DNA from: Scenedesmus sp. PABB004
Lineage: Eukaryota
Direction: 5' to 3'
Length of the DNA stretch: 64,000 bases
NCBI GenBank assembly: GCA_014905635.1
Contig: JABVCE010000002.1
Location: 1,736,001-1,800,000, forward strand
Below are positions 1 through 64,000 of this stretch, piece by piece. How positions within the stretch are numbered: position 1 is the stretch's first letter; each line of letters begins with the position of its first letter. Position numbers and translations under genes: made by a program. The notes beneath the pieces are model-generated. The model was given only the letters and a program-made list of their open reading frames with translations. It was not told the origin of the DNA and ran no database searches.

Positions 1-602
1 GCCGGCCTCCCGGCGCCGCCGCCGCCGCCCTCCGGCCCGGCCGTGGCCGCCGCGTCGCTGGGCGGCAGCGCCGCCAGCGCCCAGAGCGTGCAGGCGTCCT
101 TGTCGCCCTGCAGCGACGCCAGCCTGAGCTCCAGCCGCTCCCACGTGCTGTGCAGCAGCTGGCGGTTGCCGCGGGGCGCGGCGCGTCGGCGCCGACCCAC
201 GGTGCCAGCCCCGCGCGCGGCGCGGCGGCCGGGCTGCTGCTCCCCGGCGCACCGGCTCACCTGCAGGTCGACCACCACCTCAAAGCCCTGCGGCCCGGGC
301 GCGCCGCGCAGCGTGGTGATGTAGGCCGCCGCGCCGCCGCTGGCCGGCGTCGCGGCGGCGACCTCGCACACGCGCGCGCTGCTCACGACCGCGAGCGCGC
401 CGTCGCAGCCCTGCAGCGCCGCCCGCCGCAGCGTGACCACGCACGGCCCCGCCCCAGCCGGCCGCGCCAGCACCGCCAGCGGCGCGCCCGCTGCCGCCGG
501 CAGCGGCGCGTCCGCAGCGCGCAGCGGCAGCACCGGCGGCAGCCCGCCCGCCGCCGCCGGCCAGGTGCTGCTCAAGGGGTTTGGCTGCTCCGGCGCCGCC
601 AT
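1..602 (-). CDS. Hypothetical protein, 5' part (runs off the window start); weak resemblance to PAAT/C10orf88 (DUF4506)
   Basis: ATG at 602 opens [15 protein letters not shown]...[12 protein letters not shown]...AYITTLRG...FEVVVDLQ, then a GTGAG donor; a downstream exon reads [18 protein letters not shown]. The family match is recalled motif similarity only. Confidence 0.5.
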
Positions 603-888
603 GGCTCGCTGGGCGGCGGACTGCGGCGGCGGACTGCGGCGGCTCGGGCGGCGCGCGCGGCAGCAGCGGCGCGCGCCGTCAGGCGTCGCGCGGTTCACCG
701 GCCCACCGCTGCGCCTGCTCCCGCCCAGGGGGCAGGCCCTGCCCCCCGGACGAGCACAAGCCGCCGCCCAGCGCTCGCCGTGCGCCCGGGGCCGCTGCAG
801 CCCGTCGATCGCAGCCCCCCCTCCCGCGCGGCCGCGCAGCCTCCCGTGGCCCTGGCGCGGGCCTGAGCGCCTGCTCGCTGCGAGCGCC

Positions 889-3800
889 ATGCTGGGCAGC
901 GGCGTGCGGGGCGTCTCGCGCTGGGCGCGGGGCCTCCGCGGCCTGCGCACCAGCGCTGCTGCCGCGCAGCAGGCCGCGCCGGCGGCGGACACGATCGAGG
1001 TGTTCGTGAATGACGAGCCGGTGAACATCCCCAAGGGCTCCAGCGTGCTGCAGGCCTGCGATGCAGCGGGCGTGGACATCCCTCGGTGCGGCCCCCGCCC
1101 AGCAGCGCCGCCCGCGCCGCGATCCACGCGGCCTCACGCCTCCGGGACCCCGCCCCGCAGGTTCTGCTACCACCACCGGCTCTCAATTGCCGGCAACTGC
1201 CGCATGTGCCTCGTCGAGGTGCGCCGCTGCCGCCGCTGCTGCTGCAGCGCCGCCGCTGCCGCTGCCGCCGCACCCGCACCCGGCGGGCGCGCGGCGCGTG
1301 CGGCGCGGCGCTCGAGCCCGCTGTGGCCTGCCCGCAGGTTGAGAAGAGCCCCAAGCCGGTCGCGTCGTGCGCGATGCCGGCGGGGCCGGGCATGAAGATC
1401 AAGACGGACACGCCGCTGGTCAAGAAGGCGCGCGAGGGCGTCATGGAGTTCCTGCTCGTGAGACACCCGCGGCGGCGGCACGCGCGCGGCGGCCCGCGCG
1501 CGGCGGCGCAGCGCGGGCAGCGATCTGCGGCGGGGACGGCAGGCCGGCGGCGCCGGAGCGCGGCCGCGGCGCTGACGCCGCCGCCCCACGCGCGCCGCAT
1601 GCGCGCCGCAGATCAACCACCCGCTGGACTGCCCCATCTGCGACCAGGGCGGCGAGTGCGACCTGCAGGACCAGGTGGGCCGGCGCGGCGCGCGCGCCGA
1701 GCCCCGCCCCGCCCCGCGTGCTGGTGCCAGGGCGAGCGGCCGACCCCCGCGCGCGCCGCGCCGCCGCCAGGCCATGGTGTTTGGCAGCGACCGCAGCCGC
1801 TTTGTGGAGGTGAAGCGCGCGGTGGACGACAAGAACCTGGGCCCGCTGGTCAAGACGGTCATGACGCGCTGCATCCACTGCACGCGGTGCGGCGCGCCGC
1901 GGCGGGGCGCAGCCGCGCCGGCAGCGGCAGCCGCGCCGGCGGCAGCCCGCGCGGCGCGCGCTCGCGCGCTCACGCGCCGGCCGGCCCCGCGCGCGCGCGG
2001 CACGCGGCGCGCGCAGGTGCGTGCGCTTCAGCAAGGAGGTCGCGGGCGTGCCGGACATGGGCGTGACGGGGCGGGGGCGGGACAGCGAGATCGGGACGTA
2101 CGTCGACAAGCTGCTCGCGAGCGAGCTGAGCGGCAACGTCATCGACCTCTGCCCCGTCGGCGCGCTCACGAGCAAGCCCGCCGCGTTCACGTCGCGCGCG
2201 TGGGAGCTCAAGTCGACCGAGTCAATCGACGTCAGCGACGCCCTCGGCGCGGCGATCAAGGTCGACAGCCGCGGCGTGGAGGTCATGCGCATCACGCCGC
2301 GCCTCAACGAGGCGGTCAACGAGGAGTGGATCAGCGACAAGGCGCGCTTCCAGTTTGACGCGCTCAAGCGCCAGCGCCTCAACACGCCCATGGTCAAGGT
2401 GCGGCGCGCGCGCGCCGCGCCGGCGCGGCCGGCGGCAGCTCCCCCGCGCCCGCCCGCCCGCGGCGGCGGCGCCGGGGCCCACGCCGCGCGCCGCGCGCGC
2501 GCGCGCGCGCAGGGCCCCAACGGCCTGCAGCCGTGCACGTGGGGCGACGCGCTCGGCGCGATCCGCGCCGCGGGCGCGGGGCTGGGGCCCAACGCGTTCA
2601 AGGCCATCGCCGGCAAGCTCGCCGACGCGGAGTCGATGGTCGCGCTCAAGGACCTCGCCAACCGCCTCGGCAGCGGCGCCACGTGGCACGAGGGCGGCTT
2701 CCCCGAGCTCTGCGCCGACGTGCGCTCGACGTACGTCGCCAACACGACCATCGCGGGCCTGGAGGCCGCCGACGTCATCCTGCTCATCGGCACCAACCCC
2801 CGCGTCGAGTGCCCCGTCTACAACGCACGCATCCGCAAGGCCTGGCTCGACGGCGCGACGGTGCGTGGCGCCGAGCCGCCGCGCCGCCGCGCCGGGCGGT
2901 GAAGGGCGGCGCGCCGGGGGCCGCGCCGCGCCGCGCGTCGCACGGGCGCGCTCACGCCGCTTGTCGCCGCGCCACGCCGCCGCCGCCAGGTGGGCCTGAT
3001 CGGCGAGGCGGTGGACCTGACCTACAAGTACAGCCACCTGGGCAGCGACGGCGGCGCGATCGCCAAGCTCGCGGCGGGGGGCGCCTTCCTGAAGCAGCTC
3101 AAGGAGGCGGCGCGGCCGGTCGTGGTCGTCGGCCCCGGCGTGCTCAACAGGTGGGTGGGTCGGTGCGCGCGCCGGCGGCGGCGGCGGCGGCGGCGCGACG
3201 CGGGCGGTGCCGGCTGCGGGGCAGCTGCACGCGTGCCGCACCCACCCCGCCCCGCCGCGTGCGCGCGCGCCCGCCCCGCCGCGCAGGCCCGACCGCGAGG
3301 CGCTGCTGGGCGCGGTGCACGGCCTGGTCGAGGCGGCGGGCGTGGTCAAGGAGGGCTGGAACGGCTACAACGTGCTGCACGACAACGCCTCGCGCGTCGC
3401 GGCGCTCGACATCGGCTTTGCGCCGAGCGCGGCCGCGCGGTCGGGCAAGGCGGCGGCCAAGTTTGTGTACCTGCTCGGCGCCGACGACTGGGCCGACGCC
3501 GAGGTGCCGGCGGACGCGTTTGTGGTGTACCAGGGCCACCACGGCGACAAGGGCGCGGCGCGCGCGGACGTCGTGCTGCCGGGCGCGGCCTACACGGAGA
3601 AGGCTGGGACGTACGTCAACTTTGAGGGCCGCGTGCAGGCGACGCGCGCGGCGGTGCCGCTGCTGGGCGACGCGCGCGACGACTGGAAGATCCTGCGCGC
3701 CGTGAGCGAGGTCCTCGGCGCGCCGCTGCCGTACGACACGCGCGAGGGCCTCGCGGCGCGGCTCGCGGAGCTCGCGCCGCACCTGGCCGTGCGCGAGTCG

Positions 3801-3995
3801 GTGCAGGCGCCCGTGTGGCTCAACGGGCAGTACGCCAAGGCCATGGCCGCGCGCGCGTCGGGCGGCGTGGCCGCGGGGCCGCTGCGCAGCAGCGTGTCCA
3901 ACTTTTTCATGACTGACGCCATCAGCCGCGCGAGCCAGACCATGGCCAAGTGCGTGCAGGCGCGCCAGGCGATGCAGGCGGAGCTCGGCGCGTGA
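889..3995 (+). CDS. NDUFS1: Mitochondrial NADH:ubiquinone oxidoreductase 75 kDa Fe-S subunit (8 introns)
   Basis: Spliced exons give [69 protein letters not shown] and [11 protein letters not shown], with an N-terminal mitochondrial presequence. GT-AG introns. Confidence 0.97.
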
Positions 3996-4599
3996 GCGGG
4001 GCGGGGTTGCGCGCGGGGGCGGGGACGGCGAGGGGGCAGCGGGCACGAGGGGCGCGCGCGCGCCGCGCGTGCGTGCGTGCGCGGGATGCCTCGCGCGGCG
4101 CGCGGCGGCGTGTCGCGGCAGCGGGCGTGTGCTCGCATGGGCACCGCGCGGCCGCGCGCTAGTATTGCTGCGGGATGCTGCGTGCGGCGCCTGCAGCGTG
4201 CTTGACAACCTGGGCCTGCACCGCCCGCCGGCATCGCCGCGCGAGTACAGACTGCCACGCGGCGCGGCCTGCTAGCTAGCGCATGGGAGGAGGAGTAACA
4301 CGACCAGCAGGCTGGCGAGCGCGCCCACAGCACGCGCCGCCGCTGCCGCCGGCCAGCCCGCTGCAGGCCCAGCTGGGCCGTGCGCGCGACCGCCGCCAGC
4401 GCCGCGGCCTCACCCGCCGAGCACGAGCTTCTGCGGCGGGCGGGCAGCGAACACGTGTCGGGACGAATGCAGCCGCGCAACTTCGCCTGACGGCCGTGCG
4501 CCGCCGCTGGACCCACCTCCAGCAGCCGGCTGGGGCTGAGCTGGCCGGGTGGCGCGCGCGGCGGCGCTGGCGGCTGCCGATGGGCGGCGGGCGACCTGA

Positions 4600-5665
4600 T
4601 GGCGCTGCGCGTCCGGCCGGGCGCCGCCCTGGACGCTGCGGCCGTCGGCGCGGTGCTCGCTGCGTCGCCTGCGGGGGCGCGGAGCGCGCGCGCATGCGTC
4701 GGCGCGCTCCGCCGGCACCGCGGCGCCCCTCGGGTGGTCGCAGGCTGGCGCGGCGCGGCCGCACCAGCGGCCACGCTGCTCCCCAGGCCGCAGCAGAGGC
4801 TGCCGAGCGTGGGCGAAAAGGTCTTGAGCGCCACCTGCGAAAACACGCGCTGCGCTGGCGCGGCGCGCCGCTCCTCGGGGCCCGCCGGCAGCCGGTCCCA
4901 GATCGGCACGCGCGGCTTGTCCGGCGCCGCCGGCCGCTCGACGGGCGGCACCCCGCCGGCCAGCTCCGCGCCATCGTCTGCCACACCGAGCGCGCCCGGG
5001 CTGGGCAACGACGGGCAGCCGGGCCTTGGCACCGCTTCTCCCAGCCGCCGCGCCGAGCGCCTCAGCTGCGCCGCCGCCGCGTCTGCGACACCAGCCGGGC
5101 CAGCCGGCGCCGCCGCCGCTGCGGCCGCCCCCTGCCTGGCCGCCCGGCCGTCCGAGCCGCTCACGCCGCTGCCAGGGGCGCCCGCCGCTGCTGCGCCGCC
5201 AGGTGCTGCCGGCGCAGCTGCGGCGGGCGCTCGCTCCGCGCCGTGGCTGACCGCAGGCTCGCCGCCGTCGTCGTCGCCTGCTAGCAGCCCGGCGTCGACA
5301 ATGATGGCCGCGTGCGCCGACTCTGCCTGTGCGGCGATGCCTTGGAGCTTCTGCAGCTTGCGGCGCGCCTTGGCCCTGCTGGCACTCGCCGGGGGCTCGC
5401 CTGGCCGCGCCGCCGCCGCCGCGCTGCCACCGCCGCCGCGCTTGCCGCCGCCACCGGCGGCTCCCTCCTCATCACCCCTGCCCAGCGCCAGGCCCGGCAG
5501 CACCAGCCGGATCTGCGCGCGTGCCAGCAGCGAGCGTGGCGCGCTGCGGCCGCTGCCGCGGCGCGGCGCAGCGGGCGCACGCACCCGCGTTGCCTCGGCG
5601 AGCCGGATGCTGTGCAGGTTGTGGGGGTCGTGCGGGCCCGGCAGCTGGCCCACGCCCGGCGGCAT
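4600..5665 (-). CDS. Hypothetical protein; 3' end unresolved
   Basis: ATG at 5665, an in-frame GTGCG...GCAG intron, and a coding-like stretch KARRKLQKLQGIAAQAES...RVPIWDRL...QRVFSQVALKTF. Divergent from the transporter. No family recognised. Confidence 0.4.
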
Positions 5666-5964
5666 GCGCAGTCAACGGCCGTCGCGCGCGGCGGCTGGCC
5701 CGGGCGTGTGATGTGGCGCGCTGCTCGGCGATGCGGCGGTGACGGTGGTGTGGCTGCCGCGCCGCGCGGTCTCAGCAAAAAAAAGGGTGTTTAGCAGCGA
5801 CGACGCGCCGCGGCCGACGCCAGGCCGGCGGCGCCCCTGTCGGCGCGAGCATCGCGAGCACACCGGCGTGATCGTACCGTCTCCGACCGCGGCAGAGAAC
5901 CTGCGACCGGCGGTCCCACTCCGCGGCCGCCGCCGCGCGCCGCGGGCATGCGCCGCTAGCGGCC

Positions 5965-8034
5965 ATGGGGGCGCTCCCGTTCGAGGACGCAGTGTCGCAG
6001 CATGTGGGGGACTTTGGCCGCGGCCAGGTGGGCTGGCGGCAGCCTCACGTTCGACGCGCCGCCGCCGACGCGCCGCCGCCGCTGCTGCCGCCAACGCGCC
6101 GCTGCCGCCGCTGTCCTCGCTGCCGCCGCTGTCCTGACTGCCGCCGCCGCGCAGCTGGTGCTGCTGCTGGCGGCGAGCATGTCCTGGTCGACGCTCGCCG
6201 CGATTGTGCTGTCGATGGTCTTCGTGACCGCGGCGCCCGCGTGGGCGTGCACGTCGCCCGACGACGCCGCGTGCGCGGCGGCGCTCGCGGCCGGCGCGGG
6301 CGTGTGCGGCCTCGCGCCCGGCGCGTTCGCGTGGCTGCGCCCGCGCGCGTCGCTGGTGTCGACGTTTGGCCTGGTGTGCGGGGAGAGCTGGAAGGTCGGT
6401 GCGGTGAATGCGAGCCTCTTCCTGGGCTATTATGTCGGCAGCGCCGCCTTTGGCTGGTACGCCGACACGGCCGGCCGCCGGCGCTGCCTGATCGTCTCCA
6501 ACCTCGCCTCGGCGGCCGCGGCCGCCGCGGCCGCGTCGGCGCCGGGCTTCTGGTGGTTCCTCGCGGCCCGCGTCGCTCAGGGCGCCGCGGTCACGGGCAT
6601 CCCGGTCTCGGCGTACGTGCTGTCGACCGAGGCGGTTGGGGCGGCGGCCCGGGGCCGCGCGGGCACGCTGAGCCAAATGCTGTACCACGTCGGCGAGTGG
6701 CTGCTGCCCGCGGCGGCCGTGGTCTTGCAGGACTGGCGCGCGCTCAACCTCGCGATTGCGGGGTGGTGCCTCGTCACGGCGGGGCTGGCGGCGGGCTTCT
6801 GCATCGAGTCGCCGCGCTGGCTGCTGCTGCAGGGGCGCCAGGCCGAGGCGCTCGCGGCGCTCGGCTGGCTGGCCCGCCTCAATGCCCGGGAGCTGCCGGC
6901 GGGGCTGGAGCTGACCTACGCGACGTTTGAGCAGCAGCAACGCCCCGTGGCCGCGCCCGCCGCCGCCGCTGTGCAGGACGCGGGCGCGGGCGGCGCAGAC
7001 CAGGACCGCCGCTCGGCAGCGGCGCTGGCCGCCGCTGCGGCGCCCGGCGGCGACGGCGACGGCGACCGCGCCGCGCTGCTGGGCGGCAAGCCGGCGCCGC
7101 AGTTGCAGCGCGTTGCCGGCGCGACGCCGCAGCAGTCCCAGGGCGCGTGCAGCGAGAGCGTGTGGCTCGTGTGCTCCCGCCCCCTCCTCGCGCGCTTCTT
7201 CTGGGCGAGCACCATGCTGTGCCTGTCCGGGGCGACCACGTTTTACATCATCTCCCTCGCCACCGATGACCTGGAGGGGTCGCTCTCGTTCAACTTCCTC
7301 GCCACCTCCGCGTGGGAGCTCCCGGTCGCGCTCGCCGGCGCCGCGGCGATCGACCGCGCGGGGCGGCGCAGCACGATCAGCGCGCTGCTGGTGCTGACGG
7401 CCGTGGGCTGCTTCGCGTGCGCGGCGGTGCCGCCCGGCGCGGGGGCAAGGCCGGGCTGGGGCACGGCGTGGGCGAGCGTGGGCAAGGCCGGCTGCGCGTC
7501 GGCGTGGACGCTGGCGTACTGCTACGCCGCGGAGCTCCTCCCGACGACCATCCGCTCGGCGGCGCTGTCCGTCGTCAACCAGGTCTCAAGGTGCGGCGCG
7601 GTCGGGGCCGCCCGGCGCGCGGCGGCGCCGCCGCGCGCCGCTCACGCGCCCGCCGCGCCCGCACCCGCGCCCGCGCCCGCCGCGGCGCCAGGCTCGGCGG
7701 CATCATCGCCCCGGCGGTCGTGTTTGCGGGCGAGCGCGCAGGCCGGCGCCGGACAGTGCCGTTTGCCGTGAGCGGCGGCGCCGCGCTCGCCGCTGCCGCG
7801 CTGCTTGTGGGGCTGCCGGAGACGCTCGGACGGCAGCAGCCTGACACTGTGGGCGAGCTGGAGTCCATGTACAATTGCGATTCCGCGCCGCCAGAGAGCC
7901 CCGGCCCCGACCGGGCGCCCTCGGTGCTGCGACGCCTGCTGTCGCGCGCCTCGGGCGGCTGGCAGATGCTCGGCGCGGAGGACGCTGGCGGTGGCGCGGG
8001 CACGGAGCTGAGCGCGGCGCGGGGGGCCGCGTAG
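5965..8034 (+). CDS. MFS transporter, organic cation/carnitine transporter (SLC22/OCT-like), 2 introns
   Basis: VGDFGRGQ, SLVSTFGLVC, GWYADTAGRR, IESPRWLL, IDRAGRR, YAAELLPTTIRS, LPETLGR; multiple hydrophobic helices. Confidence 0.9.
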
Positions 8035-8225
8035 GGGCGTTGCTGCTCGGCGCCTGCCGGCCCAGTTTGACCTGCCGGCTGCGACACGCCGGCGCGGTCG
8101 TCGGGCGCGGTGCGGTGCGTTGCCTCTCGTCTCAACCGGCCCTCGCCGCTCGCTCGCTCGCTCGCTCTCGCCCCGCTCTCTGCGCCAGCGCGCCCTGGCG
8201 CCGCCGACCGCCGCACGCACACTGC

Positions 8226-9029
8226 TCACTTGCGCAGCAGCGCGAGGCCGCCCGCGCTGCTGCGCGCCGCGGCGATGCCCTCGCCCTCATAGAAGAAGGT
8301 GTAGGTCTTCGGCTTGGTCTTGGGCGTCACGGTCCAGATCTGCGGCGCGGCGCGCGCGCGTTGGCGCGGGCCGCCGCGCCGGGCGAGCAGGGCGGGCGGG
8401 TTCTTTCGCGCGCGCCGCGCCGCGCCGCCGCGCCTTGCGCCCCAGCAGCAGGATGTCGACCGCAGTAAACTGAAAGTCGAGCGCGCCGCCGGCAAAGCCC
8501 GTGACGCCCCCACGAATGTTGAACGAAAACGGGCCCACGACGCTCTCCAGCGCGCACGTCTGTGCGGCCAGGTCGATCACCAAGTCTTCAACGACCGGGA
8601 TGTACTGCAGCGCGCGGTTGGAGGTCGCGGTGCTGAAGACCAGGCGCCACCGCCCGTCCACGCTGGACGCGGGCGACGCTGCGTGCGGGCGCCGGCCGGC
8701 CGGCGGCGTCGGCGGCGGTGCGCGGCAGAGCGGCGGGCGCGCTCAGCGTGCGCACCGTGCGACCGCTCCAGCTCGGCGAGCGCGCCCTCCACCAGCTGCG
8801 GCGCGACGCTCTTGTCTGTCGCCGCTCGCTTCAGCAGGGACAGGCACGGCGCCAGGCCCTCGCCGTTGGCCGCCCGGTACGCGGCGACGGCCTCCGCCTC
8901 GCTCGGCAGCGGGCCCGGCGCCGCCGCGGCGCGCGCCACCAGCAGGCGCCGGCCCGCTGCGCGGCCGCTGGCGCAGCGCGGGCGGGCGCTCCCGAACGGC
9001 CGCGCCGCCTGCTGGTGCGCCGCGAGCAT
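8226..9029 (-). CDS. Plastid-targeted PAP/fibrillin-like (lipocalin-fold) protein, 2 introns
   Basis: Transit-peptide-like N-terminus (RRLLVARAAA), VDGRWRLVFST motif, and C-terminal TYTFFYEGEGIAAARSSAGGLALLRK. Confidence 0.7.
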
Positions 9030-9257
9030 GGCTCCTCCTCGGCAGATGGCACTGCTGCTGCTCTCACAGCGCAATCCAGTGAGCGCGGGCGCGATCTCTG
9101 CGGCAGAGCGGCGAACGGGAATCGCGGAGGCGCCTGCGCGCGCGCGCGAAGGCGGGGATCTTGGCGGTCGGGGCGCAGCGCCACTGCCGCCGCCAGTGAC
9201 GCCGGGTGAATGCACCAAGCGGGCGTCGTTTACACCCCTGCACCGCTCCCAACGCCG

Positions 9258-11170
9258 TCATGCATCGACCTCAAACAGGTCCAGCAGCGCCGTAAAGCGG
9301 TCGCGGTCGCTGCCGAGGCGGCCGAGCAGGGCGTCGAGCGCGGCGCACGCGCGCGGCGGCGGCGCAAACACGCGCCGCAGCGCGAGCAGCCGCCGCGCCG
9401 CGAGCGCGCCCAGCAGCAGCGTCGTCACGAGCTGCCACTGCTGCGCCTGCAGCGCGGGCAGCGGGCCGCGCATGCGGAAGCTGCGCACGAGCGCCTGCAG
9501 CGCCTTGTCGAGCTCGCCGGCGGGCACGCCGCCCACGCCCAGCGCGTCGCACACGTGCGGCAGCGCCTGCGCCAGCAGCGCCGAGAGCGCGGCGCGCTGC
9601 TGCACCACCGCGAGGCTGGGCACGGGCAGCGGCGGCGCCGGGGCCGCCTCGCCGCCGTCTTCGGCCGCGTCGCCGTCAGCGGCGCCGTCGCCGCCAGCGC
9701 CGGCCGCGCCGGCCGCGCCGCCGCCCGGCGCCGGGCTCCGGTCGCCCGCGGGCGCGGCGCTGGGGCGCGCGTGCACGTAGTCCAGCGTCGCCTCGCTGAC
9801 CCAGCCGTGCAGCGAGTTCCAGAGCAGCCCAAACTCGGAGAGGTGCACGCTCACGCCGCGCGTGTCCAGGAAGGGCAGGACGCCCCCCAGCGCCGCGCTC
9901 TCGTCGTCGCTGCCGCTGTCGCTGCCGGCGACGCCCGCGCCCGTGCCGCCGCCGGCGCCGTCGTCGTCGCTCCACCAGGGCTCGTCCGCCGAGTCCGCGT
10001 CGGACCGCGCCTCGTCCTCGCTGCTGCCGCCGCCGCCGCCAGCCCCTGCGCTGCGCGGGCGGCCTCTGCGGCTGACGCTGCCGCCGCGGCCGGCGGCGCC
10101 CGCGGGGCCAGGTCGGCAGCGTAGCAGCCCTGCTCGCTCGCGTCGCTGCCCGCATCGCTCGCGCTGTCGTCGTCCTCGTCAGAGCTGCTGCCGGCGGCGA
10201 CGCACGCGGCGGCGGCCGCCGCCGCCACCGCCGCCGCCGCCTGCTGCTGCTGCCCCGCCTGCGCGCCCCCGCCCGGGCGCGCAGCGGAGGGCGCAGCAGG
10301 CGCGCCGGCGGCGCCGGGACGCACGCCCCGCTGCGTCACCTTCAGCCCCGGCGCGTCGTCCAGCACCACCACGCTCCGCCGCGGCCGCACCGTGGGCGCA
10401 AACTTGCGCGGCCGAGCGCCGCCGGCCGCCGCCTGCCCGCCGCCTGCCGCGCCGTTCGCGGCGCCGTCGGGCGCGGCCTGGTCAGAGGGCGCCCTGGCGC
10501 GGCTGAAGGCCGCCTGCACGCGGTGGCTGATGCTGCCAGGCGCCGGGCCGGCGCCGCTGCCACGCTCATCCGCCGCTGCTGGTGGCGCTGCGCGGGCCGG
10601 CGCGTCGCTGCTGCCGGGGGCGCGCGCGCTGCTGCTCTTGTCGCCCCGCGGCAGCTGGCCGCGCTGCTGCTGCTTGGGCGCCGGCGTCTGAACCAGCTGC
10701 TTGACCGGCATGCCCACGCCGCCCAGGGCTGGAGGGAACGATGCGCGCCACGCCGCCGGCAGCTCCGGTCGCTGGCCCCCGCCGTCGCCGCCGGCCGCCG
10801 CTCCGCCGCCGGCTGTTGCTGCGCCGTCGTCGTCGCTGCCCTGCCCGCCGCCGCCGTTGGCAGCCGCCTGCGCCGCGGCCGCGAGCTCCGGCCCCAGCTG
10901 CTCCGCGGACGTGAGCTGCAGCTCACCCACAAGCGCGCTGCCGTCCCCGCCGCCGCCGCTGCGTCCGTTGACGGGGGCGGCGGGGTGCTGCACCGTGAAC
11001 GTGAGGACAGGCTGCTCCGGTGGCGGCTGCGGCTCCGCTGGGCAGCGATAGGCGACGTCGGGCGCAAAGCTCACAGTGCGCCGCGGCCGGGGCGGTGGCT
11101 GCGCCTGCTCGGCAGCGTCAGACGGCTCAGGCGCCGCGCCGCCGCTGCCAGCTCGCTCCTGCTCCAGCTG

Positions 11171-11239
<69 letters not shown>

Positions 11240-12706
11240 AAGCTGCTGCTGCTGCTGCGACGGCAGCGGTGCGCGCGCGGCAGCCGCGTCGTCGTGCTGC
11301 TCCAGGTGCGCCAACTGCTGGTGCTGGTGCTCCCGGAACTCCCGCAGAAGGCGGTCAAACTCGGCGCTCACGGCCGCGTCGCTGCCGGCGGCTGCCGCCG
11401 CCTGGGACGCGCCTCCGCCCGTGGCGGGCGACTGCGCCGGGCGCAGCACCGGCTGCAGCTGCAGCACATCCAGCGGCTCCTCGGCCGCGCCCGCAGCTGG
11501 CGCGCTGCTGCCGCTGCTCGCCGGCTCCCGGGGCGCCTGCGCCGACTCAGGCCGCGGCGCGGGGACGCTGCGGGGGACAAAGCCCTCAACCGCCGCCGCC
11601 GCCTCGCCGTCGCCGCTCCGCGTCGCTGCCGCGGCGTCGAGCTCGCGCCCCGCCGCCTCTGACTCGTGGATCAGCTGGAACGGGTCGCGCTCCTGCGGCA
11701 CGCCGCACGCCGCGCGCCGCGCGCGGGGAGGGCGTGAGCTGGGCTGCACGAGGCGGGCGGGGCGGCCGCGGGGCAGTGCCCGCCTGCGCCGCGCCGCACC
11801 TCGACCAGCGCCTTCATCGTCGCCACGCCGCCGCCCTGCGCCGCGACGCCCTGCCGCTGCGGCCGGGGCCGGTGGCTGGGCGCCGCGAGCGCCGCCGCGA
11901 GCGCGGGGCGCACGCGCTCCAGCGGCTCGGCGAGCTGCGCGGCCAGCGCGCGCGTGAAGCTTGCGCAGGCGCGGCCGCAGAAGCAGTCGGTCTCCACACG
12001 GTACACGTCCGTCGCCGTCGCCCGGAAGCGCGCGCGGGCGTCGCCGCGCACGTACGGCGCGGCGCACAGCGGGTTGCCGCACTTGCCCGCCAGCGCGCGC
12101 TCCTCCGCGACCTGCAGCAGCTCCTCCTCGCTCATCGGCGCCACGAAGCGCTGCAGCTCGTGCTCATCGGCCGCCCCGTGCTCCAGCAGCCTGCGCGCGC
12201 GGCACGCTCAGCACGCTCAGCACGCGCGGGTGCCCGGCGGCGGCGGCGGCGGCGGCGGCGACGACAGCCTGGCGCCGCTGAGCGCGCGCCCGGCCGCGCA
12301 CTTGAGCATTCCGATGAAGGCCCGCCGCCGGCGCTCGCGCTCCAGCGCCTCGGCGCCCGGCGCGCCCGCCTGCTGCGCCGTGCGCGCGGCGGCGCTGGGC
12401 CCACGCCGAGCGGCGGATGCCTTCTTGGCCGCCGCCTTGGGCTTGGCCTGGGCGCGCGCCGGCGGCGCTGCGGGCGGCTCCGGCAGCGGCGGCTCCGGCT
12501 GCGGCGGCTCCGGCAGCGGCGGCGCCGCGGCGGGCTCTGTGGCAGCCGGCTCGGCGGGATCCTCCGTCCCTGCGGACACGCATCGAGTTCTGCGTCAGGA
12601 AGCGAGCGGCCAGGCTGCCAGGCGCGCCCTGGGCGCTCCGCCGGGGCGCGCCGCTGCCGCATCTGCTGCCCTCACCATACTGCAGCACCGGAAGCCGGCA
12701 GTCCAT
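9258..12706 (-). CDS. RPAP2: RNA polymerase II CTD phosphatase RPAP2/Rtr1 homolog (apparent frameshift near 10105)
   Basis: EERALAGKCGNPLC...FCGRAC zinc motif; C-terminal LSEFGLLWNSLHGWVSEATLDYV. First exon MDCRLPVLQY is followed by a GTGAG donor. TTACA (poly(A) signal on minus) at 9230. Confidence 0.8.
11161..11257 (-). repeat. (CAG)n trinucleotide tract encoding polyglutamine in RPAP2
   Basis: About 21 uninterrupted ctg units on the plus strand with flanking imperfect units. Confidence 0.95.
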
Positions 12707-12953
12707 GGCTGGGCGCGCGACGATCGCTGTCGACTAGCAGCAGCCGCTGCGGCGGCGGGCCATGCGGCGGCTGCGCACCGCGGCCGGCGGCTGCGTGCGG
12801 CGGCGCTGCTGCTGGGCGCTCCCGGCTGCCCACGCGGCGGCTCGCGGCGGCAGGGCGCTGGCGTGTGTGCGTGCCACGGGTGGGACCGCATAAGCATGTC
12901 TGCGGCCGCTGCGGTTGTTGCCGTGCAGGCCGCCGACAAAAGAACGCGCTGCG

Positions 12954-15703
12954 TCAGTAGCGCCCGTCGCCGCCGCCCAGCTCTGGCTCGTCGGCCGCGG
13001 CGAGCTCGGCGCCGAAGCGCGCCGCCTCCTCCTGCAGCGCGAGGCCGAGCATCTCGGACGCAAACGCGTCGTCGGGGCGCAGCCCCAGGGCCTTGTGGTA
13101 CGCCTCGACCGCGGCGCCGGCGGCGCCGAGCAGCTGGTGCGTGAACCCCAGGCCCGCGTACGTGCCGGCGCTGCTCGGGTTGAGCCCCAGCGCCGTCTCG
13201 TACAGCGCCAGCGCCTCGCCGTAGCGCCGCTGCTTGCGCCGCGCGTGCGCGAGCGCGACGACCGTCGCCTCCCACGCCGGCGTCGGCCGCCCGCCGGGCA
13301 GCAGCTCCAGCGCGCGCGCGAGCCAGCTCGCCGCCGCGTCGTACTGCCGCCCCCTGACCGGCGCGGGCAGGGCGGGCGAGGCGGGCGGGCGGGTGGGTGC
13401 AGCCGCGGCCCCGCGAGCCCGCAGCGCGCCGCCGCGCCGCCCTCGGCCCCGCAGGCCGCGCGCCGCCGCGCCGCCGCGCCGCGCCGCCCTCGGCCCCGCA
13501 GGCCCGCCGCCGCGCCGCCGCGCCGCCGCCGCGCCTGTAGGCCAGCACGCCGAGCTCATGCGCGACGGCGGGGTCGTGGGGACAGACGGCGTGCGCCTGC
13601 AGGAGGCAGCGCTCGGCGAGGTGCAGGTTGTTCATGGCAGTGTACGCGCAGCCCATGCCCAGCAGCGGCGCGTGCAGGCCCGGGAAGAGCCGCGCCGCGG
13701 TGCGGTACGCCGCGAGCGCCTGGTCGCTCTCGTCCTGCGGCGCGCGCGCGGCGGCGTGGGCGGCGGCGGCGTGCGCGCGGCGGCGTGGGCGGCGGCGGCG
13801 CGCGCGCGGCGGCGTGGGCGGCGGCCGCGAGGCGCGCGGCGCCGAGGCCGTGGCGCGCGCGCAGAGGGCCAGCGGCCAGCGGCGCCGCGCGGGCGCGCCT
13901 GCTCCGCGAACGCGTGCCCGAAGCCGATCCACGCCGCCGCGCTGTGGCGGTCGAGCTGCGTGGCCTTTGCGAAGAACGCGCGCGCCTGGTCGTACTGGCG
14001 CGTGGCCATGTAGTACACGCCCACGCTGTACCACGACAGCGCGGCCTCGGGGTACTCCTCAACCAGCTTGTGCCCTCTGGCGCGGCGCGGCGCGGCACGG
14101 GGCGGCACGGCGTGGGCGCGGGGCGGGGTGGGCGCGGCCGCAGCGCGCGCACGGCGGCGGCGTGCGCGCCCCGCCGGCAGCGCCGCGCCGCGCCGCGCGG
14201 CGCCCACCGCAGGAAGAGCTCGTTCTTTTTGCCCAGGGCTAGCGCGGCCGCGAGGTGCGTCGTGAGCGCCTGGCTCGCGTAGGGGTCGGACGCCAGGATG
14301 CCGCTCGTGAGCGCGTACGCGTCGTCGGCGCGACCGAGGTGCAGCAGCCAGTCCGCGCGCGCCGCCAGCACGTCGGGGTTTGACCCCAGCCCGCAGCCGC
14401 CGCTCGGCGCGCCGGGCAGGCCGGGCGCGCCCTGCTGCTGCTCGCAGTCGTGCCGCTGCTGTGCTTGCGACTCCTGCTGCTGTGCCTGCTGCTGCGCCTG
14501 CTGCGCCTGATGCGCCTGCTGCGCCTGCTGCTCCTGCTCGGCGCCGGTCGGCGTCGTCGGCTCGGCCGCCATCGCCGTGGCGCCGCCGGGCTGCGCCTGC
14601 AGCTCCTCCAGCACCGCGTCCATGCTGTCATGCTGCAGGTACTGTGGGACGCAGCGGCGGCAGGGGCGGGCGGTCGGCGCCGCTCCGCGCTGCGCCGCGC
14701 CGCGCTGGCCGGCCGGGCGGGCCGCGCCGCGCCGCGCACGGACCTTTTTGCACTGCGCGCGGTACAGCAAGCCGAGCCAGCGGTCCTCGGGCCGCAGCGG
14801 CAGGCTGTCCAGCAGCGCCAGCTCCTCCGCGTTGGTCAGCATGTGGTTGTCCACGAGCGCCGCAAACGCCTCCTGGCAGAACGGGTCCGCCCTGCGCGGC
14901 GCGTCCGGGCGCCGGCGGCAGCGGCGGGCGGGCGGGCGGGCGGGCGGTGGGCGAAGCGCGGCCGGCGAGAGAGGCGCTGGCGGCGCGCTGGCGAGGGCGC
15001 GGGCGCCGCGCAGCTCAGCGCGCCGCCGCGCCGCGGCACGCACTGCAGGGCCGCCTTGTAGCTCGCGATCGCGCGCTGCCGATTTTCGAGCGCCTCGTAC
15101 GCCTTGCCTCGCAGCAGGCACACCGCGGCGGCGGCGGCCACGTCGTGCCCCTGGCTGCGCCCCTGCTGCGCGCGGCGGCGGCCCGTCGGCGGCGGCGGCG
15201 CGCGGCCGCACGGGCGCGCGCCGCGTCGGCGCGCGCCGCACCTCGTCGGCGGTGGGCTCGTCGTTGAGCTCGCCGTCGCCGAGCAGGCCGAGCACCTCGT
15301 CCCACTCGCCCACCTCGGCGAGGCACTTGGCCGTGAGGTAGCGGAAGCGCCCGTCCTCCAGCAGCCCGTGCGCCCGCAGCAGCATCACGCCGCGGCGGTG
15401 CTGGCGGCTCACAAAGTAGGTCTGCGCGGTGCACGCGGCGGTCCACGCGGCGGTCCACGCGGCGGTCGCCGCCGGCCGGCGCGCTGCCGCTGCTGTGCGC
15501 TGCCGCGCGGCGCCGCGCGCTGCGGCGCCGATCAGGGCCGCGCCGGCGCGCGGCGGCGGCACCTGGGCCAGCAGGTAGACGTCGCCGGGCGCGTGGTCGG
15601 TGAGGGAGACGAGCTTGTCTGCGAAGAAGACCGCCGTCGCGTACAGGTGCTTCGCCACGCAGTCCTGCACCAGGCACCGCAGCTGCTCGGGCTGCGCCGC
15701 CAT
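12954..15703 (-). CDS. APC6: Anaphase-promoting complex subunit 6 (CDC16), TPR protein
   Basis: LRCLVQDCVAKHLYATAVFFADKL, HKLVEEYPEAALSWYSVGVYY, WIGFGHAFAEQDESDQALAAYRTAARLFPG, YHKALGLRPDD. Confidence 0.95.
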
Positions 15704-16084
15704 GGCTGGCGCGAGGAGCGTCCCGGGCCGCGCTGGGGGCGGCCTCCCTGCGTCGGGGTGCCCGGGCGGGCAGCGCTGTCGGCGCTGTCGGCGCTGCGTG
15801 GCCGGGCGCGCGTGGGTGGCACTGGGGTGGCCTTGGCCAGCGGGCGGCGCGATCAGCGCTGCAAGCTTGCCTAGGGGATTCAAGGGCGTCGCGGTTCAGC
15901 GGGCTGCTGCTGCGGCGGTCCGCGGCCGCGCCCCAGGGGCCCCCGGCCCGCCCGCCGCGCCGCACAGCCACCCCGGCGCGCTGCGAGGCCGCCGCTCGCC
16001 CGCCCGGCCCCCCGGCCGCGCGCCGCCCGCCATCGTGATTGCCCCCTCCCCCCGGCGGCTGGGCGCGCCCGCGCTCCCCGCGCC

Positions 16085-19000
16085 ATGGCGCAACGCTTCA
16101 GGGGCAACTTTGCCCGGCCGGAGAACGCGCTGAAGCGCGCGGACGAGCTCGAGAACGTGGGGCAGAAGCTCTCTGCCCTGCAGCAGCTGCACGATGTGGT
16201 CACCAGCAAGAAGCACCGCACCTGGTCCAAGACGTACGAGGAGATCATGTTCAAGCTGCTCGACCTGTGCGTGGAGATGAAGAAGCGCAACCACGCCAAG
16301 GAGGCGCTCATGCAGTATCGCAACATGTGCCAGCAGGTCAACATCAACAGCCTCGAGGAGGTCATCAAGTACTACCTCAACAAGGCCACCGAGAAGGCCG
16401 AGGAGGCGCGCGCCCAGGCCGAGGTGCGGCGGCCCCAGCGCGGCGCGCCGTCGTCACCAGCGGCGGCAGCAGCGGCGGCGGCGGCGGCAGCGGCGGCGGC
16501 AGCGGCAGCGGCGGCGGCAGCGGCGGCGGCGGCTGCAGCGGCCGCGCGCGCTGGGCGGTTGGTGCAGCCGCCGCCGCTGCCGGCGCTGCAGCCGCTGCTG
16601 CGGCCGCCCCCCAAGCAGCGCACGCCGGCGCCCCGCGCGCGCGCTCACCGCCCCCGCTGCCCGGCCGGCCGCGCGCGCAGTCCAAGACGCTCGACGCGGT
16701 GGAGGACCTGGAGGAGGACGCCAAGCCGGAGGACCTCATGCTCAGCTACGTCTCCGGCGACAAGAGCAAGGTGCGCGGCGGCCGCGCCCCGGCCCGCCCG
16801 CCCGCGGCAGGCGGCGCAGCAGCCGCGCCGCCGCCGCCGGCGCGCGCGCGCACGGCGGCCGACGCGCCCCGCCCGCGCAGGACCGCACCGACCGCGAGCT
16901 CGTGACGCCGTGGTTCCGCTTCCTGTGGGAGAGCTACCGCAGCGTGCTGGAGATCCTGCGCACCAACCCCAAGCTCGAGGCGCTGTACGCGATGACCGCG
17001 GTGCGCGCGTTTGGCTTCTGCCTCACCTACAAGCGCAACGCCGAGTTCCGCCGCCTCTGCGACATCCTGCGCCAGCACCTCGCAAACATGAACAAGTGCG
17101 GCACGCGGCGGCGGCGCGCGGCGGCGCACGGCGCGCGGGGCGCCGGCGGCGCGTGCCGCGGCGGCGTTTGCCGCGGCGGCGCCCGCGCCCGCGCGCGCGC
17201 CGGCGTGCGCTCACGCGCGCCGCGCGCCGGCCCGCGCCGCGCCAACCCAGGTACCGCGAGCAGCGCGACATGACGGCGCCGGAGACGCTCAACTGCTTCC
17301 TGGAGACGCGCTTCGAGCAGCTCAAGACCGCGTGCGAGCTGCAGATGTGGGCCGAGGCCTTCCGCAGCGTGGAGGACATCCAGACGCTCATCACGCTCGG
17401 CAAGCGCCAGCCCAAGCAGCAGATGATGGCCACCTACTACAGGCGCGACACCACCGCCGCCGCCGCGCCTGCGCCGCGCCCGCCAAGCCGCGGCTCGCGT
17501 GCCGTGCGCGCCGCGCATGCGCCGACTCGCCCCCGCCCGCGCGCCCGCCCCGCCTGCCCGCCCGCGCCGCGCGCCGCCGGGTCCGCGTCCGCGCAGCCGC
17601 CTGACGCAGATCTTTGCGGTGAGCCGCGCGTACCTGTACCACGGCTACGCGTGGCTGAAGCTCTTCAACTTCAGCCGCTCCTTCAACAAGAACCTCACGC
17701 CCGCCGACACGAGCATGATGGCCACGAGCGTCGTGCTCGCCACGCTCGCCATCCTGCCCTACGAGCGCGCGCTCTTCGGCCGCACCGACGACATCAGCGC
17801 CGAGCAGGAGCGCGAGCGCACGCTGCGCATGGCCCACATCCTCGGCTTCACCGTGGTGCGCGCGGCCGCGCGCCGCGTGCCCTGCGCGCCGCGCGCCGGC
17901 CGGCGCCCGTCGCCGCCGCGCCCCCGCGCCCCCGGCTGCCGCCGCCGCCAACCCACCCGCCGCCGCCGCGGCGCCGCCGCGGCCTCGCAGGACAAGCGGT
18001 CGGAGGCCAAGTCCATCCTCACGCGCGCCGCGCTCGTGAGCAGCATCGGCAGCATGAGCCTGCTCGCGCTCGTGCCGGCCGAGGTGCGCGCGGCGTGGGA
18101 GCTGCTGACCAACGAGTTCAACCCCCTCGAGCTCTGCAACAAGCTCGCGCCCCTGCTCGACCAGCTCGCGGTGCGTGGCCGCGCCGCCGCGCAGCCGCCG
18201 CGCCGCGCCGCGCCGCACGGCCGCCGCGCTGCCTGCCCGTCGGCCCGGCCGCCTGCCACGCCCACGCGCCCACGCGCCGCCGCCGCCCCGCCTCGCCTCG
18301 CCGCCGCCGCGCCGCCGCCGCGCCGCGCGCGCCACAGGCGATCGAGTCGCCCATGAGCGCCGCGTCTCCCGTGCGCGACCTCGCGATGGCGCAGTACCTG
18401 CCCAGCCTGAAGCAGGTCGCGGTGCTGCGGTCGCTCAAGCAGCTCGGCGAGGTCTACAGCAGCATGCACATCGCCGAGGTCGCCGCGCTCGTGCCGTTCA
18501 TGACCTTTGCCGAGGTCGAGGCGGTCGTGGTGGACGCGGTCAAGTACGACTACCTCCAGGTGCGCCCGCGGCGCTGCTGCGGCGCCCGCTGCGCTGCTCT
18601 TCCCCCTGCCGCGCTGCGCTGCCGCGCTGCTCTGCCGCGCTGCTCTGCTCTGCCCCCGCCGCCAGCGGTGGCGGGCGCTCGGGCAGGCGGGCCAACGTGA
18701 CGCCGACGCAGCCGCGCGCGGCCACGCGCGGCGTGCGGGCTCGCGCGCGCGCCCTGACCGCGGCGGCCGCCCCCGCCGGCGCCGGCGCCGCCCGCAGCTG
18801 CGCGTGGACCACCGCAACGGCACGCTGCACTTTGGCGGGCAGAACCTGGAGAGCGACAAGCTGCGCGGGCACATGGCGCTGCTCGCCAAGCGCCTCGCGA
18901 AGGCGGCGGCGATGGCCGACCCGGCGCCCGCGCCGGCGGCGGAGGCGCAGCGCCTCGCGGTGATGCGCATGGCGCGCGAGCACATGGGCAAGGAGCACAG

Positions 19001-20967
19001 CAGGCTGCTCGCGCGCAAGCAGGTGCGCCTGCGCGTCCGCTGCTGGGCTGGGGCCGGGCTGCTGGGCGGGGGCCCCCGCCGTGTGCAGGCAGCGCCCGCG
19101 CGTGACCACGCCGCACCGCGCGCCGCCGCGCCGCCAGGTCATCGAGAAGCGCAAGGAGCAGGCCGAGGCGCAGGCGATGGAGCAGGAGCGTGAGGAGGAG
19201 CGCAAGCGCCTGCAGGTGCGGCGCTGGGCGCGCCGGCCCTTGCGCGCCCGCCGGCGCCCCGCGCGCGTGCCCCGCCGCGGCGCGCCGAGCTGCGGGCCCG
19301 CCGCCGACGCACCCCCCTCCCTCCCCGCGCGCGCGCAGGCGGCGCGCGAGCAGGAGCTGCTGGAGGAGAAGCGGCGCCGCGAGGAGGCGGCGCGGCGCGA
19401 GAAGGAGCGCCTGGAGCGGGAGCTCGAGGAGCAGGAGATGGAGGAGGCGCGCCAGCTGCTGGAGCAGACGCGCAAGAAGAAGGGCGGCACGGCGGTGAGG
19501 CGGCGACGCGCCGCGCCGCGCCGCGCCGCGCCGCGCCGCGCCGCCCCGCGGGCGGCGCGCAGGCCCGCGCGCCCCGCCCGCCGCACCGCGCCGCCGCCGG
19601 CCGCCCACCCCCACGGCGCCGCCGCCGTCGCGCCGCGCAGGTCAAGGACGGCGAGAAGCTCGACCGCAAGACGCTGATGCAGGACGTGCTGAGCGAGCGG
19701 CTGAAGGAGGCGCAGGAGCTGGAGCGCAAGCTCGCGCGGCTGGCCAAGACGATGGACCACATGGAGCGCGCGCGGCGCGAGGAGGAGGCGCCGCTGCTCG
19801 ACGCCGCGTACGCCGCGCGCGCGCTCGAGGACGAGGCCTACCACAAGGAGGCCCAGGAGGCGGCCGCCGCGGCGCACCGGCTCGCGTGGGAGGTGGACGC
19901 GCAGGAGAAGCGCAGGTGCGGCGCGGCGCGGCGCGCGCGGCAACGCGCGGTGCCCTCGGCGGTCCCCCGCCCCACGCCGACGCCCGCGCCGCCGCCGCCG
20001 CCGCGCGCGCGCGCCAGGCTGGAGCGCATGGGCGAGGACAAGGGCGCCTTTGCTGCGCTCATCGTGTCGCGGCGGCAGGAGGAGTTTGAGGCGCTCAAGC
20101 GCGCGCGCGAGCGCCGCGCCGCCGACCGGCGCGCCAAGCGCAAGATCGCGCGCGAGATCGCGCGGCGCGAGGAGTTTGTGCGGCGCTGCCGCGCGGCTGT
20201 GGACGCCAAGGTGCGCCGGCGGCGCGCCGGGGCGCGGCGGGGCACGCGCGGGCGCGGGCATCGCGCCGCGCGGCGTGCGCCGCCCCGCGGCCGCACCGCT
20301 GAGCCTGTCCCCGCGCCGCCGCCGCGCGCCGCGCGTCAGATCGAGGAGCTCGAGGAGCAGCGCGCGGCGGAGGAGGAGGAGAAGCGCAAGGCGGAGGAGG
20401 AGCGCAAGCGCGCGGAGCGCGAGGACATGCGGCGCCGCGCCGAGGAGGCGGCCGCGAAGCAGCGCGCGCGCGAGGAGGAGATTGAGCGCAAGCTGCGCGA
20501 GGAGAAGGAGGCCATACTGGCCGGGCGCGGCGCGCCGCCGCCCGCGGCGGCCGCCAGCGCCGGCGGCGGCGGCGGCAGCGGGCGCGCCGCGTTTGTGCCG
20601 CCCGCGCTGCGGCGCAAGATGGATGAGGAGGCGGCGGGCCGCGGCGGCGGCGGCGCGCCCGCGGCCGGCGGCGCGGCCGACTGGCGCGGCGAGCGCGGCG
20701 AGCGCGACGCGCGGCCGCCGCCGGCGGAGGACCGCTGGGCGCGCCGCGACGGCCCGCCGCCGGCGCGCGACGGCCCGCCGCCGGCGCGCGACGGCCCGCC
20801 GCCGGCGCGCGACGGCCCGCCCCGGCGCGCGACGGCCCGCCCCGGCGGCGGGCGGCAAGTTTGTGCCGCGCTTCCGCCAGCAGGGCGAGCGGCCGGACGA
20901 GCCGCCGCGCAGCGGCGGCGGCGGCTACCAGCCGCCGCCGCCGAGGGAGGGCGGCAGCCGGTGGTAG
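16085..20967 (+). CDS. EIF3A: Eukaryotic translation initiation factor 3 subunit A (apparent frameshift near 20820-20845)
   Basis: [49 protein letters not shown] and coiled-coil regions, [19 protein letters not shown] at 21246. Confidence 0.96.
20748..20850 (+). repeat. Coding tandem repeat with 21-bp unit GACGGCCCGCCGCCGGCGCGC (DGPPPAR), about 5 copies, in the eIF3a C-terminus
   Basis: Units start at 20748, 20769, 20790, 20811 and 20831; the last two each lack one base. Confidence 0.92.
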
Positions 20968-21506
20968 GCGCGCCGCGGCGCGCCGGCGGCAGATGCAGCA
21001 GCAGGGGGGCCCACGGGCTGGCGGCGGGGCGCGCGGGGCGCGACGGCGGGCGGGCGGCAGGACGGGGGCGGGCAGCGTTACGGGCGCCATGGGGCGTGTG
21101 CGTGGCTGCGTAGCGTAGGGCGTGCGTGCATGCGGGGCGCGGACGGCGGCGGGGCATATGGTCCAGGCGGTGCGTGTTGGGAGCGTGCGCAGCGGCGGCG
21201 GCCCGTGCGCGCGCGGCATGGCCGGCGGCGGCGGCAGCGCCTGCCTGTAAAGTTGCTGCACGTACCCGGCGGGGCGCCGGCTTTGCTCGAGCGCCTCGTC
21301 ACTCGGCAGCGGCGGGTTGAGGCTTGAACCCAGCCTCGCGCCGCGCGCCCGGACCGGCTGCACCGCCCGCTTCCACGGCGCACACTGCACGCCAGACGCT
21401 CCCGCTCACCCGCCGAGCCGCCGGTATCCACGCCCGCCGCGGCCGCAATTGTTCGCCGCTGCCGCAGCGTCGCGAGCGCCGCCGTTCGCCGCCGCGGGCC
21501 AGCCTG

Positions 21507-22994
21507 ATGGGCGCCGCAGCGAGCAAGGAGGGCATGGCGCCGAGCGCGGTGCCGCGCGACGCCGCCGGGGAGCGGGGCGGGGAGCAGCGCGGCAGCGCCG
21601 CGGAGGCTCCATCGTCGAGCTGCCCCGTGCCCGAGAGCGCGCGCCGCAGCACGGCGGTCTACAACGTCTACGCGCAGCGCATAGACGGCGGTGCTGGCGC
21701 GGGCGCGTGCCCCAGCCCGCTGTCGGCGCTGCAGGGCAGCGACCTGCTCGACCCCAAGAACAACATGCCGCTGGAGGCCAACCAGCAGCCCTGCCCGGGT
21801 CAGCGCAAGCCGCTCTCGACGGAGCGCGTGCAGTCCAACATACCCAAGGGCGGCACCGACACGACCTGGCTCTACCCGAGCCCCCAGATGTTCTTCAACG
21901 GTGGGCGCGCGCTGCGGCCGGCGCCGCGCACACGCGGCGGCGGCGGCACAGCCGCGCAGCGCGCGGGCTGCCTCCCCCCTCCCTTGGGCCGACGGCCGCC
22001 GCCGCCGCGGCCGCCGCGCAGCGCTGCGGCGCAAGGGCAAGGGCGACGACGTGTCGGAGGAGCAGATGGACGCGGTCGTGCGCGCGCACAACGGTGCGCC
22101 CCGGCGGACGCGGCCGGGCGGCAGCGGCGGGGCGGCAGCAGCCGGGCGGCAGCGGCGGCTGCTCGCCAGGGCGAAGCAGCCGGCCAGGGACGCGGCCAGC
22201 CGGCCCGGAGCCCCGGACCGCGGCGGCTGCCGCGCCCGGCCGCGCCGCTGACGCCGCCGCGCGCCTGCCCCCTGCCGCGCTTGGGGTGTGCCGCCAGCCA
22301 TGAACGAGCTGACGTGGCGCCACGTGATGGACTGGGAGCAGCTGCACTGCGACGAGTGCAAGCACGCGACGCTGCTCAAGTTCCAGGGCCGCCCGCACGA
22401 CCTCAGGCGCGTAGTGCTGCGCCGACGCCCGCCGCGCCCGCACACGCCGCCGCGCGCAGCCCCGCGGCGCGCCCGGTCGACGCGGCGCCGCGCCGACGCG
22501 CCCCCCCCCCCCCCCCCCCCGCGCCCGCGCCCGCGCCCGCCGCAGCCCGCTCGCGCGGCTGCGCAGCTGGGTGAGCGGCGAGGTGCCGTTTGACCGCCAC
22601 GACTGGGTGCTCGACCGCTGCGGGCGGGAGGTGCGGTACGTGATTGACTTTTACTTCTACGACCACCTCGCCGGCACGCCCCAGGTGACCTGACCGGGGG
22701 CACGCCAGCCAGCCAGCTCCGCCCCCTGGCCCCCCGGTGGGCCGCAGGCGCCGCGCGCTGGCCGCTGAGCTGCTGCGGGCGCCGCCGCGGGCGCGGCCGC
22801 GGGCGCCGCAGGCGTTTGAGGTCGTCGCGCGGCCGGCGCTGGACAGCGCCGAGGCGGCGCTCGACCGCGCCAAGATGGCCATCTACACGCGCTTCGCCGC
22901 CTGGGGCCTGCCCTGCCCCGTCACGGGCCACGCGACGGGGCGCTTCGCCGAGCCCGCGGCACCGCCGGCCGGCGGCGCGGCGGCGGGGCAGTAG
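21507..22994 (+). CDS. HCCS: Holocytochrome c synthase (cytochrome c heme lyase), 4 introns
   Basis: MGAAAS start, CPV motif, [68 protein letters not shown]. Confidence 0.95.
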
Positions 22995-23126
22995 CGAGCG
23001 GCGCGGGCAGCGGACGGCGGCGCGTTACACGCTGGCTGCAACACCCGTCGTCCGGCCACGCACGCCCGGCCGGCAGCGCGCGCGCGCGCGCGCGCGGCGC
23101 CCACACGGCCCACAGCGCGCACAGCG

Positions 23127-25823
23127 TCACGTGCCGTAGCGGTGGCGGTAGAGCGGCGGCAGCAGCTGCCCGAGCACCTCGGCCCAGGGCTTCTCCAGCA
23201 GCAGCGCCTCGCCGGGCCCGATGTGCCCCAGCAGCAGGCAGCAGTGCTGCAGCTTGAGCAGCCGCCCGTTCCGCCCGCGCTCGCTGAACGACTCCGCGCG
23301 CGGCGCCCCGCCGGGCGGGGCCTTGCGCGGCGCCTTGTCGGGGCGCGTGAGTGTGGGCGGCGCCGCCATGTCGAGGTGGCACAGCCCGCCCGGCGAGTGC
23401 ACCAGCATCGCGAGCGGCTCCGCGGGCGTGGGCCGGAAGGCCAGCCCCGTGATGCTGCCCGGCAGCGCCTGCAGCAGCTCCGCGACGCCGGCGTGGTGCT
23501 TGAGCGTCCACGCCGTGGGCAGCCCCGTCTCGGCGCTGTAGCCGCACACCGCGTTGGCCGCCGTCGCGACGGCCACAAAGCGGCTGTTGGGGCTGAACGC
23601 GAGCGCCGTGACGGGGCTGGGCTCGCCCACGAGCTGCAGCCGCGCGCGGCGCGCGAGGCCCGGCGCGCCAGCAGCTCCACGCCGCCCGGCGTCGACAGCG
23701 CGAGCACCTGCCCGCTCGGCGCGACCGCGATGCAGCCCACCGCGGGCATGAATGGCGCCAGGGCGTCGCACCACGGCGCGCCGCCGCCGCCGCCCTGCTC
23801 CGGCGCCGCCGGCGCGGCGGCGTCGCGGCCGCCGCCGCCGCCGCCCGCGGGCGCGGGCAGCTGCGCCGACGCGGTGAGCTCGCCGCTCGTCGCGTCGAGC
23901 GCGACGACGCGCCCCGCGCCCGTGGCGGCAAAGAGGTGCTGCCCGTCCGCGCTGAACGCGACACACACCACGGGCGCGCCCAGGTCGGCGTCCACCTTGA
24001 CCCGCTCCACGCGCAGCGCGCCCGCGTGCTCGCACGGCGCCACGCCCGCCGCCGCGGCGCCGGGGTCGGCCGGTGACAGCCGGAACAGCCGCAGCCGCGA
24101 CCGGTCCGCCGCCGCGACCGCGCCCGCGTCGGGCGCGAGCGCCACGGCCGCGACGTGGTGCGGGCCGGCGAGGCTGATGTCGGCCAGCTGGCTCGGCAGC
24201 GCCGCGAGGTCCCAGCCCTCGCCCTCAAGCGGCGGCGCGCCGCCGTCGCTCGCGAGCGGCTGCGCCGTCGCGGCGCGCCCGAGCTGCCACACGCTCAGGC
24301 GGCGCCCCGCCGCGTGCAGCAGCGCCGCGGGCGCGCCGCCGCGCGGCGGCGCGAGCGCGAGCAGCGGGCGCTGCGGCGTCTTGCTCTGCCGCGTGGGGTG
24401 CTGCTTGAGGAAGCGCTCGCAGTCGTACAGCACCAGCGCGCCGTCGTTGCCGCCGCTGATGAGCAGCCCCCCCTCGGCGCCGCCGGGCCGCGGCAGCACG
24501 GCGAGCGCGCGCACGTCGTGCGTGTGCGGGGCCTTGCGGTCGAGGTAGGCCCACGCAGACGTGCCGGTCGCCTTGTCGGGCACCAGCTGGAACACCGCGA
24601 CCTGTGAGTGTGGGTGGTGCGGGTGGTGGCGTGGGCGGTGTGGGGAGGGGCACGGGCGGGCGGCGGCCGCGCGCCGGACTTTTGCAGCCCCGGCTACATG
24701 GGCGCCGCCGCGCAGCTACCGCGGCCGCGCCGGCAACAGCGGCGCACCCGCGGGTCCACGCCCGACGCCCACACGCGCGTGCCGTCGGGGCTCGCGGCCA
24801 CCGCGAGCACGTCGGCGCCAAACTGCTGCTGCCGGCCGAGCAGCGTGCCGTGGGTGCCGTCCCAGAACTGTACCGCGCCGTCGCCGTCGCCGCTCACGAT
24901 TGTGCCGTCCCCGAGCACCGCGAGCGACCACACGCACGGCGGCGCCGTGCTGCTGGTGCCGACGGTGATGCGCTGCAGCTCCACGCCTGGCGCACGCGGG
25001 CGGGCGGGCGGCGTAAGGGGGCGCGCCGTGCCGCGCCGCGCCGCGCGCTGTCCGTGCCGCCGCACCCCGCGCGACGTCCCAGCAGTGGATGCAGCCGTCG
25101 CTGCCGCCGCTGACGAGCGACGCGCCGCCGGGGTGCCACGCGAGCGACAGCGCGTTGCCCTCGACGCGCGGCAGCGCGCGCTCGTACTCTGCGCCTGCCG
25201 CGTGCGCCGCGACGGCAAAGAGCTTCACGCTCCCGTCGCCGCACGCCGCCGCGAGCCGCGTGACGCCGCCGTCGGGCGCCGCCGGCGCGGCGCGCAGGCA
25301 CCACACCGGCCCGCCGCTCGAGTCGGCCGCCGCGAGCGGCGCGAGGCGGCGCGGGGAGAGCTCCGCGATGCCGCCGTCCAGGCTCGCCGCAAAGAGGCGC
25401 CACGCGGCCTCGCCCGGCGCGCGCGCCCACGCCAGGCTGCTGACCTCCACGCCGTCGGCGCCGGGGATGCGCTGCGCGGGGCGGGGGCGGGCGGGCAGCG
25501 CGGCGGTGAGCGGGGGCTGAGCGGGGTGCGTGCGAGCACGTCGGCCGCCGCCGGCCGCCGGCCGCCGCCGCCATCGCGCCGCGCGGCCGCCGCACCGCGA
25601 GGCAGTCGAAGAGCGCCGCGTCAAACAGCTCCACCTTGCCGTCGTCGTACCCCGCCGCGAAGACGGAGCCGTCGGGGCAGGCCGACACGCAGGTCACCGC
25701 CGCCACGGCCCAGGGCGCGAAGCGGGCGCCGGCGCGCACGCGGTGGAGCACCGTGAGCCCGCCCGCCGCCGCCGGCGGCGGCGGCGGCGCGCCGCCCTCG
25801 CCCTCGACGCGCGGGCGCTTCAT
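23127..25823 (-). CDS. UTP4: WD40 protein, U3 snoRNA-associated protein 4 (UTP4/cirhin)-like (apparent frameshift near 23655)
   Basis: LHRVR...FAPW, CVWSLAVLGDGTIVSGDGDGAVQFWDG, HTHDVRALA, LISGGND, and C-terminal LLLEKPWAEVLGQLLPPLYRHRYGT. TTACA at 23025. Confidence 0.87.
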
Positions 25824-26258
25824 GGCCGCCTCAGGTCTGCCCGCTGATCCGGCCAAGCGCCCGGGCGGCCACCGGCGCGGCGCGAGGCGCGTGCGCGCGG
25901 CAGGGCGGCCGACAGACGGCGCGGCCGGCGCGGCGGGGGGCTGCGCGGGCGGCGCTGGCGCCGGGCGAGCGCGTTGGTTGGCGCGGCTCGGGTCTAGCGC
26001 GGTCGGCCGCCGGCGCCGGGCTGGCAGGCAGCAGAGCGCGCGCTCTGGGAGGGAGACGAAGCGCCATCTGACACTGAGCCCGGTGCGCAGGCACGGCGGG
26101 CGACGCTCGTGCCTACGTGTTGGCCGGGGCGCACTCCCAACTCCGCCCGCCGCGCGCGGCATCCCTGGAGCCCTGCGTCGGCCCCCGGCACGCCGCTGCC
26201 GCGCTGCACGCCGCCGCCGCGACAGCTCCGCGTCCCCTGCCGATCGCCGCCGCCCGGG

Positions 26259-26933
26259 ATGCAGGCGCAGCGGGCGGTCCAGCGGGGGCAGGCCTTCGGC
26301 GCCGGCGGCCCGCCGCGGCCGCGGTGCGCGCGCACGGCAGCGGCCGCTGCGCTGGCGCCCGGCGCCCGCGCCGCCGCCGCCCACGCCGCGCCCGCCGCGC
26401 CGCAGGGCCCGACCACCGGCCGCGCCGGCGCCAATATGGTTGCCCACGCCGCGGGCGGCGTGGAGAACCCGAGCCGGCGGGAGCTGCTTGGGGGCGGGCT
26501 CGGCCTGGCCGGCGGCGCGGCGGCGGGCCTGCTGCTGGCCGCGCCGGCCGCGCGCGCCGAGCTGGACAAGATCCAGCCCATGGAGGCGCTCAAGGGCAAG
26601 GACTACGGCAAGCCGCGCATGACGTGCGGCGCAGGGCGCGGCGCGGTCGCAGGCCCAGTTGATCGAACGGCGCCGCCGCGCCGGCTCGGCTCGCCCGCCG
26701 CCGCTGGCTCACCTGCGGCCGCCGCCGCCACCCGCCCGCCCTGCCCGGCCCCGGCAGCTACCCTGACTTCACCACCACGCCGAGCGGGCTGCAGTTCAAA
26801 GACTTCAAGGAGGGCGCCGGCCCGCCGCCGGCGCGCGGCGACACGGTCGTCGTCGACTGGTCGGGCTACACCATCGGATACTACGGCCGCCCCTTTGAGG
26901 CGCGCAACAAGGTGCGCGCGCCCGCGCCGGCGC

Positions 26934-26967
<34 letters not shown>

Positions 26968-27653
26968 GCGGCGGCGGCGGCGGCGGCGCTGCGCAGCGGC
27001 ACGGCGCGCGCGGCGCTCCGCCCGCGGCGTGCGCGCGCGCGACGAGCCGCCCACGCCTCCCCCGCCGCCCGCGCCGCCCGCGCCTCCCCCGCCGCCGCGT
27101 GCAGGCCAAGGGCGGCAGCTTCACCGGCGACGACAAGGACTTCCTGCGCTTCACGCTCGGCGACGGCAGCGTCATCCCCGCGTTTGAGGAGGCGGTCGAG
27201 ACGATGCGGGTGCGGCGGCGCCGGCTACGCGTGCGGCGGCGCGGGCCCCAGGCGCTGCGACGCGTGACGGCGGCGGGCCCCCTAAACGCAGCGCCGGCCG
27301 CCGGCTGGCTGGCTGGCGCCGCGCGCGCAGGTCGGCGGCATCCGGCGCATCATCGTGCCCGTCGAGCTGGGCTATCCGGGCAACGACTACAAGCGCCAGG
27401 GCCCCCGCCCGACCACCTTTTCGGTGCGCGCGCGCCCCCCGCGCCCCGCGCCCCGCGCCCGCCGGCCGCCGCGCGCCCGCCCCCGCGCGGCGCGCGGCCC
27501 CCTTCACCGCCGCTCCTGGCGCGCCCGCCGCCGAAACCGCCGCGGCGCGCCCAGGGAGAGCGCGCGCTGGGGTTTGTGCTGGGCAACCAGGGCATGATCG
27601 ACAAGACGCTGCTCTTTGACATCGAGGTCGTGCGGATAGACAAGGCCAGCTAG
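26259..27653 (+). CDS. FKBP19: Thylakoid lumen FKBP-type peptidyl-prolyl isomerase (FKBP19-like), 4 introns
   Basis: Bipartite transit peptide with SRRELL...ARA, LKGKDYGKPRMTYPDFTTTPSGLQFKD, VDWSGYTIGYYGRPFEARNK, GMIDKTLLFDIE. TGTAA at 27755. Confidence 0.92.
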
Positions 27654-28093
27654 GCGCCTTGCCCGCGCCGCGGCGTGCTGAGCCGCGGCTGGCCCCTCCC
27701 TTTGGGCGCGCGCACGGACGGACGCGGGGCGGCGGCGGGCACAGCGGCGTCGCCTGTAACAAAACGCCCCTCGGCGCGCTGGAAGAATGAATGAGTGAGG
27801 GGGCGCCAGCCCGGGCCAGCGACTGGGGCACCAGCCCGATGCTTCTGCACGCCGCGGCGCGCGCGGACGAATGACCCCGCACGCCGCCGGCGGTCCATAA
27901 CTACCTAGTGCGTCCCACAGCCTCTGCCTCTGCCTCTCCTGCGCCACGCCGCAGCTGCCTCACCACCACCCGCGTGTCGCCTGGCCTGCCGCCTGCCCCG
28001 CCCCTGCGCGCCTCGTACGCTGCACCATCGCTCCCCGCCCGCTCGAGCACGCATCCTGCTGCTGACACGCCCGACCTGCCGCCGTCTGCAGCC

Positions 28094-31727
<3,634 letters not shown>

Positions 31728-32026
31728 GGCGTCGGCCGCGCAGGGACGCGCCCGGACGCACTCCCGACGGGCGGGCGGCCGGCGGGGGCGCGCGACTTGG
31801 GGCGGGGGCGCGCAGGACCGGTCGCGACTCCGCCAAACCCGCGAACCCGCGTCTTGCGCGCAGCTGCCCGGCGCTGGCCGACAGGAGCACCAGAAGACCA
31901 TGCGCGACCGGCACGGCGAGTACCGCGGGCCCCCAGCGCCTCCAGCGCCTCCAGCGCCCCCAGCACCGCGCGCGAGGCACGGCAGCGCATTTGACCCGCG
32001 TTGAACGGCCGCCGCCGCCCCCGCCG

Positions 32027-33487
32027 TCACCGGCGCAGCAGGCCCAGCGCCACCAGCTGCGCGTACAGCTCGTCCGCCGCCGACGGCGCCGCCGCTGCGG
32101 ACGGCGGCGCGGCGCCGGCGCCGCTGCTGCTGCCGCGGCTGCCGCTGCTGCTGGCGGCAGCGGCCCCGCGCGCCGCCGCCGCCGCCGCCTGCTCCAGCGC
32201 GGCGAGCGCGGCGGCGTGGAAGGGCGCCATCTCCTCGGGGCGCAGGTAGTGCTGCACGATGGTCCCCGGCTTGAAGATTGGTATTCCTCGGTACGGCCGC
32301 ACGCGCTCGTCGTGCACCGGCGACACCGGCCCGCCCGGCGCGACGCACGCGGCCGCGCCGCACAGGTGGATGCCAAACGGCGGGTCCTGCCAGCGGCGGG
32401 CGGGGCGCGCCGGCGGGGGCGAGGGCGCGCGCTGGGCCTCGCCCGCGGCGGCGGCCGGGGCGGGGGCGGCCGGGGCGCGGGGCGCCGGGGCCGCGCACGC
32501 GCGCCGCACCAGGAGGCGGTAGTCTGGCAGCGGCTGCGCAAGCAGCGCGCGCGCGAGGTCGCGCGACAGCACGAAGCCGCAGCCCGAGGCAAACGGCGGG
32601 TAGGCGTCGTCGGGGTACTGCTCGACCGGCATGTGCGACTTGTTGGCGGGGTCGCGGATCGGCGCCGTCACGCGACGCCCCGTGCCGTCCCAGATGTAGC
32701 CCCAATAGAGGCGCGCGCGCGGGCTGGCCGCCTGCCGCGGCGGTGCCGCGCGCAGGGCGGCGTGGCCGCGCGCATGGGCGGCGCGGCGCGGGGGCGCGGC
32801 CGGCGCGGCAGGACCCCCGAGACCTCGGCAGCCGCTCGGCCGTGCGTCGCCGCACCAGCAGCGGCAGCAGCAGGTCGAGGCGCACGTACGAGTCGTCGTC
32901 AGCGTGCATGTAGTAGGCGTAGCCCGGCCACCGCTGCTCCGCGGCCGCGAGGCTCACCAGCGCCTGCGCGGCGTGGGCGGCGGTGGGCGGCGCGGCGCCG
33001 GCGCGTGCCGCCGCCGGACGCGCCGCGCGCGCGCCTTGCGCCACAGGTTGGCGTAGCCCTCCGGCACGTCCAGGAGCATCAGGTCGCCGTGCTCCGCCTG
33101 CGGGCGCGGGGCGGCGCGGTCGGCGGCCGCGGGCGCGCCGGCACACAGCGCGCTCCGCGCGCGCGCGCGCCTGCTCTGCGTCCAGCGCCGCGTCGCCGCG
33201 CGACAGCACGAAGCGTATCTCGACGCTGGCTCGCTGCTCCGGCGTCAGCCAGGGCCCGGGCGCGGTCTTGAAGGTGAACCAGCTGCGCGAGCAGCGGCGC
33301 GGCGTGGTGCGCGGCGCGAGCCCGCGGCGGCCGACCAGCGGCCGCCAGCGCGGGCGATCACGATCTACCTGCGCCGGAGCGACCTCCGGCGGTCGGCGTT
33401 GCCGACCGCGCTCGAGACGAGCAGCACGAGCAGCGGCGCGCCGTTGCTGCCGTCGGGCGCCGCGGTGGGCTGGGGCGGCGACGCCAT
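32027..33487 (-). CDS. Glycosyltransferase family 31 (beta-1,3-galactosyltransferase-like)
   Basis: [74 protein letters not shown]. Start codon uncertain. Confidence 0.85.
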
Positions 33488-33848
33488 GAGCGCGGCGGGC
33501 TGTGCGGCAGCCCCGAGCGAGACGGCTGCGCTCGGTCGGCGTGGCGGCTCCAGCGGCGCGCGACTGGACGGGCGGGCTTCGCACGGCTGCTCGTGCAGGC
33601 GCTGCCGTGGCACTGCTGCTCAGCCGGGGCGGTGCGCTCGTCGGCAGTGCAACCACGCGCTGCAGCGGCGTCACCCATCCGCCGTGCGCGGCGCCCGCCG
33701 TCGTCGCCGACCCAGGGCCCGGCACGCTAAAACGCGGCTGCTCGCCACCGCCGGCGACCGCGGGCGGCTGGCCGCAGTCAACAAGACACGCAGGCCGGCG
33801 CCGCGCGCGCTCCCCCGCCCGCCCCGCCCCAGTGCCGCCGCGGTGCGC

Positions 33849-35883
<2,035 letters not shown>

Positions 35884-36135
35884 GGCCGCGGCGCGCCCAC
35901 ACCTGCCTGCCGGGGACTCGCTGCCTCAGTCGCCGCTGCTCACGGCCGTCGCGGGGGCGCCTGCGGCCCGCGGGAGGGCGCGGGGCCCGTGCGGGCGGTC
36001 GCGGCGCCTGCTGCGGCCTCCGGCGCCCTGGCGGCGAGCCTCCGAGCTGCTCTTCGTCGAAACCGGTCGCCCGGGCGTGCTGGCGCGCTGCTGCGGTGGC
36101 GCGGCGCGGCGCGGACGGGGCAGAGGCGCTCCGCA

Positions 36136-36794
36136 GGCCCGGGCGCGGTCGGCGGTGCGTGTCTGCGCGCGCGGGGACGGCTCTCGGCCGCTAGGCTGCG
36201 CCTGCGGGCGGCCGCGCGGCGCCGGGCGCGGGCGCGCCTCGCCCCGAATTTGTACGCGCGGGTTCAGCGCACGCCGGCCTCGGCGCGCGCGCCTGGCGGG
36301 CCGGCCGGCGGGGAGAGCGAGAGCGTCGCACGCGCCCTCTGCTCGCGCAGCCGGCCGGGCGGTGGCTGAGCGGGGGGCCCTCGGCGGCGGCGCGCCCGCA
36401 GCCGGCCGGCCGTGGCCGCTGGCCGGCGCCTGCCCCCGCGGCGCGCGGCGGCGGCGGCGCCGGGCCCGGCAGCAGCACAGCGGCAGCGCGCTGGGCTGCA
36501 CCGGCGGCGGCTCGGCCGCGCGCACGGCCCGCCGGCGCGCGGCGCGGCTGCTCGGCCCGACCTGGGCGGCGCGGGGCCGCCGGCGCCGTGGACGGCCAGC
36601 TGCTGCTCTCCCTGCTGCCAGCAGGGCCGGGGCCAGGGCGCGCCTTGCACCGCGCCGCCGCGTCCGAGCGTGCCGGACTGGCAGACGCTGTGTGTCCACG
36701 GCGGCGGCGGGGTTGGGCGTCCCGCCAAAGGAGGGGGCAGCCCGGCGGGCGCCTCGGTTGTGACTGTCACATCAGGATCAGAGGCGCCGCTGCT
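36136..36794 (+). repeat. Left arm of a 659-bp inverted repeat (partner 39048-39706)
   Basis: Reverse complement of 39048-39706 with about 7 substitutions counted by eye. Confidence 0.95.
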
Positions 36795-37336
36795 GCGATG
36801 CGTTCGGCGCGGTGTTACCCGCGCCGCGCCGCCGGCGCCTCAAAATCTGCGCGCGCACTGCAGCCGCCCGTCGCCGCGAGCGCGAACGGTCGCTGCCGCG
36901 CGGCGGCGCGCGAGCTGGGCGCGCAGGCAGGCGCGCTCCATGCTCCATGGCCCACCGGGCCTCTCTGCCCGCGGTGGCCTCGCTCCTCCTCCGCCGGCCG
37001 CGGCCCGCGCGCGCGCGGGCTGCTGAGGCTCTCGCCGTCGGGAGCAGCAGCCCCGGCGCGCGGCGGCCGCGCCCGCGACCCCACCCCCGGGCCGCGCTCG
37101 CTGCGGGCGCGCGGCGTGCGACGCGCGCGGGCATATGCCGCGGGCGCCGCGCGCGCGCCGCCCGCGCCCGCAGCGCGCGGCCCGCTCCTCAAACAATCAC
37201 ACGCGGGTGCACGGCTGCGCGGCAGCCATCGGCACCACTCGCACACACGACCCGCTGACTAGCCGCGGCGGCGCGCGCTGGCCTGCGCTGCGCCGGCCGC
37301 CCCCGGGGCCGCCCGGGCGCCGCTGCTGCGGCGTGC

Positions 37337-38951
37337 TCACAGCACGTTGGAGATGACGGTGTCGAGGTTGGCCTTGGCCACGTTGAGCTTGGCCAGCGCC
37401 GACTCCTTGTCCTTCTTGCGCAGCGCGAGGTCGAGGTCCTCAACCTGCGCGGCGGCGGGGCGGCGCGGTCGGCCGCGGGCGCCGCGCGCGCCGGCAGCGG
37501 GCGGCGAAGGACGAGAGAGAAAGAGAGGGGGAGGGGCGCCGCGCGCGCAGCAGGGCCCCGCACGCAGCGGGGCGAGGGGGCGGCACTCACGGCGCGGATG
37601 AAGTCCTTGCGCAGCGCGAGGGCCTTCTTCTTCTCCTCCTTGCCGGTCTTGGCGCTCGCGAGCGAGTTGAGGTCGAAGCGCAGCGTGCCCACCTGGCGGC
37701 GCAGCTCCTCGCGGGCCTCGGTCCTGCGCGCGGCGCGGGCGCGCAGCGTGTGAGCGCGCGGTGTGTGAGCGCGCGGCGCGGCCGGCGGCCCGGGCGCGGC
37801 GGCTGCGCCGCGGCCGCACCAGTAGGCCTTCTCGATGCTGGGCGACAGGGCGTTGTCGATGCGCGCCTCGCTCTCCTTCACGCGCTTCTTGGTCAGGTCC
37901 AGGTTGGTGCGCGCCTGCGCGCGGCGGGGCGGCGCCCGCGCCGCGCGCGTGCCGGGTCGGCCGCCGCGCACGCCGCACGGCGCGCGCGCCCTCGAGAGCT
38001 CGCGCCGCGCCCCGCCGCCGCTGCGCCCCGCCGCCGCTGCGCCCGCCGAGGCGCACCTGGGTGAGGCCGTCACGCACGGCCTGGTCGAGGTCGAGGTCGC
38101 GGGCCTCATAGATGATGTCAAAGCCGGCCTGGCGGGCCTTGCGGTCGTCAAAGAGGTCCACCGGCGTCACCGCCTGGGCGCTGCCCACGGCCAGCAGCGA
38201 CGCGCCGGCGGCCGCGAAGCCGGCCAGCACCTGGGCAGGGGCGGGCGCGGGGCGGGCGGGGCGGGCGCGGCGGGGTGGGCCGGGGCGCACGCGCGCGCGC
38301 GCGCGCGGGGGGCAGCGGCAGGCCTCCCGCCCCCCGCGCATGCGGTGGGGCCCCGGGCAGGCCGCGGCCGCGGCGATCGCGCGCCCGCAGCAGACGGCGC
38401 CCGCCGCGCGCCCCCGGCTGGCAAGGGCACCGCCGCTGCGCTGCGGCACAGCGCTGCAACCGCTGCCGCAGCTGCCGCTGCTGCGCGCCCGGGCCGCGCG
38501 CTGCAGCGCACCTCGCGGCGGGCCTCAGCGCGCACGACCACGGCGCTCCTGCGGGTCGGGGCGGGCGGCCGCGTCAGCGGCGGGGCGCGGCGCGCCGCTG
38601 TGGTTGTGGGACGAGCGCGGCGGCGGCGCCGCGCCGCGCGCCGTCCGCTGCTCCGGCGCGCGGCGATCGGAGTGGCCCTCCGCGCGCCGCTCCAGCGCGC
38701 CGTCGACGCTTCACCTGGAGGGGCGAGCTGCGGGGCGGCGCGGGGCGACCGGTCAGGCGGCGCTCGCGCGCGGCAGGGCGGGGCCGCGCGCATCGCCCCG
38801 TGCGCACCTGCCCGGACGGCGGAGCGCGTAGCGACGCTGGTCCTGCGTGTGGCGGCGGGGCGGGCGTCAGATCCGAGGGCCTCCGGCAGGCGGGGCGGTC
38901 CCGTCGCGACGGCATTGGCGCGCCAGCGCACCTCATCTGGATGGCGGCCAT
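37337..38951 (-). CDS. PSBQ: Photosystem II oxygen-evolving enhancer protein 3 (PsbQ/OEE3)
   Basis: Transit peptide [31 protein letters not shown]; mature [11 protein letters not shown]...[12 protein letters not shown]...[24 protein letters not shown]...[12 protein letters not shown]. Confidence 0.96.
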
Positions 38952-39047
38952 TGTGCGGGCTGGGCGGGGCTGCGGAGGTGCCGGGGAGGTGCGGGCTGCG
39001 GCTGGGCGGCGTCTGGGGGGCGGGCGCGGTCGCCTGTGCAGCGCACG

Positions 39048-39706
39048 AGCAGCGGCGCCTCTGATCCTGATGTGACAGTCACAACTGAGGCGCCCGCCGG
39101 GCTGCCCCCGCCTTTGGCGGGACGCCTAACCCCGCCGCCGCCGTGGACACACAGCGTCTGCCAGTCCGGCACGCTCGGACGCGGCGGCGCGGTGCAAGGC
39201 GCGCCCTGGCCCCGGCCCTGCTGGCAGCAGGGAGAGCAGCAGCTGGCCGTCCACGGCGCCGGCGGCCCCGCTCCGCCCAGGTCGGGCCGAGCAGCCGCGC
39301 CGCGCGCCGGCGGGCCGTGCGCGCGGCCGAGCCGCCGCCGGTGCAGCCCAGCGCGCTGCCGCTGTGCTGCTGCCGGGCCCGGCGCCGCCGCCGCCGCGCG
39401 CCGCGGGGGCAGGCGCCGGCCAGCGGCCACGGCCGGCCGGCTGCGGGCGCGCCGCCGCCGCGGGCCCCCCGCTCAGCCACCGCCCGGCCGGCTGCGCGAG
39501 CAGAGCGCGCGTGCGACGCTCTCGCTCTCCCCGCCGGCCGGCCCGCCAGGCGCGCGCGCCGAGGCCGGCGTGCGCTGAACCCGCGCGTACAAATTCGGGG
39601 CGAGGCGCGCCCGCGCCCGGCGCCGCGCGGCCGCCCGCAGGCGCAGCCTAGCGGCCGAGAGCCGTCCCCGCGCGCGCAGACACGCACCGCCGACCGCACC
39701 CGGGCC
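39048..39706 (-). repeat. Right arm of the 659-bp inverted repeat (partner 36136-36794), directly upstream of psbQ
   Basis: Begins agcagcggcgcctctgatcctgatgtgacagtcaca and ends cacgcaccgccgaccgcacccgggcc. Confidence 0.95.
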
Positions 39707-39818
39707 GCCGGTCGGTTGCCTCGGGAAGCACACACACCCGCGCCTCGAGAAGCGCACCCGCGCGGCCAGGCAACTGCCTCAGCTCCCTCTCTCACGCACA
39801 CACGCACACACGCTGCAA

Positions 39819-39844
39819 ACACACACACACACACACACACACAC
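39819..39844. repeat. (AC)n microsatellite in the P450 3' region
   Basis: About 13 perfect AC units. Confidence 0.9.
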
Positions 39845-39911
39845 GCGCGGTCAGACCAGATCAAACGCTGCCTGGTGGTACACACGCCCTGCACTCGCGC
39901 GCGCGCGCGCC

Positions 39912-42900
39912 TCACGCCGCCGCGAGGCGCGTGACCACGAGCGGCAGCCCGTTCTTGGGCACCTTGCCGACGCCCTGCACCCACTCGGTGTCGTTGTCGG
40001 CGGTGAACGCGTAGCGCCGCGCGAGGACGGCGAGCAGAACCTTCATCTCAGCCATGGCCAGCGGCGCGCCGACGCAGTACCTGGCAGCGCGGGCGCGGCA
40101 GCGGGGTTTCGGGTTTAGGGTTGAGGTGAGGCGCGCGCAGCGCGGGGCGGCGCGCGGCGTCGGGCGCGGGCCCGCGGCCAGCCCGCGCCGCGCCGCGCGC
40201 GCGCGCCGCACCGCGGCCCCACGCCGAAGGGCATCTGCGCGCCCGGGCGCTGCCCCTCGTCGGTGAGCATGCGGTCGGGGTTGAACGCGGCGGGGTCGAG
40301 CGCGCTGCCCGGCGCCGCGCCCGCCCAGCGCTCGTCGTGCGTGGCGAGGTAGTGGAACGGCGCCAGCAGCGGCGTGTCCTGCCGGCCGCGGGCGGGCGGC
40401 GCGGAGGGGGCGCGCGTGGGCGCGGAGCGCCCGGGCGCGCAGCGCGCGGAGGGCGCGGCAGCGAGCGGCGCGGGCGCGCGGCGCGGCGGCGGGCGCGGGG
40501 CGCGTGCGGATCCCGCGCGCGCGGCGCGCACCTTTGGGATGCGGTAGCCTCCCAGCTCGAAGTCGCGCGCCGCGACGCGGAAGAGCCCCGCCACGACCGG
40601 CTCGCTCCGCAGCGTCTCCCTGGCGGGCGGGCGGGCGGGCGGCGCGGCGCGGGCGGGCGGGCGGGCGGGCGGCGGGGGCGGGCGGCGCGGGCGGGCGCGC
40701 GGCGGGCGGGCGGGCGGGCGGGCGGGCGGGCGGGCGGCGGCGGCGCGGGGGCGGCGGGCGGGCGGGCGGCGGGCGGGCGGGCGGGCGGGCGGGCGTCAGC
40801 CGGCGCGGGGGCGTGGGCCGGCGCCGCGCGGGGCGCGCGCGCGCGCGCGCGCGCGTGAGCGCGCCGCGCGGCCCAGCGCAACGCGACACGCACCGGATGA
40901 CCGCGTCGGCGTACTCCATGTCGCGCAGCGCCGCCGAGGTGATGGCCTCGCCGTGCGCCGCGACCACGGCGGCCTGCTCCTCGCGCAGGCGCGCCACGAC
41001 GGCCGGGTTGTCCTGCAGCTTGCTCAGGCAGCTCGTGAGCGTGGTGCTGCTGGTGTCGTGCCTGCGCGGGCGGGCCGGGCGCGGGGGCGTGGGGCGTGGG
41101 CGCGGGGGCGCGGGGGCGCGGGGCGCGTCGGCGGCGGCCGGCGCAGCAGCGTGCGGGCGCGCGCGGCGCGGGCCGCCGCGCCGCGCGCCGCGCGCGCACC
41201 CGGCGAGCAGGAGCAGCAGCACGTTCTGGCTGATCTGCTCGTCGGTGAGCGTGTTGCCGTCCTCGTCGACCGCAGCAATGAGGTTGCCGAGCACGCCCGG
41301 CACGCGCTCGCCGTCCGCGTGGCGCGCGCGCGCGGCGGCCGCCGCGGCGGTGAACTGGGCGAGCATCTCGCGCTTGGCCGCCATCGCGTTGCCAAAGGGC
41401 GTGAAGGGGATGTCGATGAAGGGCCTGCGGGCGCGGCGTGGGCGCGGCGCGGGCGCGGCGTGGGCGCGGCGCGGGCGCGGCGTGGGCGCGGCGTGGGCGT
41501 GAGCTGGGAAGACGCGGCGTGGGCGTGGGCACGGCGCGGGAGGGTGCGGGCGGGCGCGGCGCGGCGCGGCGCCAGTGCGCGGCGCGGCCTGGTGACCTAC
41601 CAGGCGAGGAAGCCGACGATCCAGCGGGCATAGAGGGCGCTGAGCGTGAGGATCTCGTCACGCGGGAAGTCGCGGCCAAAAGTGATTGACAGAATGAACT
41701 GCGCGGCGGGCGGGCGGGCGGCGCGTCGGGCGGGGTGTTGGGCGGGCGGGCGCGGCGCGCAGGCGCGGGGCAGGGCGAGCAGAGCAGGGCGCGCGCGGGA
41801 GGCACGAGGCGCGCCCGTCGCCGCCGCCGCGGCGGGGCCGCGCACCTCGACGGTGAGCAGCTTGAGCCGGTCGTACGCCTTGACGCCGGCGGGGCCCGCG
41901 GCCTCCCACTCGGCGACGTGGCGCGACACGAGCGCCTGGATGGCGGGCAGGTACTCCGCGACGGCCTCCTTGGTGAACGCTGCGGCGCGGACGGGCGCGG
42001 CGCGGCGCGGGCGCGGGCGCGGTGGCGTGGGCCCGCCGGTCGAGCTGGCGGCGCGGGCGGCGCGGCGCGGCGCGGCGGGCGGCGGCGGCGGAGCAGCGCG
42101 GCGTGGTGCGCACCCGGCTGGATGAGGCCGCGCAGGTAGCGGTGCTGCGGGTCCTGCACGCTGATGAGGCTCTGGTCGCCGAGCATGTTGACTGCGCGGC
42201 GGCGGCGGCGGCGGCGGGCTCGGCGCGGGCCCGGCGCGGGGCCGGCAGCCCCCGGCGGCCGCGGCCGCGGCCGCGGCGCGGCTCGACCGGGCGCGCGCGC
42301 GCGCGCCGCACCAAAGCCGGGCAGCTGCGCCTGGCGCGTCAGGCCGCTCGCCTCGCCGTTGAACACCTCCTTGACCAGCTCGGGTGAGCCTGCGGCGCCG
42401 GCGGCCGGCGGCGGCACGGGCGCGTCGCGGCGCGGCCCGAGCGGCGGGGCTGGCCCGCCTCGCGCCAGCCGGCGCGGCCCTGCGGCGCTCCCGCACGCGG
42501 GGCGCTGCCGCGCGCGTGCGGAGCGCGTGTGCACGCGTCCACCGCCGCGCACCGGGCATGTAGAAGCCGGTGAAGCCGGGCGCCTTGGGGACCTGCACCA
42601 CCCGCTCCCCCGGCGGCAGGTCGGCCAGCAGCCTGCGCTGGAAGGCCTGGGGGTTGAAGATTTGGTCGAAGCGCGTCCAGAACGGCGGCCGGCGCATCGG
42701 CGGCTCCGCGAGCGCTGCGAGGAAGGGGCACGCGCCGGCGGCGCCGCTCGGCGCCGCGGCGGCGTCCGCGGCGGCGGCCGCCTGCTGCTGCTCCTGCTCC
42801 TGCACCGGCGGGCTGGCCACGCGCGGCCGGTCGGTGGCGAGCTCCGCGCGCACTGCGGCGGCGGCGGGCGGCGAGCCATCGCACGCAGTGGCGGCAGGTG

Positions 42901-43083
42901 CCGCGCCGCGCGCCGGCGGCCGGGCCTGGGCGGCAGCTGCTGGGACAGCTCCCAAGCTCCCGCCCCACCTGCTACCCGCCGCGCCCGCCTCCTGGGGGCC
43001 GCGCCAGGCTGGTGGCTCTGGCACGCCCCTGCTGCTCCGTCGCGCCCCGCGCGCGCGCCGGCGCGCGGCCGCGCGTGCAGCAT
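39912..43083 (-). CDS. Cytochrome P450 (CYP85-clan/CYP120-like), probably plastid-targeted
   Basis: I-helix LLLAGHDTS, ETLR, AFNPDR, heme loop PFGVGPRYCVG. Exon 1 splices to give ...RRVAVRAELATD. Confidence 0.9.
40622..40795. repeat. Intronic (GGCG)n low-complexity tract
   Basis: About 170 bp of almost pure G/C with repeating ggcg units inside a P450 intron. Confidence 0.85.
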
Positions 43084-43337
43084 GGTGGCGATGAACCGTG
43101 CGTGTGTGCGACCGGCTGGGGCTGCTGCGGCGCCTGTGTGCGGCTGACCGACGGCACACGCGAGTGCCTCGTAAAGGTCGCGTGTGGGCTGCCGGGCGAC
43201 GCCGGGGGGCCGCGAGGCGACTGGGACGCACGGGACTGAGTGAAACTGCGGCCCGCAGGCGGCGGAGGGCGTGCGCGCAGCGCGGCGGCGGGCCGGGTTT
43301 TTTGCCGTGCGACGCAGCGCCGCCCCGCTCAGCGGCC

Positions 43338-44813
43338 TCAGCGCCCGGCGGCGAGGTTGAGGAGCATGTTGTTCCCGCTGGGCAGGTAGACCACGTTCTG
43401 GCTCTTGGACATGGTCTCCGCGATGTCCTTGGCCGCCTCGATGCGGCGCAGCTCGACGAGCCCCGCGCCCGCCGCCTTGGTCGCGTCGCTGATGAGCTTC
43501 GCGGCCTCGCTCTCGCCCTCCGCGCGGATGATGGCGGCGTTGCGCTCCTGCGCGGCGCCGGGGCGCCGGCGCGGCGCGCGCGCGGGGGTTCGGCGCCGGC
43601 GCGCGCCCCCGGCCGCCCGCCGCTCGCGCCCGCCCGCCGGCGCCGGCGCCGCCGCGTCGCCGCGTCACCTGCTCCGCCTTGAGCACCACGAAGCGCGCGC
43701 GCTCGGCGTCCTGCTCCGCGACCTGCTTCGACTCGACGGCCTTTGTGAACTCGGTGCCAAAGGAGAGGTGCGTGATGGCAATGTCCTCGAGCACGATGCC
43801 AAAGTCGGCCGCGCGCACGAGCAGGCTGTCGCGGATGGCCGACGACACCTGCACGGGCGCCGGCGGCGTGGGCGCGCGGGCGCGGCCGCCGCGGGCGCCG
43901 CAGCGAGCGCGCACAACGCAACGCACCTTCTCGCGCTGCGTGAGCAGCTGCTCCGCGTTGTACTGCGCGACCACGGCCTTGACGACCTCGTTGCCAATCG
44001 ACGGCAGCACGCGCTCCTCCCAGTCCATGCCCAGCCCCTGGCGGCGCGGCGCGCGGCGCGCGGGCTCGGGGCGCCGCCCGCCGAGTGCGGGCGCGCGGCC
44101 CGCGCGGCGCGCGGGGCGCGCGGGGCGCGCGGGGCACGCGGCGCGAGCAGGCGGCGCGGCAGATTGAGCAGGCGGCGGCGCACCTTGAAGATGTTGGTCA
44201 GCTTCTCCTCCGCGGGCTTGGACAGGAAGCGGAGGCTCATGTTGACCATCTGCAGGTCTGCGCCGCGCCGGACGCGCGGCGGCCACGCGTTGCGGCCGGC
44301 CGCGCGGCGGCGCGCGCGGCGGCCCGCGCCGCCGCGCGCACGACCGCGCAGGCGCGCGGCGCGCCAGCGCCGCTGCAGGTGCCGCCGCACCCTTTGTGCC
44401 GGTGACGGAGGAGATGCTGCGCGGGCGCGTGCGGATGTCCATGATGTGCGGCGTCTGCACCCACGGCACGCGCAGGTGCGTGCCCTCGCCCACCACCTCG
44501 GGCAGGATGCCGCGGAAGCGGTCGAAGATCACCGCGCGCTCGCCGCCGTCGACTGCGCGCGCAGCCGGGGCGCGCGGCGGCGCGTCGGGCGCGGCGGCAG
44601 CAGCGGCGCCGGCGGCTGCGCGCGCCGCGCCGCGCCGCGCCGCGCCGCGCGGCCGCCGCGGCGCCGCCGGCGCGGTCGGGGTGCGGGGCGCGGGGCCTCA
44701 CCGTTGTAGAGCGACGTCTGCAGCGCGCTGGCGCCCACGCCCAGGCCCACGGCGTACTTCATCACCTTGTTGAGCGCGCTGATGACCGCGGCAGCCTGCG
44801 GGGAGGCCGCCAT
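43338..44813 (-). CDS. PHB1: Prohibitin (PHB1/PHB3 type), 5 introns
   Basis: [85 protein letters not shown]. Confidence 0.96.
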
Positions 44814-45197
44814 GGCGTCACCGAGGGCCGGACGCTCGCTGCGCCTGCGCTCGCGCTCGGGTGTCGACGGCCGGCTGGCGTGTGCGGCGTGGAGACGATC
44901 GCTCGTGCTCGCGGCGCGTGGTGGCGCGGAGGCGGCGGGCGTGCGCGCGTGCGTGCGTCAGCGTGTCGACGGCGGGCCGGTGCGGGTGCGCATTGGCGCC
45001 GCGCGGGGCCCAAGCGGCGAGCGAGGTTTGGGGCTGCTCGGCGCGCGCCCCGATCGCAGCGTGCGGCCCTGGCGCCCACAGCACTCGCTCCGCCCCCGCC
45101 CCGCAGCACTAACCCGCGCGCCAGCGTCCGCGCCGCGCCTCGCCGCCGCCGCCGCCCCGCCTCCGCCGCCGCCGCTGCCAGCGCCCCCGGCGCCGCG

Positions 45198-45541
45198 ATG
45201 CAGCAGGGAGGCAAGGTCGCCATCGCGGTGTCGGTCACGTTCGTGGCGGGCGTGGTGACCGGCTGGCTGCTGAACACGTACACGCGCAAGGTGCGGCGCG
45301 CCGGGCGAGCAGCGCCCGCCCCGCTGCTGGTGCCGGCGGCGGCGGCGCGGCGCGCGCGGCGTGGCGCGGCAGCCCCCTAGGAGACCATGGCCCGCGCGTG
45401 CGGCTGCCGTCGGCGCGCGCCGCGGCGCCCGCCGCGCGCCGCCCGGCGCCGCGCGCCGACGCCCCTCGCCCGCCTGCAACGCGCGCGCAGGGGCTTGAGA
45501 AGTTTTTGGGCAACATGCAGAGCAAGGTCAAGAGTATGTGA
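45198..45541 (+). CDS. 47-aa single-transmembrane microprotein, mitoregulin-like (exons 45198-45290 and 45491-45541)
   Basis: Canonical AAG|GTGCGG...GCGCAG|GGG intron gives MQQGGKVAIAVSVTFVAGVVTGWLLNTYTRKGLEKFLGNMQSKVKSM*. Exons are lower in GC than the intron. TGTAA at 45982. Confidence 0.75.
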
Positions 45542-45981
45542 GGGGGAGGGGTGGTGGGGAGCAGCGACTGCAGCAGCAGGAGTCCGCGCCGCCGCCGCAC
45601 GCCGCCTGCATGGCCGCAGAGTCGCGCGCCGCATCAGGCGGCCCGCCGCCGCCGCGCGCCGCGCGCATTGCGCGCGGCCGCGGCGCACGGGCGCGGGCGG
45701 GGGCCGGGGAGGCTCGCAGGCAGGGCCGGCCGGGGGGAGGGGGGGCCGCGCCGCGGGGGCGGCCGCTGGCGGCGAGCTCGAGCTTGAGCGAGGGCGTGTC
45801 GGTTTGGGGTTTGCGCAGCTTGTGCGTGAGCGTTGTGTTGTTGCTGTGCGCTGTGCACGCGTGATCTGCCTGGCACGGCATCTGTGAGGGGCGCTCGGGG
45901 AGCGGGCAGGAGGCCTAGGGACGGGGGGCGCGGGCGAGCGCAGCCGCTGCCCGAGCGCGCCGGCGGGCTGCAGCTGCGGTG

Positions 45982-46010
45982 TGTAAGCCCATTTCGTCTG
46001 GCCTCTTACA
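45982..46010. terminator. Convergent pair of green-algal poly(A) signals (TGTAA on + at 45982, TTACA at 46006)
   Basis: Located between the convergent microprotein and MurE-like genes. Further signals at 9230, 21246, 23025, 27755 and 61739 each lie downstream of a correctly oriented gene. Confidence 0.65.
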
Positions 46011-46148
46011 CGCCGCCGCCACGGCGCCCCCCGCGCCCGCGCTGGCGGCCGCCGGCCGCCCGCCCGCCGCGGCGGTCCGGGCCCGGCGCGCGCCCCCCGC
46101 GCCGCGGGACTCGCGCCTCGAGGCTCGAGGCCCGCGCCGCGGCGCGCG

Positions 46149-49100
46149 TCACTCGATCTCGACCACCACGCTGCGCGCCTCGTCGGGCGGCGGGCCCCAG
46201 GGCAGCGCGGAGCGGTCGAGGGCGACAAGGGAATAGAGGTACTCCAGCTTGCTCAGCGCGTTGCGCGCCTCGACGCGGTCGTCCAGCCAGCCGCGCGCGA
46301 CGCTCGTCTCGCCGTCCCAGTGCTCGACAAAGTCGGTCGCGCCGCGCCCCGCGAGCAGCACGGCGTCGCCCGGCGTCGCGGTGCCGATCGCGGCGCGGAT
46401 GGCCTGGAAGCGGTCCTCCATGATGTGGCGCTGCCAGCGGCGCTGCGCGGAGTGGAGGAAGGGCTCGAACCAGAGCGGCGCGCGCGTCTGGTCCTGGAAC
46501 ACGCTGTACACATACGCCGCGTACGGCTCAAACAGCTCGTTGGGCCACCCCGACACGACGTCCTGGGCGCGGCGCGGCGCGCGGCGGCGGGCGGCGCGGT
46601 GCGGCGCGTCGGCGGCGCGGCACGGGAGGGCCGGCGGGGGGCGGCGCGCGCGCGCGAGGGCCGGCGGGGGGGGGGGGGGGGGGGGCGGCGCGCGCGGCGC
46701 GCCTGGATGATGGCAGCGGGGTCCTCGAGGCGCGGGCTGCCGTTTGTGACGATGACGCACTCCGCCCGCTGGTGCGCGACCTCGCCCATGCGCGCGCGCG
46801 TCTCGCCGGAGCTCGTCTGCAGGCGGTCAGGGCGGCGGCGGCGGTCGGCGCAGCGGCGCGCGGGGTGCAGCGCGCGGGGTGCAGCGCGCGTGGGTGCAGC
46901 GCGCAGGGTGCAGCGCGCGGCGGGGCGCGGCGCGGCGGCGCATGCCTGGCCGTCGCAGGAGAGGACGCAGAAGACGCGCTTCGCCCCCGCCTCGCGCAGC
47001 GTCTCCAGCACCGCCGCGAGGCGGCTCGGCGTGTTGGCCGCGTCCACGACGACCGCAAAGTCGGCCGGCAGCGGCGCCGCCGGCGGCGCCTCGCCCTCGG
47101 GCAGCTCCAGCGCCTGGTTCACGACCTCGCACCGCCCCGGCACGACCTGCGCGCCGCGGTGTCACACGGCCGCCGCGTGACGGCGGTCCCCGGCCGGCGC
47201 CCGCGCGCCGCGCCGCCGCGCCGCCGCCGGCTGTCTGCGCACCTGGACCGACTCTATGCCCGCGCCGATGTCGGCGAGCGGGAGGTTGAGCAGCACGCCG
47301 ACCGCGACGGCGGCGAGGATGTTGGACGCGTTGTGCCGGCCGACGAGGTTGCTGATGATCTCCAGCCGACCCAGCGGCGTCGCCACAATCATCTGCCGCG
47401 CCCAGCGCGCAGCGCAGTGCGGTCAGGCACGCGGCGCGCGGGCGCGGCGCGGGCGAAGAAGCGGTGCGGCGCGCGGGCGCTGGCCCTGCAGTGCCGCGCG
47501 CCCGGCGGCGGCGCGCACGCGCGCGGCGCGCACCGTCGTCTGCCAGAGCGAGAGCTCGAGGCTCTCCGCGTGCACGTTGGCGTCGGTGTTTGTGAGGCTG
47601 TACGTCACGCCCGGCACCGCGGACGCCGCCTCGGCGACCGCGCGCGCCGCGTCGTCGTCCAGGTTGATCACGCAGCGCTGCCGCGCGGCGTCGGTCAGGC
47701 GCGCAAAGAGCGGCAGCTGCGCGTCCAGGCACGCCTGCGCGCACGTTGCCGGCACGGGCGCGGGTCAGGCCCAGTGCCGGCGGCGGCGGCGGCGGCGACG
47801 GCTGCGCGGCGCGCGCCCGAGCGCGCGCCCGGGGCTGCGCGGCCGCCGCCGGCGCGCCTGCATGGAGCCGAACAGCTCCAGCTGCTGCGGGTCCTCCCCC
47901 AGGTTGGTGAACACCGCGATGCTCGGCTGCAGCCAGTCGGCCGCGCCGCCGACGACCGCGTCTGCCGTCACCTCGACCACCGCCGCCGTCGCGCCGCGGT
48001 CGCGCATGCCGCCCAGCAGCTTCTGCGCGGCGGCGGCGCGGCGGGGCGGGCTCGCGTGCGCGCGGGCGGGCGGGCGGCAGCCGGCGGCACCGCGGGCCGC
48101 CGCGCCTGCAGCTGCAGCCCCGGCGGCGTGGTCTCCTCGACGCAGTAGCGCCCCCGGTATGGCACGAGCGCAAAGGGGCTCGCGCACTCGCGCCCCGCCG
48201 CGGGGTCGGTCTCGCTCGGCCGCCAGAGCTGCCCGTCCGGCGTCAGCAGGTGCTCCGCGAGCGCGTGCTCAATGCTGCCGACCATGCCTGCCGCGGCGGC
48301 GGCGGCGGCGGCGTGCGCGCCGCGCGGGTGAGCGCGCTGCCGGGCCACCGCGCCGCCGGCGTGCGGCGCTGCGGCGGGGCCGGGGCGCCGCCGGCGGGCG
48401 CCGCGCCGCGCACCCGTGAGCTGGCCCGCCTGCTCCAGCACGCCGCGGATGAGCCACGCAACCGTGGTCTTGCCGCTCGTGCCGGCGACAGCGATGGTGT
48501 TGAGTGCGCTGCTCGGGTGGTCTGCGGCGGCGCGCGGGAGCGGGAGCAGGCAGGCGGGTCGGGGCGGCCCCTCGGCGCCCCCGCGCGCCGCTCCCCGCCG
48601 TGCCGGGCTCGGGCTCCCCGCCGTGCAGCGCCGGCGCACCGAAGAACGTGGCGGCCAGGCGGCCGGCGAGCTCGTCGACGTCGTCCGCGCGCACGACCGG
48701 CACGTGCGGCGGCACCTCGAGCGGCAGCTCCAGCCCCGCGGGCGCGAGCACCGCGATCGCGCCGTTGGCGAGCGCGAGCTCCAGCTCCTCCTCGTCGCCG
48801 CCGTGCGTGGTGCCCAGCCCGACCAGGCGCTCGACGCAGGCGTACACGTCGCCCGGCAGCAGGCTCGCCGCGTCGCTGCTGATGCCGGTGGCAAAGACGT
48901 CCCCAAACTCTGCGCGTCGCGGGCGCGGCGTGGGCGCGAGCGCGGGCCCGCGTGGCCACCGCCGCTGCGGGCGCGTGCAGGCGTCGGCGCGGCGCGCACC
49001 CTCCTCCAGCAGCTGCGCGGCGTCGATCTCGCCGGCGAGGCCGAAGAGGTCCGAGAGGTACATGCAGCGCTCCTCAGGCTCCGGGAACGGCGGCGGCTCC

Positions 49101-49304
49101 TCCGCCTCGGCCGCCTCCGCCTCGGCCGCCTCCGCCTCGCCCGCGCCCGCGCCCGAGGGCCCCGCCTCGGCGGCCATCAGCTGCCGGACGCGCAAGCTCT
49201 CCTCTGCGGCGCGCGCGGAGGGAGCGGCGGCGGCCGTGAGTTTGGGCGCGCGCGAGCCGATCGCTGCCGCTGTTGCTGCTGCTCCTGCTGCTGCTGCTGC
49301 TGCC

Positions 49305-49335
<31 letters not shown>

Positions 49336-49700
49336 CTGCTGGTGCGCCCGCGCCCGTGCGTCGGCGCGCAGCCGGCGCCCTGAAATGCAGCAGCACGCGG
49401 CGCACCGTCGAGGGGCGGCTCGGCGTCCGCGCCGTCGCCGTCCTCCTCGAAGCCGCCGTCCTCCTCGGCCTCCTCGAACTCCTCCTCCCACTCTTCCGGC
49501 TCCGGCGGCGGCGCGGCTGCTGCCGCCGCGACCGGCCGCCGGCGGCCGCTGCTGCCGGCTGGATCAACGGCACGCCGCAGCGGGAGGCCCCAGGCCCGCG
49601 GTTGCGACACCAGGGGCGCAAACTCTGGCGCTCGGGCGCCACGCAGGCATCGCCGGGCGCCGCCAGCGCCGGCAGGGGCAAACGCAGTGCGCAGCAGCAT
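46149..49700 (-). CDS. Plastid MurE-like Mur ligase homolog with degenerate active-site motifs
   Basis: Transit peptide and acidic region, IAVAGTSGKTT, AVFTNL, LVGRHNASNILAA, VPGRCEVV, VVVDAANTP, DRFQAIRAAI...GDAVLLAGRG. Confidence 0.88.
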
Positions 49701-50176
49701 CCTGGCGCCCGGGTCAAGCCGCGCCCGCCCGCCCGCTGCGGCTGTTCATGCGCTGTCCTCTGGCAACCGCCCGATCACGAGCGCCCCGCGCGGCCCGCTG
49801 CTGCTATGGGCGCGCCGCGGGCGCAGGCAGCCGTCGGGCGGCCCTCTCCGGGCGCCTGGCGGGGGCGGGCGATGCCGGGCGCGCTGGCTCTGCGGTCGAG
49901 AGCCTCCGCGGACAGTGCACCGGCCGCACGGCGGGCCCCCGTCGCTGGCTGCGCCCCGCACGACAGCGGCGGCGGCGCACCGACGGGCGGTCGCGGCGAC
50001 GCGCGGTGCTCGCGCCCAGAGCTGTGATGACCGTCGCTGAGCACGCCGCCACGGCCACCACCGCTGCCGGCGCGACCGCGCAGCGGCGCTCCGCCCCGCC
50101 CGCGTGGTGCTGACCGAGCAGCCGCCGCCAGCATGCGCGCGGCGGCACGCCCCGACCGGGGCTGAGGCCACCCGCC

Positions 50177-53100
50177 ATGTCAGCCACGCCCAAGACGCCC
50201 GCGCGCGCCCGCGCCGCCGCGGCGCCCGCGGCCGCGCTGGCTTCAGCGCCGACCGCCGGCGCGGGCCTGCTCGACGCGTTCCCGGTCTGGAGCGACGCCG
50301 CGCACGGCGGCGGCGACAGCAGGGACGCGCCGCCGGACAAGTACGAGGACCCGCTTGGCACAACGCTCCCGCCGTCCGCGGCGCCGTTTTGCGATGCCTT
50401 CAAGCGGCCCGAGGAGCTGCTGCAGGGCGCGCCGGCCGTGCCGATCGTGTGCCTGCGCCCGCCGCTCGACGTGGAGCGCGGCAAGGGCGGCGGCGCGGGC
50501 AGGGGTGCCGCCGCGGCTGCAGCCGCCGCCGCGGCGCCGCGCGAGCTCGAGGGCCGGCTCTTCTCCGGCCACGCCGCGTTTGACTGGCTCCTCGGCGCGA
50601 TCAGCCACGTGCTCGCGGCAGAGGTGCGCGCGCAGCGTGCGCGGTGGGCAGGCGGCGCCCGCGGCGCGCGCGGCCGCGCGACCGCGCGGGCGCCCTCCTC
50701 GCGCGCAGCGGCACCTGCGGCGCGGCGAGTGCCTGTGGGAGCTCATCGCGCCGCGCGACAAGGACGGCGCGCCGACGCGCTCGCCGAGCGGGCGCTACCG
50801 CGTGAAGCTCTTCCTGCTGGTGCGGCGCCCTGCGCGGCGCCGGCGCAGCGCGGGGCGGTGGCGGTGGCGGGCGCACGCTCGTTGGCGAGCGGCGGCGCGG
50901 CGGGGCACGGCGGCCGACGCGCGGCGCTCGCAGGACACGTGGCGCGCGGTGACGGTGGACGACCGCATCCCCGTGGACCTGTTTGGCCGCCCGCTGCTCG
51001 TGGGCAGCCGGCCGCTGCAGCTGTGGCCGCTGCTGCTGTGCAAGGCGCTGCTCAAGGTCGCAGCGACGTGGCGCAGCCTGGACCTGGGCCTCCCGCACCA
51101 GGCGCGCCGGCGCCGCCGCGCGGCGGGCGGCGGCGCCACCGGCAGGCGCTGCGGCTGCAGAGAGGGGCACCGCCGCAGCAGGCTGACGCGCGCCGCCGCC
51201 GCCGCTGCCGCCGCGCGCGCAGGTGTCGGCGGTCCACATGCTGACCGGCTGGCCCCAGGAGGACCTGCTGGACCCGCTGGCGGGGCCAGCGCTGGCCGGG
51301 GGCGAGCTCTTTGACCGCCTGGAGGAGGCGCTGGGCGGCCCGCTGCGCCACGTGCAGGCGCGGCGGCGCCGCTGCGCGCCCGAGCGGCGGCCGGCCCGCG
51401 CAGCAGTGCCCGGGCTGAGCACGCGCGCCGCTACCGCCGCTGCTGCCCGCAGGACCTGCCGGCCATCGCGAGCTGCTGCCTCGTGCGCCGCTCCAAGCCG
51501 CAGCGCGCGCCGCCGCGGCTCGTCGTGCTGAGCGGCGCGTCGGGCGTGGGGCGCGCGGCGCTCGTGGAGCGGCTGCTGGCCGAGTTTCCCGACCGCTTCG
51601 GCGCGACCGTGTCGCACACGACCCGGCCGCCGCGGCTCCACGAGGTCGACGGCCGGTGCGGCGCGCGCGCGGCTGCGCCCGCGGGCAGCCGCTCACGCCT
51701 GGCCGCGCCAGCGCGGGGGCCGGGGGCGTCACCCAGCCCGCGCGCCTGCGCCGCCGCCGCGCGCCGCCAGAGACTACCGCTTCACTGACAAGGCCAGCCT
51801 GCTGGCGGGCGTGCGGGCGCGGCGCTTCCTCGAGGCGGCGCGCGTCACGGTGCACGCGCGGCCCGCGCACGCGAGCGCCGCGGCCGCGGCCGCGGCCGCC
51901 GCGTCGTGGCCGCCGGTGAGCCACTGGTTCGGCACGAGCCTCAACACCGTGCGCGAGGTCGCCGCGAGCGGCAAGCTGTGCATAATGAGCCTCGACGCGC
52001 AGGGCGCCGCGGTGGGCACGCGCGCGCGCGCGCGGCGCACGGCTCGCGCGCCGCCGCCGCCGCCGCCGCCGCGGGTCGGCGTCGGCCCGCGCGCACAGCC
52101 CATCGACGCGCTCCCTCGCGCCGCGGCGGCTGCCCCCCGCCGGCGCGCGCAGGCGCTGCGGTCCAACGCGCGCGTGGACGGGCTCTACATCTACCTCGCC
52201 GCCAGCTCGCCCGACGCGCTCGCCGCGCGGCAGCGCTCGCGCCGCGCCGAGCCGCCGTCCACGCTCGCGCAGCGCCTCGCGTGGGCGCGCGCGCAGGTCG
52301 CCAAGGCCGCCGCGCCGGGGCTGTTTGACGCGCTCGTGCCCAACACCACCCTCGACGAGGTGCGCGCGCGCGCGCGCCGCGCCTGCGCCGCCGTTGCCGC
52401 GGCCGCTGGCCGCTGGCCGCTGCGCTGCATCTGCACCGCCCGCTCCTTGCCCTGCCCACCCGCACCGCCCCACGCGGCCCACGCAGGCGTACGCGGGCGT
52501 CAAGGAGGCGATCAGCGCGCTGAGCCCCGTCATCCGCAACCGCCTGCGCGGCCTGCCGGCGTACGTGCTGGACTACGCCGACCTCATCCCGCCCAACAGC
52601 GTGGAACAGCCCTTCCTCAAGCCCGTGGTGCTCGCGGGCCCGCACACGGGCGAGCGCACGCGGCTGCTCGAGATGCTGGCGGCAGAGTTCCCAGACGTCT
52701 TTGCGCTCCCCCGCCGCACCACGACGCGCGACGGCGCCGCGCTCGCGGCGGCGCACCTCGGCGCGGACGGCGACGAGGCCGCGCTCGGCGGCGCCGCGCC
52801 CGGTGGCGGTGGCGGCGGCGGCGGCGGCGCGACGCCGCGCCCCGGCACGGCCGGCGGCGAGGGGCCCGGCGGCGGCGCGGCGGCGGCAGCGCCGGCGGAG
52901 GGCGCGGAGGCGGCGCAGCTCGCGCAGGTGCTGGGCCCGCCGCCGGAGGTGCTGAGCCGGGAGGAGTTTGAGGCGGCGGCGGCGGGCGGGCGGCTGCTGG
53001 AGGCGCACGCCGACCTGTTCACGCACCCGCTGGTGACGCACCGGCACGGGCACAGCCACGAGGCGGTGAGGGAGGTCATCAAGTCGGGTGAGGACTGGGC

Positions 53101-56100
53101 GTGCTGCGGAGCTGGCAGGCTGCCGCGAGCGCAAGCGCCGCGCTGGTGCCGAGGCCGCCCCGCACATACGCGTGCAGGCAAGCTGCCGCTGCTGGAGCTG
53201 GAGGCGGAGGGCGCCGAGGCGCTGCGCGCGCGGGGCGTGGACTGCCTGGCCATCTTCCTCTCGCCGCCGAGCATCGAGGCGCACGCGCAGCGGCTCGAGG
53301 CCGCCGCGACGGAGAGCGAGGAGGAGATTGCGCAGCGCGGCGCGGTGGCGGCGGCGGAGCTCGCGGCCGCGCGGTCGGGCGGCGTCTACGACGAGGCGCG
53401 TGGCGCTGCGGGGGCTCGGCAGGAGGGCCCCGCGCCGCGCCGCGGGCGGCCTGGCTGCCTGGCCTGAGCGTGCTGACCGCGCGACGCGTTTGCAGGTGGT
53501 GGTGGTGGACGATGTGGAGTCTGGCTACGCGGCGCTGCGGGCGGCCATCGGGCGCGCGCGGCCTGACCTCATCCCGCCGCCCGAGGACGGCGCGGCCGCC
53601 GAGGCGGCGCGCCGCGCGGCCGCCAACCAGCCTGTGCCGCTCATCGTGTTCGGGCCGGCGGGTGCGGGGAGGGCGCCGGCGCTGGCGCTGCGAGGGCGCG
53701 CCTCCAGCGCACCGCGCCGCGCCGCCGACCCCGGCCGCCCGCACCGCAGGCGGCGGGCGCGAGGCGCTGGCGGCGCAGCTGCTGGCGCGCTTCCCGCTGC
53801 GCTTCGCGACGCCGCGCCGCCTCACCGACCGCAAGCCCGGCCGGGGCGAGGCGGCGCTGCCGCCCGACGTGGAGGTGGTCCGGCCCGACGCGCTCACAAA
53901 GCTCGGCGCGCTGGGCGCCCTCGTGCACAGCGCGCCCGACGGCGGCGGGGGGACGCTCGCGGTGCACGCCGACGCACTGCTGGACCTCGCGGCCGCGGGT
54001 GCGGCGCGGCGCGCGGCGGCCGCCCGCCGCCGCCGGCCCCGCCGCTCGTTTGCACAGCTCCAGCCCGCCGCGCTCGCGCCGCCCGCCAGGCAAGATGTCG
54101 GTGGTGGACATCGGCGCAGCCACGCTGGAGCAGCTGGCGGCGGTGCGGCAGCACCCGGCAATGAGGGGCGCATTTGCTGTGCTCGTGTCCCGCCGCGCGG
54201 CGCTGGCGGCCAGCCTCGCGGCGGCCGGCGCGGCCGAGGCGGCCGCCGTGGCGCAGCTGGACAGGGCGGCAGCGCAGGCGGCGGAGGCCGCCACCGCGCT
54301 CGCGGGCCTGGTGCAGGTGAGGGAGGGAGGGGGGCCATCGGCAGCATCGGGCGGCCGCGGACGCCCGCCCCCGTGGGTGCACGCGGCTGAGTGCGCGTGC
54401 GTGCCGCGCCCATGCCAGGCGGTGGTGTCGCACGACGACCCCGAGGAGGCCTTCGCGCAGCTGCAGGAGCCGCTGTCCGTGGCGAGCCCCTGGGTGATGC
54501 CGCCGCTGCTGCAGCCGCTCGTGCTCTGCGCGCCGTTTGGCAGCGGCAAGCGCGCCGTGCTGGCGCGCCTCCTGGAGCTGCTGCCCGACACGCTGGCGCT
54601 GCCGCGCATTATCACCACCCAGCCGCGGCCGCCGGGCGCGCCCGACGGTGCGCGCTGCGCGGCCCGGCAGGGCCGCAGCGCGGGGGCGCGCGCACGCCGC
54701 CGCGTCGTCCCAAACGCGCCCCGCCCCACGCATCGGCTGCCGCGCCGCAGACATGGTCGTCGTGTCCCCTGAGACCGCCGTGGCGCTGCTGGCCGAGGGC
54801 AAGCTGCTCGCCGCGGAGCGCGTGGGCGGTCACGTCTACGGCGTCCCCGCTGCCGCCGTGCGCAAGCTGCAGGCGAGCGGGCGGCTGCCCGTGCTGGACC
54901 TCGACCGCACGGCCGAGGCGTCGCGCCTGCGCGGCGCGGGCTTTGCCGGCACGTACGTGTGCCTGCAGCCGCCGTCGCTGGAGGGCCTGCGCGCGCGCGT
55001 CGCGGCCGGCGTGCTCGCCAACCCGCCGCCGCAGCACGACCCCGCGGCCGCGGCGGCGGCGGCGGCCGATGCGGCGGCGGCCGAGGCCGCGGCAGCAGCC
55101 GCCGCGCCGGAACTGTTTGACGCGGTGCTGCAGCACGACCCAGACGACCTGCTCAGCACGGTGGGGCGGCTGTCCGAGCTGCTGCAGCGCGCCTACCCGG
55201 CCGCCATACCCAGCAGCTTCGTCTGGGGCTTCGGCCGGCCGCTCTGGGACGCGGCCGCGCGGCGGCCGGGGCGCAAGCCGCTGCGCTTGATGATGCTCGG
55301 CCCCGCCGCGTCGGGCAAGAGCACGCAGTGCGCCGCGCTCGCGGCGAGGTGCGCACGCGCGCGCCTGCCTGGGTCACGCTCGCGCGCCGGCTTGGCGGCC
55401 CTGCGAGGCTATGTGCCCGGGGCCGCCGCGGCCGCCGCAGCCGCCCGGCGCTGCCAGCTCACCCCCGCTCCCCGCGCGACCACGGCGCGCCAGGTTTGGG
55501 GTGCCTCACGTCAACGCGGGCGAGCTGCTGTTCGCCGAGGTCGCCGCGCGCACGCCACTGGGGCTGGAGGCCAAGGCGGCGATGGAGGCGAGCCGCACCG
55601 TGCCCGACCGCCTGCTGCTGGGCCTCGTGCTGCGCCGCCTCGCAGCGCCGGACTGCCAGGCGGTGGGCTGGGCGCTCGACGGCTTCCCTCACACGCGCAA
55701 GCAGGTGCGACAGGCGGACGGCCAGCTCGGCCGGCGGTCGCTGGCTGCCGCCCGCGCGGCCGGTCGCCTCTGGCTGCGAGCCCGCCGCCGCCGCCGCCGT
55801 CACTGCCGTCACCGCAGGCCGCGGTGCTGGCCGAGGCGGGGCACGAGCCCGACAAGGTCATCATGCTGGAGGGGCCCCACGCGCTGCTGCTCGACCGCGC
55901 GAAGCACCGCCGCGTCGACTACGCCACAGGCGCGCACCCCACCGGCGCACGGCGGCGTCCGCACCGAGCTCGACGCGCTGCGCTGTGCGCCGAGAACGCA
56001 TCCCACCGCCGCCGCCCCGACGACGCCGTCGTCGGCGCGCAGGGAGAGTCTACCACCTGGCGGGGCCGGGCGCGCTGTCGGAGGCCGTTCGCCCTCTGCG

Positions 56101-59100
56101 CCCGGACGGCAGCCCCGACGCCGACGCGCTCGCGCGGCTGGCGGTGCGGCACGACGACTCGCCCGGCAACGTCGCGCGCCGCCTCGCGCTGTGGGACCGC
56201 CAGGCGGGCGGGCTGCGCGCCGCGTACTGCGACGTCCTGCTGCGCCTGCCGGCGGGGGGGGCCCTGGACGAGACCACGGCGCGCGCCGAGGCGTTCGTGC
56301 GGCTCGAGGCGGCCACGCCCTGCGCGCCCGCGCCGGGCAGCGTGTGGCCGCTCGTGGCGAGCCACTCCCTGGAGGAGCACACGTACCGCGTGGTCGCCAC
56401 GCTGCGGTGCGCGGCGCAGCCGCGCGCGCGGCAGGACGACGCTGCGCGCCGCCAGCGCGGCTCAGCCGCGCCGTGCCGCGCCGCGCCGCGCCGCGCAGGT
56501 ACAAGCGCCAGCAGCTGGTGCAGCTGCAGCAGCTCGACGGCCGGCTCGCCTGGTGCGAGCTCAGCGAGCTCGCCGGCAACGCGAGCTGCCTGCTGCTGGC
56601 GCACAACCCGGCGGGCCTGCCGGTGGCGAGGGCGGCCAAGCGCCTTGACGGCGCCGCGCCGCCGCGGCCGCAGCTGCTGTTTGTGGAGTCGCCGGAGCCG
56701 GTCCGGCTCATCGTCAGCCTGGCGATGGCCCCGCAGCACGCGGCGCTGCTGCCGCCGCCGCCGCCCAAGCAGGTGCGCGGGGCGACGAGGGCGGGCGGGC
56801 AGGCGGGTGGTCGGGCGGGCGACTGTCCCTGCGGCGCGGCGGCTGCGCAGGGCAGCCGTGACACGACCGCCGCCGCCGCTGACCGCCGTGCGCAGGTCTT
56901 TGTGCTGGCGGGCCCGGCCGGCGCGGGACGCGCGTGCCTTGCGCGCCAGCTGCTGTGCGACTTCAGCAGCAAGCTGGCGCCCGCGGCGCTGCTCACCACG
57001 CAGCCCCCGCACGTGCGCGAGCTGGCCCGTGGCGGCGAGCGGGCGCGCGGCGCGCCGCTCGCGGCAGATGCCGAGACCAGCGACGGCGGCGGTGCCGGTG
57101 CCACCGCGGCTGGCGGCGCGCCGCCGCGCTTCCCGGGGTCCGACTTGCTGCAGTTTGTGCCCGAGGCACAGTTCCGGGCGCTGCGCCACTCGGGCCACCT
57201 GGAGGGGGCGCACGAGCACCTCGGCGACAGCCACGGCCTCGCCGCCGCCGCGCTGGAGGCTGCCGCGGCGGCCGGCAAGGCGGCGCTGGTCGTCGGCAGC
57301 GTGCGCCTGGCGCAGGCGCTGCGCCGCGAGCTGCAGGGCACGCACGTTGTCTGCGTGTTTGTCGACGCCGGCGTCGCCAGCCAGGACGCCCGGCTGCGCC
57401 AGGCCGGCACGCTGGAGGAGGCGCGCCTGCAGGAGCTGCTCGCAGACGCGGGCGCGCAGCGAGAGCTGCTGCACGGCCTGCTGGCCGAGCAGGCCGAGGC
57501 GGTGCGGGAGGAGGCGGCAGCGGCCGCGGCGGCGGCAAACGCGGCCGCGGCCGCCGCGCTGGCCCTGGCGGCGCCGCCCACGCCGCTGGGCGCGCCCAAG
57601 CTGGGCGCCAGCGTCGCCGGCGGCGGTGCTGGCACGCCGAGCGCCAGGACGTCGGCGCAGCACGCGGCGCTGGCGGCGGGCCTGCAACAGCAGGCCGCGC
57701 CGGCGCCAGCGTGCGCGGCGGCGCCCAGCGCGAGCGCGCCGCCGCCCGCGACGTGGCTGCACGTCGTGCCCGAGGCGGCGGGGCAGGGCCGCTACGCCCT
57801 GGTCAAGGCCGCGCTGGCCGCCCACTGGCCGCGCGCGCAACAGCACCTGCCGGGCCTGCTGCTGGTGCAGCGCCACGCGGCGGCCCGCGGCGCAGCGGTG
57901 GCGCGTGCGGACGGCGGCGCGCGCGCCTCCGAGACGCCGCGGGGGAAGCCGGCGCAGCAGGCGTCAGCCGTGAGCGACGCCGGCCTGGACGACGACGGCT
58001 TTGCGTCCGCGGTCACCGTGCTGCGCCTGCGCGCGCGGACCGCGTCGGCCGCGGCGCTGACGCTGCCGCGCGGGCGACACCTCCTGTCGCTCGCGTGCCC
58101 GCCGGCGCTGCACGCCGTGAGCGTGCACGGCGCGGCCGAGTTTGCGCTCGACGACGAGGCCAAGCTGCTGCCCCTGGCGGCGGGGCTGCACGCGGTCAGC
58201 CACGACGGCGCGGCCGAGGGTCTCGCCCCCGGCGCGCGGACGCTGCTCTTCCGCTTCCTCCTGCGCCCCTCCGAGCCCTGCACCGCGAGCTTTGAGCTCC
58301 GCGCCGCCAGCCCCGCGCTCGCGGCGGCGGCGCAGCTGCTGCTCGCGCCCGCCGCGCCGGGCGCGGCGGGGCGCGGCGCGCAGTGCGGCGCGCTCGGCGG
58401 CCGCCTCGCTGACGTGCCGCTGGCGCCGGGGCCGGACAAGGCCGGCTACGTGCTGCTCTGCCTGGCGGAGCCGCAGGCGCCGGTGCCGGCGAGCGCGTGG
58501 AGCCTGGCCGTCACCAGCAGCCGGCCGCTGCCGGCGCTCGCCGACCTCGCGCCCGCGCGCGTCGCGGCGTTTGAAGGGACCTACGCGCCCAACGTGCAGG
58601 CCGTGGTCGCGAGGTTTGTGCTCGCCCCGACGGCGCCGGTGCAGCTCGCGGTGCTGGCGCAGCTCACCCCGCCGCAGCCGGGCGGCGGCGGCGACTGCGG
58701 CCCGCCCAGCCCGGGCGGCGGCGGCGCCGGTGGCGGCAGCTGCAGCGACGCCGCGGCGACGGTGGCGCTGGGGGCGCTGCCGCCGGCGTTCAGCCTGCAG
58801 CTGTGGGACACGTGCGGCGCCAAGGAGGTGGTGTGGGGCGCGAGCGGCTACCGGCTCGCGGCGGAGGCGGCGGGCGGCGCGCACGGCCGCGCGGCGCTGC
58901 CGAGCGTGCAGCTGGCGCCGGGGCGCTACATTGTGGCGCTGCAGCTGCGCGCCGAGGCGGGCCGGCAGTGGGTCGACCCCTGCACCGGCGCGACGGAGCC
59001 GCCGCCGGGCTGGCAGCTCACGCTGCTGCCGAGCGCGGACGACAAGGTGGGTGCGGGCAGCTGTGCTGCGCTGACTCGCAGCGGGAGCTTGGCGAGCGTG

Positions 59101-60154
59101 GCGGCGCGCTGCACGCGCTGCGCGCGGCGTGCGGCTGGCTCACACGCGCGCGCGTGCGGGCCGCAGGTCTGCCCCATCACGCGGGACGACGCGTGGGAGC
59201 GGCACTTTCGAGCCACCGCGGAGGCCTGGCAGGCCGCCGCGGCGCACGGCCCCAGCGGCCGGCCGGGCAGCAGCGGCGTCGGCGGCGCGGCGGGCGCGCG
59301 CGCGGCGGCGGCCGCCAGGGACCGGCCCAGGCTCGCGCAGGCGGCCCTCGAGCGGCACGCCGCGGCCGAGGCGGGGCCCGTGGCGGCGGGCCTGACCGCG
59401 CTGAGCATCGGGGGCAGCCAGCCAGCGCCGGGGGGTGCGGCCGCAGCTGGCGGCGCCGCGCGGCGCTCGATGCCTGGCGCCAAGGCCAAGGCTGCCGGCG
59501 GCGGCGGCGGCGGCGGCGAGGCGGCCGGCAGCGCGGGCGGCAGCCTGCAGGCGACGCCGCGCGCAGGCAGCGGGAGCGGTGGCGCAGCGGGCGCGGCGAG
59601 CGGCGCGCAGCCAGGCGCGGTGCTACGGCAGGTCCAGAGCGGCGAGCCGCTGCTGCTGGCGCCCGAGCGCCAGGTCGTCAGGCGCAGCGCGCCGCCGTCC
59701 GGCGAGGGCGCCGCGCCCGTGGTGCTCGGGCCCGCGCAGCTGGCGGAGAGGCTGCAGGCGCTGCAGGCAACGGCGGAGCGCGGCGCCGCGCAGCTCGGGG
59801 GCGGCAGGCCCGGCGGCCAGCGCGCGCCGGGCGCGCTGCAGGCCAAGGAGGTGAGCAGCGCACGCGGCGTGTGCGGCGTGTGTGCGGCGCGCGCGGTGCT
59901 CCTTGCCTCGCTGACGGCCCGCCCCGCCCGCGCAGGCCGAGGCGTTTGCCGAGTGGCGCAGCGCCGCGCTGGCCGCGCAGGCCGCGGCCGCGGCGCGCAA
60001 GGCGGAGGTGCTCGCCGCCCTCGCCGCCGCCGCGCCGCCGCGCCGCGCGCTGTCGCCGCGCGCGCTGCTCGCGGCGGCGGCCGGCGCCGCGCCGCCGGCG
60101 CCGGCTAGGGGCGGCAAGCGTGCGAGCGTGGCGGCGGCTGAGCCGCGGCACTGA
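50177..60154 (+). CDS. FAP42-like flagellar central-apparatus protein: androglobin-type calpain-like domain, five guanylate-kinase-like domains and one adenylate-kinase-like domain
   Basis: GRYRVKLFLLDTWRAVTVDDRIP...LWPLLLCKALLK; VVLSGASGVGR...TVSHTTRPPR; GPAASGKSTQC...PHVNAGELL...GWALDGFP. About 20 introns; last exon 59936-60154. Confidence 0.82.
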
Positions 60155-60416
60155 CGGTGTCGGCCTGGTCGCGTGCCGCACCCCTGGTGCTCGGTGACCG
60201 TGCCACTGTGCTGTGAGGGACGCCGAGAGACGAGAGGCACGCCACGGCGCCCGCCTGCCGCCGCGTCCCGACGACAGCAGCGAACGAGCACCCGCCGCCG
60301 GTGGGCCCACCGTCCCCGTCAGCGGGCAACAGCAGCGCGCAGAGCAGTTGATCGGCTGCCACCAGGCAGCGCCGGCGCGGGAGGGGGCGGCTGCGGCGCG
60401 CCAGGGGGGAGCTGGG

Positions 60417-61576
60417 ATGGCGGGCCTGTTCGCCGCCGCCCAGCTGAAGCTCCCGGGCGCCCACAACGCCGAGGGGCAGCTCGTGACGGACGGATTCCTG
60501 GACGTGTGCCAGCTGGTGTGCCCCGTGATAGGTGCGGCGAGCCGGGCGGCGCGGCGGCGGCGCGTAAGCAGCAGCAGCGGCGGCGCCAGCCGACGCCGCC
60601 GCCGGCGGCCGCGCGCAGACCAGTTCGGCTCGGCCTTTGCGCTGGTGAAGAACGACATCTCGCACAACATTGAGGTGCGGCGAGCGGCGGCGGGCGGCCG
60701 GCGAGCGGCGGGTGCGAGCGGCAAGCGGGGGCAGCCGACGCCCCTCCTCCCCCGCGCCCGCAGCGCCTGCGCACGCGCTTCCTGACCGACCCGCTCAAGT
60801 TTGAGCTGCTCTTTGCCATCATTGAGGACGAGGTCGAGCGCGACGACCACGCGCACAGCCGCAGCTGCACAAAGGGCCTGCTCTGGCTCAAGCGGTGCGC
60901 ACCCCCCGCAGCGCCGCCCGCGCCGCCCGCGCCGCCCGCGCCCACGCCGCCGCCCCGCCCGCGCCGCCACGCCCGCGCCGCCTCGGCCTCGGCCTGGGCC
61001 GCCGCCCGTGCCGCGGCAGGGCGCTGGAGTTCATGATGGCGATCATGCAGCGCCTGCTGGCCGACCCCGGCGCGAGCATGAGCGACGTGGTGTACGAGAC
61101 CTACCACGCCACGCTGCACCGCTGGCACGGCTTCATCGCGTCCTCGGCGTTCAACGTGCGCTGCCGGCCGCCCGCCGCCGCGGCTGCCGCGCCGGCCACG
61201 CGCGCCGCCGCCGTCACACCTCCCTCGCCCCCTCGGCCGCACGCCGCACGCGCTGAGCGCGCGCCCGGTGCGCACGCGCCACGCCGCGCGTCCTGCGCGC
61301 GCAGGTTGCGTTTCACTTTGTGCCCAGCCGCGAGGCATTCATGGAGAAGGTCGCCGGTGCGGCCGACCCGGGCGCGGCGGACGCGATGGCGCGCTTCGTC
61401 GCCGACTTCAGCCCGCTGCTGGCCGAGGTGCACGCCTTCCTGGTGCGGCGGCGGCGCCGGCGGCGGCAGCGGCGGCCGGCGAGCGCGCAGCGCAGCGCAG
61501 CGCAGCGGGGCCGACGGATGCGCGCGCCGCGCGCCCGCAGGACGCGCGCGGCCTGGACGACCCCGCCAAGGTCTAG
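60417..61576 (+). CDS. GLTP: Glycolipid transfer protein (GLTP family), 5 introns
   Basis: FLDVCQLVCPVIDQFGSAFALVKNDISHNIERL, SCTKGLLWLKRALEF, YHATLHRWHG, PSREAF. Confidence 0.93.
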
Positions 61577-61916
61577 AGGGCAGCGGGGGCGGCGCTCGGG
61601 CCAGCACTGCGCGCGGCTGCAGGAGTGCACTCAACTGGGCGGCGGGGCCTGGGCGGCGGTGGGGCGTCCCTCTGACGGCCCGGTAGGTCCCGGAGTGGCG
61701 AGGCTCGTGATTGGCCCGTGCGAGGCGCGCGGTAACGGTTACAATCGCGCCGCCGCGCCGAATAAAACCGAGGTCAATGCCGGCAGGGCGCCCTGCAATC
61801 TGCTCGAGCTGCACTGACAGCACGCTGCGCTCGTCGCTCGTCGGCCAAAACCGGCGGCAGTGCCTGCCGCCGCCGCGCTGTTATTGCGTCGCCGCTGCGT
61901 GCGGGGGAGCTGCCGC

Positions 61917-63032
61917 TCAGGGGAAGGTGGTGAACTCAAAGACCTTGCCCACGATCTCAAGGCCCGTCGGCACCTGCGCCGCGCGCGTGGGCGCGCGTGG
62001 GTGGGCGCGCACGTGGGCTCGCGCTCCCTGCTGGGCCGCGAGCCCTCTGCGCGGCCCTCGTGCGAGGCCCTCGCCCGGGCCGTGGCACAGCCCCCCAGCC
62101 CCGCGCCGCGCGCCTGCCAGGCGAAGAGCGCGAGGTTGAGCACGTTGAGCGCGATGTGCGCGCTGCGCGCGTTGTCGTTGCCCTTCTGCATCGCCGGCAC
62201 GAGCGCGGCGGCGAGCGCCCAGAGCACGACGATGCCGGCGCCGGCAAAGAGGTGGGGCCCCGGGAAGAGCTTGCCCGTGCGCGTCCAGGTGTTAAGGCAG
62301 CCCTCGACCGCGATGAGCACGCCGCCGCCGAGCAGCAGGCTGCCGACGTTGAAGTGGCGGTCGCGGTAGCCGCCGCCGACGAGCTCCTTGCGCTCCTGCG
62401 CGGCGCGGCGCGGCGCGTGTCGGCGCGGCGCGCGTCGGTGCGGCGCGCGTCGGCGCGCACGCGGCTGGCGTGGCGGGGCTGCGGCGGCGGCAGCAGCCGC
62501 CGGCGGCAGACCCTATTGGTATGCCCCTCCCTGCCGCGCGCACCTTCTCGAGCGCCGCGATCTGCGCCGCGAGCGCGGGCGGCGCGGGCGGCGCCGCCTC
62601 CTCGCCGGCGGGCGCCTTGGGCAGCTGCGCCTTGAGGGCCTTGATGTCGTCCCCGATCGTCCGGGTGCGGCGCCACTGCCAGCCCAGCCAGCCCGCGTAG
62701 CCGGTGGCCAGGAACAGCCCGCCCATGACCACCGGGTGCACCAGCGCCGCGGTGGTGCCCTTGAGCAGGCTGTGGCCCTCCTCAGCCCACGCGCCGCCCG
62801 CGCCCAGCAGCAGCGGCCCAGCACCGACCGCGAGCGCCATCGCCGCGCGCTCCAGGGGCGTCGTCGCCTCCGGCGCGCCCGCGCGCGACGCGGCCACGTC
62901 GCGGGGCTGTGCGACGCAGGACACCGCCAGGCGCGCCCGGGCGGCGCGGGGCTGCCGGGACACGCAGGCGCGGATCGCCCGGCGCTGCGCCGCGGCCCCG
63001 CTGGCGAAGGGCGTCCGCGTGAGGACCTGCAT
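61917..63032 (-). CDS. DUF4079 family plastid membrane protein, 2 introns
   Basis: Transit peptide, LVHPVVMGGLF, RDRHFNVGSLLL, GKLFPGPHLFAG, ARSAHIALN, WQVPTGLEIV. TTACA at 61739. Confidence 0.88.
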
Positions 63033-63345
63033 CGTCAAGCGCTTTGCGGTTCTTGCGGCGGCGGAGAAAGTGCGTGTGCGGCGGCGGCGGGGCGGCGCGC
63101 GGCGTCGGCGCCCGCGACGCCGGAAGACCTGCGGCCGCACCGCTGAGCCCCGCCCAGCTCAACGCCCGGGGCTGGAGGTGGTGCCCAGCTGCCCGCCCAG
63201 CTGCCCGGCAGCCTCCCCGCTCGGTGCGGCCGCCGTGCGCGCCGCCCCCACGCGCCAGCGGGCGGCGGTCAGAGCAGCTCGCGCACGCTGCCGCCGCGCA
63301 GCCAGCGTCGCGGCGCGGTCAGAGCTAGCCCCTCGCACCGCGCTG

Positions 63346-64000
63346 ATGTCGGGCGCCGTGTCAGCCTACGACGTCCGCCGCGCCGCCGGCGGGGAGGAGG
63401 ATGCGGGCTCCGTCCGGGAGCTGGCCTTCTGCTTCCGCGCCGCGACGCGCCTCGGCGCGCTCACGGCCCTGCAGGCGCTGACCAGCCTGAGCGTGGCCTT
63501 CAACGCACTGGAATCGCTGCGTGGCGTCGGCGCGCTGTCAAGCCTGCGCCACCTGAACTGCAGCCACAACCGCCTCGCCTCGCTCGAGCCGGTCACGGGC
63601 CTGCGCGAGCTGACCAGGCGCGCGGCGGCAGCGCTGCGCGGGCGGCGGCGACCAGCTGCCAGCCCAATCCGCCGCCGGCGGGCTCGTCTCGAGCTCACGC
63701 CGCCGCGACCTCGCCGCGCCGCGCCGCGCAGCCTCAACGCCGGCTGCAACCTCCTCGCCTCCACCGCGCCGCTTGCGGCGCTGACGGGGCTCCGGGCGCT
63801 CGCGCTGCATGCCAACGCGCTGCCCGGCGGCGCCGCCGTGCTGGACCTGAGCGGCCTGACATGCCTGCGCCACGTCGCGCTCGCGCGAAACCCGATGTGC
63901 CGCCAGGAGCACAGCCGGCTGGCGACGCTCGCGCTGCTGCCGGGCCTCGAGGTGCGGAGGCGTGAGAGGGGGGGGGGGCGCTGGCGGCTGCATTTTAGCT
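63346..64000 (+). CDS. SDS22-like leucine-rich repeat protein, 5' part (continues beyond the window)
   Basis: LTSLSVAFNAL, LRHLNCSHNRL, LTSLNAGCNLL, LRALALHANAL, LRHVALARNPMC...LLPGLE (LRR cap), then a GTGCG donor at about 63952. Confidence 0.85.
   Translation, partial: MSGAVSAYDVRRAAGGEEDAGSVRELAFCFRAATRLGALTALQALTSLSVAFNALESLRGVGALSSLRHLNCSHNRLASLEPVTGLRELTRRAAAALRGRRRPAASPIRRRRARLELTPPRPRRAAPRSLNAGCNLLASTAPLAALTGLRALALHANALPGGAAVLDLSGLTCLRHVALARNPMCRQEHSRLATLALLPGLEVRRRERGGGRWRLHFS

Follow-up and report, generated by a model that had tools for sequence, protein, structure and literature searches.

Mitoregulin (Pfam PF22002, MTLN) is a microprotein of ~56 residues with a single N-terminal transmembrane helix and a positively charged C-terminal tail, as described in passages of two reports (PMC11920140, PMC6091870). 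According to passages of the first report, it is a conserved protein of vertebrates that invertebrates are generally held to lack, and its placement in the inner versus the outer mitochondrial membrane is disputed (PMC11920140). In W25V data given in part of a further report, Trp25 is required for its self-association (PMC11732159). A second point of comparison is provided by the signal-anchored proteins of organelles. In the section of PMC4010795 drawn on here, more than 89% of these proteins fall below 0.4 on the Wimley-White scale, whereas more than 85% of the ER ones lie above it, and the organelle signal anchors also need a flank of at least three basic residues behind the helix. Plant OEP7 is a signal-anchored protein of the outer envelope; according to excerpts of PMC3355566 and PMC4010795, its function is unknown and its targeting depends on basic residues that follow the helix. 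Third, bacteria have the LapA/YciS-type domain (LapA_dom, DUF1049, PF06305), a two-helix domain found in larger inner-membrane proteins. Here, we describe a spliced algal gene whose 47-residue product has features in common with all three. The single-pass architecture of an organelle-type microprotein is known already; what is new is a conserved, essentially unannotated algal family.

The gene lies in green-alga-type nuclear DNA of very high GC content. The window, that is, the whole stretch of 64,000 nucleotides analyzed here, is 79% GC, and its exons stand out as GC dips (0.53 to 0.72) between introns of 0.83 to 0.98. The microprotein gene follows this pattern, with 0.68 to 0.72 in exon 1, 0.53 in exon 2, and 0.83 to 0.95 in the intron, and the prohibitin gene next to it shows the same exon/intron contrast. 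A preliminary description made from the letters of the DNA had proposed a spliced two-exon ORF of 47 codons at this site, and its exons, GT..AG borders, and translation were all verified (Table 1). The donor reads CGCAAG/GTGCGG at 45290/45291, and the acceptor reads ...GCGCAG/GGGCTT at 45490/45491. Translation would start at the first ATG in frame, the nearest in-frame upstream stop being 252 codons away. When left unspliced, the frame (45198..45380) gives only a 60-residue ORF, and the gene is indeed invisible in a list of unspliced ORFs, as had been stated. The TGTAA that had been reported downstream was also found; this sequence is the poly(A) signal of green algae, and the copy near the end of the putative 3′ UTR is the sole one on the + strand between 45542 and 46200. 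The pattern GW[LVI][LVI]N, searched in six frames, had one match in the window, which was the 47-residue gene itself, and no Rfam family matched across 44700-46200.

Table 1. Features of the microprotein locus and its neighbors (positions are those of the window)
Feature	Position	Strand	Remarks
Prohibitin, first coding exon	44702..44813	-	ORF 44529..44813; 3′ boundary at GTGAG donor approximate
Region between divergent start codons, 384 bp	44814..45197	.	Must contain both 5′ UTRs and any shared promoter
Microprotein exon 1, coding, 31 residues	45198..45290	+	N-terminus, transmembrane helix with G18xxxG22-W23-L-L-N26, R30 K31 (P0001)
Intron, 200 nt, GT..AG, phase 0	45291..45490	+	Same position as intron of metagenome locus L001
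Microprotein exon 2, coding, 16 residues and TGA	45491..45541	+	Basic amphipathic helix; aligns with uninterrupted relatives end to end
Putative 3′ UTR	45542..45986	+	Ends near TGTAA at 45982-45986
Convergent Mur-ligase-like gene, 3′ end	46006..46421	-	Last coding exon 46149-46421

Comparison with other sequences showed that the two-exon locus is a genuine nuclear protein-coding gene. First, the unspliced ORF was used as query in a word-indexed search, and 7 of the 41 candidate proteins are 84 to 89% identical to it over exon 1. All 7 diverge right past Lys31, which is the predicted donor position, and 24 of the 31 columns are invariant when exon 1 is aligned with them. Second, a locus with the same structure was found in a metagenome scan, where it was the only one confirmed among 136 pattern matches. 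This locus, L001, comes from a relative of lower GC content. Conservation in related algae and dN/dS had been named beforehand as checks on the gene, and both came out in its favor: L001 has the same exon 1, a 16-codon exon 2, and a stop at the same codon, its 92-nt intron, bordered by GC..AG, interrupts the frame exactly where that of the window does, and dN/dS between the two genes is 0.13 over the gene and 0.11 over exon 1. The coding sequences are 73% identical, with 11, 5, and 22 differences at the first, second, and third codon positions, respectively, counted over both exons. Amino acid identity is 33/47 in frame compared to 19/46 and 18/46 out of frame. By these substitution patterns, the microprotein gene is shown to be evolving under purifying selection. 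The two loci are orthologous, because in both the microprotein gene is followed, tail-to-tail, by the same C-terminal exon of a Mur-ligase-like gene (1091-1180 on the - strand of L001). The L001 contig stops 176 nt upstream of the ATG, which places the prohibitin side outside it. Third, exon 2 was recognized independently of the window by a family HMM made from 17 full-length relatives (alignment A3), none of them from the window. The spliced product scored 92.4 bits, compared to 65.8 bits for exon 1 alone and 64.1 bits for the unspliced ORF. When exon 2 was shuffled (n = 200), the score was 68.6 ± 2.2 bits with a maximum of 77.2 bits. This means that exon 2 contributes ~26 bits, at a z of ~10 against the shuffles.

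The relatives form a family that has been almost entirely without annotation. An exon-1 profile, run exhaustively with HMMER against 1.84 billion representatives, gave 32 matches at E ≤ 1e-3, 19 of them at E ≤ 1e-10; one of the 32, the 1,167-residue repeat protein P0024, was set aside unread, and no match in this search bears an organism name. Family alignments used as queries in word-indexed searches recovered 49 relatives among 339 candidates in one case and 57 among 1,031 in another. Several of the relatives are uninterrupted ORFs of 47 residues. Three of these (P0037, P0038, and P0048) are encoded on DNA contigs of 10.6 to 39.8 kb, so intronless orthologues exist. In five others (P0023, P0047, P0049, P0050, and P0031), an in-frame read-through insert occupies the intron position and is followed again by exon-2 sequence. 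A good example of how the two forms may be connected is P0051, an uninterrupted 47-residue protein whose first 31 residues are identical to those of four read-through genomic proteins (P0009, P0059, P0060, and P0062). The simplest reading of these identities is that P0051 represents a spliced transcript from a close relative. Proteins this small are overlooked by gene finders, above all when an intron splits them, and the relatives found here are largely miscalled read-through ORFs. A record of the family gives annotators a conserved 47-residue membrane protein to look for.

Only one relative carries an organism name, the hypothetical protein Rsub_04110 of Raphidocelis subcapitata (GBF91370.1; P0039), and it is the single annotated protein of the family. 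It is a true member, and its last 47 residues align with the family end to end. However, it is annotated at 105 residues. Its start was probably called too early, because the N-terminal extension is conserved in no relative. The annotation assigns no function, and a literature search for its identifiers found no mention of them. The family was traced only to chlorophyte-type sequences, a range that can be suggested rather than read directly from names, the relatives being mostly unnamed metagenome proteins. Scans elsewhere gave little. None of 10 pattern matches in viral contigs was confirmed, and the one confirmed among 37 in contigs of prokaryote genomes is a bacterial ORF of 79 residues whose tail is unrelated. 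A profile search of PDB chains returned only Salmonella PrgH (E 0.011 to 0.03), a chance helix match.

Some features of the protein were apparent throughout the family. AlphaFold2, run with the family alignment, predicted one helix over residues 3-46 with a mean pLDDT of 86.6. A six-residue N-terminus leads into a weakly hydrophobic transmembrane segment rich in Ala, Val, Thr, and Gly that ends in G-x3-G-W-L-L-N. Eight positions (F15, G18, G22, W23, L24, L25, N26, and L33) are invariant across the full-length alignment, K6 and R30 are nearly so in the family alignment, and all 23 full-length members have GxxxG immediately before the Trp. The tail in the window has 5 K/R and 1 D/E. Its hydrophobic moment is 0.42, compared to 0.22 ± 0.11 in shuffled tails, of which a fraction of 0.044 reach 0.42. 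The hydrophobic helix and basic amphipathic tail noted in the preliminary description were thus both recovered, as one predicted helix and as a moment above that of the shuffles. All 23 members have a net-positive tail, with a charge of +2 to +5. The mean Wimley-White value of the transmembrane segment is 0.22 to 0.29 in the window, ranges from -0.06 to 0.34 across the family, and is below 0.4 in 23 of 23 members; these values depend on the scale values used, and the scale variant behind the rule in PMC4010795 may differ. With this hydrophobicity below 0.4 and no cleavable presequence, the protein resembles the organelle signal-anchor class. As regards the basic flank, the window has R30, K31, and K35, and its subclade has at least three basic residues close behind the helix. 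Over the family as a whole, only 3 of 23 members have at least three basic residues within 12 residues behind the helix.

The explanation that we favor, and that we hold to be somewhat probable, is that this is a chlorophyte family of N-terminally anchored microproteins in which an invariant GxxxGWLLN motif is followed by a basic helical tail, and that its likeness to mitoregulin is a case of convergence. The protein would insert into the membrane as an N-terminal signal anchor, with no signal cleaved off. Its short N-terminus would cross the membrane, and the basic tail would stay behind on the cytosolic side (or that of the matrix or stroma). The weak hydrophobicity of the transmembrane segment would favor mitochondria or chloroplasts over the ER, and residence in an organelle membrane is probable on these features of the predicted protein. 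The GxxxG-Trp face may pack against other helices, those of its own copies or of a partner, and the basic tail may rest on acidic lipids. By analogy, the mode of action is probably like that of mitoregulin-type microproteins. An invariant GxxxGWLLN on a single helix also makes the family a tractable case for the question of how algae distribute such tiny anchors among mitochondria, chloroplast, and ER.

Three known families were weighed as possible relatives. The algal protein might be the chlorophyte counterpart of plant OEP7 (OEP14, E6.7), the signal anchor of the chloroplast outer envelope, and this we consider unlikely. OEP7 has 64 residues in Arabidopsis and an acidic C-terminal extension and is therefore longer than the algal protein, as compared by description. 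Its layout is otherwise, we presume, much like that of the algal protein, in that a short N-terminus leads into a helix that closes with G-W-L, followed by a basic tail with an L-D-K-F-like stretch. The weakly hydrophobic algal helix suits the signal-anchored class, and a relative within the plant lineage would be phylogenetically more natural than a vertebrate one. Like the members of this class as they are described in parts of PMC4010795 and PMC3355566, the protein is small, would have no cleaved signal, and carries a moderately hydrophobic N-terminal anchor, with a basic flank in the window's subclade. However, no protein with a plant name was among the matches of the family searches, and only the window's subclade retains the F in L-[DE]-K-F. 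A search of the literature on OEP7 with Chlamydomonas or green-algal orthologs found no statement on an algal OEP7. Other small mitochondrial proteins, including STMP1/DUF4535 and ATP-synthase subunit e, were absent from every Pfam list and were dropped.

Descent from a bacterial LapA/YciS-type domain, of which the second helix and the tail would remain, is rather more doubtful; on such a reading, an endosymbiont might have been the donor of a domain later reduced to one helix. Both proteins have a helix ending in a sequence like G-x3-G-W-L-L-N followed by a basic stretch. Among the 30 relatives scanned against Pfam, LapA_dom was listed for 29, at 10 to 23.5 bits, and was the best family for 8. 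These 8, in which it beats MTLN, include the divergent P0071 to P0073, where LapA_dom is strongest; the maximum is 23.5 bits (P0071), compared to 15.7 bits for exon 1 of the window, and the E value reaches 5e-5. Two relatives fell outside the MTLN/LapA_dom pattern: P0028 had DUF2076 as its best family, and P0076 had no match at all. The IMG pipeline labels 5 relatives "YciS (DUF1049 family)." Further, the bacterial protein P0077, a true LapA_dom protein at 36.3 bits, has a near-identical GWLLNSY stretch, and hhalign of alignment A3 against P0077 gave a probability of 94% over 23 columns. This last value is heavily selected, since P0077 was picked by shared words from 5.8 billion proteins, and the corresponding E value is 5.5 database-wide. 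Moreover, the LapA_dom cut-off is 28 bits, and none of the relatives reaches it. Two helices make up the bacterial domain (profile positions 1-64), and P0077 spans positions 1-47 with two hydrophobic stretches, whereas the algal protein has one helix and covers the second half only, with residues 7-46 typically aligned on profile positions 19-58.

That the family is a true, very distant homologue of mitoregulin is more doubtful still, and we regard it as highly unlikely. If it were so, the family would predate the plant-animal split and would have been lost, or have diverged beyond recognition, almost everywhere else. The likeness that the preliminary description had seen was borne out to the extent that MTLN is the top Pfam family for exon 1 of the window (21.6 bits, E 2e-4; 20.1 bits for the unspliced 60-residue form). 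It fell short in that the PF22002 gathering cut-off is 27 bits and LapA_dom is nearly equal. MTLN is also the top family for the L001 product, at 22.9 bits. The family-profile search that had been suggested as a check gave a similarly divided answer: MTLN was listed for 26 of the 30 relatives and ranked first in 20, but only 2 passed the cut-off (P0017 at 27.5 bits and P0048 at 28.9 bits), leaving 28 below it. Five relatives are marked PF22002 in the precomputed Pfam column of the database. The MTLN alignments are ungapped and offset by two residues, for example, residues 7-45 on profile positions 9-47 or 6-31 on 8-33. By these reported ranges, the invariant W23 would fall on profile position 25, and from the profile length of 56 this position would correspond to Trp25 of mitoregulin. 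A match no better than that of random single-transmembrane peptides had been named as the result that would count against the likeness. Two natural decoys with the same GxxTGWLL core (P0064 and a bacterial ORF at 3759-3995 of contig L002) had no MTLN match, nor was there one for any of seven bacterial proteins from L002, which include three multi-pass membrane proteins, so the match is no generic artifact of a transmembrane helix.

However, several observations speak against common descent. First, the full-length relatives nearest to the window, P0051 (23.7 bits) and P0069 (18.0 bits), align to MTLN over residues 6-31 only, which means that the exon-2 tail adds nothing to the match in the window's subclade. 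Second, the MTLN signal fades in the divergent members (11.2 bits for P0071, 15.6 bits for P0073, and none for P0072 and P0076), whereas LapA_dom persists there. Third, at least one of the two likenesses, to MTLN or to LapA_dom, must be non-homologous, and the noise floor is therefore only a few bits away from the MTLN scores; with LapA_dom reaching an E value of 5e-5, it lies ~1 to 6 bits from them. Such a near-threshold match beside a near-equal one to an unrelated bacterial domain is a caution against reading ancestry in single-helix proteins. Finally, a protein language-model atlas contained no mitoregulin cluster for the family; its top scores, 0.86 and 0.84, stayed under the lead level of 0.9, and its named neighbors were the bacterial DUF3042, DUF2613, and YtxH clusters. 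No sequence bridging to mitoregulin was found among the 1.84 billion representatives or in the word-indexed searches, the reports, in the passages cited, confine mitoregulin to vertebrates (PMC11920140), and the passages covered of the literature on mitoregulin and plants name no plant or algal homologue. An older mitochondrial microprotein family had been proposed on the strength of the likeness. Of that proposal, the algal microprotein family is real, but, with no bridging sequences, its shared ancestry with mitoregulin is not demonstrated by the profile matches, and we do not present the family as a demonstrated mitoregulin.

The two proteins are alike in several respects. Both are small (47 compared to 56 residues), with a single N-terminal helix that has Gly-x3-Gly-Trp near its end and is followed by a positively charged helical tail. 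They differ in that the algal scores are mostly 18 to 24 bits against a cut-off of 27 and the tail of the window's subclade stays unaligned. The algal family, moreover, occurs only in chlorophyte-type sequences, whereas mitoregulin, in the same passages, occurs in vertebrates only (PMC11920140). Mitochondrial location, cardiolipin binding, and oligomerization are features of mitoregulin, whereas the algal family is known here from sequence alone. Convergence on a common small-protein architecture is rated more likely than descent from mitoregulin. A broader view also strikes us as highly improbable. In it, both proteins would be what survives of an ancient organelle microprotein of eukaryotes that oligomerizes through its GxxxG-Trp helix, and the pairing with prohibitin would reflect a joint part in organizing mitochondrial membranes. 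The idea that there is no gene here, the ORF and its splice sites having arisen by chance in GC-rich DNA, can be dismissed almost entirely: open frames do run long at 79% GC, as the distant upstream stop illustrates, but the exons, intron position, and stop are conserved across many relatives, the substitutions are frame specific with a dN/dS of 0.13, and intronless 47-residue orthologues exist.

The neighboring genes were also identified. The preliminary description had placed the microprotein start 385 bp from the ATG of a prohibitin gene on the opposite strand. The distance is exact, the prohibitin ATG being at 44813 (-), head-to-head with the microprotein ATG, and the identity of the gene was confirmed through its downstream exons, which match Pfam Band_7 at 33.6 bits and prohibitin chains of the PDB at E 1e-32. 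Co-promotion of the two genes had been suggested, but the pairing is adjacency in a compact genome, nothing more. The word "prohibitin" does not occur in the text of PMC11920140 (term count 0), and the literature passages covered hold no link between mitoregulin and prohibitin. On the other side, an upstream exon of the convergent Mur-ligase-like gene matches Pfam Mur_ligase_M with 21 bits, where the cut-off is 24. This gene has a TGTAA of its own (TTACA on the + strand) at 46006-46010, twenty bases past the TGTAA of the microprotein gene.

The helix end of the algal microprotein carries a stretch, G-x3-G-W-L-L-N-S, that is found nearly identically at the helix end of the bacterial protein P0077 and of the product of L002:3759-3998, an open reading frame on a bacterial contig. 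Both are unrelated small bacterial membrane proteins; P0077 scores 36.3 bits against LapA_dom and is a genuine member of that family. Because unrelated proteins carry nearly the same residues, their sequences suggest that this is a recurrent helix-end motif, possibly a convergent one. The sole named family member, P0039 (Raphidocelis subcapitata Rsub_04110), is annotated at 105 residues, of which 58 form an Ala/Pro-rich N-terminal extension. Since this extension is common to no relative, the start codon of P0039 was probably annotated too far upstream.

The Mur-ligase-like gene on the 3′ side has one exon that matches Pfam Mur_ligase_M at 21 bits, under the cut-off of 24. In L001, the orthologous locus on a metagenome contig from a less GC-rich relative, its last exon is kept in tail-to-tail orientation downstream of the microprotein gene. 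The C-terminus that this exon encodes may resemble that of plant MurE. In the window, the microprotein gene and this convergent neighbor have their putative poly(A) signals only about 20 bases apart (45982-46010), and therefore their inferred 3′ UTRs would nearly meet. The microprotein intron is 200 nt with a GT..AG border in the window, compared to 92 nt and GC..AG in L001.

Features neighboring or orthologous to the microprotein gene
Feature	Position	Strand	Detail
Mur-ligase-like gene	window 46149-47392	-	one exon matches Mur_ligase_M
Mur-ligase-like gene, last exon	L001:1091-1180	-	
Orthologous microprotein intron	L001:270-361		GC..AG border, AAG|GCACGT
Putative poly(A) signal, microprotein gene	window 45982	+	TGTAA
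Putative poly(A) signal, convergent gene	window 46006	-	TTACA (TGTAA on - strand)

Across window positions 43000-47500, the prohibitin and microprotein exons can be recognized by their GC dips alone (0.53-0.75, compared to up to 0.90-0.98 in introns; 60-nt windows). A stretch of simple repeats of the CGCCG/GCGCC type lies within the first prohibitin intron (window 44560-44690; GC up to 0.98).
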